Assembly (NCBI RefSeq): GCF_022846255.1
Contig: NZ_AP025682.1
DNA from: Escherichia coli
Lineage (GTDB): Bacteria > Pseudomonadota > Gammaproteobacteria > Enterobacterales > Enterobacteriaceae
Reading direction: 5' to 3' (one strand)
Length of the DNA: 64,000 bases
Both the position numbers and the translations under genes were made by a program. The notes under the pieces are model-generated. The model was not told the origin of the DNA, searched no databases, and saw nothing but the letters and a program-made list of their open reading frames with translations. This document shows, one piece after another, positions 1-64,000 of the stretch (position 1 is its first letter; every line of letters begins with the position of its first letter).

Positions 1-299
<299 letters not shown>

Positions 300-313
300 A
301 ACCTATTTCTTCA

Positions 314-3274
<2,961 letters not shown>

Positions 3275-3799
3275 TTGTCATCCCTCCTCAGGGACGTAAT
3301 AAGTTGATCCATCAATTATCAATGCATAGAAAACATATTATGTTTCGCGTTGACGATTATGCGGCGTTATAGAGGAATGGTTCAATTATTCTTTCCCCTA
3401 AGTCCGATTGCGGACATATATAAAGCACGTGAACACACACACAGAAAGAAATAACAAAAACACAATATTTCAATACGTTAATGAAAGCGTTAATTTTAAA
3501 ACATAGGCCATGAAAATATAAAACAACCAAAACAGACAAATAATGTATCAATAAGCAATGAACTTTAAGTCATTCACTTTTTGAAAACGTCACCAAATCT
3601 CCAAAAACAATAATCTATAGCTATAAATAAAAATTAAAAATATTTTCAATGAATATAAATTTATTGCTATTTCTATTACAAAGATGTCCTGACCTCTCAT
3701 TCATTCTCTTCTTGTCAACATCGCGACAACTTTCGTAAAACATCCCCACCCTGCTTCAGGTATACTATGCCCCTCGATTCCACAAACATCAGGCAGACC

Positions 3800-4774
3800 A
3801 TGACAGATTTAATCCAACGCCCTCGTCGCCTGCGCAAATCTCCTGCGCTGCGCGCTATGTTTGAAGAGACAACACTTAGCCTTAACGACCTGGTGTTGCC
3901 GATCTTTGTTGAAGAAGAAATTGACGACTACAAAGCCGTTGAAGCCATGCCAGGCGTGATGCGCATTCCAGAGAAACATCTGGCACGCGAAATTGAACGC
4001 ATCGCCAACGCCGGTATTCGTTCCGTGATGACTTTCGGCATCTCTCACCATACCGATGAAACCGGCAGCGACGCCTGGCGGGAAGATGGACTGGTGGCGC
4101 GTATGTCGCGCATCTGCAAGCAGACTGTGCCAGAAATGATCGTCATGTCAGACACTTGTTTCTGTGAATACACTTCTCACGGTCACTGCGGTGTGCTGTG
4201 CGAGCATGGCGTCGACAACGACGCGACTCTGGAAAATTTAGGCAAGCAAGCCGTGGTTGCAGCTGCTGCAGGCGCAGATTTCATCGCCCCTTCCGCCGCG
4301 ATGGACGGCCAGGTACAGGCGATTCGCCAGGCGCTGGACGCTGCGGGCTTTAAAGATACGGCGATTATGTCGTATTCGACCAAGTTCGCCTCCTCCTTTT
4401 ATGGCCCGTTCCGTGAAGCTGCCGGAAGCGCATTAAAAGGCGACCGCAAAAGCTATCAGATGAACCCAATGAACCGTCGTGAGGCGATTCGTGAGTCACT
4501 GCTGGATGAAGCCCAGGGCGCAGACTGCCTGATGGTTAAACCTGCTGGAGCGTACCTCGACATCGTGCGTGAGCTGCGTGAACGTACTGAATTGCCGATT
4601 GGCGCGTATCAGGTGAGCGGTGAGTACGCGATGATTAAGTTCGCCGCGCTGGCGGGTGCTATAGATGAAGAGAAAGTCGTGCTCGAAAGCTTAGGTTCGA
4701 TTAAGCGTGCGGGTGCGGATCTGATTTTCAGCTACTTTGCGCTGGATTTGGCTGAGAAGAAGATTCTGCGTTAA
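3800..4774 (+). CDS. hemB: porphobilinogen synthase (delta-aminolevulinate dehydratase)
   Basis: Translation from ATG 3800 ([24 protein letters not shown]...) matches HemB, 324 aa; ORF-track start at 3767 is an upstream extension. Confidence 0.93.
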
Positions 4775-4782
4775 TGTTCATT

Positions 4783-4806
4783 ATGCCGGGTTATCCAACC
4801 CGGCAT
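4783..4806. terminator. hairpin between convergent hemB and tauD (GCCGGGTT-N5-AACCCGGC)
   Basis: Inverted repeat directly after hemB stop (4772-4774) and before tauD stop (4814). Confidence 0.5.
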
Positions 4807-4813
4807 TTCCCCC

Positions 4814-5665
4814 TTACCCCGCCCGATAAAACGGTTTATCCCCAAGAATCGTCGCCCGATGCATAATCCGCCGCTGTGGCAGGTAATCCGCATTGGCATA
4901 GTGCTGAGTCACGCGGTTATCCCAAATCGCAATATCATTCGGTTGCCAGCGCCAGCGCACCTGAAACTCCGGTTTAGTGATATGGGCAAACAAAAAACCT
5001 AACAAGGCTTCGCTCTCTTTCTCGCTGACATCAACAATTCGTGTGGTAAAACCTTCGTTCACAAACAGCGCCTGTTTACCGGTCACCGGATGCGTTCGCA
5101 CCACCGGATGTAGCAACGGTGGATTTTTCGCGACCGCCTCACGCCAGCGTTGATGCTCAGCCTCGGTTTTGCGGTACTTGTATTCCGGGAACGATTTACG
5201 GAAATCATGCTCCGCACGCAACCCGCTCAACAGCTGGCGGAAGGGAACAGAGAGCGCCTCATATGCGGCAATACCACTGGCCCAGAGCGTATCGCCGCCG
5301 GTCGAGGGTAACTCTTTCGCCGCCAGAATCGCCCCTGCGGGTGGCGTTTGAATAAATGTCACATCGGTGTGCCAGTTGTCGTTATCCGGCGGATTATCGT
5401 TATGGGTATCCAGGACGATGATCTCGTCAACCCCTTCAGCATGAGGGTAAACAGGGTGAATATGCAGCTCGCCAAAACGCTGGGCCAGCGCGCGTTGCTG
5501 CTGCGGCGTAATAGCTTGATCGCGCAGAAACACCACATGATGGCGCAGCACCGCATGGTAAAGCTGTTCAAACTGATTATCGCTTAACGGGCGCGTTAAG
5601 TCGGCCCCCGTAATTTGTGCGCCAATATACGGCCCCAGCGGGGTAATGCTCAGACGTTCACTCAT
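4814..5665 (-). CDS. tauD: taurine dioxygenase (alpha-ketoglutarate dependent)
   Basis: 283 aa [21 protein letters not shown]...; last gene of tauABCD. Confidence 0.95.
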
Positions 5666-6489
5666 TGTACTTCTCCATGCCAGGGCGTCAGGCGGCGCTG
5701 TAACGCGCGCAGACCCAGTTCTAAAAGAAAGGCGATAATCGCAATCACCGCGATCCCCGCCAGCACCACGTCAGTCGCGAGAAATTCACCCGCTGACTGA
5801 ACCATAAATCCTAAACCGCGCGTTGCGGCAATCAGCTCCGCCGCCACCAGCGTAGACCAGCCCACACCCAGACCAATGCGTAATCCGGTGAGGATTTCCG
5901 GCAGCGCGCCGGGCAAAATGACAAACCACAGCACCTGCGCACGGCTGGCACCCAGCGACTGGGCGGCACGAATGCGAACCTGCTGCGCGCTTTTCACCCC
6001 CGCCAGCGCCGACATCGCCACCGGCGCAAAAATCGCTAGATAGATCAGTAAGATCTTCGAGGTTTCGCCAATACCAAACCAGATCACCATCAGCGGCAAA
6101 TAAGCCAGCGGCGGCACCGGACGATAAAGCTCGATTATCGGATCCAGAATGCCGCGCACCGTCGGGCTTAGCCCCATGGCGATCCCGACCGGAATACCGA
6201 TCAACACCGCCGCAAGTAGCGCCAGCAAAATGCGCGTCAGGCTGGCTGCCAGATGCTGCCACAGCGTGGCGTCCATAAATCCCTGCGGCCCGGCAATGGT
6301 GAGCAGTTTTGCCAGTACCTGTTGCGGTGGCGGCAAAAACAGCGGGCTAATCAGTTGCAGCGCCGCGACTGCCCACCATACAGTGAGCAAAACCGCTAAC
6401 GTACCAATGCTTAAGGTCACCTGACGCGAGAGCGGCCAGCGCCATTTCAGCCGATGCGAATGCAGTTTTTCATTAATGAGCACACTCAT
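5662..6489 (-). CDS. tauC: taurine ABC transporter permease
   Basis: 275 aa membrane protein; 4-nt overlap with tauD start. Confidence 0.95.
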
Positions 6490-7253
6490 GAGAACGCCTC
6501 CCGTTGCTCAAATACGCGGCTTAAAACATATTCGCGCATGGCGATGAATTGTGGATTGGACTTGATGCTGCGGCTCGACTCTCCCGCAACAAAGCGGCGA
6601 GCAAAGTTGAGTGGCAGCCGCTCCAGCACGCGGCCTGGGCCGGGTGAAAGCAGAACCAGTTCAGTCGCCATAAACACCGCTTCTTCTATATCGTGGGTAA
6701 TCAACAGCACCTGCTTTCCCGTCTCCTGCCAGAGTTTCAGCAGCAGGGTTTGTATCTGGTCGCGGGTGAAGGCGTCCAGCGCACCAAACGGTTCGTCGAG
6801 TAATAACAGCTGGGGATTTGCCGCCAACGCGCGGGCAATCCCCACCCGCTGACGTTGACCACCGGAAAGCTGCCAGATGTAGCGTTTTTCTGCGCCTTCC
6901 AGCCCGACTTTTTTCACCATCTGGTGTGCGATTTCCAGTCGCTGCATTTTCTCTACACCTGCCAGTTGCAGGCCGAACGCCACGTTGTCCTGTACATTGC
7001 GCCACGGTAACAACCCTTCATTCTGAAAAACTACGCCACGCTCTGCTCCCGGTCCCTGAATACCCTTACCCGCCAGTTGAATGCTGCCATGCTGATAAGG
7101 CACAAAACCAGCAATCAAATTCAGCAACGTAGTTTTGCCGCAGCCAGACGGCCCCAGAACTACCAGAAGCTCGCCGCTTTCCAGCGTCAGGTTGATATCT
7201 TCCAGTGCCGGTTTGCCGCCATAATCGGCGTAAAGATGAGAAATTTGCAGCAT
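6486..7253 (-). CDS. tauB: taurine ABC transporter ATP-binding protein
   Basis: 255 aa; Walker [10 protein letters not shown], signature LSGGQRQR; overlaps tauC start by 4 nt. Confidence 0.95.
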
Positions 7254-7265
7254 CTGCGCCTCCTT

Positions 7266-8228
7266 TTATTGCACGAAGCGCGAGGTAACGTACTGGCTGT
7301 AATCATTCGCTACAGCCGGGACTTTGCCCTGCTCTTTCAAAAACTGCGCGGTGTCGATGATCGCTTTGTTCACCGGTCCGGTCAGTTCTGCCGTTTGCTG
7401 CTGCGGCGTCAGATAGGTATTCCCCTTCACCAGCCCCGGAATGTCACCTTCCGGCACGCCGCTTAACCGCGCCAGTTTGCTGATGTTTTCCGGCTGTTTC
7501 AGCCACGCGTCTGGGTTAGCAATGTACGGTTGCTGAGCATCGATGGCGCTTTTAGCGAACGCTTTCACGACCTCAGGATGTTTCTCGGCAAAATCTTTCC
7601 GCACGACCCAGACGTCCAGTGTCGGCGCGCCCCACTGCCCGACCTGTTCAGAATCGGTCAGCACCTTGCCATCTTTTTCCAGGGCGTTAACCGCCGGTGC
7701 CCAGACATAAGCACCATCAATATCTCCCCGCTGCCATGCGGCGATAATTGCGGGCGGCTGCAGGTTCACAATCTCAACTTGCCCAGGTTTAATACCCCAG
7801 TGTTTCAGCGCCGCCAGCAGGCTGTAGTGGGTGGTGGAGATAAACGGTACGGCGATGCGTTTACCAATCAAGTCTTCCGGTTTACTGATAGTTTTCTTTA
7901 CCACCAGCGCTTCGGAGTTACCCAGTTTTGACGCCAGCAAGAAGACTTCAATCGGCACCTGTTGGCTGGTTGCAACCGCTAACGGGCTGGAACCGAGGTT
8001 GCCGATTTGCACGTCGCCCGAAGCCAGCGCCCGCACGATGCTGGCTCCACTGTCAAACTTACGCCAGTCCACGGTTGCTCCGCTTTCTTTAGCAAAGGTG
8101 TTGTCGGCCTGAGCCACTTTCGCCGGTTCGGCGGAGGTTTGATACGCCACGGTGACGTTCACCGCCTGCGCCTGAAAAGCGATGAATGCCAGTGCGGCAA
8201 GAAATGTGTTACGCGATGAAATTGCCAT
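7266..8228 (-). CDS. tauA: taurine ABC transporter periplasmic binding protein
   Basis: 320 aa with signal peptide MAISSRNTFLAALAFIAFQAQA. Confidence 0.95.
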   Translation of the reverse strand: MAISSRNTFLAALAFIAFQAQAVNVTVAYQTSAEPAKVAQADNTFAKESGATVDWRKFDSGASIVRALASGDVQIGNLGSSPLAVATSQQVPIEVFLLASKLGNSEALVVKKTISKPEDLIGKRIAVPFISTTHYSLLAALKHWGIKPGQVEIVNLQPPAIIAAWQRGDIDGAYVWAPAVNALEKDGKVLTDSEQVGQWGAPTLDVWVVRKDFAEKHPEVVKAFAKSAIDAQQPYIANPDAWLKQPENISKLARLSGVPEGDIPGLVKGNTYLTPQQQTAELTGPVNKAIIDTAQFLKEQGKVPAVANDYSQYVTSRFVQ

Positions 8229-8456
8229 GATTGTCTGCTCCCTTGTCTTGTTATGGGAGCAGTATTTCGTTGCGGGTAAGTTTGATAAAGGAATTAAAAC
8301 GTCTTGTTAATAACAAAGCGTTTTTAGAAAAAAATCGGCAATGGTTAGCGAGTTTGCGCATTTTGCTACTTTTAACAAACATCGCCTGATGTGGCGCTCA
8401 CGCCTCTTATCATGCCTACAAATACAGGGGCCGGATAAATTTTATTCTCCAGTGTT

Positions 8457-8511
8457 ATATACTATAGGGGGGTATGCATTGACATATAGCATACCCCCCT
8501 ATAGTATATTG
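8457..8511. promoter_or_regulatory. frmRAB promoter-operator: palindrome ATACTATAGGGGGGTATGC-N9-GCATACCCCCCTATAGTAT
   Basis: Near-perfect inverted repeat with G6/C6 tracts 25-75 bp upstream of the frmR ATG; this is the operator architecture of the RcnR/FrmR/CsoR family. Confidence 0.7.
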
Positions 8512-8533
8512 CATGCAGATGATGAGGTGCGAA

Positions 8534-8809
8534 ATGCCCAGTACTCCGGAAGAGAAGAAAAAGGTCCTTACTCGAGTTCGTCGTATTCGGGGGCAGATTG
8601 ATGCTCTGGAACGGTCGCTGGAGGGTGATGCCGAATGCCGTGCCATACTCCAACAGATCGCTGCCGTTCGGGGCGCGGCTAACGGGCTGATGGCAGAAGT
8701 GCTTGAAAGCCATATCCGGGAAACGTTTGACCGAAATGACTGCTACAGCCGCGAAGTCAGCCAATCCGTTGACGACACTATTGAACTGGTTCGTGCCTAT
8801 CTTAAATAG
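8534..8809 (+). CDS. frmR: formaldehyde-responsive transcriptional repressor
   Basis: 91 aa from ATG 8534 ([29 protein letters not shown]...). Confidence 0.92.
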
Positions 8810-8813
8810 CTGA

Positions 8814-9953
<1,140 letters not shown>

Positions 9954-10044
9954 TTTCCCGCAGGTTTACCCGTCCAGTTCAGACGGGGTTCTTAATACTC
10001 TCCCCGGGCAGCCGTCCGGGGGATTAACCGTGAGATAATGACTG

Positions 10045-10878
10045 ATGGAACTCATTGAAAAACATGCCAGCTTTGGCGGCTGGCAAAATGTGTATCGGCA
10101 TTATTCCCCATCACTGAAATGTGAAATGAATGTCGGCGTCTATCTCCCGCCAAAAGCCGCAAATGAAAAATTGCCGGTGTTGTACTGGCTTTCAGGCCTG
10201 ACCTGCAACGAGCAAAATTTCATTACTAAATCGGGGATGCAGCGTTACGCGGCTGAGCACAACATTATTGTTGTTGCGCCGGACACCAGTCCGCGAGGCA
10301 GTCATGTCGCAGATGCTGACCGTTACGATCTCGGGCAAGGTGCCGGATTTTACCTGAACGCGACGCAAGCGCCGTGGAATGAACATTACAAAATGTATGA
10401 CTATATCCGCAACGAGCTGCCGGATTTAGTGATGCAACATTTTCCGGCAACGACCAGAAAGTCTATCTCAGGTCATTCTATGGGCGGGCTGGGCGCGCTG
10501 GTGCTGGCGTTACGTAACCCAGATGAATATGTCAGCGTCTCGGCGTTTTCGCCCATTGTCTCCCCATCGCAAGTACCGTGGGGACAGCAAGCCTTTACCG
10601 CATATCTTGGTGAAAATAAAGAAGCCTGGTTGGATTACGACCCGGTGAGTCTTATTTCACAAGGTCAACGCGTTGCGGAAATAATGGTTGATCAGGGGTT
10701 GAGTGATGATTTTTACGCAGAACAGCTGCGGACTTCAAATCTTGAAAAGATCTGCCAGGAGATGAATATCAAGACGTTAATCCGTTATCACGAGGGTTAT
10801 GATCACAGCTATTATTTTGTCTCCAGTTTTATTGGCGAGCATATTGCGTACCACGCCAATAAACTGAATATGCGTTGA
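10045..10878 (+). CDS. frmB: S-formylglutathione hydrolase
   Basis: 277 aa esterase with GHSMGG serine motif. Confidence 0.95.
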   Translation: MELIEKHASFGGWQNVYRHYSPSLKCEMNVGVYLPPKAANEKLPVLYWLSGLTCNEQNFITKSGMQRYAAEHNIIVVAPDTSPRGSHVADADRYDLGQGAGFYLNATQAPWNEHYKMYDYIRNELPDLVMQHFPATTRKSISGHSMGGLGALVLALRNPDEYVSVSAFSPIVSPSQVPWGQQAFTAYLGENKEAWLDYDPVSLISQGQRVAEIMVDQGLSDDFYAEQLRTSNLEKICQEMNIKTLIRYHEGYDHSYYFVSSFIGEHIAYHANKLNMR

Positions 10879-10880
10879 GC

Positions 10881-11094
<214 letters not shown>

Positions 11095-11104
11095 TTATCT
11101 ATGT

Positions 11105-11644
11105 TTACCACATCAAATCATCAGGCACTTTGAAGTCGGCATACGGATCGTCTTCATCCTGCTCTTCGGCGCTGAGCGCGCTGTGCAACACAATACTGCT
11201 GGCATCACGCTGAGCAATTTTATCGGCAACACTGGCGGGAATAATGGCGTATTCACCTTCGCTATTGTTATCGACCAACAAGCGGGCAATCGCCAGACGA
11301 CCATTAATCAACTGCGCCTGTGTGAGCTTATCGACAAAAATCTTCTTAATCAGATTGCCGTCAGTGAAGTTAAAACCAATATCGCCATTGGCAATGGTGA
11401 TTCGGTTCATTTCAATGAGCTGCTTCACCTGGGCTTTATATTCTTTCGCCAACGCCGCTTGTTTTTGCTGTTCGCTAAGCTGTTTATCACGCTCAAGCTG
11501 TGCCTTTTTATTTTCTTCTACCGCCGCCCGAGCTTCACGCGCCTGAACGCGCGATTTTTTCGCCGTTCTCTCGACCTTCGCCGCTTTTTTGCTGGTGACT
11601 AATCCTGCTTTGAGCAACTGCTCTTGTAAGGTAAGTTTTGCCAT
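11105..11644 (-). CDS. yaiL: DUF2058-family protein YaiL
   Basis: 179 aa from ATG 11644 (MAKLTLQEQLLKAGLVTSKK...); ORF-track start at 11761 is an upstream extension. Confidence 0.85.
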   Translation of the reverse strand: MAKLTLQEQLLKAGLVTSKKAAKVERTAKKSRVQAREARAAVEENKKAQLERDKQLSEQQKQAALAKEYKAQVKQLIEMNRITIANGDIGFNFTDGNLIKKIFVDKLTQAQLINGRLAIARLLVDNNSEGEYAIIPASVADKIAQRDASSIVLHSALSAEEQDEDDPYADFKVPDDLMW

Positions 11645-11745
11645 CTTTGTTTCCAAACCCGCTGAATAATTTTTAGCGAGTATACCTGTAAACGCCGTAG
11701 GTGTATTGGGGGCAAGTCCCTTTCGCCCCTGCTTAATAAGGCGCG

Positions 11746-12957
11746 TCAGGCATCGGCGCACGGCTGCATTCGTGATCTCCGGCTCATCAAAATAAATACT
11801 GCCAGGCCAGCAACAAGAATACCCGGCGCAGAAGCGGCCATTACGCCAACCGTGCCAATGCCTAATGCCAGCATTTTCCCGGCCAGTAACGGACCGCTCA
11901 TAGCCCCCAGACGCCCTACCGCCACGGCTGTTCCCACACCTGTTGCGCGGATCTGCGAACTGTAAAACAACGGTGCCAGGGCATACAAAACGCTTTGCCC
12001 ACCTGTCGCAAACAACCCCGCGACGAATCCCGCCAGCAACATACCGTTAAATGACGACACCGTTCCCAGCGCCAGCAGCGAAGCTAACATGCCGCTATAA
12101 ATCAGTAACGACATGGTTACTGGACGCAGCTTATCCATCAATGCGCCCAACATTAACGTCCCGCTTGCCGCCCCCATTTGCAGTGCAAACATCACCCCTG
12201 CCGCCTGCGATGGCTGGAATCCTTGCTCCACCAAAAGCAGCGGTAGCCAGTTGATCAACATGTAGACCACCAGCAGAGTGAAGAAATAACACAACCACAG
12301 CAGCAGCGTCGCGGTTGCCGTTTCTGGCGCAAATAACGCACGCAGTGGTGGCGCAGCCTGTTTTTCGCCAGCGAACACCGCCGACTCCGGCAGCCAGCGC
12401 ATTAATAGCGGCACCAGAATCAACGGCACCACACCACCTACCCAAAACACCGTTTGCCATGCTAAGTTTGCCCCCGCGAAACCCAGTGTCGCCGCCAGCG
12501 CCGCGCCAATGGGGACACCGCAATACATCAGGCTCACTGCCGTCCCACGAAAACGTGGACCCGCGGCTTCAGACGTCAGGGCGATCAGATTCGGCAACGC
12601 CGCCCCCAGCCCGACACCGGTCATCAGCCGCGCAAAGACCAGTGAGGGGAAATCCCAGGCAATCGCCGTTGCCAGTGAGAACAAACCAAACAGCGCAACT
12701 GAGCCAATCAAAATGCGCTTGCGACCATAACGGTCCGCCAGCATTCCGCCAACCAACGCGCCGGGTAGCAAACCGAGTATTCCGGCGCTGAATATCCAGC
12801 CCATTTGCATTTTATCGAGTGCGAAAGCCTGGGCGATGCCACCCGCCGCAATGCCAGCCGCCTGAAGATCCAGTCCTTCCATCAGAGCGACCAAAAAACA
12901 AAGCCCGATGGTCAGCATCAGGCGGGTTGAAGATGATGAAGGGGTACGAGTCGACAT
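11746..12957 (-). CDS. mhpT: 3-(3-hydroxyphenyl)propionate transporter (MFS)
   Basis: 403 aa from ATG 12957 (MSTRTPSSSSTRLMLTIG...); multiple transmembrane segments. Confidence 0.9.
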   Translation of the reverse strand: MSTRTPSSSSTRLMLTIGLCFLVALMEGLDLQAAGIAAGGIAQAFALDKMQMGWIFSAGILGLLPGALVGGMLADRYGRKRILIGSVALFGLFSLATAIAWDFPSLVFARLMTGVGLGAALPNLIALTSEAAGPRFRGTAVSLMYCGVPIGAALAATLGFAGANLAWQTVFWVGGVVPLILVPLLMRWLPESAVFAGEKQAAPPLRALFAPETATATLLLWLCYFFTLLVVYMLINWLPLLLVEQGFQPSQAAGVMFALQMGAASGTLMLGALMDKLRPVTMSLLIYSGMLASLLALGTVSSFNGMLLAGFVAGLFATGGQSVLYALAPLFYSSQIRATGVGTAVAVGRLGAMSGPLLAGKMLALGIGTVGVMAASAPGILVAGLAVFILMSRRSRMQPCADA

Positions 12958-13052
12958 AAGATGAACCTCGTTGCGAGTGCAGGTGAATCGCGGCTGATAC
13001 ATTGTCAGCCGCGTAATCAGAACCATTTAATGACTGCCTACGGGCGAAATAT

Positions 13053-13085
<33 letters not shown>

Positions 13086-13132
13086 GTCGTGCTGGGATGG
13101 GCATACAAAATGCACGTTCTCGGCAGTCATCA

Positions 13133-14142
13133 TTATTTGTTGTTGCGCAGATCCAGCGCCACGTCGACGATCATATCCTCCTGGCCGCCAACCATCCGGC
13201 GTTTGCCCAGCTCAACGAGAATATCCACCGCGCTTAAGCCATAACGCGCCGCCGCCGTTTCACAGTGACGCAGGAAGCTCGAGTAAACACCAGCGTATCC
13301 CAGCGCCAGCGTTTCGCGATCGACTCGTACCGGTCGATCCTGCAACGGACGCACCAGGTCGTCAGCGGCATCCATTAACGCATAGAGATCGGTCCCATGC
13401 TGCCAACCCAGTTTATCCGCGGCGGCAATAAAAACTTCCAGCGGCGCGTTACCTGCGCCCGCGCCCATTCCCGCGAGGCTGGCGTCGATTCGGTCGCAGC
13501 CCTCTTCCACCGCCGCGATAGAGTTCGCCACGCCAAGACTCAGGTTATGGTGAGCGTGTATGCCGGTTTGCGTTTCTGGTTTCAGCACTGCTTTCAGAGC
13601 GCGGAAACGGTCACGGATATCGCTCATGTTCATCGCACCGCCAGAATCCACCACATAAATACAGGTCGCACCGTAGCCTTCCATCAGCTTTGCCTGCTTT
13701 GCGAGATTCTCCGGCGTGGTCATATGGCTCATCATCAGAAAACCAACGGTGTCCATTCCGAGCTCGCGAGCATACTGAATATGCTGGGCGGAAACATCAG
13801 CTTCGGTACAGTGCGTAGCCACACGAACCACCCGCGCGCCAGCCTGCCAGGCATTTTTCAGATCGTGAATAGTGCCGATTCCAGGCAGCAACAACGTCGC
13901 GATTTTGGCGTGCTTCACCACATCCGCCGCCGCTTCAATCCATTCAAGGTCGCTATGTGCGCCGAAACCATAGTTAAAGCTGGAACCTTGCAAACCGTCG
14001 CCGTGGGCCACTTCAATCGAATCCACGCGGGCATCGTCCAGTGCTTTGGCAACCTGGAGAACGTTTTCCAATGAATACTGATGACGAATGGCGTGCATAC
14101 CGTCACGCAACGTGACGTCCGAGATATAAAGTTTTTTACCGT

Positions 14143-14146
<4 letters not shown>
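13133..14146 (-). CDS. mhpE: 4-hydroxy-2-oxovalerate aldolase
   Basis: 337 aa; overlaps mhpF by 4 nt. Confidence 0.95.
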
Positions 14147-15908
<1,762 letters not shown>

Positions 15909-16775
15909 TTAAGGGCGTGCGAGGAAATTCAGCACCAGTTGATTGAAAGCGTCGGCATGTTCCCACTGCGCCCAGTGACCACAGTCGCGGAAGATATGCA
16001 GTTCAGAACCGGCAATGCCGGACAGCAGACGCAGACCCGCATCCATCGGCACAAAGCGGTCGTTGCGCCCCCAGACAATCAGGGTTTGCGCTTTGATTTC
16101 CGCCAGACGTGGGCCAAAATCCGGGAACTGTTTCGGATTGGCTTCCAGGCTCTTAACGAAGTTTTCCAGGTGATCGCGGCGCGACAGCATATTATTCAGG
16201 CGCGCTTCAAACAGGGCGTCGGTCAAATCGCTGGTATCAAAAACGAAGATATCCATCATCAGCTTCAGGTTTTCGATAGTCGGCTGACGATAAAGCTGAT
16301 TCAGTCGCTTAATACCTTCGGTTGGCATCGGCGTAAACAAACTCATGCCGCCCGTACCGCCGCCCATCAGCACCAGTTTGCCGACGCGCTCCGGCCAGTT
16401 AAGGGTGAACGCCACAGAACTGTGGCCGCCCATCGAGTTGCCCAGCAGGTGGATTTTGGCGATATCCAGTTGATCCACCACGCTTTTCAGGATTCGCGCA
16501 TTAAGATCCGATCGTGAACCACTATTAACGATCGAATCGCTCTTACCCCAACCCGGACAATCCAGCAGGATCACCCGATAGCCCGCCTTTACCAGCGGAT
16601 CGATATTGCGGCTGAAGTTCGCCCAGCCAGTAGCACCCGGGCCGGAACCATGCAGCAGGACAACAGTTTCGTCGCCTTGTCCGCAGTCATTAAAATGGAT
16701 GCGCAGCGTTTTACCCGCTTCTTCTACATTCAGAAAACGGCTGGTGGCGGCTTCGGTTTGTGGCTGATAACTCAT
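15909..16775 (-). CDS. mhpC: 2-hydroxy-6-ketonona-2,4-dienedioate hydrolase (alpha/beta hydrolase)
   Basis: 288 aa from ATG 16775 ([14 protein letters not shown]...); GNSMGG nucleophile elbow. ORF-track start at 16838 is an extension. Confidence 0.93.
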
Positions 16776-16792
16776 CATCTTCTCCTGCATAT

Positions 16793-17737
16793 TCAGTTCT
16801 CTGTTCTGGCGCTTAACGAGCCAAATCCGGCAATCCACTCCGGGATTGGGCGGTAATAACGCCCTTCGCTACGCCAGTTGCCAAACGCAGAAATAGCGGC
16901 AAAAGCGGCGACCCAGGTTTTGATTTCATGTGTCGACTTTCCGGCAATGGCGGAAAGCTCTTCGTTACTGACGGCATCCAGTTCCTGTATGCGTCCCTGC
17001 TCCAGCAAAGTCATGAACTGGTTATCCCAAATCGGGTTGAGCGGATGCAGCGTTCTCTGATCCTCAACAAACTTCTCAGCGGCGCTAATCACCCGTTGCT
17101 GACGCAATTCGCGCTCACTGGCGGGTAAATCTTTCCCGCTCCCCAACAGACGGTCGCGCATATGGGCATCGGCTTTCGCCAGTTCTGGCACCGGCGGCTG
17201 ATGGGAAAGCCCACCGGAACCCAGGAACAGCACGCGTTTATTGAGAGTACTGGTGAAACGTCCAATGGCTTCCCCCAACATGCGGGTACGCTGGAAACCG
17301 GGCAACGGCGTGGCGACACCGTTGATGAACACAGGCAGAACCGGCACCTTATCCAGCCCACCGAGCAGGAACTCCAGCGGCTGGGCGAACCCGTGGTCCA
17401 CCTGCATACAGTAAGAAACGGCAAGATCGATTCCGCTCTTCATGACGGCATGCGCACAGGCCTCCGCCAGCTCAACAGGCACGGGCAGCTCTCCTGCCGC
17501 ACTACCGAAATCACCAATTGCCGTCGCTCCAACGCCTAAACAGAACGGTGGCATCACGTCATAGAAAAAGCCGTTGTAGTGATCTGGCGCAAACAGCACC
17601 ACCAACTCAGGGGAGAAAGCCGCAATACGCTCGCGGGCGCTGGCAATCACGCCATTGACCTCATCGAGCACCTCTTGCGCCGGGTCGACATATCCCACCA
17701 GCGGCGAGTGGGAAAGACAGTGAAGATAAGCGTGCAT
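16793..17737 (-). CDS. mhpB: 3-(2,3-dihydroxyphenyl)propionate extradiol dioxygenase
   Basis: 314 aa. Confidence 0.95.
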
Positions 17738-17738
17738 A

Positions 17739-19403
17739 TCAGGCTACCTTTTCGACAGAAACGTCGGCATCAGGGCGGGTCAGCGTCATTACCGACGCCA
17801 GTTTATTCAGCATATTACCCAGAGTTTGCGGAATGGCGGTGGCGGCAACAAAGCGATCCGGGCGCATCACCACCAGCGAAGCATTGTGTTGCGCGAACCA
17901 GCTACGCAGGCGACCTTGCGTATCGCCCACGCGTAGTACGCCGTCGTGGTTATCCTGTGCGGTATGAATTTGCACTTCCGGCACCACCTGAATGAAGCGT
18001 GTGCCCAACGCGCGCCACTGCTGGATTTGCTCGTCGCTCATCCCCCACAGTGGATTGCATCCCCAGCCAATTACCGCGAAGTTCGCGCCGATCGCGTTAT
18101 CGAGCAGCGTCACGTCGCCGTTTTCCAGCGTGACTTTCGGCTGAATAAACATCTTGCCGACCGGAGAGTGCTTCGCTTCGCCCTCACGCACCAGCGCACC
18201 GCCGTAATATTGCGGCATCGGCTTGAAGCGCATTTCGAGGAAGTAGCGTTTTACTGGCGGCAGATAATTCAACAGCCAGGAAACGCCGTCACGTAACGTA
18301 CCCTGCCAGCGTTTCGGCGGAGCCAGCACGTTGCCCGCCGTCACGGACAGGTCAATCATCGCTTTGGCGTGATCGCGACGTTCTTGTTGATAGGTATCGA
18401 GCAGCGCATCGCGGGCTTTCCCCTGGATAACCAACGCCAGTTTCCATGCGAGGTTAAAGGCGTCGCGCATACCACTGTTATAGCCCTGCCCCTGCCACAC
18501 CGGCATGATGTGCGCGGCATCGCCCGCCAGCAGTACGCGATCAATACGAAAACGTTGCGCCAGTCGCGCGTTGTGGGTGTAGACACGCTGGCGAATCAAT
18601 TCAACATTGTCCGGATTAGGCAGCACTTTGCTTAACAGCTTGCGCATATTTTGCGGCTCACGCAGCTGTTCTTCGGTTTCTCCCGGCATCACCATAAATT
18701 CAAAGCGACGTACCGCATGAGGCAGCGCGGCAGAAACATACGGGCGCACCGGATCACAACACAAATAGATATGCGGCGTACTTAACGGATCGTTGGCGAT
18801 ATCTACCACAATCCACTGATTTGGCGCGGTTTTACCTTCAAACGGTACATTCAGGGTGCGACGAACAAAACTTGCCCCACCATCACAGGCCACCAGCCAC
18901 TGAGCTTTGACCGTTTCCCGCTGCCCTTCTGCCGTTTTCAGGTGCAAGGTCACTTCGTCATCTTGCTGGCTGAAGGCCTCCAGCTCGCGGGAAAACAAGC
19001 AGCGCACATTCGGAAAACGCGACAATCCTTCCAGCATCACCGCATCGACCTGCGGCTGAATAAAGGCGTTACGGCGCGGCCAGCCAAATTCATCGGTCAT
19101 TGGCTGAATATCAGCAAAACAGCGGCCTTTTGGAGTAAGAAAACGCATCGCATGCCACGGCGTAGTGTGCGGCAGAACATTATCAACCAGGCCAACCGAC
19201 TGCATGGTGCGCAGCGCCTCGTCATCAATACCAATCGCACGCGGGTAGTCGATCAACTTATCGAGTTTCTCCACCACCAGCACGTCAATGCCCATCTGGC
19301 CGAGATAGTTCGCCATCATCAGCCCAACCGGACCGGCACCAGCGATCGCCACCTGAACGCTATGGTTAACAGCAGGCTGGATGTCAGGGTGTTGTATTGC
19401 CAT
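17739..19403 (-). CDS. mhpA: 3-(3-hydroxyphenyl)propionate hydroxylase (FAD monooxygenase)
   Basis: 554 aa; FAD-binding [13 protein letters not shown] near N-terminus. Confidence 0.95.
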
Positions 19404-19544
19404 TTCAGTACCTCACGACTCGGACAAAATGCCGTTGCGCGCACAGTACGGCGCAACTTATTTTGTTAAAAACATGTAAATGATTTTTTATTGTGCGCTC
19501 AGTATAGGAAGGGTGTTTTCGGCTACAATCAAAACATGCCCGAA

Positions 19545-19561
19545 TGTGCACCATGTGCACA
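19545..19561. promoter_or_regulatory. 17-bp imperfect palindrome TGTGCACCATGTGCACA in the mhpR/mhpA divergent region (candidate MhpR operator)
   Basis: Inverted GTGCAC half-sites read directly; matches my memory of the MhpR site as a 17-bp GTGCAC-containing palindrome. Confidence 0.5.
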
Positions 19562-19593
19562 ACGTTGTTTTAACTATAGAAATGTCAATTAAT

Positions 19594-20427
19594 ATGCAGA
19601 ACAATGAGCAGACGGAATACAAAACCGTACGCGGCTTAACCCGCGGTCTAATGTTATTAAATATGTTAAATAAACTTGACGGCGGTGCCAGCGTCGGGCT
19701 GCTGGCGGAACTCAGCGGCCTGCATCGCACCACTGTGCGGCGACTGCTGGAGACGCTGCAGGAAGAGGGATATGTCCGGCGTAGTCCCTCCGATGATAGT
19801 TTCCGTTTGACCATCAAAGTGCGGCAATTAAGCGAAGGATTTCGTGACGAACAGTGGATTTCTGCACTGGCGGCCCCATTGCTGGGCGATCTGTTGCGCG
19901 AAGTGGTTTGGCCAACAGATGTGTCCACCCTGGATGTTGATGCAATGGTGGTACGCGAAACCACCCACCGTTTCAGCCGCTTATCCTTTCACCGGGCAAT
20001 GGTCGGGCGACGGTTACCGCTTCTGAAAACCGCCTCGGGCCTGACCTGGCTGGCCTTTTGCCCCGAACAAGAACGCAAGGAATTAATCGAGATGTTAGCC
20101 TCCCGCCCCGGTGATGACTATCAACTGGCACGGGAACCGTTAAAACTGGAAGCCATTCTGGCGCGGGCGCGCAAAGAGGGGTACGGACAGAACTACCGCG
20201 GCTGGGATCAAGAAGAAAAGATCGCCTCTATTGCCGTACCGCTGCGCAGTGAACAACGGGTGATTGGCTGTCTGAATCTGGTGTATATGGCGAGCGCAAT
20301 GACCATTGAACAGGCAGCGGAAAAACATCTTCCGGCGCTACAACGGGTGGCAAAACAGATCGAAGAAGGGGTTGAATCGCAGGCTATTCTGGTGGCCGGA
20401 CGGCGAAGCGGCGTGCATTTACGTTGA
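19594..20427 (+). CDS. mhpR: IclR-family activator of the mhp operon
   Basis: 277 aa from ATG 19594 (MQNNEQTEYKTVRGLTRGLMLLNML...); an alternative ATG at 19582 cannot be excluded. Confidence 0.9.
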   Translation: MQNNEQTEYKTVRGLTRGLMLLNMLNKLDGGASVGLLAELSGLHRTTVRRLLETLQEEGYVRRSPSDDSFRLTIKVRQLSEGFRDEQWISALAAPLLGDLLREVVWPTDVSTLDVDAMVVRETTHRFSRLSFHRAMVGRRLPLLKTASGLTWLAFCPEQERKELIEMLASRPGDDYQLAREPLKLEAILARARKEGYGQNYRGWDQEEKIASIAVPLRSEQRVIGCLNLVYMASAMTIEQAAEKHLPALQRVAKQIEEGVESQAILVAGRRSGVHLR

Positions 20428-20503
20428 CACCATCGAATGGCGCAAAACCTTTCGTGGTATGGCATGATAGCGCCCGGAAGAGAGTCAATTCAGGGTGGTG
20501 AAT

Positions 20504-21586
20504 GTGAAACCAGTAACGCTATACGATGTCGCAGAGTATGCCGGTGTCTCTTATCAGACCGTTTCCCGCGTGGTGAACCAGGCCAGCCACGTTTCTGCGA
20601 AAACGCGGGAAAAAGTAGAAGCGGCGATGGCGGAGCTGAATTACATTCCCAACCGCGTGGCACAACAACTGGCGGGCAAGCAGTCGTTGCTGATTGGCGT
20701 TGCCACCTCCAGTCTGGCCCTGCACGCGCCGTCGCAAATTGTCGCGGCGATTAAATCTCGCGCCGATCAACTGGGTGCCAGCGTGGTGGTGTCGATGGTA
20801 GAACGAAGCGGCGTCGAAGCCTGTAAAGCGGCGGTGCACAATCTTCTCGCGCAACGCGTCAGTGGGCTGATCATTAACTATCCGCTGGATGACCAGGATG
20901 CCATTGCTGTGGAAGCTGCCTGCACTAATGTTCCGGCTTTATTTCTTGATGTCTCTGACCAGACACCCATCAACAGTATTATTTTCTCCCATGAAGACGG
21001 TACGCGACTGGGCGTGGAGCATCTGGTCGCATTGGGTCACCAGCAAATCGCGCTGTTAGCAGGTCCATTAAGTTCTGTCTCGGCGCGTCTGCGTCTGGCG
21101 GGCTGGCATAAATATCTCACACGCAATCAAATTCAGCCGATAGCGGAACGGGAAGGCGACTGGAGTGCTATGTCCGGTTTTCAACAAACCATGCAAATGC
21201 TGAATGAGGGCATCGTCCCCACTGCGATGCTGGTTGCCAACGATCAGATGGCGCTGGGCGCAATGCGCGCCATTACCGAGTCCGGGCTGCGCGTTGGTGC
21301 GGATATCTCGGTAGTGGGATACGACGATACCGAAGACAGCTCGTGTTATATCCCGCCGTTAACCACCATCAAACAGGATTTTCGCCTGCTGGGGCAAACC
21401 AGCGTGGACCGCTTGCTGCAACTCTCTCAGGGCCAGGCGGTGAAGGGCAATCAGCTGTTGCCCGTCTCACTGGTGAAAAGAAAAACCACCCTTCCGCCCA
21501 ATACGCAAACCGCTTCTCCCCAGGCGTTGGCAGATTCTTTAATGCAGCTGGCGCGACAAATTTCCCGACTCGAAAGCGGGCAGTGA
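20504..21586 (+). CDS. lacI: lactose operon repressor
   Basis: GTG start at 20504 gives MKPVTLYDVAEYAGVSYQTVSRVVNQ..., 360 aa; the ORF track starts 9 nt upstream in the same frame. Confidence 0.97.
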   Translation: MKPVTLYDVAEYAGVSYQTVSRVVNQASHVSAKTREKVEAAMAELNYIPNRVAQQLAGKQSLLIGVATSSLALHAPSQIVAAIKSRADQLGASVVVSMVERSGVEACKAAVHNLLAQRVSGLIINYPLDDQDAIAVEAACTNVPALFLDVSDQTPINSIIFSHEDGTRLGVEHLVALGHQQIALLAGPLSSVSARLRLAGWHKYLTRNQIQPIAEREGDWSAMSGFQQTMQMLNEGIVPTAMLVANDQMALGAMRAITESGLRVGADISVVGYDDTEDSSCYIPPLTTIKQDFRLLGQTSVDRLLQLSQGQAVKGNQLLPVSLVKRKTTLPPNTQTASPQALADSLMQLARQISRLESGQ

Positions 21587-21598
21587 GCGCAACGCAAT

Positions 21599-21599
<1 letters not shown>
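21579..21599. promoter_or_regulatory. lac operator O3
   Basis: GGCAGTGAGCGCAACGCAATT overlapping the lacI 3' end. Confidence 0.85.
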
Positions 21600-24783
<3,184 letters not shown>

Positions 24784-24789
24784 TAATAA

Positions 24790-26088
<1,299 letters not shown>

Positions 26089-26097
26089 GCAATCAAT

Positions 26098-26128
26098 GTC
26101 GGATGCGGCGCGAGCGCCTTATCCGACC
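26098..26128. repeat. REP element between lacY and lacA
   Basis: GTCGGATGCGGCGCGAGCGCCTTATCCGACC. Confidence 0.75.
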
Positions 26129-26153
26129 AACATATCAGGGCGGAATGATCGCA

Positions 26154-26765
26154 ATGAACATGTCGATGACAGAAAGAATAAAAGCAGGCAAGCTATTTAC
26201 CGATATGTGCGAAGGCTTACCTGAAAAAAGACTTCGTGGAAAAACGTTAATGTATGAGTTTAATCACTCGCATCCATCAGAAGTTGATAAAAGAGAAAGC
26301 CTGATTAAAGAAATGTTTGCCACGGTAGGGGAAAACGCCTGGGTAGAACCCCCCGTCTATTTCTCTTACGGTTCCAACATCCATATAGGCCGCAATTTTT
26401 ATGCAAATTTCAATTTAACCATTGTCGACGACTACACGGTAACGATCGGTGATAACGTACTGATTGCACCCAACGTTACTCTTTCCGTTACGGGACACCC
26501 GATACACCATGAATTGAGAAAAAACGGAGAGATGTACTCTTTTCCGATAACGATTGGCAATAACGTCTGGATCGGAAGTCATGTGGTTATTAATCCAGGC
26601 GTCACCATCGGGGATAATTCTGTTATTGGCGCGGGTAGTATCGTCACAAAAGACATTCCACCAAACGTCGTGGCTACTGGCGTTCCTTGTCGGGTTATTC
26701 GCGAAATAAACGACCGGGATAAGCAATATTATTTCAAAGATTTTAAAGTTGAGTCTTCAGTTTAA
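26154..26765 (+). CDS. lacA: galactoside O-acetyltransferase
   Basis: 203 aa from ATG 26154 (MNMSMTERIKAGKLFTDM...); hexapeptide-repeat acyltransferase. The ORF-track N-terminal extension is a translation of the REP. Confidence 0.95.
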   Translation: MNMSMTERIKAGKLFTDMCEGLPEKRLRGKTLMYEFNHSHPSEVDKRESLIKEMFATVGENAWVEPPVYFSYGSNIHIGRNFYANFNLTIVDDYTVTIGDNVLIAPNVTLSVTGHPIHHELRKNGEMYSFPITIGNNVWIGSHVVINPGVTIGDNSVIGAGSIVTKDIPPNVVATGVPCRVIREINDRDKQYYFKDFKVESSV

Positions 26766-26778
26766 ATAAGCAAAATTA

Positions 26779-26849
26779 CCTGATGCGCTCCGCTTATCAG
26801 GCCTACAATTTCAGTGATCTACGTAGGCCGGATAAGGTGTTCACGCCGC
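26779..26849. repeat. REP pair between lacA and codA
   Basis: CCTGATGCGCTCCGCTTATCAGGCCTAC ... GTAGGCCGGATAAGGTGTTCACGCCGCATCCGGC. Confidence 0.75.
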
Positions 26850-26885
26850 ATCCGGCATAAACTACGCTCGCGGTAGCCCAGCCGA

Positions 26886-28169
26886 TTACCGTTTGTAATC
26901 GATGGCTTCTGGCTGCTCCAGATATACGGTGGTTTGTGCCGGTTGTGTGCTGGCAATCACCTTACCGCCACGTACCGAATAACGTACCGGAACCTGACGG
27001 CGCAACGCATCAAACCCATTTTCAGCCGGCAGGATAATCAGGTTGGCGCTGTTTCCGGCGGCAATGCCGTAATCCTGCAAATTCAACGTCCTGGCGCTAT
27101 GGTGGGTGATTAAATTCAGGCCGTCGTTAATCTGCCCGTAGCCCATCAGTTGGCAAACATGCAGCCCCATATGCAGCACTTGCAGCATATTCGCCGTTCC
27201 CAGCGGATACCACGGATCGAAGACATCATCGTGACCAAAGCAGACGTTAATGCCGGACTCCAGCATCTCTTTAACGCGCGTGATACCGCGACGTTTTGGA
27301 TACGTATCGAAACGTCCTTGCAGATGAATATTGACCAACGGGTTGGCGACAAAGTTAATACCGGACATTTTCAGCAAACGAAACAGGCGCGAAGTATACG
27401 CCCCGTTATAGGAGTGCATTGCCGTAGTATGGCTGGCGGTGACTCGCGCGCCCATGCCTTCACGGTGCGCCAGGGCAGCAACGGTTTCGACAAAGCGTGA
27501 TTGCTCATCATCAATCTCGTCACAGTGAACATCGATGAGACGGTCGTATTTTTGCGCCAGGGCGAAGGTTTTATGCAGCGACTCCACGCCATATTCACGG
27601 GTAAATTCAAAATGCGGAATCGCCCCAACAACGTCTGCCCCTAAGCGTAACGCCTCTTCCAGCAACGCTTCACCATTGGGATACGACAAAATCCCTTCCT
27701 GCGGGAAGGCGACGATTTGTAGATCAATCCACGGCGCAACTTCCTGTTTCACTTCCAGCATTGCTTTCAGCGCAGTCAGCGTTGCGTCCGAAACATCGAC
27801 ATGGGTACGCACATGCTGAATGCCGTTGGCAATCTGCCATTTCAGCGTTTGCCATGCGCGTTGTTTCACATCGTCATGAGTTAATAACGCTTTGCGCTCG
27901 GCCCAGCGTTCAATGCCTTCAAACAGCGTGCCGGACTGATTCCAGTTCGGTTGTCCGGCGGTTTGCGTGGTGTCCAGGTGAATATGCGGCTCCACAAACG
28001 GCGGTAAAACTAAACCTTGTTCGGCATCCAGGCTGTTTTCAGTTACGGGCATCACACCAGATTGCGTATCAATGGCGCTGATTTTTCCGTCGTGAAGATG
28101 AATCTGCCACAGCCCCTCTTTGCCGGGTAACCGGGCGTTAATAATTGTTTGTAAAGCGTTATTCGACAC
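26886..28169 (-). CDS. codA: cytosine deaminase
   Basis: 427 aa from GTG 28169 ([16 protein letters not shown]...); metal ligands HIH..H..D present. Confidence 0.95.
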
Positions 28170-29418
28170 TGTTAGCCTCCACATGCGTCATTGCTGCTGT
28201 CGTTTTACGATTCAAAATCGGGTTAAGGATCAGATAGCTCAGCGCGCCACCTAATACCGCGTTGACCGGAACAATTCCCGGTAACCAGTGGCCTGCGGCA
28301 ATCCCCAGCGCGACCGCCAGAATCGCCACCCAATTGACACTCATCATACGCGTGGTCGCAAAGTGCTCATAGCGGCGACGGTTCATCAGATAATCAGCGA
28401 TGATCACGCCGCCCACCGGAGGAATAGCTGCCGAAAGGAAGGTCAACCAGCCGACAAAATTGTTATACAGCCATAATGCGCAGACCGTACCGATAATACC
28501 GTTAATCACCGAAAGGGTTTTGCTCGACATACCGGTAATGTTGGCGAAACCTAAACCCGACGCATAGAGCGCGTTATCGTTGGTGGTCCAGATATTCAGC
28601 CCCAGCACCACAATCGCAGGCAGCAGCAGGCCCTGAGCAATCATCACATCAGAGATATCCGCCATCCCCAGTGCCGCCGCGCCCGCTGCACCGAAAATAA
28701 ACATCAACGAGTTGCCGAGGAAAAAGGCCACCATCGCCACCAGCACCGCCAGTTTGGCATTACGACCAAACCGGACAAAGTCAGCGGTGAGCGTGCCCGC
28801 ACTGATAAATGACCCCACAACCAGCGCCAGCGCGACATTGAAATCTAACGGTTGTGCGGGAACGACCGCTTTTAATGCGTCCAGGCCGCCCATGCCGTTA
28901 ACGGCCAACCACACGGAATAACCGCCAAGACAGGCGATAGCCGGAACCGCAATCACCGAAAGAACTGTCAGCGCCGAAATGCCAAAGAAGACGGTGACGG
29001 TCATCAGTAAACCGGAGACGGCAATCAGCAAATTAATATCCAGCCCGGTTGCCTTGCCCACCGGAATAGCAAACATCGCCACGCCAACGCCAAACCAGCC
29101 AACCTGGGTGCCGCCCAGCAGCAGTGAAGGCAACCATGAGCCTTTAACACCAAACGAGAAGCGAGCAAGAAGATGGGTGGTCAGGCCGGTTTTTGCGCCA
29201 ATGTAACCAAGAAATGAAGTGTAAATACCGAGGAGAAGATTACCGATGAGAACTGCGAGGAAGAAATCATGATAGCTAAGACCGGTTCCGAGAGTGCCGC
29301 CGGTCCACATACTGGCGGAAAAGAAGGTTAATCCCAGCATGACGAACGTCAATGCCAATACCCCTTTCCGCGCCGACTGCGGGACTGGCCCCTGGCTAAA
29401 GTTGTTATCTTGCGACAC
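28159..29418 (-). CDS. codB: cytosine permease
   Basis: 419 aa membrane protein [19 protein letters not shown]...; 11-nt overlap with codA start. Confidence 0.95.
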
Positions 29419-29574
29419 GAAATTCCCCCTTTTTGCTGTTTGAAACCCAAAAAATCCGCCGCATTCTATTCATCTGAAGATAAAAAGCAATCGTTTTCGT
29501 AGGGGGATATATTTTTTATATGAATGAGTGCAAAAAGGCGGGGGAAACTTATCTGTGTAAAAACAGTGGGTAGG

Positions 29575-29650
29575 CATGATAAGACGCGTCAGCGTCGCAT
29601 CAGGCATCTGCGCACGGTGTCGGATGCGGCGCGAGCGCCTTATCCGACCT
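29575..29650. repeat. REP pair between codB promoter region and prpE 3' end
   Basis: GATAAGACGCGTCAGCGTCGCATCAGGC ... GTCGGATGCGGCGCGAGCGCCTTATCCGACC. Confidence 0.75.
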
Positions 29651-31535
29651 ACTCTTCCATCGCCTGGCGGATCTGATCCAACGACGCCGGATCATCAATG
29701 GTCGTCAGATCCCCCGGATCGCGTCCTTCGCAAATCGCCTGGATCGTGCGGCGCAGCATTTTTCCGGATCGCGTTTTTGGCAATTGCGAGACAAACCAGA
29801 CGTGCGCCGGGCGGCCAAAGTTGCCAATCTGGCTGTCCACCAGCGCCATAATCGCCTTCTCTTGCGAGTGCGCCACCTCACGGTCTTCCAGACTGTCGCT
29901 CTCTTTCGGAATGACAAACGCCACCGCCACCTGCCCTTTCAGCGCATCTTTCACCCCAACCACCGCCACTTCGGCAACGCCCGGATGACTGGAGATACTC
30001 TCTTCAATCTCACGCGTACCCAGCCGATGTCCGGCAACGTTAATCACATCGTCAGTGCGCCCGAGAATAAAGTGATAACCGTCAGCATCGCGGATGCCCC
30101 AGTCAAAAGTGGCGTACACCGGACGGGAAAACAGCGACCAGTACGTCTTCACAAAGCGGTCGTCGTCGCCCCAGATGGTCTGAATACAGCCTGGCGGCAA
30201 TGGCCCCTCCACCACCAGCATCCCTTTCTCATTGACGCCACACGGTTCACCGGTGACTTCATTGAGCAACTGCACGTTATAGCCATACATCGGCACGCCG
30301 GGGCTTCCCAGACGCGTCGGTCTGTCATCCAGACCGCGAGCAATCGCCATAATCGGCCAGCCGGATTCGGTCTGCCAGTAGTTGTCGATGACCGGCACAT
30401 CCAGCGTATTGCTCACCCAACTGGCGGTCGGCTCGTCCAGCGGTTCTCCAGCCAGATAGAGCACTTCCAGCGACGAAAGATCGTGTTTGCGAATTTCAGC
30501 GGTAGGGAATTTTTTCAGCACGCGAATGGCGGTCGGCGCTGAGAACATGCGGCTAACCTGATATTTCTCGACAATTTTCCACCACACGCCGCAGTCCGGC
30601 CAGGTCGGCAATCCTTCGTAAACGATAGTCGCCATCCCCGCCAGCAGCGGCGCGTAAACGATATACGAATGCCCTACCACCCAGCCGATATCCGAAGCAC
30701 AAAAGAACACGCCGCCCGCTTTGCCGCCAAAAATGATGTCCATCGAGGTCGCCAGCGCCACCGCATATCCGCCGACATCACGCTGCACACCTTTAGGTTT
30801 GCCGGTCGTGCCGGAGGTGTAGAGAATGCAGGAGGTTTCGTTGGATTCCAGCCACGCCACCGGCACCCGCGCGCCGATGTGCTGATGGCGCAACGACGCG
30901 AAATCGACATCCCGCCCGCTAACGCGCGCCATTTTCGCCAGCCCGCGATCCACCAGTAAAACGTGACGCGGCTGATGCTGTGCCTGACTTATCGCATCGT
31001 CGAGCAATTTTTTATACGGAATGATTTTACCGCCGCGCGCCCCGGCATCAGCCGAGACAATCAGCACCGGTTTAGCGTCATCAATTCGCGTTGCCACGCT
31101 GTGCGAAGCAAATCCCCCAAACACCACCGAGTGAATAGCACCAATGCGCGCGCAGGCCAGCAGGGTAATATGCGCTTCGGCAATCATCGGCATATACACC
31201 AGCACCCGATCGCCACGCTGCACGCCCAGTGAGCGCAGCATTGACGCCACCGCATTCACTTCGTCATGCAGCTGGCGGAAGGTAAAGGTACGCTCTTCCT
31301 CTGTTTCCGAAGAGACGGCAATCAATGCCAGCGCCCCTGGCTGTTTCTCCAGCCAGCGATCGATAGCGTTGTGACACAAGTTGGTTCGGCCTTCACAAAA
31401 CCAACGGGCAAACGGCGGGTTGCTGTGGTCTAGCGTTTGCGTAAAGGGCGTCTGCCAGTCAATACGCCGGGCCTGCTCGGCCCAGAACTGCTCCGGTTCG
31501 TTAATCGAACGCTGATAAAATTCGCTAAAAGACAT
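29649..31535 (-). CDS. prpE: propionyl-CoA synthetase
   Basis: 628 aa acyl-CoA synthetase MSFSEFYQRSINEPEQFWAEQARRID... Confidence 0.95.
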   Translation of the reverse strand: MSFSEFYQRSINEPEQFWAEQARRIDWQTPFTQTLDHSNPPFARWFCEGRTNLCHNAIDRWLEKQPGALALIAVSSETEEERTFTFRQLHDEVNAVASMLRSLGVQRGDRVLVYMPMIAEAHITLLACARIGAIHSVVFGGFASHSVATRIDDAKPVLIVSADAGARGGKIIPYKKLLDDAISQAQHQPRHVLLVDRGLAKMARVSGRDVDFASLRHQHIGARVPVAWLESNETSCILYTSGTTGKPKGVQRDVGGYAVALATSMDIIFGGKAGGVFFCASDIGWVVGHSYIVYAPLLAGMATIVYEGLPTWPDCGVWWKIVEKYQVSRMFSAPTAIRVLKKFPTAEIRKHDLSSLEVLYLAGEPLDEPTASWVSNTLDVPVIDNYWQTESGWPIMAIARGLDDRPTRLGSPGVPMYGYNVQLLNEVTGEPCGVNEKGMLVVEGPLPPGCIQTIWGDDDRFVKTYWSLFSRPVYATFDWGIRDADGYHFILGRTDDVINVAGHRLGTREIEESISSHPGVAEVAVVGVKDALKGQVAVAFVIPKESDSLEDREVAHSQEKAIMALVDSQIGNFGRPAHVWFVSQLPKTRSGKMLRRTIQAICEGRDPGDLTTIDDPASLDQIRQAMEE

Positions 31536-31574
31536 AATGCTCTCCTGTTGAACTTACGCCTTACCGCCGTTTAC

Positions 31575-33026
31575 TTAAATGACGTACAGGTCGAGATACT
31601 CATTGACCGGCATCTGTTCCAGGCGAGTTCTGTCGAGAGAAACCTCCAGAATGCGCTGCTGCTGGCGAGTCGGGAACTGGCGCGCGAGATTGATTTTGAA
31701 TTTATCGACCAGCTTCGGAATGCCATCCTGACGGCGGCGAGCATGACCAATGGGGTACTCCACCACCACTTCTTCAAAGCGCGTGCCGTCGGTGAACTCA
31801 AGGGTTATGGCATTGGCGATGGCGCGTTTTTCCGGGTCGTGGTAGTCAGCGGTAAACGCCGGATCTTCAAAGCAATTGCTCTTCTCGCGCAGGGCGTCGA
31901 TGCGTTTATCTTGCGCAACGTTGTCCTCGTAATCTGCCGCCGTTAAGCGCCCGAACAGCAGCGGGATCGCCACCATGTACTGAATGCAGTGGTCGCGGTC
32001 AGCCGGGTTATTGAGCGGCCCTTTTTTGTCGATGATGCGAATACAGGCTTCGTGGGTGCGAATGGTCACTTTTTCGATATCTGCCGCCGTTTTGCCTGCT
32101 GCCTGCATCTGTTCATAGAGCGTCATCGCTGCTTCAACTGCCGTCTGGGAGTGGAACTCCGCCGGAAAGGAGATTTTGAACAGCACATTTTCCATGACGT
32201 AAGAACCGTACGGACGCTGGAAGCGGAACGACTCACCTTTAAAGGAGACGTCGTAGAAACCCCACACCGGCGCGGTCAGAGCTGACGGGTAACCCATTTC
32301 GCCCGTTTTCGCCATCAGCGCCAGACGTACCGCGCGGGACGTGGCATCGCCCGCCGCCCAGGATTTACGCGTACCGGTGTTCGGTGCATGACGATAAGTG
32401 CGCAGCGACTGTCCGTCTACCCATGCCAGCGAAACGGCGTTGAGAATTTCCTCGCGGGTCAGGCCGAGCATTTCGGCGACCACGGCGGTGGAAGCCACTT
32501 TCACTAACAGAACGTGGTCGAGACCAACGCGGTTAAAGGAGTTTTCCAGCGCGATGCAGCCCTGAATTTCATGGGCTTTGATCATTGCGGTCAGCACCTG
32601 TTTCATGGTCAACGGCGCTTTGCCGCTGGCGATCGCGTTGCGCGAAAGCCAGTCCGCCGTTGCCAGAATGCCGCCGAGGTTGTCGGAAGGATGCCCCCAC
32701 TCCGCCGCCAGCCAGGTATCGTTGAAATCGAGCCAACGGATCATCGCGCCAATGTTAAATGCCGCCTGGACGGGGTCGAGCTGAAACTGAGTTCCGGGAA
32801 CGCGCACGCCGTTGGGTACGACGGTGCCGGGGACAATTGGCCCCAGCAGTTTTTTACAGGCCGGATATTCGAGAGCTTCCAGACCGCAGCCGAGCGTGTC
32901 GAGCAGGCAGTAATGTGCGGTGTCGTAGGCTACTCTGGAGCTGATTTCGTAGTTCATCACGTAATCGACGATATCAACGATTTCACGATCAAATTCCGGG
33001 CGAATGTTGTTGATTTGAGCTGACAT
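31575..33026 (-). CDS. prpD: 2-methylcitrate dehydratase
   Basis: 483 aa. Confidence 0.95.
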
Positions 33027-33059
33027 TGGGTACGTTTCCTTATTGTTATTCGTAGAGGT

Positions 33060-34229
33060 TTACTGGCGCTTATCCAGCGCGACAAACTGGCGGTCTTCCG
33101 GTCCAACGTAATTGGCGGAAGGACGGATAATTTTGTTGTCCTGACGTTGTTCGATAATGTGCGCCGCCCAGCCAGTGACGCGGGCGATAACAAACAGTGG
33201 TGTGAACATCTCGGTGGGAACACCCATCATGTTGTAGGAAACAGCGGAGAACCAGTCGAGATTGGGGAACATCTTTTTGCTCTCCCACATCACTGTTTCC
33301 AGGCGATCGGCGATGTTGTACATCTTCAGCGAGCCGCCTTCCTGCGAGAGCTGCTTTGCCACGCGTTTGATCACCTGGTGGCGCGGGTCGGCGATGGTAT
33401 AAACCGGATGCCCAAAACCAATGACCACTTCTTTGTTTTCCACCCGCTTACGGATATCAGCTTCGGCTTCGCCCGGCGTTTCGTAGCGTTGCTGGATCTC
33501 CAGCGACACTTCATTCGCCCCGCCGTGTTTCGGCCCGCGCAGTGCGCCAATCGCGCCAATAATGGCGGAATACATATCAGAGCCAGTGCCCGCAATCACC
33601 CGGCTGGTAAAGGTGGAAGCGTTAAACTCGTGTTCGGCGTACAGCACCAGCGAGATATGCATCGCCTTTTCCCAGCTTTGCGACGGCTTTTCGCCGTGCA
33701 GCAGATGCAGGAAGTGACCGCCGATAGAGTCGTCATCAGTTTCCGGCTGGATGCGTTCGCCGTTGTGGCTGTAGTGATACCAGTAGAGAAGAATCGAACT
33801 AAGTGACGCCAGCAGTTTGTCGGCAATATCCCGCGCACCAGAAACAGTGTGCCCCTCTTTTTCTGGCAGCGTGCAGCCGAGCGCGGAAACGCCGGTGCGC
33901 ATAACATCCATCGGGTGTGACGCCGCCGGTAAGGCTTCCAGCACGGTACGCACGTTAGCCGGTAAACCACGCTGGGCTTTCAGTTTCGTTTTGTAGGCGG
34001 CGAGTTCGTCACGGGTTGGCAGTTTGCCGTGGATCAGCAGGTGCGCCACTTCTTCAAATTCACAATGTTCCGCCAGATCAAGAATATCGTAGCCACGGTA
34101 ATGCAGGTCGTTGCCGCTTTTACCCACGGTGCAGAGCGCCGTATTGCCCGCCGGAACGCCGGAAAGTGCCACCGATTTTTTCGGTTTAATGACATGGGTA
34201 CTGTTTTGCAGGATCGTTGTGTCGCTCAT
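33060..34229 (-). CDS. prpC: 2-methylcitrate synthase
   Basis: 389 aa citrate-synthase family. Confidence 0.95.
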
Positions 34230-34271
34230 ATTGTCCTCGTCATTGTTATCATTTGTAGGGTCGAGATTGTT

Positions 34272-34374
34272 GTCGGATGCGACGCTATGCGTCTTATCCG
34301 ACCTACAGTTCAGTTCACCTCGTAGGCCTGATAAGTCGCGTCAGCGGCGCATCAGGCATCGGTTGTCGAATACA
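34272..34374. repeat. REP pair between prpC and prpB
   Basis: GTCGGATGCGACGCTATGCGTCTTATCCGACCTAC ... GTAGGCCTGATAAGTCGCGTCAGCGGCGCATCAGGC. Confidence 0.75.
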
Positions 34375-34388
34375 ACCAACGGGCGTTT

Positions 34389-35279
34389 TTATTTCACCTG
34401 ACCACGGGCAAACAGGTCGTCGAGCTTCTCTTCGTACTGGTAGTAGTTGATGCTTTCGTACAGCTCGTTGCGGGTCTGCATGGTGTCGATGACGCTTTTC
34501 TGTGTGCCTTCCTGACGCAGGATGTTGTAGACATGTTCAGCGGCGCGGTTCATGGCGCGAAACGCTGAAAGCGGGTAGAGCGCCATTGCGACATGGGCGC
34601 TGCGTAATTCGTCGGTGGTAAACAGCGGTGTTGCGCCAAATTCGGTAATGTTGGCGAGGATCGGCACCTGCACCGCATCGGCAAACTGGCGATACATGGT
34701 GAGTTCGGTAATCGCCTCCGGGAACAGCATTTCGGCACCCGCTTCAACATAGGCCTCCGCTCGTTCGATTGCCGCATCCAGCCCCTCTACCGCCAGCGCA
34801 TCGGTGCGCGCCATGATCACAAAATCAGGATCGGTTTTCGCATCCACCGCCGCGCAGATCCGATCCACCATCTCTTCTTTCGAGACGATCGCTTTATTCG
34901 GACGATGACCGCAGCGTTTCGCACCAACCTGATCTTCAATATGCAATCCTGCCGCACCGGCTTTAATCATTGATTTCACCGTACGCGCCACGTTAAAGGC
35001 TGAAGAACCAAAACCGATATCCGCATCCACCAGCAGCGGCAGCGAACAAACGTCGGTAATACGGCGAATGTCAGTCAGCACATCATCAAGAGTAGAAATA
35101 CCGAGATCGGGCAGCCCCAGCGATCCTGCCGCCACGCCACCGCCGGAGAGATAAATCGCCTGATATCCGGCACGCTGCGCCAACAGCGCATGGTTGGCGT
35201 TAATGGTGCCAACAATTTGCAACGGGGTTTCTTTGCTAAGTGCAGCGCGAAACGCTTTACCTGGAGAGTGTAGAGACAT
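34389..35279 (-). CDS. prpB: 2-methylisocitrate lyase
   Basis: 296 aa. Confidence 0.95.
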
Positions 35280-35326
35280 AGCCCATCCTTTGTTATCAAC
35301 TTGTTATTTGCGTTGATAAACACAAA

Positions 35327-35341
35327 GCAAGGGGTGTGCCA
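35327..35341 (-). promoter_or_regulatory. sigma-54 promoter of prpBCDE (TGGCAC-N5-TTGC on minus strand)
   Basis: Plus-strand GCAAGGGGTGTGCCA reverse-complements to TGGCACACCCCTTGC, about 50 bp upstream of the prpB ATG. Confidence 0.8.
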
Positions 35342-35414
35342 CAATTGACTGAATAAAATTAAATGTTTAATTTCAATGAGTTAAAGATAAATTCATGAAG
35401 TAATCCGCAAATAT

Positions 35415-35474
35415 GCGTTTCAGTTAACGTTTCAGGCAATGTTTCACCGCGTTTCATTGCAACAATTATGAAAC
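35415..35474. promoter_or_regulatory. PrpR enhancer (UAS): repeated GTTTCA half-sites and palindrome GTTTCAT-N10-ATGAAAC
   Basis: GTTTCAG, GTTTCAG, GTTTCAC, GTTTCAT then ATGAAAC at 35468-35474; lies 80-150 bp upstream of the sigma-54 promoter, next to prpR. Confidence 0.65.
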
Positions 35475-35517
35475 AAGGCTAAACCCAATATTCGGTTTCT
35501 TAACTTTGCGGTGCGCT

Positions 35518-37104
35518 ATGGCACATCCACCACGGCTGAATGACGACAAACCGGTTATCTGGACGGTATCTGTAACGCGGCTGTTCGAGTTATTTCGCGA
35601 TATCAGCCTCGAGTTTGATCACCTGGCGAATATCACCCCTATCCAGCTTGGCTTTGAAAAAGCGGTGACCTACATCCGCAAGAAACTGGCAAACGAACGC
35701 TGCGACGCCATCATCGCTGCTGGCTCTAACGGCGCATATCTTAAAAGCCGCCTGTCAGTGCCAGTTATTTTGATTAAACCGAGCGGCTACGATGTGTTAC
35801 AGGCACTGGCAAAAGCCGGAAAACTCACCTCTTCTATCGGCGTTGTCACCTATCAGGAAACCATTCCAGCGCTGGTGGCGTTTCAAAAGACCTTTAATTT
35901 GCGCCTCGACCAACGTAGTTACATCACCGAAGAAGACGCCCGCGGGCAAATCAATGAGTTGAAAGCCAACGGCACCGAAGCGGTGGTCGGCGCGGGGCTG
36001 ATTACCGATCTGGCAGAAGAAGCCGGAATGACCGGAATTTTTATCTATTCCGCCGCCACCGTGCGCCAGGCGTTCAGCGATGCGCTGGATATGACGCGCA
36101 TGTCTCTACGGCATAACACTCACGATGCCACCCGCAACGCCCTGCGTACTCGTTACGTGCTGGGCGATATGCTCGGTCAATCACCACAGATGGAACAGGT
36201 GCGGCAGACTATTTTGCTGTATGCCCGCTCCAGTGCGGCGGTGTTGATTGAGGGGGAAACGGGGACGGGCAAAGAGCTGGCGGCCCAGGCGATTCATCGG
36301 GAATATTTTGCCCGCCACGATGCGCGACAGGGCAAAAAGTCACATCCGTTTGTTGCCGTCAACTGCGGGGCGATTGCCGAATCGCTGCTGGAAGCAGAGC
36401 TGTTTGGCTATGAGGAAGGGGCGTTCACCGGCTCGCGACGCGGAGGTCGCGCCGGGCTGTTCGAAATTGCCCACGGCGGTACGCTGTTTCTGGATGAGAT
36501 TGGCGAAATGCCGCTACCTTTGCAGACTCGCCTGTTACGGGTGCTGGAAGAAAAAGAGGTCACCCGCGTCGGCGGGCATCAGCCTGTTCCGGTGGATGTG
36601 CGGGTCATTAGCGCCACTCACTGCAATCTGGAAGAAGATATGCAGCAAGGGCAGTTTCGCCGTGACCTGTTTTATCGGCTGAGTATTTTACGCCTGCAAC
36701 TGCCGCCGCTACGCGAGCGGGTGGCGGATATTCTGCCGCTGGCGGAAAGCTTTTTGAAAGTGTCTCTGGCGGCGCTCTCCGCCCCGTTTTCTGCCGCATT
36801 ACGCCAGGGGTTACAGGCAAGTGAAACTGTGCTGCTGCGCTACGACTGGCCGGGCAATATTCGAGAACTGCGCAATATGATGGAGCGACTGGCGCTGTTT
36901 TTAAGTGTGGAACCGACGCCGGATTTAACGCCGCAATTTTTGCAGCTGCTACTGCCGGAACTGGCACGCAAGTCGGCGAAGACTCCCATTCCAGGCTTGC
37001 TGACAGCACAACAGGCACTGGAGAAATTTAATGGCGATAAGACAGCAGCGGCGAATTATTTAGGTATCAGCCGAACGACGTTCTGGCGGCGGCTGAAAAG
37101 CTGA
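35518..37104 (+). CDS. prpR: sigma-54-dependent activator of propionate catabolism
   Basis: 528 aa from ATG 35518 ([15 protein letters not shown]...); AAA+ GETGTGKE and GAFTGS motifs; C-terminal HTH. Confidence 0.95.
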
Positions 37105-37204
37105 ACTGCCGAATGCAGCGCGAACGCTTTATCCGGCATAAATTTCAATAGATGATGATCACCGATAAACTTACGCATCGGGGATGTTTACATAGGATTC
37201 AGAA

Positions 37205-37480
37205 TTACTTCTTCTTATAAATATTTGCCGTGCCGTGGATCTTATTGTCAGTTTGACCAGAGGTCAGTACCAACACATCAGCCCCTTTTTCATCGGCTTT
37301 TTTGATCAAATCTTCTTTCGCATCTGCGGTCGACATTTCATTACTGGTTGAAATATCACCTATTTTTTCATATTGCGATGCAACCTTTTCAAATTCCGCT
37401 TTGGTCATTAATTCTGCGGCATAGACATTGGTAACGGCAAACGCTAACGCACCGACTAACATTTTAGAGATTATTTTCAT
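37205..37480 (-). CDS. yahO: small periplasmic protein YahO (DUF1471)
   Basis: 91 aa with signal peptide [21 protein letters not shown]. Confidence 0.85.
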
Positions 37481-37626
37481 ATTACGGCTCCAGAGTTGTT
37501 ATCACACTATCACCCACCCACATTATTGGGTTGATTAATAATTAGTTCAGTCAGGGCATAAACGCCAGTAACCGGAAATAAGACACTTTGTGATCTCTCT
37601 CGCACCCGATTATTTTTGGTAGAAAT

Positions 37627-38301
37627 ATGATGAAGTTACTTCACTTATTTATGGATGAAATCACTATGGATCCTTTGCACGCCGTTTACCTGACCGTAGG
37701 ATTGTTCGTGATTACTTTTTTTAATCCGGGAGCCAATCTCTTTGTGGTAGTACAAACCAGCCTGGCTTCCGGTCGACGCGCAGGGGTGTTGACCGGGCTG
37801 GGCGTGGCGCTGGGCGATGCATTTTATTCCGGGTTGGGTTTGTTTGGTCTTGCAACGCTAATTACGCAGTGTGAGGAGATTTTTTCGCTTATCAGAATCG
37901 TCGGCGGTGCTTATCTTTTATGGTTTGCGTGGTGTAGTAGCATGCGCCGCCACTCAACACCGCAAATGAGCACACTACAACAACCGATTAGCGCCCCCTG
38001 GTATGTCTTTTTCCGCCGTGGATTAATTACCGATCTCTCTAACCCGCAAACCGTTTTATTTTTTATCAGTATTTTCTCAGTAACATTACATGCCGAAACA
38101 CCAACATGGGCACGATTAATGGCCTGGGCGGGGATTGTGCTCGCATCAATTATCTGGCGAGTCTTTCTTAGTCAGGCGTTTTCTTTGCCCGCAGTGCGTC
38201 GTGCTTATGGGCGTATGCAACGCGTTGCCAGTTGGGTTATTGGTGCAATTATTGGTGTATTCGCGCTACGCCTGATTTACGAAGGGGTGACGCAGCGGTG
38301 A
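37627..38301 (+). CDS. yahN: LysE/RhtB-family amino acid exporter
   Basis: about 223 aa membrane protein. Confidence 0.85.
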   Translation: MMKLLHLFMDEITMDPLHAVYLTVGLFVITFFNPGANLFVVVQTSLASGRRAGVLTGLGVALGDAFYSGLGLFGLATLITQCEEIFSLIRIVGGAYLLWFAWCSSMRRHSTPQMSTLQQPISAPWYVFFRRGLITDLSNPQTVLFFISIFSVTLHAETPTWARLMAWAGIVLASIIWRVFLSQAFSLPAVRRAYGRMQRVASWVIGAIIGVFALRLIYEGVTQR

Positions 38302-38317
38302 GCAGATAATTTACTCT

Positions 38318-38560
38318 CTACGTAATCAACCTGATTTGCCGAATCCCAACCATCGGCGATGATAGCCCCCGTAATGCGTGGTCCTTATTTCCGATAAGTT
38401 TACTTGAGTCTTTAGCTTCCCATTTCAGCCCACTCTCCCCTGTGTGGGCTTTTTTCATTGTTCTGACCCGTCCTGAATAGCCAAACAATGGCAATGTTCC
38501 ACTTTGCAGGGATGATAATAAGGGGATCTGATTCAGAAAAGTTTTGAAAAGTTGGACCGC
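38318..38560 (-). CDS. yahM: small uncharacterised protein, YahM-like
   Basis: Convergent with yahN; 81 aa from the internal ATG (MAVQLFKTFLNQ...). Identity from memory, start uncertain. Confidence 0.45.
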   Translation of the reverse strand, partial: AVQLFKTFLNQIPLLSSLQSGTLPLFGYSGRVRTMKKAHTGESGLKWEAKDSSKLIGNKDHALRGLSSPMVGIRQIRLIT

Positions 38561-39184
38561 CATCGAGGCCTCGAACCCCGTACCATACAACAATCCTGGT
38601 TGTCGTCTGCTCTTCCTGATGAGCTAATGGCGGTTTTTGATATGAGCCTTACAACATATTTTCTGTCAGGCTTGAGTGCGATGCGTAAGATACAGAAAAG
38701 ACCCCACACAAACATGATGGAATTATGATTTTTTTCATATGAATGTCAACCCACACATTCACAAAACATCTGTATGAGAACATTTTTTATACACCATATA
38801 GCTGCGAAACCACTACTGGTGCTTTTTTAAGCGAAACTCCGCCGTTCACAACAAAATATCGGCGAAAAAGGAGGGGGAATGCCATTTGGCATACAGATAC
38901 ACAGATGAAATGATGACCTGCTTTGCGATTCACTCTCTGGTGGAATAACAACTTGCAGGTGGCTCTCTTAAATAAAAATAAACGTCGCAGATAATAAAGC
39001 TCTGATTAAACCATACACTATCAGAAATCGCTCATAACTAACGTGTAAAGTAGTGGAGTTAATTTAACAATCTGAATTTACGCTATAGGTTTACCACTAC
39101 TTTGATATTATTTCGCTCTCCTTAACTAAAAAGTTAAGTGGAGCGAAGTTAATATGTTAAACCACAGGATGTTTATTAATTTTT

Positions 39185-40234
39185 TCAGTCTGTTAGTGTG
39201 CGATTATCGATAACAAAACGATATTTCACATCACCACGCAGCATTCGCTCATAGGCTTCATTAATTTGATCGGCCCGAATCATCTCTATATCAGCCACGA
39301 TGCCATGTTCGGCGCAAAAATCGAGCATCTCCTGAGTTTCTGGAATGCCGCCAATCATAGAACCAGCTATCGCGCGGCGTTTCATGATCAGGTTGAAAAC
39401 TTCCGGGGATTTATGCGGTGTCGCAGGCGCACCAACCAGCGTTATGGTGCCATCGCGCTTCAGCAAGGTGGTAAAATCGTCGAGATTATGTGGCGCAGCT
39501 ACTGTATTCAAAATGAAATCGAAACTCTTCACATGAGCCGCCATCTCATCGGCATTGCGTGAGTTAACAACTTCATCGGCCCCCAGGGCTTTTGCCGCTT
39601 CGCGTTTTGACTCAGAAGTGGTAAATGCCACCACATGCGCCCCCATCGCGTGGGCCAGTTTAATCCCCATATGTCCCAGACCGCCGATGCCGACCACGCC
39701 CACTTTTTTACCCGGCCCGGCCTGCCAGTGGCGTAGCGGCGAGTACGTGGTGATTCCTGCACACAATAAAGGAGCCACCGCCGCCAGCTGCTCTTGCGGG
39801 TGACGAATACGCAGAACATATCGCTCATGAACGACGATCTGTTGTGAGTAGCCGCCCAGAGTATGGCCCGGTTCATCCGGTGTCGGCGAGTTATAGGTTC
39901 CGGTCATGTGATCACAGTAGTTTTCCAGCCCATCTTCACACTCTTCGCAATGTTTACAACTGTCGACAATGCAGCCGACACCAACCAGATCGCCCGGCGC
40001 ATGTTTTTCTACCTGATCACCAACGGCTACCACGCGCCCCACAATTTCATGACCCGGCACGCAGGGGTAAACCGTCCCCGCCCACTCCGAACGGACCTGG
40101 TGGAGATCGGAATGGCAGACGCCACAGTAAGCGATTTCGATTTTGACATCATGCGGTCCCGGTTCACGCCGGGTGATATCCATCGGTTCAAGGGGTTGTT
40201 TAGCGGAATATGCACCAACAGCTTTGATCTTCAT
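39185..40234 (-). CDS. yahK: NADPH-dependent aldehyde reductase (zinc alcohol dehydrogenase family)
   Basis: 349 aa; CGVCHSDLH and GHEIVG zinc-ADH motifs. Confidence 0.93.
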   Translation of the reverse strand: MKIKAVGAYSAKQPLEPMDITRREPGPHDVKIEIAYCGVCHSDLHQVRSEWAGTVYPCVPGHEIVGRVVAVGDQVEKHAPGDLVGVGCIVDSCKHCEECEDGLENYCDHMTGTYNSPTPDEPGHTLGGYSQQIVVHERYVLRIRHPQEQLAAVAPLLCAGITTYSPLRHWQAGPGKKVGVVGIGGLGHMGIKLAHAMGAHVVAFTTSESKREAAKALGADEVVNSRNADEMAAHVKSFDFILNTVAAPHNLDDFTTLLKRDGTITLVGAPATPHKSPEVFNLIMKRRAIAGSMIGGIPETQEMLDFCAEHGIVADIEMIRADQINEAYERMLRGDVKYRFVIDNRTLTD

Positions 40235-40320
40235 TGTGTTTACTCCTGATTAGCTATGTGTATTTGGCGATGCCTGATATGTCATCGCGGCAAAACGCGT
40301 CCATTGAATATAGCCAATAT

Positions 40321-41277
40321 TTAAACCACCCGATCCAGCCCCAACATGCCGCGAGCCTGAATGAAACAGAGCAGCAACGTTCCCCATAAGGCCATCGTCA
40401 GGTAGGGGCTTATACCGAGAATATTGAAGCCGCTTTCAATAATTTGCAGAAGAAACAGCGCCAGCACCATACCAATTATCCGCCCGCTGCCGCCGTCCGG
40501 ATTAACCCCGCCGAGTACTGCCGCGAGGATTGACACCAGCAAGTACGATTCGCCATAAGAGGCCTTAGCCGAGTTGAGTTTCGACATCATCAAAAATGCC
40601 GCTACCGCACAAAGCAAGGCGGAAATGACATACACCCATATCAGCACCCGACGAGTGTTAATACCGGAGTAAAGTGTTGCTCGTTCGTTAGAACCAATCA
40701 GATAAATGGCTTTACCGAGCGGCGTTTTCTCCAGCAATATCCACAGCCCCAGCGCCACTGCGGTAAACAACCACATCGGTAGCGGAATACCGAACCACTG
40801 TGCATGATTCAACCACAGCACCCATGAGGGATAATTGGCAATGGCGCTACCGCCTGTCACCAGAATATTTACCCCTTTGAGCAACGTCATCATCCCAAGC
40901 GTTGCAAGAATTGGCGACACTCGAATACCAGCAATCAATACGCCGTTACATAAACCGATTATCACCGCCGCGCCAGCGCCTGCCAGTAACGTAGCGACAA
41001 CCGTAGCAATACCCGGTGGATACTGAGTCGCCACCCACGCCATCACCAGTGAACAGGCGTTAGCAGTGGCTATAATTGACAAGTTAATGCCACCGCAAAG
41101 CATGGTCACCGCCATAGCCAACGCCAGAATGCCCAGCACGGGCATTTGCGAAGCGACGGACTGGAAATTACTTATCGACCAGAAAATCTCCGGCATAGTA
41201 ATGCTGAAGGCGGCAACAGTTAGCACCAGCAGGCCGATCAAGTAAAACTCAACGTTATTACGCCACGATTTTTTCAT
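40321..41277 (-). CDS. sugar ABC transporter permease (RbsC/LsrD-like)
   Basis: Polytopic membrane protein; ATG at 41277 overlaps the stop of the upstream permease as ATGA. Confidence 0.8.
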   Translation of the reverse strand: MKKSWRNNVEFYLIGLLVLTVAAFSITMPEIFWSISNFQSVASQMPVLGILALAMAVTMLCGGINLSIIATANACSLVMAWVATQYPPGIATVVATLLAGAGAAVIIGLCNGVLIAGIRVSPILATLGMMTLLKGVNILVTGGSAIANYPSWVLWLNHAQWFGIPLPMWLFTAVALGLWILLEKTPLGKAIYLIGSNERATLYSGINTRRVLIWVYVISALLCAVAAFLMMSKLNSAKASYGESYLLVSILAAVLGGVNPDGGSGRIIGMVLALFLLQIIESGFNILGISPYLTMALWGTLLLCFIQARGMLGLDRVV

Positions 41278-42245
41278 AGCAGACTCCGGTTCTGATGCTG
41301 ACTCCACGCCGTGGCGCTAATGCTGGCAACGATGATGATGCCAGTGATCAATGTTTGCCAGTAAGACGAGACTCCCAATAAATTTAGCCCGTTTTGCATC
41401 ACTGCCAACAACACCACGCCGAGCAAAGTACCGGTTAACGTGCCGCGCCCGCCGAGCAAACTAGTGCCGCCAAGCACCACCGCAGCCAGTACTGTCAGCT
41501 CATAACCCAGAAGAGAATCGGGGGCGACAGTCATCACCGTCCACGACTGCACTACACCCGCAGCACCAGACATCAATCCCATATAGCCATAGACGAAAAG
41601 TTGCAGTTTCAGCACACTAAAGCCGATGCGACTGGCTGATTCGCGGTTCCCGCCAAGGGCATAAATTTTGCGCCCTACACTGGTGAAATTCATGATAAAC
41701 GCTGTTAGCAGCACCACCGTAATCATGGCGATCAGCGGTAGACCAAGGCCATAGTCATAGCCATCAGCATCGGTGTACTTGAACAACATAACCCCCTGCT
41801 CAAACCACGGCGGAAAGTCGTACAGCCACACACCTTTACTCAACCATAACAGCAGGCCATAGAAAATATTCAGCGTCGAGATAGTGATGATGATAGAAGG
41901 CACCCGTAGGCGATTAACCAGTAAGGCGTTAATTAAGCCAAGTAAAATGCCGATGCCGCCCGCCAGTGCAAACGCGACAGCAAAGTTACCACCCATTTTT
42001 TGCAGCAACAGCACCATGCCGTATTGCGCAATGATGGTCATTGCTGGAAACGAAATATCAATTCCACCGGAAATCAACACCACAAACAAACCACAGGCGA
42101 GAATAGTCAACATGGCATAGTTATTGGCGAGATCGTACAAATTACCGAATGTCAGAAACTCGTCGCTGCGCCAGGCAAGGCCGACAAACAGCCCCACAAT
42201 CAGTAATGCCAGCCAGAATTCATGACGTTTTTTCAGTTCAGCCAT
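41274..42245 (-). CDS. sugar ABC transporter permease (RbsC/LsrC-like)
   Basis: 323 aa polytopic membrane protein; start overlaps the ATPase 3' end by 8 nt. Confidence 0.8.
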   Translation of the reverse strand: MAELKKRHEFWLALLIVGLFVGLAWRSDEFLTFGNLYDLANNYAMLTILACGLFVVLISGGIDISFPAMTIIAQYGMVLLLQKMGGNFAVAFALAGGIGILLGLINALLVNRLRVPSIIITISTLNIFYGLLLWLSKGVWLYDFPPWFEQGVMLFKYTDADGYDYGLGLPLIAMITVVLLTAFIMNFTSVGRKIYALGGNRESASRIGFSVLKLQLFVYGYMGLMSGAAGVVQSWTVMTVAPDSLLGYELTVLAAVVLGGTSLLGGRGTLTGTLLGVVLLAVMQNGLNLLGVSSYWQTLITGIIIVASISATAWSQHQNRSLL

Positions 42246-43722
42246 TTACCACCTCCGCAATCCTGGCCTGAGAACTGCTGTCAGGCAGGAAGCTATGGGT
42301 GATCTGACCTTTTTGCATTACCAAAATCCGGTGGCTTTGATACCACGCTTCTTCAATTTCATCGCAGATCATCAATACCGCAATGCCATGAGCCGCCAGA
42401 TCGCTGATAATGCCGTATATTCCTGCTTTGTTGGCGATATCAACACCGACTGTCGGGCTATCGAGAATCAACAGTCGTGGCCCAATCGCCAGCCATTTGG
42501 CGATCGATACTCGCTGCGCGTTACCACCAGAAAGCGTATTCACCGGGAGATGTGGGTCAGAGACTTTGATGGTCAATGCCTTGATTAGCCTGTCCACCAG
42601 GTCACGCACTTTAGCTTCACTCAGAAAGCCGAAGCGATCTTTTACCTTGTGAAAAACAGTGCTAATGATGTTGTCTTCAATAGATTGCGCCATCACCAAA
42701 CCGCGCGACATGCGATCTTCCGAAACATAACCAATACCGTGGCGGATGGCGTCCTGGTTACTATGCAGTGTAACCGGCTGACCGTTGATGAGGATCTCGC
42801 CAGCATCCGGTCGGGTCATACCAAACAGACTCAGACATAATTCCGTGCGCCCCGCACCAAGCAGGCCAATAATCGACACCACTTCGCCCGCTTCCACCCG
42901 CAAGTTAATATTTTGATATTCCCCATGACGACTTAAATTACGCACCTCCAGCACTGGGATGCTGGATTTTCCCTGCCACAACTCTCGTACCTGATATTCA
43001 AACTCCTGGCCGGTCATCAGGAAACCGAGTTGTTTTGTGGTCATCTCTGCAGCCGGAAAGGTCCCGACCAGCTCACCATCTTTCAGCACTGAAATACGGT
43101 CGGAAACTTCCATCACCTCTTCCAGACGATGACTGACGAAGACCACGCAGATCCCGCGTTCCCGCAATTGATGCACCACCTGTAATAACCCTTGCACTTC
43201 CTGATGGGTCAGCGAAGCGGTTGGTTCATCCATCACAATCAACCGTGCGTCCTGCGCCAGTGCACGGCAAATTGCCACCAGCTGACAGCGGGCAATTGAA
43301 AGCTCAGAAACGAGCGTATCCAGTGGCAATGTGACGTTAACACTGGTCATTGCCGCCTGCGCCACCTCACGCAGACGACGTCGGTTAACAAACAGACCGT
43401 GGTGATAGTGATTCACGGCGATATTCTCCCAGACACTCAGGTTAGGAAATAAAGAGAGGTCCTGATAAATCACCTGAATCCCCTGCGCCACCGAAGCGGC
43501 GGGTGTCAGCTTTGACCAGTTTTTCCCACCAAGCGTAATTTCCGCTCCCTCATCCGGGCGATAAACACCGGACATAATTTTAATCAACGTCGATTTACCA
43601 CAGCCGTTTTGCCCGGCAAGGCAGTGCACTTCACCCGACATAAAGTCGAGAGAAACATCGCGCAGCGCTCGCGTGGCATGAAACGTTTTGTTGATATGAC
43701 GAAGGGAAAGGAAGGTTTCCAT
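42238..43722 (-). CDS. sugar ABC transporter ATP-binding protein with two fused ABC domains (RbsA/LsrA-like)
   Basis: From ATG 43722 (METFLSLRHINKTF...), preceded by AGGGGA; Walker A GQNGCGKST, second domain GLLGAGRTEL, signature LSGGNAQR. Confidence 0.85.
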   Translation of the reverse strand: METFLSLRHINKTFHATRALRDVSLDFMSGEVHCLAGQNGCGKSTLIKIMSGVYRPDEGAEITLGGKNWSKLTPAASVAQGIQVIYQDLSLFPNLSVWENIAVNHYHHGLFVNRRRLREVAQAAMTSVNVTLPLDTLVSELSIARCQLVAICRALAQDARLIVMDEPTASLTHQEVQGLLQVVHQLRERGICVVFVSHRLEEVMEVSDRISVLKDGELVGTFPAAEMTTKQLGFLMTGQEFEYQVRELWQGKSSIPVLEVRNLSRHGEYQNINLRVEAGEVVSIIGLLGAGRTELCLSLFGMTRPDAGEILINGQPVTLHSNQDAIRHGIGYVSEDRMSRGLVMAQSIEDNIISTVFHKVKDRFGFLSEAKVRDLVDRLIKALTIKVSDPHLPVNTLSGGNAQRVSIAKWLAIGPRLLILDSPTVGVDIANKAGIYGIISDLAAHGIAVLMICDEIEEAWYQSHRILVMQKGQITHSFLPDSSSQARIAEVVNG

Positions 43723-43770
43723 AACATCCCCTGGCAATAAGAATCGGGGCTTTCGCCCCGAAGAAATGGA

Positions 43771-44757
43771 TTAATAAAGTGAGTCGATATTGTCTTTGTT
43801 GACCAGTAATACCTTATGGAAACGGATAATTCGCTTATCCATATCTACGTCGGCCTTCCCCAGATTCTGCATTTCTAATCCAGGTTTGATCTCTTCACCC
43901 TTCAGCAACGTGCTGGCGACGGCTGCGAGTGCGTAACCTGCAGAGGCCGGATCGTAAGTAATCCCTTCGGTGATATCACCACTTTTAATCAGTGATGCCG
44001 CCTGTGAAGGAATCATCATGCCATAGACTGCGACTTTATTTTTCGCCCGTTTCTCTTTCACTGCACGTCCCGCGCCAATCGGACCGTTTGAACCAAAGGA
44101 GACAACCGCTTTCAAGTCAGGATAGGTTTTCATCAGGTCCAGTGTGGTACGACGTGAGTCATCCACACTCTCGGCAACCGGCATGCGGCGGGTAACTTCA
44201 TGCATATCCGGGTAATGCTCTTTCTGGTATTTCACCAGCAAGTCAGCCCATAAGTTATGCTGCGGCACGGTCAAACTACCCACGTAAATCACATAGCCGC
44301 CCTTGCCACCCATGCGTTTCGCCATATGTTCAACATATTCAGCGGCAAATTTTTCGTTATCAATGATTTCGATATCCCAGTTAGCACTTAGCTGACCGGG
44401 GGATTCGTTGGTCAGAACCACAATTCCGGCATCTCGCGCTTTTTTGAATACCGGTTCCAGCACGTTGGCATCGTTTGGCACAATTGTAATTGCATTAACC
44501 TTACGGGCGATTAAATCCTCAATAATTTTAACTTGTTGCGGAGCATCAGTACTTGAAGGCCCCACCTGTGACGCATTAACACCAAAGGCTTTACCCGCCT
44601 CAACCACACCTTCGCCCATGCGATTAAACCACGGCATACCATCGACTTTAGAGATATTCACCACGACTTTTTCCGCTGCCTGGAGCGGCGCAGAAATTAG
44701 CGCAGCGCCTAATAACAGCGAAGACACCATATTGATAACAAAACGTTTATTCATCAT
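43771..44757 (-). CDS. periplasmic sugar-binding protein, LsrB/RbsB-like
   Basis: 328 aa with signal peptide MMNKRFVINMVSSLLLGAALISAPLQA; N- and C-terminal blocks resemble LsrB (...NKDNID...). Confidence 0.8.
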   Translation of the reverse strand: MMNKRFVINMVSSLLLGAALISAPLQAAEKVVVNISKVDGMPWFNRMGEGVVEAGKAFGVNASQVGPSSTDAPQQVKIIEDLIARKVNAITIVPNDANVLEPVFKKARDAGIVVLTNESPGQLSANWDIEIIDNEKFAAEYVEHMAKRMGGKGGYVIYVGSLTVPQHNLWADLLVKYQKEHYPDMHEVTRRMPVAESVDDSRRTTLDLMKTYPDLKAVVSFGSNGPIGAGRAVKEKRAKNKVAVYGMMIPSQAASLIKSGDITEGITYDPASAGYALAAVASTLLKGEEIKPGLEMQNLGKADVDMDKRIIRFHKVLLVNKDNIDSLY

Positions 44758-45003
44758 TTCAGCCTCATTGCAGGGTAGTCAGGAAGTGTTCGCCCAAATT
44801 AGCGCGCTGGAGAGAATAAGAATTTTCGAATATTTTTATGCAGAATAAACAGCCCTATTTCAGGCAGCTATTAAAAATTTGGTTATAAATATGGACAAAA
44901 CGGGCAGCAACAATAAGTGTGATAATCATCACGTAAAAAACAGCAAAATAAACAAAATTAGCGATACTTTATGTTTGTGAGCTTATTTCGCGTAGAAAAA
45001 TAG

Positions 45004-45418
45004 TTATCTACACAACGTCAATAAGGGCATATTCTTCAAAGATAACGTCCATTTCGGGTGAATAGCATCCTTCTGCCTGGAAAAAACGACGGTGTTCATT
45101 ACGCCAATATTCAAGACTGAGGTCACCTTCACCTTCCTTACGGGCAAGCTCTGCGGTGACATCAGAAAAGCGCAGTAAATGCAGGCCAATCACTCTGATA
45201 ACACAGACAGGCTCACCACGGCTATTTTCTACAATCTTATACTCACCAATCAGCGGAAATGCGTTGTCTTCAATACATCCCGCCAGCGAACCACAGGAAG
45301 CTGTTTTAACACCAGTCGCAATCAACGTTGCGAGGTGATCGGCCAACGCTGCTGAATCGCCAAAAGTACAAAAGGAAGCATGGGGATATTTTTGTGAGAT
45401 TTTTTCTTTTATGGTCAT
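45004..45418 (-). CDS. small cytoplasmic protein, possibly ASCH/PUA-like
   Basis: about 138 aa from ATG 45418 (MTIKEKISQKYPHASF...); fold assignment is a weak guess from motif resemblance. Confidence 0.4.
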
Positions 45419-45717
45419 GAGAATATTTTCGCGATTACGGAAAAACAAATCACATCTTAATTACTGTTGATAACCATCAGCAAGAAGATCATTGGTTTTT
45501 CGATGCTTAATCTTTTTTATCCGAAGCAGGTCACATTTATGGCTTGATAAATATCTTTGTTAAAACTCACTTTTGTGTATTTCTCTCAAATAATCCCCTG
45601 GAAATTACGCCCGGAGATTATAAAGTTCAGGATCATTCATTAGCAAACCATTGCTGCCCCACTCCCTGGGGCTTTAAATCTCTTACTGTTCACCATTGCA
45701 GGCGTTTCAAATGCGTA

Positions 45718-47100
45718 TCAACCTGCCACGCTCCCCCACACCAGTTGCCCTTTATGGAACGTTGCGGTTCTCGGCGAGATACGCGCCACCGCCTCGGCGG
45801 AACAGGAGGCGTCCACCAGCACAAAGCTGGCGTCATCCTGCGCTTTAGGCCACACGCGCTCGCCTTTTTCGTTGAGCGGCAATACATCGCCAGTGGCTAA
45901 AAACAGCGAGCGGGAGAGGTTCTGTTCGTTAGGACGAATATAGAGCTGCGCGTACAGATTGGCTTTTTCCAGCATGTCGCCCAGGCCGTAAGGCGACCAG
46001 TGGTCGATAACGCTGTCGGTGCCGGTCATCACTTTTACGCCTTTGTCGTGCAACTGTTTGAGCGGCATATGCAGCGTGCCAATCGGTACCGTCGAGGCGA
46101 TAGAAATTTGCTGCGCCGCCATCCGGTGCGCCAGTTCATCTACCTGTTGTTCGTTGAGCGTTGCCAGCGCGAAGGCGTGGCTGATGGTCAGCTTGCCCTT
46201 CAGCTGTGGCGTTTTCTCTACCGTTTCAACCATATAATTGATGGCTGCCACGCCTGCCGGAGTGGTTTCGTGCAGGTGAATATCGACGCCTTTGTCGTAG
46301 TCCAGCGCAATCTGGAACATGGTGTCGAGGGATTTTTCCATCGCGCCATCGACACTGGTCGGGTCCAGCCCGCCGACGTAATGCGCGCCCGCCTGCATTG
46401 CTTCACGCATTAAAGGTTCCGATTTCGACAGCAGCAAACCGTGCTGCGGGAAGGCGACAATTTCACACTCGAAGCCCGCCTGACGTCGCGCCAGCACCGA
46501 CTGCAAATTTTGCAGATTTTTCAGGCCGGAAACCGGTTCGATATTGCAGTGGCTGCGGGCAATGGTGGTGCCTTTTGACTGCAATAAATCGATCAGTTTT
46601 TCCGCCCGTTCCTGAGTATATGGTTGCAGCTCCGGCAGCATTTTCTGCTCGAGTTTGATCATGTCCTGGATAGTGGTGCCTGCCGGACGATTGAGCGAGC
46701 GCCACGGCCCGCCGTAGAAGGTTTTATCGAGATGAATATGCATGTCGCGGGTGGTGGGCAGCATCAGCTTACCGCCAGCGTCATAGTGCGGCAGCGTGGC
46801 GTCCGGATGCTGCTTGTTCTCGCGCAGGGCAACAATTTTACCGTCCTGAATCTCCACGGTCTGGCGCGCCGTGCGGGTCTGTACCGCCACGCCATTTTCG
46901 TAGTCAAAACCGGTTTCCAGCAGCACGTTATCGAGATAGTAATGCGGGTCAGTGATTTTCATGGTGTTGTTCGCTTCGCAGTTTAGGGTGCCAGCTACCC
47001 CCGCATGGGCGAGCGGCACTGAGGGACCAAACAGCGCGGCGGCGGTAACCATCTTACCGCTCTGGCTCAGAAATTCACGGCGGCTATTGTTTTCTTTCAT
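45718..47100 (-). CDS. yahJ: Tat-exported metal-dependent amidohydrolase/deaminase
   Basis: 460 aa; twin-arginine signal SRREFLSQSGKMVTAAALFGPSVPLAHA; HIH metal site. Confidence 0.9.
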   Translation of the reverse strand: MKENNSRREFLSQSGKMVTAAALFGPSVPLAHAGVAGTLNCEANNTMKITDPHYYLDNVLLETGFDYENGVAVQTRTARQTVEIQDGKIVALRENKQHPDATLPHYDAGGKLMLPTTRDMHIHLDKTFYGGPWRSLNRPAGTTIQDMIKLEQKMLPELQPYTQERAEKLIDLLQSKGTTIARSHCNIEPVSGLKNLQNLQSVLARRQAGFECEIVAFPQHGLLLSKSEPLMREAMQAGAHYVGGLDPTSVDGAMEKSLDTMFQIALDYDKGVDIHLHETTPAGVAAINYMVETVEKTPQLKGKLTISHAFALATLNEQQVDELAHRMAAQQISIASTVPIGTLHMPLKQLHDKGVKVMTGTDSVIDHWSPYGLGDMLEKANLYAQLYIRPNEQNLSRSLFLATGDVLPLNEKGERVWPKAQDDASFVLVDASCSAEAVARISPRTATFHKGQLVWGSVAG

Positions 47101-47109
47101 CTTACGTCC

Positions 47110-48060
47110 TTAGGTTTTAATAATATGGGTGCCCGTTTCGCCGCGTAGCGCCGCAGGCAGGCATTCCGGCGTGGTGATAATCACTTCTTTGCCGCCTTGT
47201 TCCAGGAACGTCAGGCTGGCGATGATTTTTGGCAACATGCTGCCAGGTGGGAAATGCCCTTCCTGCATATAGCGGGTCATGGTGGCAATATCTACGCGAT
47301 CCAGCGCCTGCTGCTGCGGTTTGCCAAAGTGAATACACACTTTTTCGACGCCAGTGGTGATCACCAGAATGTCGGCGTGAATTTCGCGAGCCAGTAGCGC
47401 GGTAGAGAAATCTTTGTCGATAACCGCGTCCACGCTTTGGTAATCCCCCGCGTCAGTACGCACTACCGGAATTCCGCCGCCGCCCGCGCCAATCACCACA
47501 AAGCCTTGTTGGATCAGCGCCTTAATGGCAGGTGCTTCGACAATACGTTTCGGTTCCGGCGAGGCGACCACGCGGCGATAGCCCCGTCCGGCATCTTCAA
47601 CAAAACGCCAGTCAGGGTTTGCCTTTTGTAGTTCGTCACGCTGGCTTTCATTAAAGAATGCGCCAATGGGTTTGGTGGGATGAGCAAAACCCGGATCGTT
47701 TTTATCCACTTCCACCTGGGTCACCACGGTGACGGCTTTTTTCTCGCCATGACGCGCCAGTCGGTTGTTCAGCGCCTGCTGGATCAGATAGCCAATGCCA
47801 CCTTGCGTATCCGCCACACAGTTCGCCAGCGGCGTTAAGGGCAGCCCTTCGCGCTCGTGGGCAATCTCCGCGCGGCGTAAATCCAGCCCGACCTGCGGCC
47901 CGTTGCCGTGGGTCAGCACAATGTCGTAATCGGAAGCCAGCATTTCCAGCACCGTATCGGCCACGGCTTTCACCGCCTCCGCCTGATGCTCAATCGACTG
48001 GCTGGCGTTATCTTTGATAATGCTGTTGCCACCAATGGCAACGACCACAAGTTCTTTCAT
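47110..48060 (-). CDS. yahI: carbamate kinase-like protein
   Basis: 316 aa MKELVVVAIGGNSIIKDN..., amino-acid kinase fold. Confidence 0.9.
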   Translation of the reverse strand: MKELVVVAIGGNSIIKDNASQSIEHQAEAVKAVADTVLEMLASDYDIVLTHGNGPQVGLDLRRAEIAHEREGLPLTPLANCVADTQGGIGYLIQQALNNRLARHGEKKAVTVVTQVEVDKNDPGFAHPTKPIGAFFNESQRDELQKANPDWRFVEDAGRGYRRVVASPEPKRIVEAPAIKALIQQGFVVIGAGGGGIPVVRTDAGDYQSVDAVIDKDFSTALLAREIHADILVITTGVEKVCIHFGKPQQQALDRVDIATMTRYMQEGHFPPGSMLPKIIASLTFLEQGGKEVIITTPECLPAALRGETGTHIIKT

Positions 48061-48104
48061 GTTGTTATGTCCGCGACAGAGGGTGATGGGGTTATGACCA
48101 ACGC

Positions 48105-48292
48105 CAGACTGCCTGATGCGCTACGCTTATCAGGCCTACAGATTCTTGCGCCACTCGTAGGCCGGATAAGGCGTTCACGCCGCATCCGGCTGTGGTGGCC
48201 AATGCCTGAAGCGCCACGCTTATCAGGCCTACAGATTTCCGCGCCATTCGTAGGCCGGATAAGGCGTTCACGCCGCATCCGGCAGAAACAAC
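48105..48292. repeat. tandem REP/BIME cluster between yahI and yahG
   Basis: Two ~95-bp units, each CTGATGCGCTACGCTTATCAGGCCTACAG...GTAGGCCGGATAAGGCGTTCACGCCGCATCCGGC. Confidence 0.8.
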
Positions 48293-48306
48293 GCGCACTT
48301 TACAGA

Positions 48307-49725
48307 TCAGACGCCGTAACGTTCGCACCAGCCAAAAATGGCTTTCTCGAAGCAGGCGAAGGGTGGATGCACAATGCCCGCGCCAATCATGCCGACGCCC
48401 GCATCTTTATGGGCGATGGCGGTGTTGATCACTGGCAGAATGCCGCTGCTACCCACGCGGGTGATGTCGATTGCCGACGGAACGCCCATAAAACCGAGCA
48501 GCGGAATGGTGACGTTGGGGTTTTCGCCAAGGGTGATTTCACGCATCTGACGGGAGAAATCGATAGCCTCTTCCACCGTGCCACCCACCAGCGCGACGAT
48601 CGCGGGCGCGGTCGCCATCGCAAATCCGCCGATACCGTAGGTTTCGGTGATGGCGCTGTCGCCAATATCCAGCCCTGAATCTTCCGGCTTATAACCGGCA
48701 AACATCGGGCCGATGACCTGCTGCGCCGGGCCGGTAAACCACTGCCCCGGCAGGCCGCTGACCCGCAGGCCGAACTCGACGCCGTTACGCGCCATGGTGG
48801 TCACCACGGTGCTGTATTCGATGCCGTGCGCCGCATCCATCGCCGCTTTACACATCGCCATCCACGTCGGGCCGGAGAAGTAGTCGCTGCTGGCGACAAA
48901 CTCAAACACTTCGCGCTGTTGCTCGACGGAATAACCTGCCTGAATAATCCCCGGCGTCAGCGCCTGAATCAGCAGCGTCGTCCCGGCGTTATTGCGGTTA
49001 TGGCATTCATCGCCCATATGCAGCGCCTGCGCCAGCATTAAGCGCAGATCGATTTCGCCGATAATTTTCATCGCGTCGCGCAGCATGGGTCCCTGCACAT
49101 CGCGCATCCAGTTGAGGCGGTCGATCACGCTCTGGTCGTTAGCGCCCATACGCAAAATCTTCGCCATCTGCTCGCTCATGTTGGTATAAGCGACGTTGCC
49201 ATAGGTTTTGTTTTTCACGATGTGCATAAACATCGAGGCCGAGGTGACGCCCGCCATCGATCCCACACAGTCGTGCTCGTGGCACGGCGAGAAGGTGATC
49301 TCCCCGGAAGCCGCCAGCTCAGCCGCCTCGTCGAGATCTTTCGCCAGTCCTTCAAACACCAGCGCTCCGGTGACCGCGCCTTTCATCGCGCCGCACATTT
49401 TTTCCCAGGTGACCGGCGGCCCGGCGTGAAGAATGGTTTTCGGCGTCATGCCCGGCACCACGTTAATCGCCTGATCAAAACCAATCAGCACCGGATGCGA
49501 CTGGATAATGCGCTCCAGCGCCTGCTGGTTAGCGGCGGTGATTTTGTCCGCCAGCGGCGAATCGGCAATGTTGTCCAGTGCCTGCACCACCTGCATATTG
49601 CCCTGCCCCGGCGGCGTCCAGTCGAGTTGGGTCACTTCTACATGCTGCTTTTTCAGATCATCGCTAAACATGGCGATACCGACGTTAATAACGTTCAACG
49701 GTTGGCTAAACAGTGACTGGCTCAT
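48307..49725 (-). CDS. yahG: DUF1116 protein (YlbE/AllG paralogue)
   Basis: 472 aa. Confidence 0.88.
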   Translation of the reverse strand: MSQSLFSQPLNVINVGIAMFSDDLKKQHVEVTQLDWTPPGQGNMQVVQALDNIADSPLADKITAANQQALERIIQSHPVLIGFDQAINVVPGMTPKTILHAGPPVTWEKMCGAMKGAVTGALVFEGLAKDLDEAAELAASGEITFSPCHEHDCVGSMAGVTSASMFMHIVKNKTYGNVAYTNMSEQMAKILRMGANDQSVIDRLNWMRDVQGPMLRDAMKIIGEIDLRLMLAQALHMGDECHNRNNAGTTLLIQALTPGIIQAGYSVEQQREVFEFVASSDYFSGPTWMAMCKAAMDAAHGIEYSTVVTTMARNGVEFGLRVSGLPGQWFTGPAQQVIGPMFAGYKPEDSGLDIGDSAITETYGIGGFAMATAPAIVALVGGTVEEAIDFSRQMREITLGENPNVTIPLLGFMGVPSAIDITRVGSSGILPVINTAIAHKDAGVGMIGAGIVHPPFACFEKAIFGWCERYGV

Positions 49726-51272
49726 CAGGCTTCCTCCCCTTTGCAGATAAATTCACGCGCCAGCAATCCGGTATTGGTGCTGCTGCTCGCCAGAATCACT
49801 CCGGCATCAAGCAGCATCTGGCTTTGTTGTTCTAATGATGGCGTATCGAGATCGGTGCCCAGCACATAGGCGAGAATGATCAACTCGCGTCCTTCGGCAG
49901 CGGCGATCGCTTTCGCTTCTTTGATCGCCTCGATGGTGGAACCGACCGGATCTTCATGCGATCCAAATCCGAGCACAAAATCCATCACGATCACCGCCAC
50001 TTCTGGATCGCGCGCTTCTTCGATCAAGCGGCTGATACGGTTGGTCGGGTCAATCATTGGATGCGGCTTGCCGTTGGTGAAGTCATCATCGCCAAAATCG
50101 AGGAAGGTGTGTTTGATGCTGCGGTTGATATCTTGCAGGCGGAATTCAGGATCGGGCTGGATATTGCTGTAGACATCGCCATGTTTTTCCATCACCGCGA
50201 ACAGGGTTTCGTCACACAGCGTACCGCCGCAGAACAGACCACGAATGTATTTCTGCTGCGGTTGCAGACGCGCACGCACATCCGCAATCAACGGCTGGTT
50301 AAGCGTATGCAGGTCGAGATGTTCTTGTTTCACGCCGGAGAGCATCACCGCTTTCAATGCCGCCTCTTTGCTGCCGCGAGCAAACTGTAGCCCCTGCTCA
50401 TCCACTGGCGTTTCGCCACGACCGAGGAAGCAGGCCACCACTGGCTTGCGGCAGGCGCGTGCGCGTTCCAGCACTTTGCGGGCCACCGCAGGCGCAGGCG
50501 GTTTGGAGATAAGCACAATGATTTCAGTTTGCGGATCGTTTTCCAGCATCCCGATGGCATCGAGCATCATCAGGCCACCGATTTTCTCGCTCAGGTCGCG
50601 CCCGCCGGTGCCGATCAGTTGTGAAACGCCGCCACCAAATTCATGGATACGGACGCTCAATTCCTGGCTGCCGGTGCCAGATGCGCCAACAATACCGATG
50701 TTGCCGCGACGCACGGCGTTACCAAAGCAGAGCGCCGCGCCGTTGATAATCGCCGTGCCGCAGTCTGGCCCCATCATCAGCAGCCCTTTTTCATGGGCCA
50801 ACTGTTTGAGCGCCAGTTCATCTTCAACTGAGACATTATCGGAAAACAGCATCACGTTGAGGTCATTTTGCAGCGCCTGACGCGCTTCGCGAGCGGCAAA
50901 CAGACCGTTGACCGAAATCACTGCCAGGTTACTTTCCGGGATATGCTTTTTGGCGCTGGCAATAGTGCCGTAACGCGCCTCGTGCGAGCCGCTTTGCGCT
51001 TTGGTGTTGAACAGTTCTTCAATCTCCGCCAGCAACTGCTCGTTGTCCACACCCGATTTACCATTGATGACAATCATCAGGTCGCCGTTTTTCGCCTGCT
51101 CCAGCTCCGGCGTCAGCAGTCCTAAATTCTTCAACACGCCTTTGTTCATTTCGGTCGCCATCGCCACAAATGCCTGCTCGACGCCGTCGAGTTTATTTGC
51201 ACGCGTGGAGATAGACATCAGCGAGACAGAATCAAAATAGGTATTCGGTTTAATGACTATTTTAACTGACAT
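49725..51272 (-). CDS. yahF: FdrA-like CoA-binding protein (FdrA/AllF paralogue)
   Basis: 515 aa; succinyl-CoA-synthetase-alpha-like Gly-rich motifs. Confidence 0.88.
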   Translation of the reverse strand: MSVKIVIKPNTYFDSVSLMSISTRANKLDGVEQAFVAMATEMNKGVLKNLGLLTPELEQAKNGDLMIVINGKSGVDNEQLLAEIEELFNTKAQSGSHEARYGTIASAKKHIPESNLAVISVNGLFAAREARQALQNDLNVMLFSDNVSVEDELALKQLAHEKGLLMMGPDCGTAIINGAALCFGNAVRRGNIGIVGASGTGSQELSVRIHEFGGGVSQLIGTGGRDLSEKIGGLMMLDAIGMLENDPQTEIIVLISKPPAPAVARKVLERARACRKPVVACFLGRGETPVDEQGLQFARGSKEAALKAVMLSGVKQEHLDLHTLNQPLIADVRARLQPQQKYIRGLFCGGTLCDETLFAVMEKHGDVYSNIQPDPEFRLQDINRSIKHTFLDFGDDDFTNGKPHPMIDPTNRISRLIEEARDPEVAVIVMDFVLGFGSHEDPVGSTIEAIKEAKAIAAAEGRELIILAYVLGTDLDTPSLEQQSQMLLDAGVILASSSTNTGLLAREFICKGEEA

Positions 51273-52125
51273 AATTCCCTCCGTAGGTTTGACTCAGCGC
51301 ACAACCATCGGCCATGCCATACAGCATGTCGCAGCCGGAACTGGAGCCAATATGTTTAATTTTTTCTATTGCCTGAGTTGCGTTCCCAGGGATGTCATAA
51401 ATAATGTTGTGAATAAAACGATGAATATTTTCCCGGCAGCGTTGTTGTAATGCGGCTTCCAGCGTGATGGCACTTAATAACGTGGTATTATTTCTGCCGC
51501 GTTGCAAACCGAGATAAAATTCCTCTTTGTATTTTTCCGCCGGATGTCCGGAAATAAATAAAATAAGTACCAGTCCGGTCAGATAATCATCGGCTGATGG
51601 CGTAAGGCCAATCCCTAAGCCCATCATACTGGCGACTGCTGAGGCGATATTTTGTTTATCGTTTACGGCCTGAATAACTGCCCGTCGTTTAATATGTAGT
51701 TCTTTATTTAACGCCTGATAAAACGGATTATCGCCGCGATAATTAAACAGGGTTTCATTTTCCCCCAGGTGCTGATGAATAATGTCGTGCCACTGTTGCC
51801 AGGCGATAAGGTGAAAATTCACAGCGGTCATTTGCAAGGTTGGGGACAGCCAACGCCGACAACGACTCATCTCTATATGAAGATGTTGACCAACCGTAAT
51901 GCCTTGATCGTCAAACTGAACCTTATCACCATGCCGGAACAGACCATTAAAGTGAGTGAGTGCCAACCGACAACTGTTTGGCGCATTGTCGTACTCTTCA
52001 CAAAGCAGCGTTAGCAACTGCTGGCGAGCCGGGAGTGCGATATTTACCGCTCTGGCAAAGACCTGTTCAACCTGTCCTTGCCCCCGCTGCGCCAGAAAAT
52101 CAGCATCCGCAGTTAGCGCCCACAC
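51262..52125 (-). CDS. yahE: DUF2877 protein (YlbF/AllH paralogue)
   Basis: 287 aa; non-ATG start as given by the ORF track; overlaps yahF by 11 nt. Confidence 0.8.
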   Translation of the reverse strand: MWALTADADFLAQRGQGQVEQVFARAVNIALPARQQLLTLLCEEYDNAPNSCRLALTHFNGLFRHGDKVQFDDQGITVGQHLHIEMSRCRRWLSPTLQMTAVNFHLIAWQQWHDIIHQHLGENETLFNYRGDNPFYQALNKELHIKRRAVIQAVNDKQNIASAVASMMGLGIGLTPSADDYLTGLVLILFISGHPAEKYKEEFYLGLQRGRNNTTLLSAITLEAALQQRCRENIHRFIHNIIYDIPGNATQAIEKIKHIGSSSGCDMLYGMADGCALSQTYGGNYVS

Positions 52126-52164
52126 ACACCGTTTTTCTGGTGTGTTGATAGCAAGCCTCCCGGT

Positions 52165-52770
52165 TTATGCACCTGCGGCGATCAGCAACTGCGCAATCTC
52201 TTCAAAGCCCCGTTCCCGCGCCAGTTCCAGCGGCGTTTTGCCATATTTATCGGTCAGATGCGGGCTGGCACCGTGTTCCAGCAATAACTGGACAATCGCC
52301 TGCTGTTTAATCCCGCCATCGTTAAGCACAATCGCTTCCAGCAACGGTGTCCAGCCAACATGGTTAGTCTGGTTAACGTTAATCTCCGTATTTGCCAAAA
52401 GCTCTTTTACAATACTTAAATGGCCTTTTTCACAGGCAGGCGTCAGGCCGACACCGCCAAAACGGGTTACGCAATTAATATCGGGTTTAGCCGGTAAAAT
52501 AATTCGTAGTAGCGTTAAATCATCGTTCAGACAGCTAATTAAAAAAGGATTTAAACAGGTATGATCTTGTTTATTAATATTCGCTCCGGCGTCAATTAAT
52601 GCCTGAACGCAAGCATATTGCTGATATAAACTTGCCAGCGTAATTGCCGTTTTCCCCTGACGATCGCAGGTATTAATATCGACACCCAGCGCAAGGCAGA
52701 TTTTTACTTTATCGATATCCCCCTGTTGCGCAGCCAATAAATAGTCTGCAGGTAGATTTTTTATAGTCAT
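52165..52770 (-). CDS. yahD: ankyrin-repeat protein
   Basis: 201 aa with ankyrin motifs (GKTPLELA, LLEHGA...). Confidence 0.88.
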   Translation of the reverse strand: MTIKNLPADYLLAAQQGDIDKVKICLALGVDINTCDRQGKTAITLASLYQQYACVQALIDAGANINKQDHTCLNPFLISCLNDDLTLLRIILPAKPDINCVTRFGGVGLTPACEKGHLSIVKELLANTEINVNQTNHVGWTPLLEAIVLNDGGIKQQAIVQLLLEHGASPHLTDKYGKTPLELARERGFEEIAQLLIAAGA

Positions 52771-53027
52771 TCACATTCACCTGGTTTTTGTGGCTGTTTT
52801 CGATGAATTGAGAATAGCAACGATAATCTGATAAAAGAACCCGCTTAAATTTAATTCGCCGTATTTCGCCTTTTTGTTGAATGATGTTCAACAATCTTTT
52901 CGCAGTGTGCGGTAGTGCAATATTTGTTTCTTTGACCCGATACCCTTTCACTCAATCAGGTTTTATTTCTCTATAGTCTGTACATGTAAGAGTAGCTTTC
53001 GTCCATGTCTAACCAGAGGGGAACAAG

Positions 53028-53525
53028 ATGAACGGACTCACGGCAACGGGTGTCACCGTCGGTATTTGTGCAGGGCTTTGGCAGTTAGTGTCTTCACATG
53101 TCGGGCTCTCTCAGGGATGGGAATTATTAGGAACCATTGGCTTCGTCGCCTTTTGCAGTTTTTATGCCGCAGGCGGCGGTAAATCGGGGTTTATCAGAAG
53201 TCTGGCGGTTAATTATTTCGGGATGGTGTGGGCCTTTTTCGCCGCGCTGGCTGCCGGCTGGCTGGCCTCTGTAAGTGGGATTTCCGGGTTCTGGGCGAGC
53301 GTGATTATGACTGTACCCTTCTCGGCGGTGGTGGTCTGGCAAGGACGTTTCGGTTTACTGTCTTTTATTCCCGGAGGCTTTCTCGGCATGACGCTATTTT
53401 TTGCCAGCGGGATGAACTGGACGGTGACATTACTGGGTTTTCTGGCGGGTAACTGCGTGGGGATAATTTCAGAATATGGCGGACAAAAATTAAGCGAAGC
53501 GACGACTAAACGCGACGGGTATTAA
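53028..53525 (+). CDS. yahC: inner membrane protein YahC
   Basis: 165 aa hydrophobic protein. Confidence 0.85.
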   Translation: MNGLTATGVTVGICAGLWQLVSSHVGLSQGWELLGTIGFVAFCSFYAAGGGKSGFIRSLAVNYFGMVWAFFAALAAGWLASVSGISGFWASVIMTVPFSAVVVWQGRFGLLSFIPGGFLGMTLFFASGMNWTVTLLGFLAGNCVGIISEYGGQKLSEATTKRDGY

Positions 53526-53616
53526 AAGTTATTCAAAAATGATTATCTATCTTTAACCGATACCTCTACAGTCATAGCTGGAGAAATTCATATTCGATAA
53601 TGGCGGGAATGGTTTA

Positions 53617-54549
53617 ATGAACTCAATTTTTACCGAAGAGAATCTGTTGGCATTTACTACCGCTGCGCGTTTTGGCAGTTTCAGTAAAGCCGCAGAAGAG
53701 TTGGGTTTAACCACTTCCGCCATTAGCTACACCATCAAGCGAATGGAAACAGGGCTGGATGTGGTGCTGTTCACTCGCAGTACCCGAAGCATTGAGTTAA
53801 CGGAGTCCGGGCGTTATTTTTTCCGCAAAGCTACCGACCTGCTGAATGATTTTCACGCCATCAAACGCAGCATCGATACTATTTCGCAGGGTATAGAAGC
53901 ACGGGTGCGCATTTGTATTAACCAACTGCTTTATACGCCCAAACACACCGCACGCTTATTACAGGTACTGAAAAAGCAGTTTCCAACCTGCCAGATTACC
54001 GTGACGACCGAAGTGTATAACGGCGTCTGGGATGCGATTATTAATAATCAGGCGAATATTGCTATCGGCGCGCCCGACACACTGTTGGACGGCGGCGGCA
54101 TTGATTACACGGAGATTGGCGCAATTCGCTGGGCTTTTGCTATCGCCCCGGATCACCCATTAGCCTTTGTGCCGGAACCCATCGCCGAAAGCCAACTGCG
54201 TCTCTATCCTAATATCATGGTGGAGGACACCGCGCATACGATTAATAAAAAAGTGGGCTGGTTGCTGCATGGGCAGGAGTCGATTCTGGTGCCAGATTTC
54301 AACACCAAATGTCAGTGCCAGATTTTAGGTGAAGGAATTGGTTTTTTGCCGGATTACATGGTCCGTGAGGCGATGGCGCAATCCCTGCTGGTTACCCGAC
54401 AAATCCATAATCCGCGCCAGGATTCACGCATGTTACTCGCAACTCAGCATTCTGCTACGGGTCAGGTGACGCAGTGGATTAAAAAACAATTTTCGCCAAA
54501 TGGCATATTAACGGGGATCTATCAGGATTTACTGCATCGGGAGAATTAA
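53617..54549 (+). CDS. yahB: LysR-family transcriptional regulator
   Basis: 310 aa; N-terminal HTH LAFTTAARFGSFSKAAEELGLTTSAISYTIKRME. Confidence 0.9.
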   Translation: MNSIFTEENLLAFTTAARFGSFSKAAEELGLTTSAISYTIKRMETGLDVVLFTRSTRSIELTESGRYFFRKATDLLNDFHAIKRSIDTISQGIEARVRICINQLLYTPKHTARLLQVLKKQFPTCQITVTTEVYNGVWDAIINNQANIAIGAPDTLLDGGGIDYTEIGAIRWAFAIAPDHPLAFVPEPIAESQLRLYPNIMVEDTAHTINKKVGWLLHGQESILVPDFNTKCQCQILGEGIGFLPDYMVREAMAQSLLVTRQIHNPRQDSRMLLATQHSATGQVTQWIKKQFSPNGILTGIYQDLLHREN

Positions 54550-54590
54550 TCGCTGCCAACCTCCCGATGCGCTGTGAATAGCGGTTTACA

Positions 54591-55679
54591 TCAACCACCT
54601 GCTTTCATTACCCATTCAGAGATAAATTTATTACCCGGTACTGGCGGAGAGTACAAATAGCCCTGCAAAAAGTGAACGCCTTTGCCGATCATTAAATCCG
54701 CCTGCTCCTGGGTTTCTACCCCTTCCGCCACGATACTCAGACCAGGCTTACGCGCCAGTTCGACAATATTGTCCACAATATGACCGGATATTTCGTCCAC
54801 GCTCGCCATTTGCACAAATGACTTATCGATCTTAATAAAATCGACCGGGAACGCCTGCAAGTAACGATAGGTCGCATAACCCGTACCAAAGTCATCCAGC
54901 GCAAAGGTAATGTTGTGCTGATGAAGGCTGTCAAATATCGCTCTGGCTTCTGGCGTTACCGGAATAGGGTTACGTTCCGTTAGCTCGAGAACCAGTTTGA
55001 TTTTATCGTTACCTAATTTCTTAACCAGGTTCAGACACTCTTTTTCAAATCCCGCAGCCAAAAAACAACCCGCCGAGACGTTGATGCCAATATGGAAATT
55101 GTCCGGCAGCAAATGTTTTACCGGCATCAGAATATCCGCAGTCTGTTTCATCAACTGGCGAGTCATTATGACGATAAGACCAGATGACTCCGCCAGAGGA
55201 ATAAACTGATCCGGTGGGATAATTCCCGTTTGTGGATGTTCCCAGCGGACAAGCACCTCACAGCCCGTCAGTACCCCAGTCTGCGCGCAGAAAACCGGTT
55301 GGATCCACGGTTTAAATTCATGGTTTTCCAACGCCAGACTGATGGCTTCCGGCGTGACGATATGGTGATAGTGATTATCATTAATATATTTGTGACTATT
55401 ATTACCCGTGGCGGATATGATCTCCGGATTGTACTGAAAGAAAATATCCCGCCAGAAAGTAATATCGCTCTGAATCCCCAGTTTCTCAAAGAGCTGTTTC
55501 TTTTGATGTGAAATGGTCTTTGCACTACGATTTCTGTACTGTGATATTTCTGTTACAGACATTCCCTGCATCAGCAGCTTGAGTAGCAGTCGTTCTTTCT
55601 CGGATACGCTACCAGGCAATGACAAATGAACCGTTGTACCGAACTCTTGCAGAAAAACACGAAAATCACATGAATTCAT
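54591..55679 (-). CDS. pdeL: c-di-GMP phosphodiesterase with LuxR-type HTH and EAL domain
   Basis: 362 aa from ATG 55679 (MNSCDFRVFLQEFG...); ELTE and DDFGTGY EAL motifs. Confidence 0.92.
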   Translation of the reverse strand: MNSCDFRVFLQEFGTTVHLSLPGSVSEKERLLLKLLMQGMSVTEISQYRNRSAKTISHQKKQLFEKLGIQSDITFWRDIFFQYNPEIISATGNNSHKYINDNHYHHIVTPEAISLALENHEFKPWIQPVFCAQTGVLTGCEVLVRWEHPQTGIIPPDQFIPLAESSGLIVIMTRQLMKQTADILMPVKHLLPDNFHIGINVSAGCFLAAGFEKECLNLVKKLGNDKIKLVLELTERNPIPVTPEARAIFDSLHQHNITFALDDFGTGYATYRYLQAFPVDFIKIDKSFVQMASVDEISGHIVDNIVELARKPGLSIVAEGVETQEQADLMIGKGVHFLQGYLYSPPVPGNKFISEWVMKAGG

Positions 55680-56510
55680 GAACACACCTTTTATCTTTTA
55701 TCGCTGTTCAGTATGAGTGATTACCTGTGGATTCCTGAGCACACATAAGGGGTAACCATAAACATTAGCGATGCCATACGTATAACATCCCACATCACTA
55801 TCAAGAAGATTATCTTTACCTCTGATGCTCGCTCAGAAACAGTTACGCTAAATACCTTAAAAAGGTAATCACAAGTCAAAACTCAGGAGATAATCACGCA
55901 AGAATGCAATATTAAAATTCAGATACTCATTATTGGTAATAAAGAAGTAGTTGGACTATTTCGATATTTATAATTTCCCACTACGTATTGACGCCCATTC
56001 ATGAGTAAAGGCGCATTATATGAATTTAACAATCCAGATCAACTGAAAATACCTCAACCTCATAAACACATAGCGTCAACATTCAATGACATAATGAGTA
56101 AAGATGTTGGTTATGCATACACGTCATTACTCTATGCCTATCCCTTAACAACCTGCCTCTTAAGACTGAATCCATTCAGCAATAGATGACCAACATTATA
56201 ACAATGACAATAAAAACAATATTTAAAACAATCAATAAAATATCAGACACAGACAATTAAACCTTAAACAACAAATGGTTACATTGATTTTGGTTGATTT
56301 GCGCTACGCGTTCCCCATGAATAAAGCGTCATTTCAAATTAGCACCAATATTTACATTAATTAAGACTAAGCTTATTGAACATTCACAACAGTCCAAACG
56401 TAGGTTTTGGGCTTCAATAGTTCTTTTCTTTTTTATTATCTGTTGCCTGGCAATCATCAATCTATACTAAGGGCTTAACTGTACAGATATAACGTATCAA
56501 GAGGTAAGAG

Positions 56511-56543
56511 AAACCGCGCCATATGCATACATGGCGCGGTTTT
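56511..56543. terminator. hairpin downstream of betT (AAACCGCGCCAT-N8-ATGGCGCGGTTT)
   Basis: Perfect 12-bp inverted repeat 13-45 nt past the betT stop, with T/A-rich flanks. Confidence 0.6.
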
Positions 56544-56555
56544 ATGCAATAACAA

Positions 56556-58589
56556 TCACGCGTCCGGGAACATCACGCTATGGCCCGGCGCTTCACGATG
56601 GAGATGGATAAAGTTAAGGTGCCGCTCGTACTGGTCGAGAATATCGGTGATCACCTGCTCTTTGCTGTAGTCCATCAGGTCGTTGCCCTGGCTGCCTTCT
56701 AACAGGAAGGTTTCCAGCCGGTAGTAGGTCGATTTCCCGCTACGTGCGCGGTAGGTAAAGCCCGGCACCGAATATTGCTGCGGCCAAATCTGATAGACAA
56801 AGTTTTGCTCTTCGCCCATATGCACCAACAAATCCAGATGCCCCAACTGTTGTCCCTCTTCCGGCGGCAGGTTTTTTAGCTCCACGTACGCGCCGCGCAA
56901 CCGCAGCTCCTGCGCCACTTCTTCCATTGCCGGGTAACAGACCGTCTCCATCATCTGTTTAGTGTAACGCGTGCCCGGATAATTCATCAGGCGCGAGAGA
57001 CGTTTTTTCCAGCTCAGGCGATCCTGAAGCCCCAGCGGTCGCGGCGCGGTATCGCGGTTGGCACTTTCACGGCGGTAATCTTCTACCTTCAGAGATTTAT
57101 ACAACCCCGCCATCACGAAGAAAATCACAAAGCTGAACGGCAGCCCCATGATTACCGTGGTGTTTTGCAGCGCGGATATCCCGTTGGTCATCAGCATGCC
57201 GAGCGTCAGCAGGCCAATCGCCACCGACCAGAAGACGCGCAGCCAGCCGGGGGCGTCGCTGTTGATATCTTTAAGCTGCGAGGTGAAATTCCCCAGCACC
57301 AGCGCACCGGAGTCCGCCGAGGTCACATAAAACAGCAGGCCAGTAATGGTGGCGACGGAGGCGCTAAAGGTAAACGCCGGATACTGCGCCAGCAGGCTGT
57401 AGAAGCCGCGCTCCGGATGGACCATCGCTTCCTCGGCAAATGCCGCGCCGCCGTGGATAATTTCATACAGCGCGCTATTGCCGAATACCGAGAGCCATAA
57501 CAGCGTGAAGGTAAACGGAATAATCAACGTGCCCAGCACGAACTGGCGAATGGTACGCCCACGCGAGATACGCGCCAGGAACAGGCCGACAAACGGCGAC
57601 CATGCCACCCACCATGCCCAGAAGAAGAGCGTCCAGTTATTCATCCACTCAACCGGACGGTCGAAGGCAAAACTGTTGAGCGTCATGCCCATAAAGCGAT
57701 TCACATAGTCGCCAACATTCAGCACCAGTGCATTAAGCAGGAACGAAGTGTCGCCCATAAACAGCACAAACAGGATCAATCCCAGCGCCAGCGCAACATT
57801 AAGCTCCGATAACACACGAATGCCCTTATCGACACCGGAGGTGACAGAGATCGTGGCGATGATCACCGACAAGGCGATCAGTGCCGCTTTCGCCGCCATT
57901 GAATCGGGAATATCAAACAGTACGCTCAAGCCATAGTTAAGCTGCACCACACCAATACCGAGCGTAGTGGCAATACCGAAGATGGTGCCGATCACCGCTG
58001 CAATATCCACTGAGTGACCTATCGGCCCGTTAATCCGTTTACCGAAGATCGGGTACAGCGCTGAGCGGATGGTGAGCGGCAAATTATAACGATAGCTAAA
58101 GTATCCGAGCGCCATGCCCATCAGCGCATACATCGACCAGCCGGTTAAGCCGTAGTGAAACAGCGTCCAGACCATCGCCTGACGCGCGGCCTCAATCGTC
58201 TGACCCGCGCCTTCCGGCGGCTGCATATACTGCGTTACCGGTTCGGCTACGGAGAAGAACATCAGGTCGATACCGATCCCGGCAGCAAACAGCATCGCCG
58301 CCCAACTCAGCAGACTGAATTCCGGTTTTGATTGTTCTGGCCCGAGCTTCACCGAACCAAAACGCGAACAAGCGATACAGACCACAAAGACAATATAGAG
58401 CGTTGCCGCCAGCAGATAGTACCAACCGAAGGTTTTAGAGACCCAGTCCAGCGTGCGTCCAATCCACAGGGCCGAGAAGTCGCGAAACAGGATCGTTGTC
58501 AGGGAAAACAACAAAATCAGTCCGGCGGAAGTGTAAAACACCACCGGATTGATTTTGTCCTTTTCCCTGCTGTGTGAAAGGTCTGTCAT
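56556..58589 (-). CDS. betT: choline transporter (BCCT family)
   Basis: 677 aa. Confidence 0.95.
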   Translation of the reverse strand: MTDLSHSREKDKINPVVFYTSAGLILLFSLTTILFRDFSALWIGRTLDWVSKTFGWYYLLAATLYIVFVVCIACSRFGSVKLGPEQSKPEFSLLSWAAMLFAAGIGIDLMFFSVAEPVTQYMQPPEGAGQTIEAARQAMVWTLFHYGLTGWSMYALMGMALGYFSYRYNLPLTIRSALYPIFGKRINGPIGHSVDIAAVIGTIFGIATTLGIGVVQLNYGLSVLFDIPDSMAAKAALIALSVIIATISVTSGVDKGIRVLSELNVALALGLILFVLFMGDTSFLLNALVLNVGDYVNRFMGMTLNSFAFDRPVEWMNNWTLFFWAWWVAWSPFVGLFLARISRGRTIRQFVLGTLIIPFTFTLLWLSVFGNSALYEIIHGGAAFAEEAMVHPERGFYSLLAQYPAFTFSASVATITGLLFYVTSADSGALVLGNFTSQLKDINSDAPGWLRVFWSVAIGLLTLGMLMTNGISALQNTTVIMGLPFSFVIFFVMAGLYKSLKVEDYRRESANRDTAPRPLGLQDRLSWKKRLSRLMNYPGTRYTKQMMETVCYPAMEEVAQELRLRGAYVELKNLPPEEGQQLGHLDLLVHMGEEQNFVYQIWPQQYSVPGFTYRARSGKSTYYRLETFLLEGSQGNDLMDYSKEQVITDILDQYERHLNFIHLHREAPGHSVMFPDA

Positions 58590-58652
58590 CCAGTATCCCC
58601 ACTGTTATTGTTACCATTTAAAATCAAATTAGTAACAATTAAGACACATTTT

Positions 58653-58672
58653 ATATTGAACGTCCAATCAAT
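58653..58672. promoter_or_regulatory. candidate BetI operator palindrome TATTGA-N8-TCAATA in the betT/betI divergent promoter
   Basis: Inverted repeat midway between the betT and betI starts. Confidence 0.5.
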
Positions 58673-58717
58673 AACCGCTTTAATAGATAAACAACGCTGA
58701 TGAATGGAGTGGCGAAA

Positions 58718-59305
58718 ATGCCCAAATTGGGAATGCAGTCGATCCGGCGCAGACAACTGATCGACGCCACGCTGGAAGCAATAAATGAAGTGGGCATGCA
58801 CGATGCAACGATCGCGCAGATCGCCCGCCGTGCAGGCGTTTCTACGGGGATCATCAGCCACTATTTCAGGGACAAAAATGGTCTGCTGGAAGCAACCATG
58901 CGCGATATCACCAGTCAGCTGCGTGACGCGGTTTTGAATCGATTACATGCACTTCCGCAGGGCAGTGCAGAGCTGCGATTACAGGCGATTGTTGGCGGAA
59001 ACTTCGATGAAACCCAGGTGAGCAGTGCGGCGATGAAAGCCTGGCTGGCCTTCTGGGCCAGCAGTATGCATCAGCCGATGCTCTATCGCTTGCAGCAGGT
59101 CAGTAGCCGCCGCTTATTGTCGAATCTGGTGAGCGAATTTCGCCGCGAGTTACCGCGCCAACAGGCACAGGAAGCGGGCTACGGACTTGCCGCGCTGATT
59201 GACGGATTATGGCTGCGCGCGGCACTGAGCGGCAAACCGCTGGATAAACCTCTCGCACACTCGCTGACCCGTCACTTTATTACTCAGCATTTACCCACCG
59301 ATTAA
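58718..59305 (+). CDS. betI: TetR-family repressor of bet genes
   Basis: 195 aa from ATG 58718 ([26 protein letters not shown]...). Confidence 0.93.
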
Positions 59306-59318
59306 CCGAGGAGACGTG

Positions 59319-60791
59319 ATGTCCCGAATGGCAGAACAGCAGCTTTATATACATGGTGGTTATACCTCCGCCACCAGCGGTCGCACCTTCGAGACCATTA
59401 ACCCGGCCAACGGTAACGTGCTGGCGACCGTGCAGGCCGCCGGGCGTGAGGATGTCGATCGCGCCGTGAAGAGTGCCCAACAGGGGCAAAAAATCTGGGC
59501 GGCGATGACCGCTATGGAACGCTCGCGTATTCTGCGTCGGGCCGTTGATATTCTACGTGAACGCAATGACGAACTCGCAAAACTGGAAACCCTCGACACC
59601 GGAAAAGCATATTCGGAAACCTCAACCGTCGATATCGTTACCGGTGCGGACGTGCTGGAGTACTACGCCGGGCTGATCCCGGCGCTGGAAGGCAGCCAGA
59701 TCCCGTTGCGTGAGACGTCATTTGTTTATACCCGCCGCGAACCGCTGGGCGTAGTGGCAGGGATTGGCGCATGGAACTACCCGATTCAGATTGCCCTGTG
59801 GAAATCCGCCCCAGCGCTGGCGGCAGGCAACGCGATGATTTTCAAACCGAGCGAAGTCACCCCGCTTACCGCGTTAAAGCTGGCCGAAATTTACAGCGAA
59901 GCGGGCCTGCCTGACGGCGTATTTAACGTGCTGCCGGGCGTAGGTGCGGAAACCGGGCAGTATCTGACCGAGCATCCGGGCATTGCCAAAGTGTCATTTA
60001 CCGGCGGTGTCGCCAGCGGCAAAAAAGTGATGGCTAACTCGGCGGCTTCCTCCCTGAAAGAAGTGACCATGGAGCTGGGCGGTAAATCACCGCTGATCGT
60101 TTTCGACGATGCGGATCTCGATCTCGCCGCTGATATCGCCATGATGGCGAACTTCTTCAGCTCCGGTCAGGTGTGTACCAACGGCACCCGCGTCTTCGTT
60201 CCGGCGAAATGCAAAGCCGCATTTGAACAAAAGATTCTGGCTCGCGTTGAGCGCATTCGCGCGGACGACGTTTTCGATCCGCAAACTAACTTCGGCCCGC
60301 TGGTCAGCTTCCCGCATCGCGATAACGTGCTGCGCTATATCGCCAAAGGCAAAGAGGAAGGCGCACGCGTACTGTGCGGCGGCGATGTACTGAAGGGGGA
60401 TAGCTTCGATAACGGCGCATGGGTTGCACCGACCGTGTTCACCGATTGCAGCGACGATATGACCATTGTGCGAGAAGAGATTTTCGGGCCGGTGATGTCC
60501 ATTCTGATCTACGAGTCGGAAGACGAAGTCATTCGCCGCGCTAACGATACCGACTACGGTCTGGCGGCGGGTATCGTGACGGCGGACCTGAACCGCGCGC
60601 ATCGCGTCATTCATCAGCTGGAAGCGGGTATTTGCTGGATCAACACCTGGGGCGAATCCCCGGCAGAGATGCCCGTTGGCGGCTACAAACACTCCGGCAT
60701 TGGTCGCGAGAACGGAGTGATGACGCTCCAGAGTTACACCCAGGTGAAGTCCATCCAGGTTGAGATGGCTAAATTCCAGTCCATATTCTAA
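59319..60791 (+). CDS. betB: betaine aldehyde dehydrogenase
   Basis: 490 aa from ATG 59319 ([15 protein letters not shown]...). Confidence 0.95.
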
Positions 60792-60804
60792 CCAGGAGGT
60801 TTAT

Positions 60805-62493
60805 TTGCAATTTGACTACATCATTATTGGTGCCGGCTCAGCCGGCAACGTTCTCGCTACCCGTCTGACTGAAGATCCGAACACAACCGTGCTGCTGCTT
60901 GAAGCAGGCGGCCCGGACTATCGCTTTGACTTCCGCACCCAGATGCCCGCCGCGTTGGCGTTCCCGCTACAGGGCAAACGCTACAACTGGGCCTATGAGA
61001 CGGAACCCGAACCGTTTATGAACAACCGCCGCATGGAGTGCGGACGCGGCAAAGGTCTGGGCGGTTCATCGCTGATCAACGGTATGTGCTACATCCGTGG
61101 CAATGCGCTGGATCTCGATAACTGGGCACAAGAACCTGGTCTGGAGAACTGGAGTTATCTCGACTGCCTGCCCTACTACCGCAAGGCCGAGACTCGCGAT
61201 GTGGGCGAGAACGATTACCACGGTGGCGATGGCCCGGTGAGCGTCATCACCTCCAAACCCGGCGTCAATCCGCTGTTTGAAGCGATGATTGAAGCGGGCA
61301 TGCAGGCAGGCTACCCGCGCACGGACGATCTCAACGGCTATCAGCAGGAAGGTTTTGGCCCGATGGATCGCACCGTCACGCCGCATGGCCGTCGCGCCAG
61401 CACCGCGCGTGGCTATCTCGATCAGGCCAAATCGCGCCCTAACCTGACCATTCGTACTCACGCCATGACCGATCACATCATTTTTGACGGCAAACGCGCG
61501 GTGGGCGTCGAGTGGCTGGAAGGCGACAGCACCATTCCGACCCGCGCGGCGGCGAATAAAGAAGTGCTGTTATGTGCAGGCGCGATTGCTTCACCGCAGA
61601 TCCTGCAACGCTCCGGCGTCGGCAACGCTGAACTGCTGGCGGAGTTTGATATTCCGCTGGTGCATGAATTACCCGGCGTCGGCGAAAATCTTCAGGATCA
61701 CCTGGAGATGTATCTGCAATACGAGTGCAAAGAACCGGTTTCCCTCTACCCTGCCCTGCAGTGGTGGAATCAGCCGAAAATCGGTGCGGAGTGGCTGTTT
61801 GGCGGCACCGGCGTTGGTGCCAGCAACCACTTTGAAGCAGGCGGATTTATTCGCAGCCGTGAGGAATTTGCGTGGCCGAATATTCAGTACCATTTCCTGC
61901 CAGTGGCGATTAACTATAACGGCTCGAACGCAGTGAAAGAGCACGGCTTCCAATGCCATGTCGGATCGATGCGCTCGCCAAGCCGTGGGCATGTGCGGAT
62001 TAAATCCCGCGACCCGCACCAGCATCCGGGAATTCTGTTTAACTACATGTCGCACGAGCAGGACTGGCAGGAGTTCCGCGACGCAATTCGCATCACCCGC
62101 GAGATCATGCATCAACCCGCGCTGGATCAATACCGTGGCCGCGAAATCAGCCCTGGTGTCGAATGCCAGACGGATGAGCAGCTCGATGAGTTCGTGCGTA
62201 ACCACGCCGAAACCGCGTTTCATCCGTGCGGTACCTGCAAAATGGGTTATGACGAGATGGCTGTGGTTGACGGCGAAGGCCGCGTACACGGGCTGGAAGG
62301 CCTGCGCGTGGTGGATGCGTCAATTATGCCGCAAATTATCACCGGCAATTTGAACGCCACGACGATTATGATTGGCGAGAAAATAGCGGATATGATTCGT
62401 GGGAAGGAAGCGTTGCCGAGGAGCACGGCGGGATATTTTGTGGCAAATGGGATGCCGGTGAGAGCGAAAAAACTGAATCGCGATTTGAACTAA
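60805..62493 (+). CDS. betA: choline dehydrogenase (GMC oxidoreductase)
   Basis: Probable TTG start at 60805, 5 nt after AGGAGG (60794-60799), giving [21 protein letters not shown]...; FAD-binding GxGxxG at N-terminus. Start codon is an inference. Confidence 0.9.
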
Positions 62494-63602
62494 CGCAGGA
62501 ACTTACAAGATTGAGAGTTACCGTTCTACGATGAGGACCGAATCCTTATATAAAAAACATAGGTAACTCTCATGCTTCATATCCGCAGTCCCGCCATCAA
62601 ACTTTAAGCCGATTCGCTCAATCTGGCGGATGATGGTGCTATGGATACGCTGATAAACCACAAGTGTAATGCCACTCAGCTTAAGAATCACGCAACCAGT
62701 GCTCCTGGCTAGGGTTACTTGTTCTTTCCCACTCCCGGTTAGCAGTGGTCAGCGATCAACTGCGTAAGCCGGGCGTATTTATCCCAAAGCGTGGAGTAAT
62801 ATCAGGTCTACGCTAAAAAAGTCAATTTATTCGGTTATCATGCACGAAAAGGGGACTTGTGGCGAGTATAAAAATAAGTCAGACCCAAAAACTACGTGGA
62901 GCTTTAAACACGGTTCGTATAATTTATTAGCAGCGATTTATTTTTACCCTTCTTTAATCAGTCATCATGATTAAATATTTTTTATCACAAGATTATCGCT
63001 TCTCTAACATTTTATTTTTTATTTATTATCAATTGATAAGAAAAAATTGTTAGTACGTTTTTGCAAAAAATTAAAAGTGTTGGGATACACTTAAACAAAT
63101 GAACAAAAACCAAACAAACTGAGATTTGCAATCAGAAAAAATTATTCAAGAGAACATCTCTAATTTATTGGTAGCGTCCATGAACGATGATTTCCTCACA
63201 ACCAAAAAGTAAAGAAAATCTTATGATAAGATATATTTGTAAATTAGTATTATTAACGTCAAAGATCTTTTCTTTTCTGCACCCTTACTTTGCAACGCAT
63301 AAAAAACAAATAAAATCAATAATATATGCAGAAAAAGTTATTTTACGTAAAAATAACATTAAATAAATCAAGACTATTGAACATCACTAAAACATTAGAC
63401 GTAATACACATTCACCCCCGCTCCTTGACTCAGGGTTTTAATATTTTTTGTTTCACATCATTGTAGAAAAAATCGCGCATTAAAAATGAGTTGTAGAAAA
63501 ACCGCACAATAAATATTTCATATTTAATCTATTGCGTAGAACTACTATTCAAAAAATCTTATTAATGAGATAATGAAATTACATCGATAACGTTCTGATT
63601 GC

Positions 63603-63635
63603 AGGCACACTTATCTGGGTGTGCCTCTTTTTTTT
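63603..63635 (+). terminator. strong intrinsic terminator: stem AGGCACAC/GTGTGCCT, 8-nt loop, then 8 T
   Basis: Read directly; ends 20 bp upstream of the recombinase ATG. Confidence 0.7.
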
Positions 63636-63655
63636 ACAACTGTACACGGTGGCGT

Positions 63656-64000
63656 ATGACGAGAAAATATCTCACACAGGATGAAGTCTACAGGCTGATG
63701 GATGCAGCCCAGAGCATGTCCTTTCCTGAAAGAAATCGCTGTCTAATTATGATGGCTTTCATTCACGGTTTTAGGGCCAGTGAACTTCTTGATTTACGTT
63801 TATCCGATATTGATGCATCAGGAAAACAACTTAATATCCGGCGTATTAAAAATGGCTTCTCGACAACACATCCTCTTCTTCCTGATGAATATAATCTGAT
63901 CAAGTTGTGGCTTAAGCAGAGGAAGTTAATTGAAAATGGAGTTGAAGGAGACTGGCTTTTTCTCTCCCGGAAACGCCGCCCTATCAGCAGACAACATTTT
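63656..64000 (+). CDS. FimB/FimE-family tyrosine recombinase, N-terminal 115 codons (truncated by window end)
   Basis: MTRKYLTQDEVYRLMDAAQSMSFPERNRCLIMMAFIHGFRASELLDLRLSDIDASGKQLNIRRIKNGFSTTHPLLPDEYNLIKLWL...FLSRKRRPISRQ; the FIHGFRASE, RxKNGFSTTHPL and FLSRKxxPxSRQ blocks match FimB/FimE. Confidence 0.8.
   Translation, partial: MTRKYLTQDEVYRLMDAAQSMSFPERNRCLIMMAFIHGFRASELLDLRLSDIDASGKQLNIRRIKNGFSTTHPLLPDEYNLIKLWLKQRKLIENGVEGDWLFLSRKRRPISRQHF

Follow-up and report, generated by a model that had tools for sequence, protein, structure and literature searches.

The right end of the 64,000-nt stretch of Escherichia coli DNA analysed here (hereafter the window) raises the question of whether a recombinase gene cut off by the window edge, together with the long AT-rich leader in front of it, belongs to a phase-variation switch and, if so, to which one. 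The original prediction held that a FimB/FimE-like gene begins at 63656 and runs off the window, that extra recombinases of this kind occur in extraintestinal E. coli, and that an invertible segment and its targets would mostly lie past the edge. We conclude, with a probability of roughly 93%, that positions 62585–64000 are the left end of the known genomic island PAI-X and that the gene at 63656 is ipbA (synonyms fimX and hbiF). This locus has been described before, as the PAI-X/fimX–hyxS system (PMC6083910, PMC6458436, PMC8777976). A phase-variation locus was thus correctly flagged from raw sequence, the clues being an AT-rich leader and the 115 codons that follow it.

The gene at the window edge is ipbA

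The gene occupies the last positions of the window.

63656..64000, + strand: ipbA (=fimX=hbiF), codons 1–115 of 187; the frame is open to the window end

The ATG at 63656 is preceded by GGTGG, and the frame runs from there to 64000 (345 nt, 115 codons) free of frameshifts and stop codons. Its 115 residues share 50.0% identity with FimB and 42.6% with FimE of K-12, as expected for the FimB/FimE-like gene that had been predicted. They are identical at 115/115 positions to IpbA of CFT073, SE11, Trh52 and Z1323HEC0475, and the match to CFT073 supports the proposed kinship with the additional FimB-like recombinases of extraintestinal E. coli. In matched genomes the gene carries the annotation ‘ipbA: tyrosine-type DNA invertase IpbA’, and RefSeq adds the synonyms HbiF and FimX. 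The IpbA/FimX/HbiF gene of the uropathogenic and meningitis-associated strains CFT073, UTI89 and RS218 is the same gene at the same site beside betA.

Against the NCBIfam model NF007370 (‘tyrosine-type DNA invertase’), the window fragment scored 119.6 bits (E = 1.3e-34), below the model cut-off only because the fragment represents 61% of the protein. The full-length orthologue clears the cut-offs of both NF007370 (252.3 bits, with 221 required) and NF007371 (235.3 bits, with 222 required), and its identity is 55.4% with FimB and 52.4% with FimE. It measures 187 aa, compared with 200 aa for FimB and 198 aa for FimE, and PF00589 (Phage_integrase) spans residues 4–176, so that the protein consists of the catalytic domain only. 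IpbA therefore shares its family, size class and catalytic residues with the two K-12 recombinases. R40 and K65 are the sole members of the catalytic set encoded inside the window; H135, R138, H161 and Y170 fall outside the window but are kept in 4/4 full-length orthologues, where they align with their FimB and FimE counterparts. The concern that the C-terminal half might lack catalytic residues is thereby removed for the orthologues. Judged by its sequence, the ipbA product belongs to the FimB/FimE invertases, as a predicted tyrosine recombinase of 187 aa with a single domain. For the window genome itself, we infer that the 3′ half of ipbA and hyxS are both intact.

PAI-X separates betA from an intact ykgH

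Upstream of the island, the window carries core-genome DNA.

60805..62493, + strand: betA (choline dehydrogenase), from the ORF list and the core-genome context
62494..62584, no strand: core betA–ykgH spacer common to K-12, from blastn against the K-12 empty site

The betA gene (GC 0.51–0.625 in 200-bp windows) encodes a 562-aa form with a C-terminal extension of 6 codons relative to K-12; it is annotated at 1,689 nt in L001, L002 and O157, and in a 1,671-nt form in K-12, CFT073 and SE11. The core spacer that follows holds a 16-nt inverted repeat (62507–62522/62562–62577). Homology to K-12 stops at window position 62584 and resumes ~6.1 kb further on, at position 18272 of L002, just upstream of ykgH. 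Alignment to the K-12 empty site by blastn thus sets the left island boundary at 62584/62585, and the break and resumption of homology indicate that the island sits between betA and ykgH, with an intact ykgH retained downstream. The idea that the locus lies where K-12 has ykgH needs correction accordingly: the gene is intact and has been displaced by ~6.1 kb, not replaced. With K-12 as reference, an insertion of this size between betA and ykgH places the locus in PAI-X. The related genomes inspected have no annotated tRNA gene where the island is inserted.

Five related genomes share the gene order betT–betI–betB–betA, leader, ipbA, spacer, hyxR, hyxA, hyxB, ykgH and ykgGFE. The genes hyxR, hyxA and hyxB follow ipbA in 5/5 of them, and the window itself ends before these genes. 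The downstream genes are those of the CFT073-type PAI-X, seen in genomes with 99% identical DNA. The locus comprising betA, leader, ipbA, hyxS, hyxR, hyxA, hyxB and ykgH occurs in ~1,890 of 5,426 complete E. coli genomes. By megablast, the whole stretch from 62400 to 64000 is matched over its full length in 1,880 of these 5,426, at identities of up to 99.0%. The closest match is Trh52 (99.0%), followed by Z1323HEC0475 (98.9%), and the best identity among complete E. coli genomes over positions 40000–52000 is 98.8%, so the window lineage has no close twin among complete genomes. Differences from the nearest allele cluster at the 3′ end of betA (8 in 52 bp) and at 62948–63003 (6 in 56 bp).

The match to the catalytic domain of the Pfam ‘Phage integrase family’ and the position at the border of horizontally acquired DNA might also suggest an integrase, encoded by a prophage or integrative element, rather than a phase-variation invertase. 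We give this reading almost no weight. The full-length protein has 187 aa and consists of the catalytic domain alone, without an N-terminal DNA-binding domain, and its best NCBIfam models are FimB/FimE-type invertases, scoring above cut-off; scores on the XerC/D and integron integrase models stay well short of the respective cut-offs, and the P4-type integrase model NF007246 yields 17.8 bits against a cut-off of 434. Downstream of ipbA, related genomes carry a LuxR regulator, hyxA and an autotransporter gene and no phage genes, a gene content that refutes a prophage integrase, and the adjacent hyxS element inverts in nature, as described below.

The hyxS switch occurs in both orientations

The invertible segment and its target gene lie past the window edge, as anticipated: hyxS and hyxR are directly downstream of ipbA in every related genome examined. 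In related genomes, hyxS begins 12 bp past the ipbA stop codon, ~230 bp beyond the window edge, and is a segment of ~277 bp bounded by 16-bp inverted repeats. Searching for short inverted repeats around a segment of 200–400 bp, the check that had been proposed, thus leads to hyxS. In L002, the repeat TGATTCAAAATGTCAG stands 12 bp past the ipbA stop, and its inverted copy follows 245 bp further, 40 bp before the hyxR start. The published hyxS has 16-bp repeats, in agreement with the L002 layout (PMC6083910).

Both orientations of hyxS were built as queries and searched against finished E. coli genomes (n = 5,426). The orientation of CFT073 and L002 was present in 1,781 genomes and the inverted orientation in 16. 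In AVS0744, a member of the inverted class, the junctions are exactly as expected for an exchange inside the repeats. The presence of both orientations among finished assemblies is therefore natural evidence of hyxS inversion.

Published work attributes the inversion of hyxS to FimX alone. Through its orientation, hyxS controls hyxR, a gene that reduces tolerance of reactive nitrogen species and influences bacterial survival inside macrophages (PMC6083910, PMC6458436, PMC8777976). FimX also inverts fimS and ipuS (PMC6083910, PMC6458436, PMC8777976), and the recombinase activity at hyxS, fimS and ipuS was reported for the CFT073 and UTI89 proteins (PMC6083910, PMC6458436). Genome-wide screens with FimX overexpressed in UTI89 and CFT073 returned fimS, hyxS and ipuS as the only targets (PMC6458436).

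Taken together with these reports, the locus would operate as follows. IpbA/FimX would recombine the two 16-bp repeats and thereby flip hyxS; the flip would switch transcription of hyxR between two heritable and reversible states, on and off, given the promoter that the literature places within hyxS. In full island copies, hyxS is followed by hyxR (encoding a LuxR-type regulator), hyxA and hyxB (encoding an autotransporter). IpbA would also act in trans on fimS, which governs type 1 pili, and on ipuS. A sigma-70 consensus scan of hyxS returned no promoter-like site in either orientation, and the assignment of ON and OFF states to the two orientations therefore rests on the literature, which is likewise the source for FimX catalysis, for the phenotypes and for a promoter within hyxS. 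By these reports, the ipbA/fimX–PAI-X locus of extraintestinal E. coli links phase variation of type 1 pili with hyxR-dependent tolerance of nitrosative stress and survival in macrophages.

The arrangement resembles that of the fim locus: in both, a recombinase gene stands just upstream of an invertible element of ~300 bp, and an AT-rich non-coding region precedes it (~1.16 kb for ipbA and ~1.45 kb between nanC and fimB). The two differ in the length of the repeats, 16 bp at hyxS versus 9 bp at fimS (PMC6083910), in the number of linked recombinases, one at hyxS versus two at fimS, and in the target, which is a regulator gene (hyxR) for hyxS and a fimbrial operon for fimS. A second relative, compared here by its description, is the IpuA/IpuB–ipuS system of CFT073, whose accessory Fim-type invertases are also encoded on a pathogenicity island (PMC6083910). 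There, ipuS controls a LuxR-type regulator and an autotransporter (ipuR–upaE), in parallel to hyxR–hyxA–hyxB (PMC6083910). By the same description, ipuS is set apart from hyxS by its other chromosomal location, its 7-bp repeats and its two recombinases.

Precise and recurrent loss of hyxS

Full-length hyxS is kept in ~95% of island-bearing genomes (1,797 of 1,879–1,891). Trh52, the closest relative of the window, is an exception: its spacer between ipbA and hyxR measures 58 bp versus 329 bp, and exactly 271 bp between direct repeat copies have been lost. Across the finished genomes, both flanks were found together in 1,879 and the hyxS interior in 1,801, which leaves ~78 genomes (~4%) without hyxS. 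At least 31 of these ~78 matched the Trh52 junction in one alignment without gaps. Genomes without hyxS (~78) outnumber those in the minority orientation (16), in counts that ignore clonal kinship. Trh52, an armadillo isolate and UPEC clone D i2 have one and the same junction, which is thus present on two ipbA alleles.

The site at the right end of hyxS, CCTGACATTT-TGAATCA-AAATGTCAGG, is palindromic almost throughout, and it therefore offers the repeat both inverted and direct relative to the left site. With direct as well as inverted copies at the right site, the recombinase could occasionally excise hyxS instead of flipping it. It is thus possible, and we propose it tentatively, that the FimX/hyxS system has a third, irreversible state in which excision permanently removes the hyxR promoter element. 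The loss could have come about by recombinase-mediated excision between direct sites, with spacers that are alike except for their central base, or by replication slippage; the latter, across a direct repeat of 12–15 nt, is the ordinary alternative. Loss of hyxS was not mentioned in the literature searched, a set to which the original hyxS descriptions do not belong.

These losses bear on the window strain, in which the locus might be present without a working switch, hyxS having been excised or ipbA or hyxR having decayed beyond the window edge; the recombinase would then at most act in trans on fimS. The closest relative of the window carries the precise 271-bp loss, the hyxS interior is missing from ~78 of 1,879 island-bearing genomes, and the O157:H7 locus has decayed, with a frameshifted ipbA and an internal stop in hyxR, all of which fit such a state. 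We nevertheless consider it unlikely: full-length hyxS is the rule among island-bearing genomes, at ~95%, Z1323HEC0475 (98.9% identical) has ipbA, hyxS and hyxR intact, and the 345 nt of ipbA inside the window show neither frameshift nor stop. An intact ipbA followed by an intact hyxS is therefore the reading we retain for the window strain.

To the published system, our analysis adds a census of hyxS states over 5,426 finished genomes, with evidence of natural inversion and of recurrent switch loss, as well as the palindromic right recombination site and a conserved leader hairpin directly before the ipbA start codon. The recurrent precise loss of hyxS, tied to the palindromic right site, and the leader hairpin are the only leads with some novelty; the classification of the locus is unchanged.

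The leader varies between alleles but ends in a conserved 3′ block

Between betA and ipbA, no open reading frame reaches 60 aa over ~1.16 kb, as the original prediction had noted; the longest in any frame of 62494–63655 are 59 aa (63187–63366, + strand) and 57 aa (62518–62691, − strand). The reported change from normal to AT-rich base composition also holds, with GC falling from ~0.47 to ~0.25 along the leader (0.435–0.495 over 62500–62899 and 0.225–0.335 over 62800–63599, in 200-bp windows). We aligned the window with the Z1323, CFT073, SE11 and O157 alleles and scored identity per segment. Beyond the core spacer, the leader divides into three segments, the last of which contains a hairpin.

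62585..62840, no strand: left island edge, non-coding, GC ~0.47; from the allele alignment
62841..63394, no strand: AT-rich spacer, GC 0.22–0.33, no ORF of 60 aa or more; from the allele alignment, 64–88% identity
63395..63655, + strand: conserved ipbA upstream block; from the alignment, per-segment identities and motif positions
63603..63635, + strand: terminator-like hairpin and T-run, ending 20 nt before the ipbA ATG

What had been described as ~340 bp of normal GC content thus consists of two parts, 91 bp of core spacer (62494–62584) and ~255 bp of island DNA (62585–62840). The island part is ~81% identical to the CFT073, SE11 and O157 alleles, and 96 bp of it (62744–62839) are confined to the allele of the window, carried by ~85 of 5,426 genomes. 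Relative to the CFT073 allele, the window accordingly differs in its left ~250 bp (~81% identical, plus the extra 96 bp) and in the middle of the leader (64–76%). Many carriers of the window's island allele come from poultry, pigs and dogs. We also considered 62585–62840 as a gene remnant and rejected this, as its six-frame translations had no NCBIfam match at E values up to 5; against PHROG, the sole match of these translations was phrog_31639, which is non-significant (E = 0.17).

Allele identity is 86–88% over 62840–63050 and then drops to 76% and 64–70% over 63051–63394. The AT-rich spacer (62841–63394) is probably horizontally acquired DNA of the H-NS-silenced type. By blastn, the leader had no DNA similarity to the nanC–fimB–fimE–fimS region (best E = 0.001 over 46 nt). 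A kinship of the leader with the DNA upstream of fimB and fimE, or with other island or window DNA, was likewise rejected, the blastn matches being short AT-rich chance hits.

Conservation is highest next to the gene: 63501–63655 is 95–96% identical across alleles. The conserved block (63395–63655) contains TTGTAGAAAAA twice, at 63461 and 63491, 30 bp apart, and is presumed to comprise the ipbA promoter and 5′ UTR. As a whole, the AT-rich leader would act as a silenced regulatory region, whose conserved last ~150–260 bp, with the hairpin and U-tract, may keep recombinase expression low.

The suspicion that the long AT-rich leader is itself a switch was not borne out. It would take the form of a second invertible element, through which the recombinase might flip its own promoter. 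An 11-bp perfect inverted repeat (63127–63137/63593–63603) flanks 455 bp that include the conserved upstream block, a segment within the size range of fimS, hyxS and ipuS; the region of its left arm matches the extended left repeat of hyxS at 16/19 positions, and a match resembling the hyxS repeat is present on the minus strand at 63119–63134. That match is the one further hyxS-type site in the window, with 3 mismatches, and 0.69 such 16-mer matches are expected there by chance, so we did not accept it as a recombination site. The CFT073, SE11 and O157 alleles do not preserve the left arm. A synthetic inverted query found the segment inverted in 0 of 1,889 genomes, a census of low power for this inversion because only ~85 genomes carry the 11-bp repeat. 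The FimX screens in UTI89 and CFT073, strains without this repeat, gave fimS, hyxS and ipuS only (PMC6458436). A second switch in the leader is thus very unlikely, and hyxS remains the invertible element assigned to ipbA at this locus.

A terminator-like hairpin precedes the ipbA start codon

The hairpin at 63603–63635 consists of a 10-bp stem (AGGCACACTT/GGGTGTGCCT) with a 4-nt loop, followed by CTTTTTTTT, and lies in the nearly invariant block of the leader. The CFT073 stem has T in place of one C, which converts a G–C pair to G–U, so that pairing survives on the + strand only. We also considered a small RNA of a known family in the leader and rejected it: the single Rfam match, RF00124 IS102 (isrC), reached 25.8 bits where the gathering score is 46, and is essentially the terminator hairpin, with high posterior probability at the hairpin only and with 5′ stems missing or mismatched. 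The distance between the T-run and the ATG leaves no space for a promoter, so ipbA is presumably transcribed through the hairpin. The structure could be an attenuator that holds the recombinase low, the end of a small upstream transcript or a plain 5′ stem-loop, and it could set the dose of the recombinase and hence the rate of switching.

Orientation and loss of the hyxS element

The invertible element hyxS lies between the FimB/FimE-type invertase gene ipbA (also named fimX or hbiF) and hyxR, beyond the end of the window, and was examined in complete E. coli genomes and at the following related loci.

L001 (Trh52, the closest relative of the window) 13819-13878; L002 (Z1323HEC0475) 13832-14120; L009 and L010 (other related loci) ~1580-1640: hyxS region or junction, downstream of ipbA
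L007 (NZ_CP124500.1) 2570-2860: example locus for the orientation census

In finished genomes, hyxS was found overwhelmingly in the CFT073-type orientation (n = 1,781), with the inverted form present in 16 (~0.9%), and its junctions agree with exchange inside the 16-bp repeats. The element is absent from ~78 of the 1,879 complete genomes that bear the island. At least 31 of these ~78 carry the same exact deletion of 271 bp, with the junction ACCTTC-TGATTCA-AAATGTCAGG. This junction occurs on no fewer than two alleles of the island, in strains whose hosts range from humans to poultry and include one armadillo. On the right-hand side, the hyxS site forms a nearly perfect palindrome and therefore holds both direct and inverted copies of the left repeat, an arrangement that would allow excision in addition to inversion.

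A conserved block upstream of ipbA

Within the window, two features stand out in the DNA preceding ipbA, which starts at 63656.

63461-63471 and 63491-63501: TTGTAGAAAAA, present twice as a direct repeat in the conserved DNA 5' of ipbA
63603-63635, + strand: intrinsic-terminator-like hairpin and T-run, inside the conserved block 63501-63655

The block at 63501-63655 retains 95-96% identity across alleles, compared with 64-70% in the adjoining leader DNA. Its hairpin is strong and, together with the T-run, ends only 20 nt 5' of the ipbA start codon; judged from this layout, transcription of ipbA must pass through the hairpin, which may act as an attenuator or mark where a small transcript from upstream ends. 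The TTGTAGAAAAA copies are spaced 30 bp apart (about three helical turns), with a CGC(N)CA-like motif after each, and the pair may serve as a regulator binding site.

Allele differences at the left edge of the island

A 96-bp stretch at the left edge of the island (62744-62839) is confined to the allele of the window (~85 genomes) and is missing from the CFT073, SE11 and O157 alleles. The stretch is flanked by GGTTAGCA and GGTTATCA, which suggests that the majority allele arose by deletion between short direct repeats. Differences between the window and the nearest allele are concentrated in two short patches, one at the betA 3' end (62409-62460; 8 differences in 52 bp) and one in the leader (62948-63003; 6 differences in 56 bp), the six leader substitutions being unique to the window relative to all four other aligned alleles. 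Small tracts recombined in from an unsampled lineage may account for both patches. At the end of betA (62470-62493), the K-12 stop codon is missing (ATGA to CTGA), adding six codons (…AKKLNRDLN). The resulting 1,689-nt form is shared by the window, Trh52, Z1323 and O157:H7, and the 1,671-nt form by K-12, CFT073 and SE11.

Decay of the island in O157:H7

In E. coli O157:H7 strain 1130 (L005 10020-13863), the entire island has decayed, with a frameshift and truncation in ipbA, an internal stop in both hyxR and ykgH, and a split hyxB. hyxS is retained, at 93-96% identity.

Elsewhere in the window, the region at 40000-52000 (fdrA-yahG-yahJ and sugar ABC transporter genes) holds a short repeated element that matches a median of ~31 places per E. 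coli genome and is probably of the REP/BIME type, or else a fragment of an IS.

Follow-up and report, generated by a model that had tools for sequence, protein, structure and literature searches.

The window analysed here was a stretch of 64,000 nucleotides from an Escherichia coli genome (contig NZ_AP025682.1), and the segment of interest was the spacer downstream of the choline dehydrogenase gene betA. Judged from its sequence, the segment at approximately 62470–62818 is very probably the dead 5′ third of an insertion sequence (IS) of the IS481 family whose original insertion point was the extreme end of betA; this identification is based on the 5′ 446 bp of the element only. The relic retained the left terminal repeat, a leader of approximately 100 nt and approximately 110 transposase codons. 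The relic is of an ordinary kind and carries no annotation. It is predicted to have no transposition function and appears to be a fragment that simply occupies the interval from betA to the AT-rich left end of the island PAI-X.

Identification of the IS481-family relic

The betA gene occupied positions 60805–62493 (+ strand) in a 562-codon form, as indicated by the list of open reading frames (ORFs), the strain annotation and the alignment. The spacer that followed (62494–62830) had a GC content of 45.7%, compared with 57.3% for betA and 29.1% for positions 62831–63650. Its longest ORF comprised 57 aa and was located on the minus strand (62518–62691). A preliminary description, made from the letters of the window, had reported a coding-like base composition bordered by an AT-rich region and no ORF of at least 60 aa on either strand, and both observations were confirmed.

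Positions 62478–62818 of the window aligned to positions 9–446 of a 1201-bp IS481-family element with an 81-bp gap (blastn E = 2e-26, plus further segments). With the intact transposase as the query, tblastn matched the window with E = 6e-5, covering only the N-terminal DNA-binding part. A remnant of the left terminal inverted repeat (IS positions 1–27) was located at 62470–62496 (+ strand), based on pairwise alignment and on a four-way alignment with the K-12 selU-ylbG junction and the plasmid-borne IS. A profile of the IS left end matched the region with nhmmer (E = 5.8e-18). Homology in the left repeat was visible from approximately position 5–9 inward, while the outermost 4–8 nt were not recognisable.

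The relic of the transposase gene (62572–62818, + strand) comprised codons 1–19 and approximately 47–110 of 346, as determined with blastn, tblastn, alignment and six-frame translation. From the ATG at 62572 it read MLHIRSPAIKL*ADSLNLADD..., compared with MLHTTNPVIKHKAGLLNLAEE... in the intact protein. In-frame stops were present at 62605–62607, 62710–62712 and 62740–62742. Near 62745 the frame was shifted, and thereafter VSDQLRKPGVFIPKRGVIS matched TSNELRKQGVFISGSGVRS (residues 91–109 of the intact plasmid transposase). Between 62627 and 62628 (+ strand), the alignments indicated an in-frame deletion of 81 bp (IS 159–239, codons 20–46), which removed the core of the helix-turn-helix.

The relic ended at approximately IS position 446, where the AT-rich island DNA started (approximately 62819). 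The DDE catalytic (integrase-core) domain was absent: homology ended at codon ~110 of 346, and the locus yielded no 3′ transposase sequence at any position. The right terminal repeat of the IS was not found beyond PAI-X or in the K-12 spacer with blastn or with Smith-Waterman alignment against shuffles (p = 0.07–0.6), nor did an nhmmer profile of the right ends of four relatives match at right junctions of the K-12 or the PAI-X type. Since the IS right end was not found, a location of PAI-X inside a complete IS was dropped as an explanation.

The spacer had been suggested to be a decayed remnant of ykgH, which follows betA directly in K-12. However, the proposed TBLASTN comparison with K-12 YkgH gave no match in 62494–64000, ykgH was intact downstream of hyxB in strains FHI_NMBU_03 and H105 and in related strains, and the stretch matched an IS481-family element instead. 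The spacer does hold a decayed gene, as suggested, but this gene corresponds to the 5′ part of an IS481-family transposase gene, a paralogue of K-12 ylbG, and descent from ykgH is extremely improbable.

The last six codons of betA and its stop codon lay in DNA with homology to the left end of the IS. Compared with K-12, a 1-nt indel was present at 62473 (an additional C past an A-run), which shifts the K-12 TGA out of frame; because of this indel, BetA has 562 aa in this strain and 556 aa in K-12. The stop codon was located six codons later than in K-12 (window 62474–62493), and both the K-12 TGA and the TAA of this strain fell within the part that shares homology with the left repeat of the IS.

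Intact copies and the origin of ylbG

The first 91 bp after betA belonged to a repeat family found at a median of 2 and a maximum of 9 places per E. coli genome and at 104 places on plasmids. Intact copies of the IS occurred on plasmids of Escherichia albertii, E. coli, Serratia and Klebsiella (for example, NZ_CP117662.1, 62040–63240). The intact element was 1201 bp long with the terminal repeats TGTATTAG.../...CTAATACA, an extent that was set by comparing copies with different flanks and that gave the ends TGTATTAGTCGCGAC... and ...GAGCTAATACA. One Serratia contig corresponded to exactly the 1201-bp element. Target duplications of 7 bp were observed for relatives of the IS in Advenella and Burkholderia glumae. 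The intact IS and the relic were collinear in the left repeat, the leader hairpin and the first ~110 codons (window 62470–62818), but the betA locus lacked two features of the intact IS, namely its right terminal repeat and a full 346-aa transposase including the catalytic domain.

A search of genome contigs for the pattern GAATCNTTATN{12,30}ATGCTTCAT returned mostly chance matches and at least six real copies (E. albertii, Pluralibacter with two, Erwinia, Cedecea and Serratia); no betA loci of other Escherichia species were among the matches listed. In a distant blastn search of 62585–62840 against plasmids, only mislabelled chromosomes were matched.

The second copy in K-12 was the selU-ylbG junction (77% identity to window 62478–62633, E = 1e-28). 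The ATG of ylbG aligned to position 62572 of the window, directly at the end of the 3′ hairpin arm. YlbG matched the NCBIfam IS481 transposase model NF033577 (E = 2e-25, profile positions 2–112 of 284) and also Pfam HTH_29, and full-length 346-aa transposases that were 92% identical to YlbG were annotated as IS481 family on plasmids of E. albertii and E. coli. On these matches, K-12 ylbG (b0502; locus L007, 7646–8135) can be identified as the first 123 codons of an IS481-family transposase gene and not as a regulator, with the left repeat and the hairpin intact upstream. The gene is located between selU and RhsD-linked pseudogenes and has the same IS481-family origin as the betA relic, with which it shares the left terminal repeat, identical 11-bp arms and the ATGCTTCAT start. 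While ylbG was an open N-terminal fragment of 123 codons that included the helix-turn-helix, the betA copy contained three stops and a frameshift and had lost the helix-turn-helix by the 81-bp deletion. The two copies also differed in annotation: ylbG was annotated as "putative DNA-binding transcriptional regulator", whereas the betA copy was unannotated.

The leader hairpin

The preliminary description had pointed out a 10-bp inverted repeat with a 39-nt spacing just after betA. The repeat was present exactly as described (GAGAGTTACC at 62513–62522 and GGTAACTCTC at 62562–62571), its actual perfect length being 11 bp. According to the alignments, it is the leader hairpin of the IS481-family element itself. 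The 5′ arm TGAGAGTTACC (62512–62522, + strand), identified by repeat search, fold and alignment, and the 3′ arm GGTAACTCTCA (62562–62572, + strand), identified by alignment with intact copies, enclosed a loop of 39 nt (62523–62561, + strand) with a small inner stem GAGGA/UCCUU in the fold; the loop differed between E. coli lineages. The repeat search extended the perfect 11 bp to 16 nt at 88%. For the + strand RNA of 62505–62580, the predicted folding energy was −26.1 kcal/mol (z = −6.35 vs shuffles). The window contained 21 perfect 11-mer inverted pairs with loops of 3–60 nt, compared with approximately 1.5 in shuffles. Since 11-bp inverted repeats occur readily in real genomes, the significance of the hairpin derives from its conservation and not from its mere presence.

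Around the hairpin, intact IS copies read ...TTGAGAGTTACC-N39-GAGGTAACTCTCATG. The arms were identical in 14 of 16 aligned copies, and the same arms with a differing loop were observed in Escherichia, Serratia, Klebsiella, Cedecea, Pluralibacter, Erwinia, Vibrio and Advenella. A Providencia copy had a single C-G to U-G change (wobble). The relative from Burkholderia glumae (73% aa identity) had the arms CGGGGTTAC and GTAACCCCG, the latter reaching up to its GTG start, and 4 of its 11 pairs were changed on both sides (compensatory). In the 16-sequence alignment, 97.7% of the cells were paired and four pairs showed double changes, values that none of 500 shuffles reached; all four compensatory pairs came from one lineage, the B. 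glumae relative, which makes the covariation supportive rather than overwhelming. When the partner columns were slid by 1–3 positions, pairing fell to 23–46%.

In the intact copies, the 3′ arm GGTAACTCTCA spanned −10 to +1 of the ATG and reached from the last two G of the GAGG Shine-Dalgarno sequence across the spacer to the first base of the ATG, so that the stem included parts of the ribosome-binding site and of the start codon. The Shine-Dalgarno/ATG segment was paired in the minimum free energy folds. In live copies, pairing of the 5′ arm with the 3′ arm would make the ribosome-binding site inaccessible, so that little transposase would be translated. Together, the position of the arms and their covariation suggest that the leader hairpin may silence transposase translation in the manner of IS200. 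The tnpA 5′-UTR stem-loop of IS200 likewise is a long-loop inverted repeat with its 3′ arm over the Shine-Dalgarno region, and it was shown experimentally to block 30S binding and to limit transposition (PMC4513863). IS200 belongs to the IS200/IS605 family with a different type of transposase, and besides the stem-loop it carries a distinct terminator hairpin as well as an antisense sRNA (PMC4513863). A scan with the sigma-70 consensus detected no promoter in the intact IS leader, so that a version of the IS10-style model with an own promoter inside the loop was unsupported. In a permissive Rfam scan of 62300–64000, nothing was found at the hairpin or the relic.

The left border of PAI-X

In the near-identical strain FHI_NMBU_03 (98.8% identity over window 62300–64000), the gene order was betA-ipbA-hyxR-hyxA-hyxB-ykgH, an arrangement that is the island known as PAI-X. 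The alternative in the preliminary description that the stretch is the edge of the insertion carrying the recombinase gene was borne out in that it was located at the left edge of this ipbA-hyxRAB island. The betA-ipbA arrangement was present in 1882 of 5426 complete E. coli genomes with ~86–88% identity, and the allele of the window (337 bp at ≥90% identity) in 102 of the 5426. The relic lies at the left border of PAI-X and is not cargo of the island, its first 115 bp persisting in island-less strains. To its right, an AT-rich leader region of PAI-X without IS homology (29% GC; 62819–63656, + strand) preceded the 5′ part of ipbA (also fimX or hbiF), which encodes a tyrosine DNA invertase according to the annotation of FHI_NMBU_03 and ran past the window's last position (63657–64000, + strand).

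A strong hairpin resembling an intrinsic terminator was observed at 63603–63626 (+ strand), with 10 pairs followed by CTTTTTTTT and a T-run up to 63636, approximately 30 nt before ipbA, which starts at 63657. Transcription toward ipbA may be stopped at this hairpin (63603–63636). Separately, 63502–63640 had a weak match to the Rfam IS102 sRNA (25.8 bits against a gathering score of 46).

The inverted repeat downstream of betA lies approximately 1.1 kb upstream of this Fim-type recombinase gene, and short inverted repeats bound Fim switches (PMC6458436), which would fit a recombination site at which the adjacent IpbA/FimX invertase operates a fimS-like switch. However, genome-wide screens with overexpressed FimX yielded only fimS, hyxS and ipuS (PMC6458436), and an invertible segment of 39 nt would be far shorter than the 314-bp fimS switch given in PMC5763102. 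A role as an IpbA recombination site was rejected, being almost inconceivable: the repeat also occurred in K-12, in other strains without ipbA and in every IS copy carried by plasmids from other genera.

A segment of 96 bp (62743–62838), bounded by a CGGTTA direct repeat, was kept in the lineage of the window and was absent from the island carriers of B2 and O157. Since this segment holds transposase codons ~88–110, the B2 and O157 carriers have a secondary deletion.

The minus-strand frame across the relic comprised 57 open codons in the window and 95–103 in B2 and O157, and its being open in three lineages that differ by ~13% in nucleotides is what a real small protein would predict. Against this, the frames from the three lineages had no Pfam or NCBIfam match, and PGAP had placed no annotation on them in the genome records examined. 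Between the lineages, approximately one quarter to one third of the amino acids differed at ~12% nucleotide divergence, which is, as a by-eye estimate, about as expected for unconstrained sequence. In the lineage of the window, stops within the 96-bp segment interrupted the frame, which is antisense to the transposase relic. A genuine protein is very unlikely on this evidence. The B2 and O157 versions (locus L004, 7277–7620, and L005, 7295–7620, minus strand; ATG version of ~76 aa) were unannotated and without a protein family, and the frame is probably open by chance on the antisense strand.

At the right end of PAI-X, strain FHI_NMBU_03 lacked 95 bp (L001, approximately 15113–15118, vs L004, 13314–13408), with CCCTG microhomology at the borders. 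The 95 bp held a perfect 12-bp hairpin after hyxB (CCTGCAGGCAGC...GCTGCCTGCAGG) and the K-12-type junction.

The K-12 junction and the history of the locus

Alignment with K-12 and other island-less strains placed a breakpoint between 62584 and 62585 (junction CATATCC/AGTATTC), at IS position ~115 and four codons into the transposase gene. The breakpoint relative to the K-12 betA-ykgH region, for which the preliminary description had suggested a search, was therefore found inside the stretch. A clean alignment to the K-12 intergenic region, named there as evidence against a remnant or an insertion edge, was obtained in part: the first 91 bp, including the inverted repeat, aligned with ~86% identity, but the remaining ~246 bp had no K-12 counterpart at the locus.

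The betA-ykgH spacer of K-12 was 212 bp long and kept only IS positions ~1–115, that is, the left end, the leader and four codons. Beyond the junction, the K-12 sequence (AGTATTCATGATG...) corresponded to that which, in B2 and O157, lies right of hyxB and continues from the right end of PAI-X; there it was preceded by ...TATAAATATCC. Across the K-12 breakpoint, the IS homology was uninterrupted in all three island-bearing alleles, and codons 4–20 were recognisable in the versions of the window, B2 and O157. Because CATATCC is present on the left side of the window type, a deletion between two ATATCC copies would give the exact K-12 junction. In the K-12 state, the rest of the relic would have been lost together with PAI-X. 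We therefore interpret the K-12 spacer as a deletion scar or derivative and not as an empty site. Since K-12 retains the IS left end, the leader and four codons collinear with the longer relic of the carriers, the simplest history would be a loss of PAI-X in K-12-like strains.

Four PAI-X-negative strains (L003, L002, L142 and L146) had an identical junction (CATATCC/AGTATTCATGATG) with four different left-flank haplotypes, each of which also occurred with the island. The left flanks were mosaic, with 86–97% identity over 440 bp, and were unusually diverse for E. coli core DNA. The shared junction could reflect either one old deletion spread by dense recombination or recurrent precise loss. 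The island may have been inserted into the IS, may have arrived with it or may merely abut it. In strain 2013C-4282 (L002, 6208–6462), which is without PAI-X, a truncated hypothetical pseudogene was located at the place of ykgH, indicating a further deletion at the locus in that strain.

A possible retained role of the hairpin

Instead of persisting as a neutral relic, the hairpin may have been taken over by the host as a structure at the 3′ end of the betIBA mRNA that stabilises the transcript or acts as a weak terminator, a role that we regard as possible but rather doubtful. The hairpin was the first stable structure past the betA stop and survived in island-less strains such as K-12. From the stop codon to the ATG, the 22 arm positions were invariant, whereas 24 of the 58 other positions of the relic leader were variable (Fisher one-sided p = 8e-5), in a sample of 10 E. 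coli betA copies that represented ~5–6 alleles and in which the right arm served as the extraction anchor. On the other hand, the stem was not followed by a U-tract, so that the hairpin is not a canonical intrinsic terminator, and the fold of the K-12 3′ region as a whole was no better than that of shuffles (z = −0.49). We tentatively propose, as an idea with a minority of the odds, that selection has kept the hairpin as a 3′ element of the betIBA transcript and that the IS relic is the true left terminus of PAI-X, with the island-less strains (K-12 included) being secondary deletion derivatives.

Implications

The very probable IS481-family origin explains the unannotated 340-bp gap that adjoins a studied uropathogenic island. 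It also places the betA stop codon, and with it the length polymorphism of 556 or 562 aa, in DNA that appears to be IS-derived. Silencing of the transposase by a leader structure is a known theme, to which the conserved and covarying hairpin would add an IS481 subfamily. PAI-X is usually described as a marker acquired by uropathogens, and a loss of the island in K-12-like strains would qualify this picture.

Follow-up and report, generated by a model that had tools for sequence, protein, structure and literature searches.

A conserved stem-loop and U-tract 20 nt upstream of the fimX recombinase gene of Escherichia coli: a probable cis-acting leader terminator

In the 64,000-nt stretch of E. 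coli DNA analysed here (the window), a stem-loop followed by a run of eight Ts ends 20 nt before the start codon of fimX, the recombinase gene of the PAI-X island, and we consider this element to be, probably, an intrinsic terminator in the leader or entry region of that gene, which would act in cis as an attenuator or insulator. The structure points in the plus direction, is conserved with covarying base pairs and holds a fixed position ahead of the recombinase gene in three versions of the island. From these features, we infer that transcription is terminated here in vivo, that the promoter lies upstream and that the FimX level and the switching rate are affected.

The stem-loop and its genomic setting

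The stem-loop (63603-63626, plus strand) can be written as AGGCACAC(TT)-ATCT-(GG)GTGTGCCT. Its arms, AGGCACAC at 63603-63610 and GTGTGCCT at 63619-63626, form eight Watson-Crick pairs, five of which are G-C, and two G·U pairs extend the stem to 10 bp around a four-nucleotide loop, ATCT. The U-tract follows on the same strand (63627-63635) and is made of C63627 and T8 (63628-63635). Between the T-run and the ATG at 63656 lies a plus-strand spacer of 20 nt (63636-63655), which holds the ribosome-binding site GGTGG (63648-63652) and is too short for a promoter. An 8-bp stem and eight Ts, 20 bp before a recombinase ATG and at 63603-63635, were what an earlier note on this DNA had described, and the sequence confirms both these features and the plus-strand orientation proposed there. 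The hairpin has no T-run behind it on the minus strand, and the element is thus directional for plus-strand transcripts.

In a consensus scan of positions 58000-64000, the hairpin, with its 10 pairs, ranked first among terminator-like sites. The RNA of 63590-63640 folds with -15.3 kcal/mol (z = -4.1; none of 200 shuffles was as good), and the hairpin alone with -14.2 kcal/mol. When we applied a strict filter, namely a perfect 8-bp stem with at least four G/C, a loop of 3-8 nt and at least seven Ts in eight positions, the hairpin was the only site retained from both strands of the whole 64-kb window, and no site was retained from 30 first-order Markov random sequences. With its G+C-rich stem inside the usual range of about 5-14 bp, its short loop and its U-tract, the element fits an intrinsic (Rho-independent) terminator. 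Its weak point as a terminator is the gap of 1-3 nt that separates the stem from the U-tract across alleles. An approximate score of the d'Aubenton-Carafa type, which was calculated with modern energies and is not reliable in its absolute values, fell below zero for every fimX allele and above zero for isrC.

The last 7.5 kb of the window contain the betT / betI-betB-betA cluster, in which betA ends at 62493. A 1.16-kb AT-rich stretch with about 30% G+C comes next, followed by an open reading frame that starts at 63656 and runs off the window. A megablast search of 5,426 complete E. coli genomes showed the full stretch in 86 genomes at about 99% identity, where the downstream gene order is ipbA, hyxR, hyxA, hyxB and then ykgH. 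Judged by sequence identity, the open reading frame is ipbA (=fimX=hbiF), the tyrosine invertase gene of the E. coli PAI-X island (fimX-hyxRAB), which is inserted after betA. The window holds the 5' part of the gene (63656-64000, plus strand, cut by the window end), which we assigned as that of a tyrosine-type DNA invertase from the annotation in the 99%-identical genomes, and the encoded N-terminus, MTRKYLTQDEV, is conserved in the FimX family. FimX inverts hyxS, a promoter element between fimX and hyxR, as well as fimS and ipuS (PMC6083910; PMC3789825). The hyxS inverted repeats lie 3' of fimX and beyond the window, at 7739-7771 and 8012-8044 of a matching genome locus (L001).

The spacer that runs from the betA stop to the conserved leader (62494-63510, no strand assigned) is AT-rich, with about 30% GC, and varies between alleles. 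As the earlier note had stated, no protein-coding frame is apparent upstream of the hairpin, which is correct as far as conserved frames are concerned. Just after betA, near the left island junction, the spacer contains a fragment (62507-62633) that is about 79% identical to the K-12 helix-turn-helix pseudogene ylbG and at which a minus-strand open reading frame (62518-62691) is found; the first 90 nt or so 3' of betA are common to genomes without the island. Further along are a 75-nt insertion specific to the window-type allele (62749-62823) and an islet of about 150 bp (62874-63023) that is 84-92% invariant across alleles in otherwise divergent AT-rich DNA. The best sigma-70-like match of the spacer, GTGGAG-16-TATAAT, ends at 62923, inside this islet.

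Closer to the hairpin, the minus strand of 63486-63530 translates to RLNMKYLLCGFSTTH, which is like the FimX/FimE motif QLNIRRIKNGFSTTH (tblastn E of 0.03 in a tiny database) and may be the inverted relic of a fim-type recombinase fragment. Coinciding with this relic is a direct repeat, TTGTAGAAAAA, with two copies 30 bp apart (63461-63471 and 63491-63501), and an inverted copy of the repeat overlaps the T-run (63629-63641). We rejected a decayed upstream recombinase gene as a description of this region, in which only the 15-aa motif-like relic, on the opposite strand, was found. Elsewhere in the window, ARAGORN placed a tRNA-Ser(GGA) gene at 38553-38633 (minus strand), Rfam naRNA4 (REP-derived) is matched above its gathering score at three places (10948-11026, 29573-29649 and 48160-48229) and a lacZYA-like run of open reading frames is found at 21709-26765.

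Conservation within E. coli and in diverged islands

A 121-nt probe located the element at one place each in about 1,889 of the 5,426 complete E. coli genomes, always with at least 94% identity, and all of these island-bearing genomes carry the hairpin. The allele of the window, with a GGCACAC stem and C+T8, belongs to a minority of about 90 genomes. Counted as exact matches of a stretch of 81-83 nt, the common alleles have a GGCATAC stem and either CTC+T8 with ACAAC (784 genomes), CTC+T6 (376 genomes, O157:H7 included) or CTC+T8 with AAAAC (312 genomes), and further variants have a CTC+T7 tail or a GGTATAC stem. The only stem substitutions seen in E. coli are C>T changes in the 5' arm, which give AGGCATAC in most genomes and AGGTATAC in one (L007). 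With these changes, the plus-strand RNA keeps G·U pairs (-14.2, -12.3 and -10.3 kcal/mol), and the same changes degrade the minus-strand hairpin (-12.4, -6.2 and 0 kcal/mol). These pairing-preserving substitutions are weak evidence for a plus-strand RNA structure, as there are only two events and as pairing would survive half of all the transitions that are possible.

Comparison of the window-type allele with that of UPEC 536 divides the region in two. The spacer (62400-63480) is only 33-84% identical, whereas from about 63480 onward, the hairpin included, identity rises to 95-100%, like that of the island genes. The block at 63511-63584 (plus strand) is nearly invariant among E. coli PAI-X alleles according to the conservation profile, and the near-invariance of 63511-63656 as a whole within E. 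coli may reflect constraint or may simply reflect a recent spread of the island. Individual genomes show rearrangements at or near the element. IS1 is inserted directly 5' of the hairpin (at about 63590/63591) in strain ET479 and inside the ipbA start (at about codon 15) in strain HS, and one metagenomic contig joins unrelated DNA within the hairpin loop. In O157:H7 genomes, ipbA and hyxR are pseudogenes and the hairpin is kept. Two of about 1,890 copies of the hairpin and ipbA start are on records labelled as plasmids.

When one genome per species was scanned for FimX (100,044 species), a single locus was found, in a cryptic-clade Escherichia, where the hairpin is kept with a changed loop and CTC+T6. 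This agrees with the published description of the island as exclusive to E. coli (PMC3789825). A protein search revealed two diverged recombinases of the FimX clade, P0013 (81% identity) and P0018 (84%). The island of P0013 (L015-17) has the same gene order, i.e., recombinase, 242-aa protein, 248-aa protein and autotransporter, in a different context, downstream of acetolactate decarboxylase and synthase genes. Its leader reads CGGGCTGCTCAT-CTC-ATGAGTGGCCCG and then TTCTTTTTT, 25 nt before a GTG start (-18.5 kcal/mol), and the hairpin region is separate from the neighbouring alsS unit. The leader of P0018 (L021) reads GGCACAC...GTGTGCC and then TTTTCTTTT, about 30 nt before the true ATG. The flanks of the leaders can be aligned across the versions, with GATAACGT lying about 10 nt ahead of the stem and TACA(C/G)GGT preceding the start, and this argues that the same element, rather than a coincidence, is present in the diverged islands. 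Alignments A3 and A4 and the matches of the covariance model to L021 and L015 show that the sequence in common with these versions extends no further upstream than the 18-nt 5' flank, CGATAACGTTCTGATTGC (63585-63602, plus strand). As read from the alignments, the conserved package is a short flank, the hairpin, the T-run, 20-30 nt with a ribosome-binding site, and the recombinase gene.

A covariance model that was built from the PAI-X alleles and L021, with L015 left out, matched the L015 leader with 26.8 bits and an E-value of about 0.004 in about 100 kb, subject to a rough E-value calibration, and 10 of 10 pairs were standard. In an alignment of eight sequences, all 79 pair cells pair. Three stem pairs are changed on both sides (A-U to C-G, C-G to G-C and A-U to C-G), and five more show compatible one-sided changes. 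The observed covariation was reached by one of 500 shuffles, and slid registers gave 25-69% pairing. It should be considered that a single lineage, L015, accounts for the three compensatory pairs and that the alignment was fitted to the model. By its covariation, the hairpin appears to be maintained as a structure by selection.

Outside this clade, the element was not seen in the leaders considered. No hairpin lies upstream of the Salmonella homologue (72%), the leaders of two further homologues (L023, 66%; L024, 64%) have T-runs but no G+C stem, that of a fourth (L029, 62%) has no T-run and a poor stem, and the fimB leader has no such element. The L029 sequence (1085-1275) comes from a fimbrial locus of E. 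coli in which two fim-type recombinase genes stand head to head, and its leader has motifs in common with that of fimX, namely AGAAAAAA(T)CGCGCATT and TTGyAGrCATACT...TGGGTGT. An older leader of the family may have given rise to the fimX terminator.

Transcription into fimX and the alternative readings

A PWM scan of the conserved block (63511-63584) gave a candidate extended -10 element, TGaGATAAT, at 63566-63574, and the fimX promoter may lie within this block. Promoter prediction upstream of the hairpin, for which the earlier note had called, gave candidates that are weak and no more frequent than in shuffles, and none is common to the three island versions. The promoter scans gave no credible site in the 20 nt that separate the T-run from the ATG. 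fimX transcripts have been measured in wild-type UTI89 (PMC4217179), and native-promoter clones of Fim recombinases have been used. As fimX is transcribed and as there is neither room nor a site for a promoter 3' of the T-run, transcription should begin upstream and run across both the hairpin and the U-tract. It is this lack of downstream promoter room, together with the conserved covarying structure and the linkage to the recombinase gene in three versions, that supports the leader or insulator role suggested in the earlier note.

In the mechanism that we propose, polymerases would come from a fimX promoter in the conserved block or the AT-rich spacer, from promoters that arise spuriously in this spacer, or from betIBA by read-through. 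Every incoming polymerase would meet the hairpin and its U-tract some 20 nt ahead of the start codon and transcribe them, the majority would stop at the U-tract, and fimX mRNA would be produced only by the fraction that reads through. Insulation and attenuation would together keep FimX, the enzyme of a heritable switch, at a low level, and termination would yield a short leader RNA comparable to IsrC at flu. In folds of the leader, no pairing that competes with the hairpin arms, as an antiterminator would, was found, nor was a conserved open reading frame for a leader peptide. Given that significant pairing with the Shine-Dalgarno region is also lacking (see below), the element may be constitutive. 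The CUC spacer of the common alleles suggests a leaky terminator, as it should lower efficiency.

A conditional form of attenuation, which we hold to be rather unlikely, would go further. Here, the attenuator would set the phase-switching frequency of each lineage through the FimX dose and the inversion rates of hyxS, fimS and ipuS, and the leader would persist in the manner of IsrC. The extent of read-through would depend on a factor that acts on the leader, on sensitivity to UTP or growth rate at the U-tract, or on lineage-specific alleles of the stem and U-tract (C+T8, CTC+T8 and CTC+T6), with the FimX dose being tuned differently in APEC-type, B2/ST131 and O157 lineages.

The terminator could also be the 3' end of a free-standing, trans-acting small RNA of the Hfq type, 55-250 nt long, with a promoter in the conserved block (the TGaGATAAT element) or further upstream. 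An orphan terminator with a U8 tail in a 1.16-kb region that lacks conserved open reading frames would suit such an RNA, as would the candidate extended -10 and the conservation within E. coli of the sequence just 5' of the hairpin. Rfam also reports a weak likeness to IS102/isrC (25.8 bits, E of 0.014-0.078). This match is, however, sub-threshold (gathering score of 46), its alignment rests mainly on the terminator, and no family reaches the gathering score near the element. Moreover, only about 18 nt 5' of the hairpin are common to the L021 and L015 versions, which leaves no conserved body or seed, the promoter candidates do not rise above shuffles, and the fixed distance of 20-30 nt to the recombinase start points to a role in cis. 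The small RNA raised in the earlier note, for which no Rfam family at threshold, no strong conserved promoter and no conserved RNA body were found, is thus an unlikely reading.

Still less likely is that the hairpin does not terminate transcription and is instead an element of the 5' UTR, such as a protective stem-loop, a U-rich enhancer that binds S1 or a structure that masks the ribosome-binding site. The hairpin does sit within the probable fimX 5' UTR, the CUC spacer of the common alleles weakens it as a terminator, and the minimum free energy fold pairs ACGUUCUG (63590-63597) with CGGUGGCGU, in the Shine-Dalgarno region, around the hairpin. Yet, the duplex between the flank and the Shine-Dalgarno region was no better than with shuffled flanks in four of four variants (fraction as good, 0.38-0.75), and the anti-Shine-Dalgarno pairing of the 5' flank that the folds had proposed was rejected on the basis of these energies. 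In addition, each of the three versions retains a T-run immediately after the stem (T6-T8, TTTTCTTTT and TTCTTTTTT), which disfavours a stabilising hairpin, as a terminator needs the T-run and a stabilising hairpin does not.

We give equally little credence to a leftover with no function, be it the terminator of a lost upstream gene (e.g., a second recombinase) or a chance palindrome. The upstream spacer does look like decaying DNA, being variable between alleles and containing the ylbG-like fragment and the possible inverted recombinase relic at 63486-63530, and recombinase genes occur in tandem at fim and as head-to-head pairs elsewhere (L029). Nonetheless, the strict filter places the site far outside chance, and the compensatory changes and the stem, T-run and spacing are kept where the other upstream DNA is unrelated. 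A plus-strand terminator 20 nt before a transcribed gene would, furthermore, act on that gene whatever its origin.

Finally, a site acting at the DNA level, either a protein-binding palindrome or an invertible segment bounded by the inverted repeat 63489-63501 / 63629-63641 that would flip the terminator, is very improbable. In its favour, the hairpin is flanked on both sides by this repeat (I1, 13 nt, 92%), FimX is itself a DNA invertase, and TTCTGATT is found in the hyxS left repeat as well as 5' of the hairpin. Against it, L015 and L021 lack the upstream repeat arm, the region is collinear in every matching genome except one that is disrupted by IS1, with no inverted configuration among about 1,889, a genome-wide screen of UTI89 and CFT073 overexpressing each Fim recombinase revealed inversions only at fimS, hyxS and ipuS (PMC6458436), and the stem covariation and G·U pairs fit an RNA rather than a DNA-binding site. 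We accordingly rejected a fim-type invertible segment, given the lack of inverted copies in genomes and the negative published screen (PMC6458436). The hairpin arms were likewise rejected as FimX recombination sites, showing no likeness to the hyxS repeats beyond the octamer TTCTGATT.

Returning to the leader terminator, its interest lies in the enzyme that it would control. FimX is an accessory recombinase that flips the hyxR promoter and, in uropathogenic, ST131 and avian pathogenic E. coli, can turn on type 1 pili, and control of its level has been poorly described. A conserved terminator with read-through, directly 5' of the start codon, would offer a concrete control point for FimX, and the natural stem and T-run alleles would serve as ready-made variants for relating terminator strength to switching frequency.

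Comparison with known systems

The fimX leader terminator is apparently an undescribed example of a familiar type of element. In classical leader attenuators, such as those of trp, his and pyrBI, a terminator between the promoter and the coding start sets the fraction of polymerases that read through. The fimX leader differs from these in that neither a conserved leader peptide nor antiterminator pairing was found.

Termination also sets the level of another fim-type recombinase, FimE, for which Joyce and Dorman (2002) reportedly described control by a Rho-dependent terminator in fimS that depends on the orientation of the element. The likeness to fimX lies in the level of a recombinase being set by termination, whereas the known fimE terminator is Rho-dependent and 3' of the gene. 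Upstream of K-12 fimE, we noted a plus-strand hairpin of 11 pairs followed by TTTTTATCT (L013, 1623-1652). This hairpin lies about 360 nt past the stop codon of fimB and 86 nt short of the GTG start of fimE, and it may be the fimB terminator or an element of the fimE leader. Homology between this hairpin and the fimX element was rejected, as the sequences cannot be aligned.

The insulating terminators found at the edges of mobile-DNA cassettes offer another parallel. The fimX hairpin lies at the upstream edge of the segment shared between the islands, where we propose that it blocks incoming transcription, from betIBA here and from alsS in L015. Unlike such terminators, it has about 1 kb more of island-side AT-rich DNA upstream of it in PAI-X, and thus does not stand at the physical border of the island here.

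By analogy, the closest documented counterpart of the fimX terminator is the terminator of IsrC (IS102, RF00124) before flu (agn43) in K-12. From the end of the isrC terminator to the ATG of flu, the distance is 27 nt, as compared to 20 nt at fimX, and the terminated leader is catalogued as a small RNA. Expression of flu is reported to rely on antitermination or read-through (PMC5389530), and a passage in that paper that cites Wallecha et al. 2014 describes it as controlled by IsrC antitermination. Both loci belong to phase-variable circuits for surface structures on horizontally acquired DNA. Homology between the two is, however, not demonstrable: the Rfam IS102/isrC match, with 25.8 bits, falls short of the gathering score of 46, our fimX-leader covariance model gives isrC a marginal 18.4 bits (E of 0.23), and these weak matches reflect a shared architecture rather than homology. 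The two systems also differ in that the flu promoter has been mapped, whereas fimX has weak candidates only, and in that the gene regulated at fimX is that of the recombinase itself. Taken together, the IsrC/flu and FimX cases suggest that a terminator placed immediately ahead of a start codon is a recurrent feature of phase-variation loci in E. coli.
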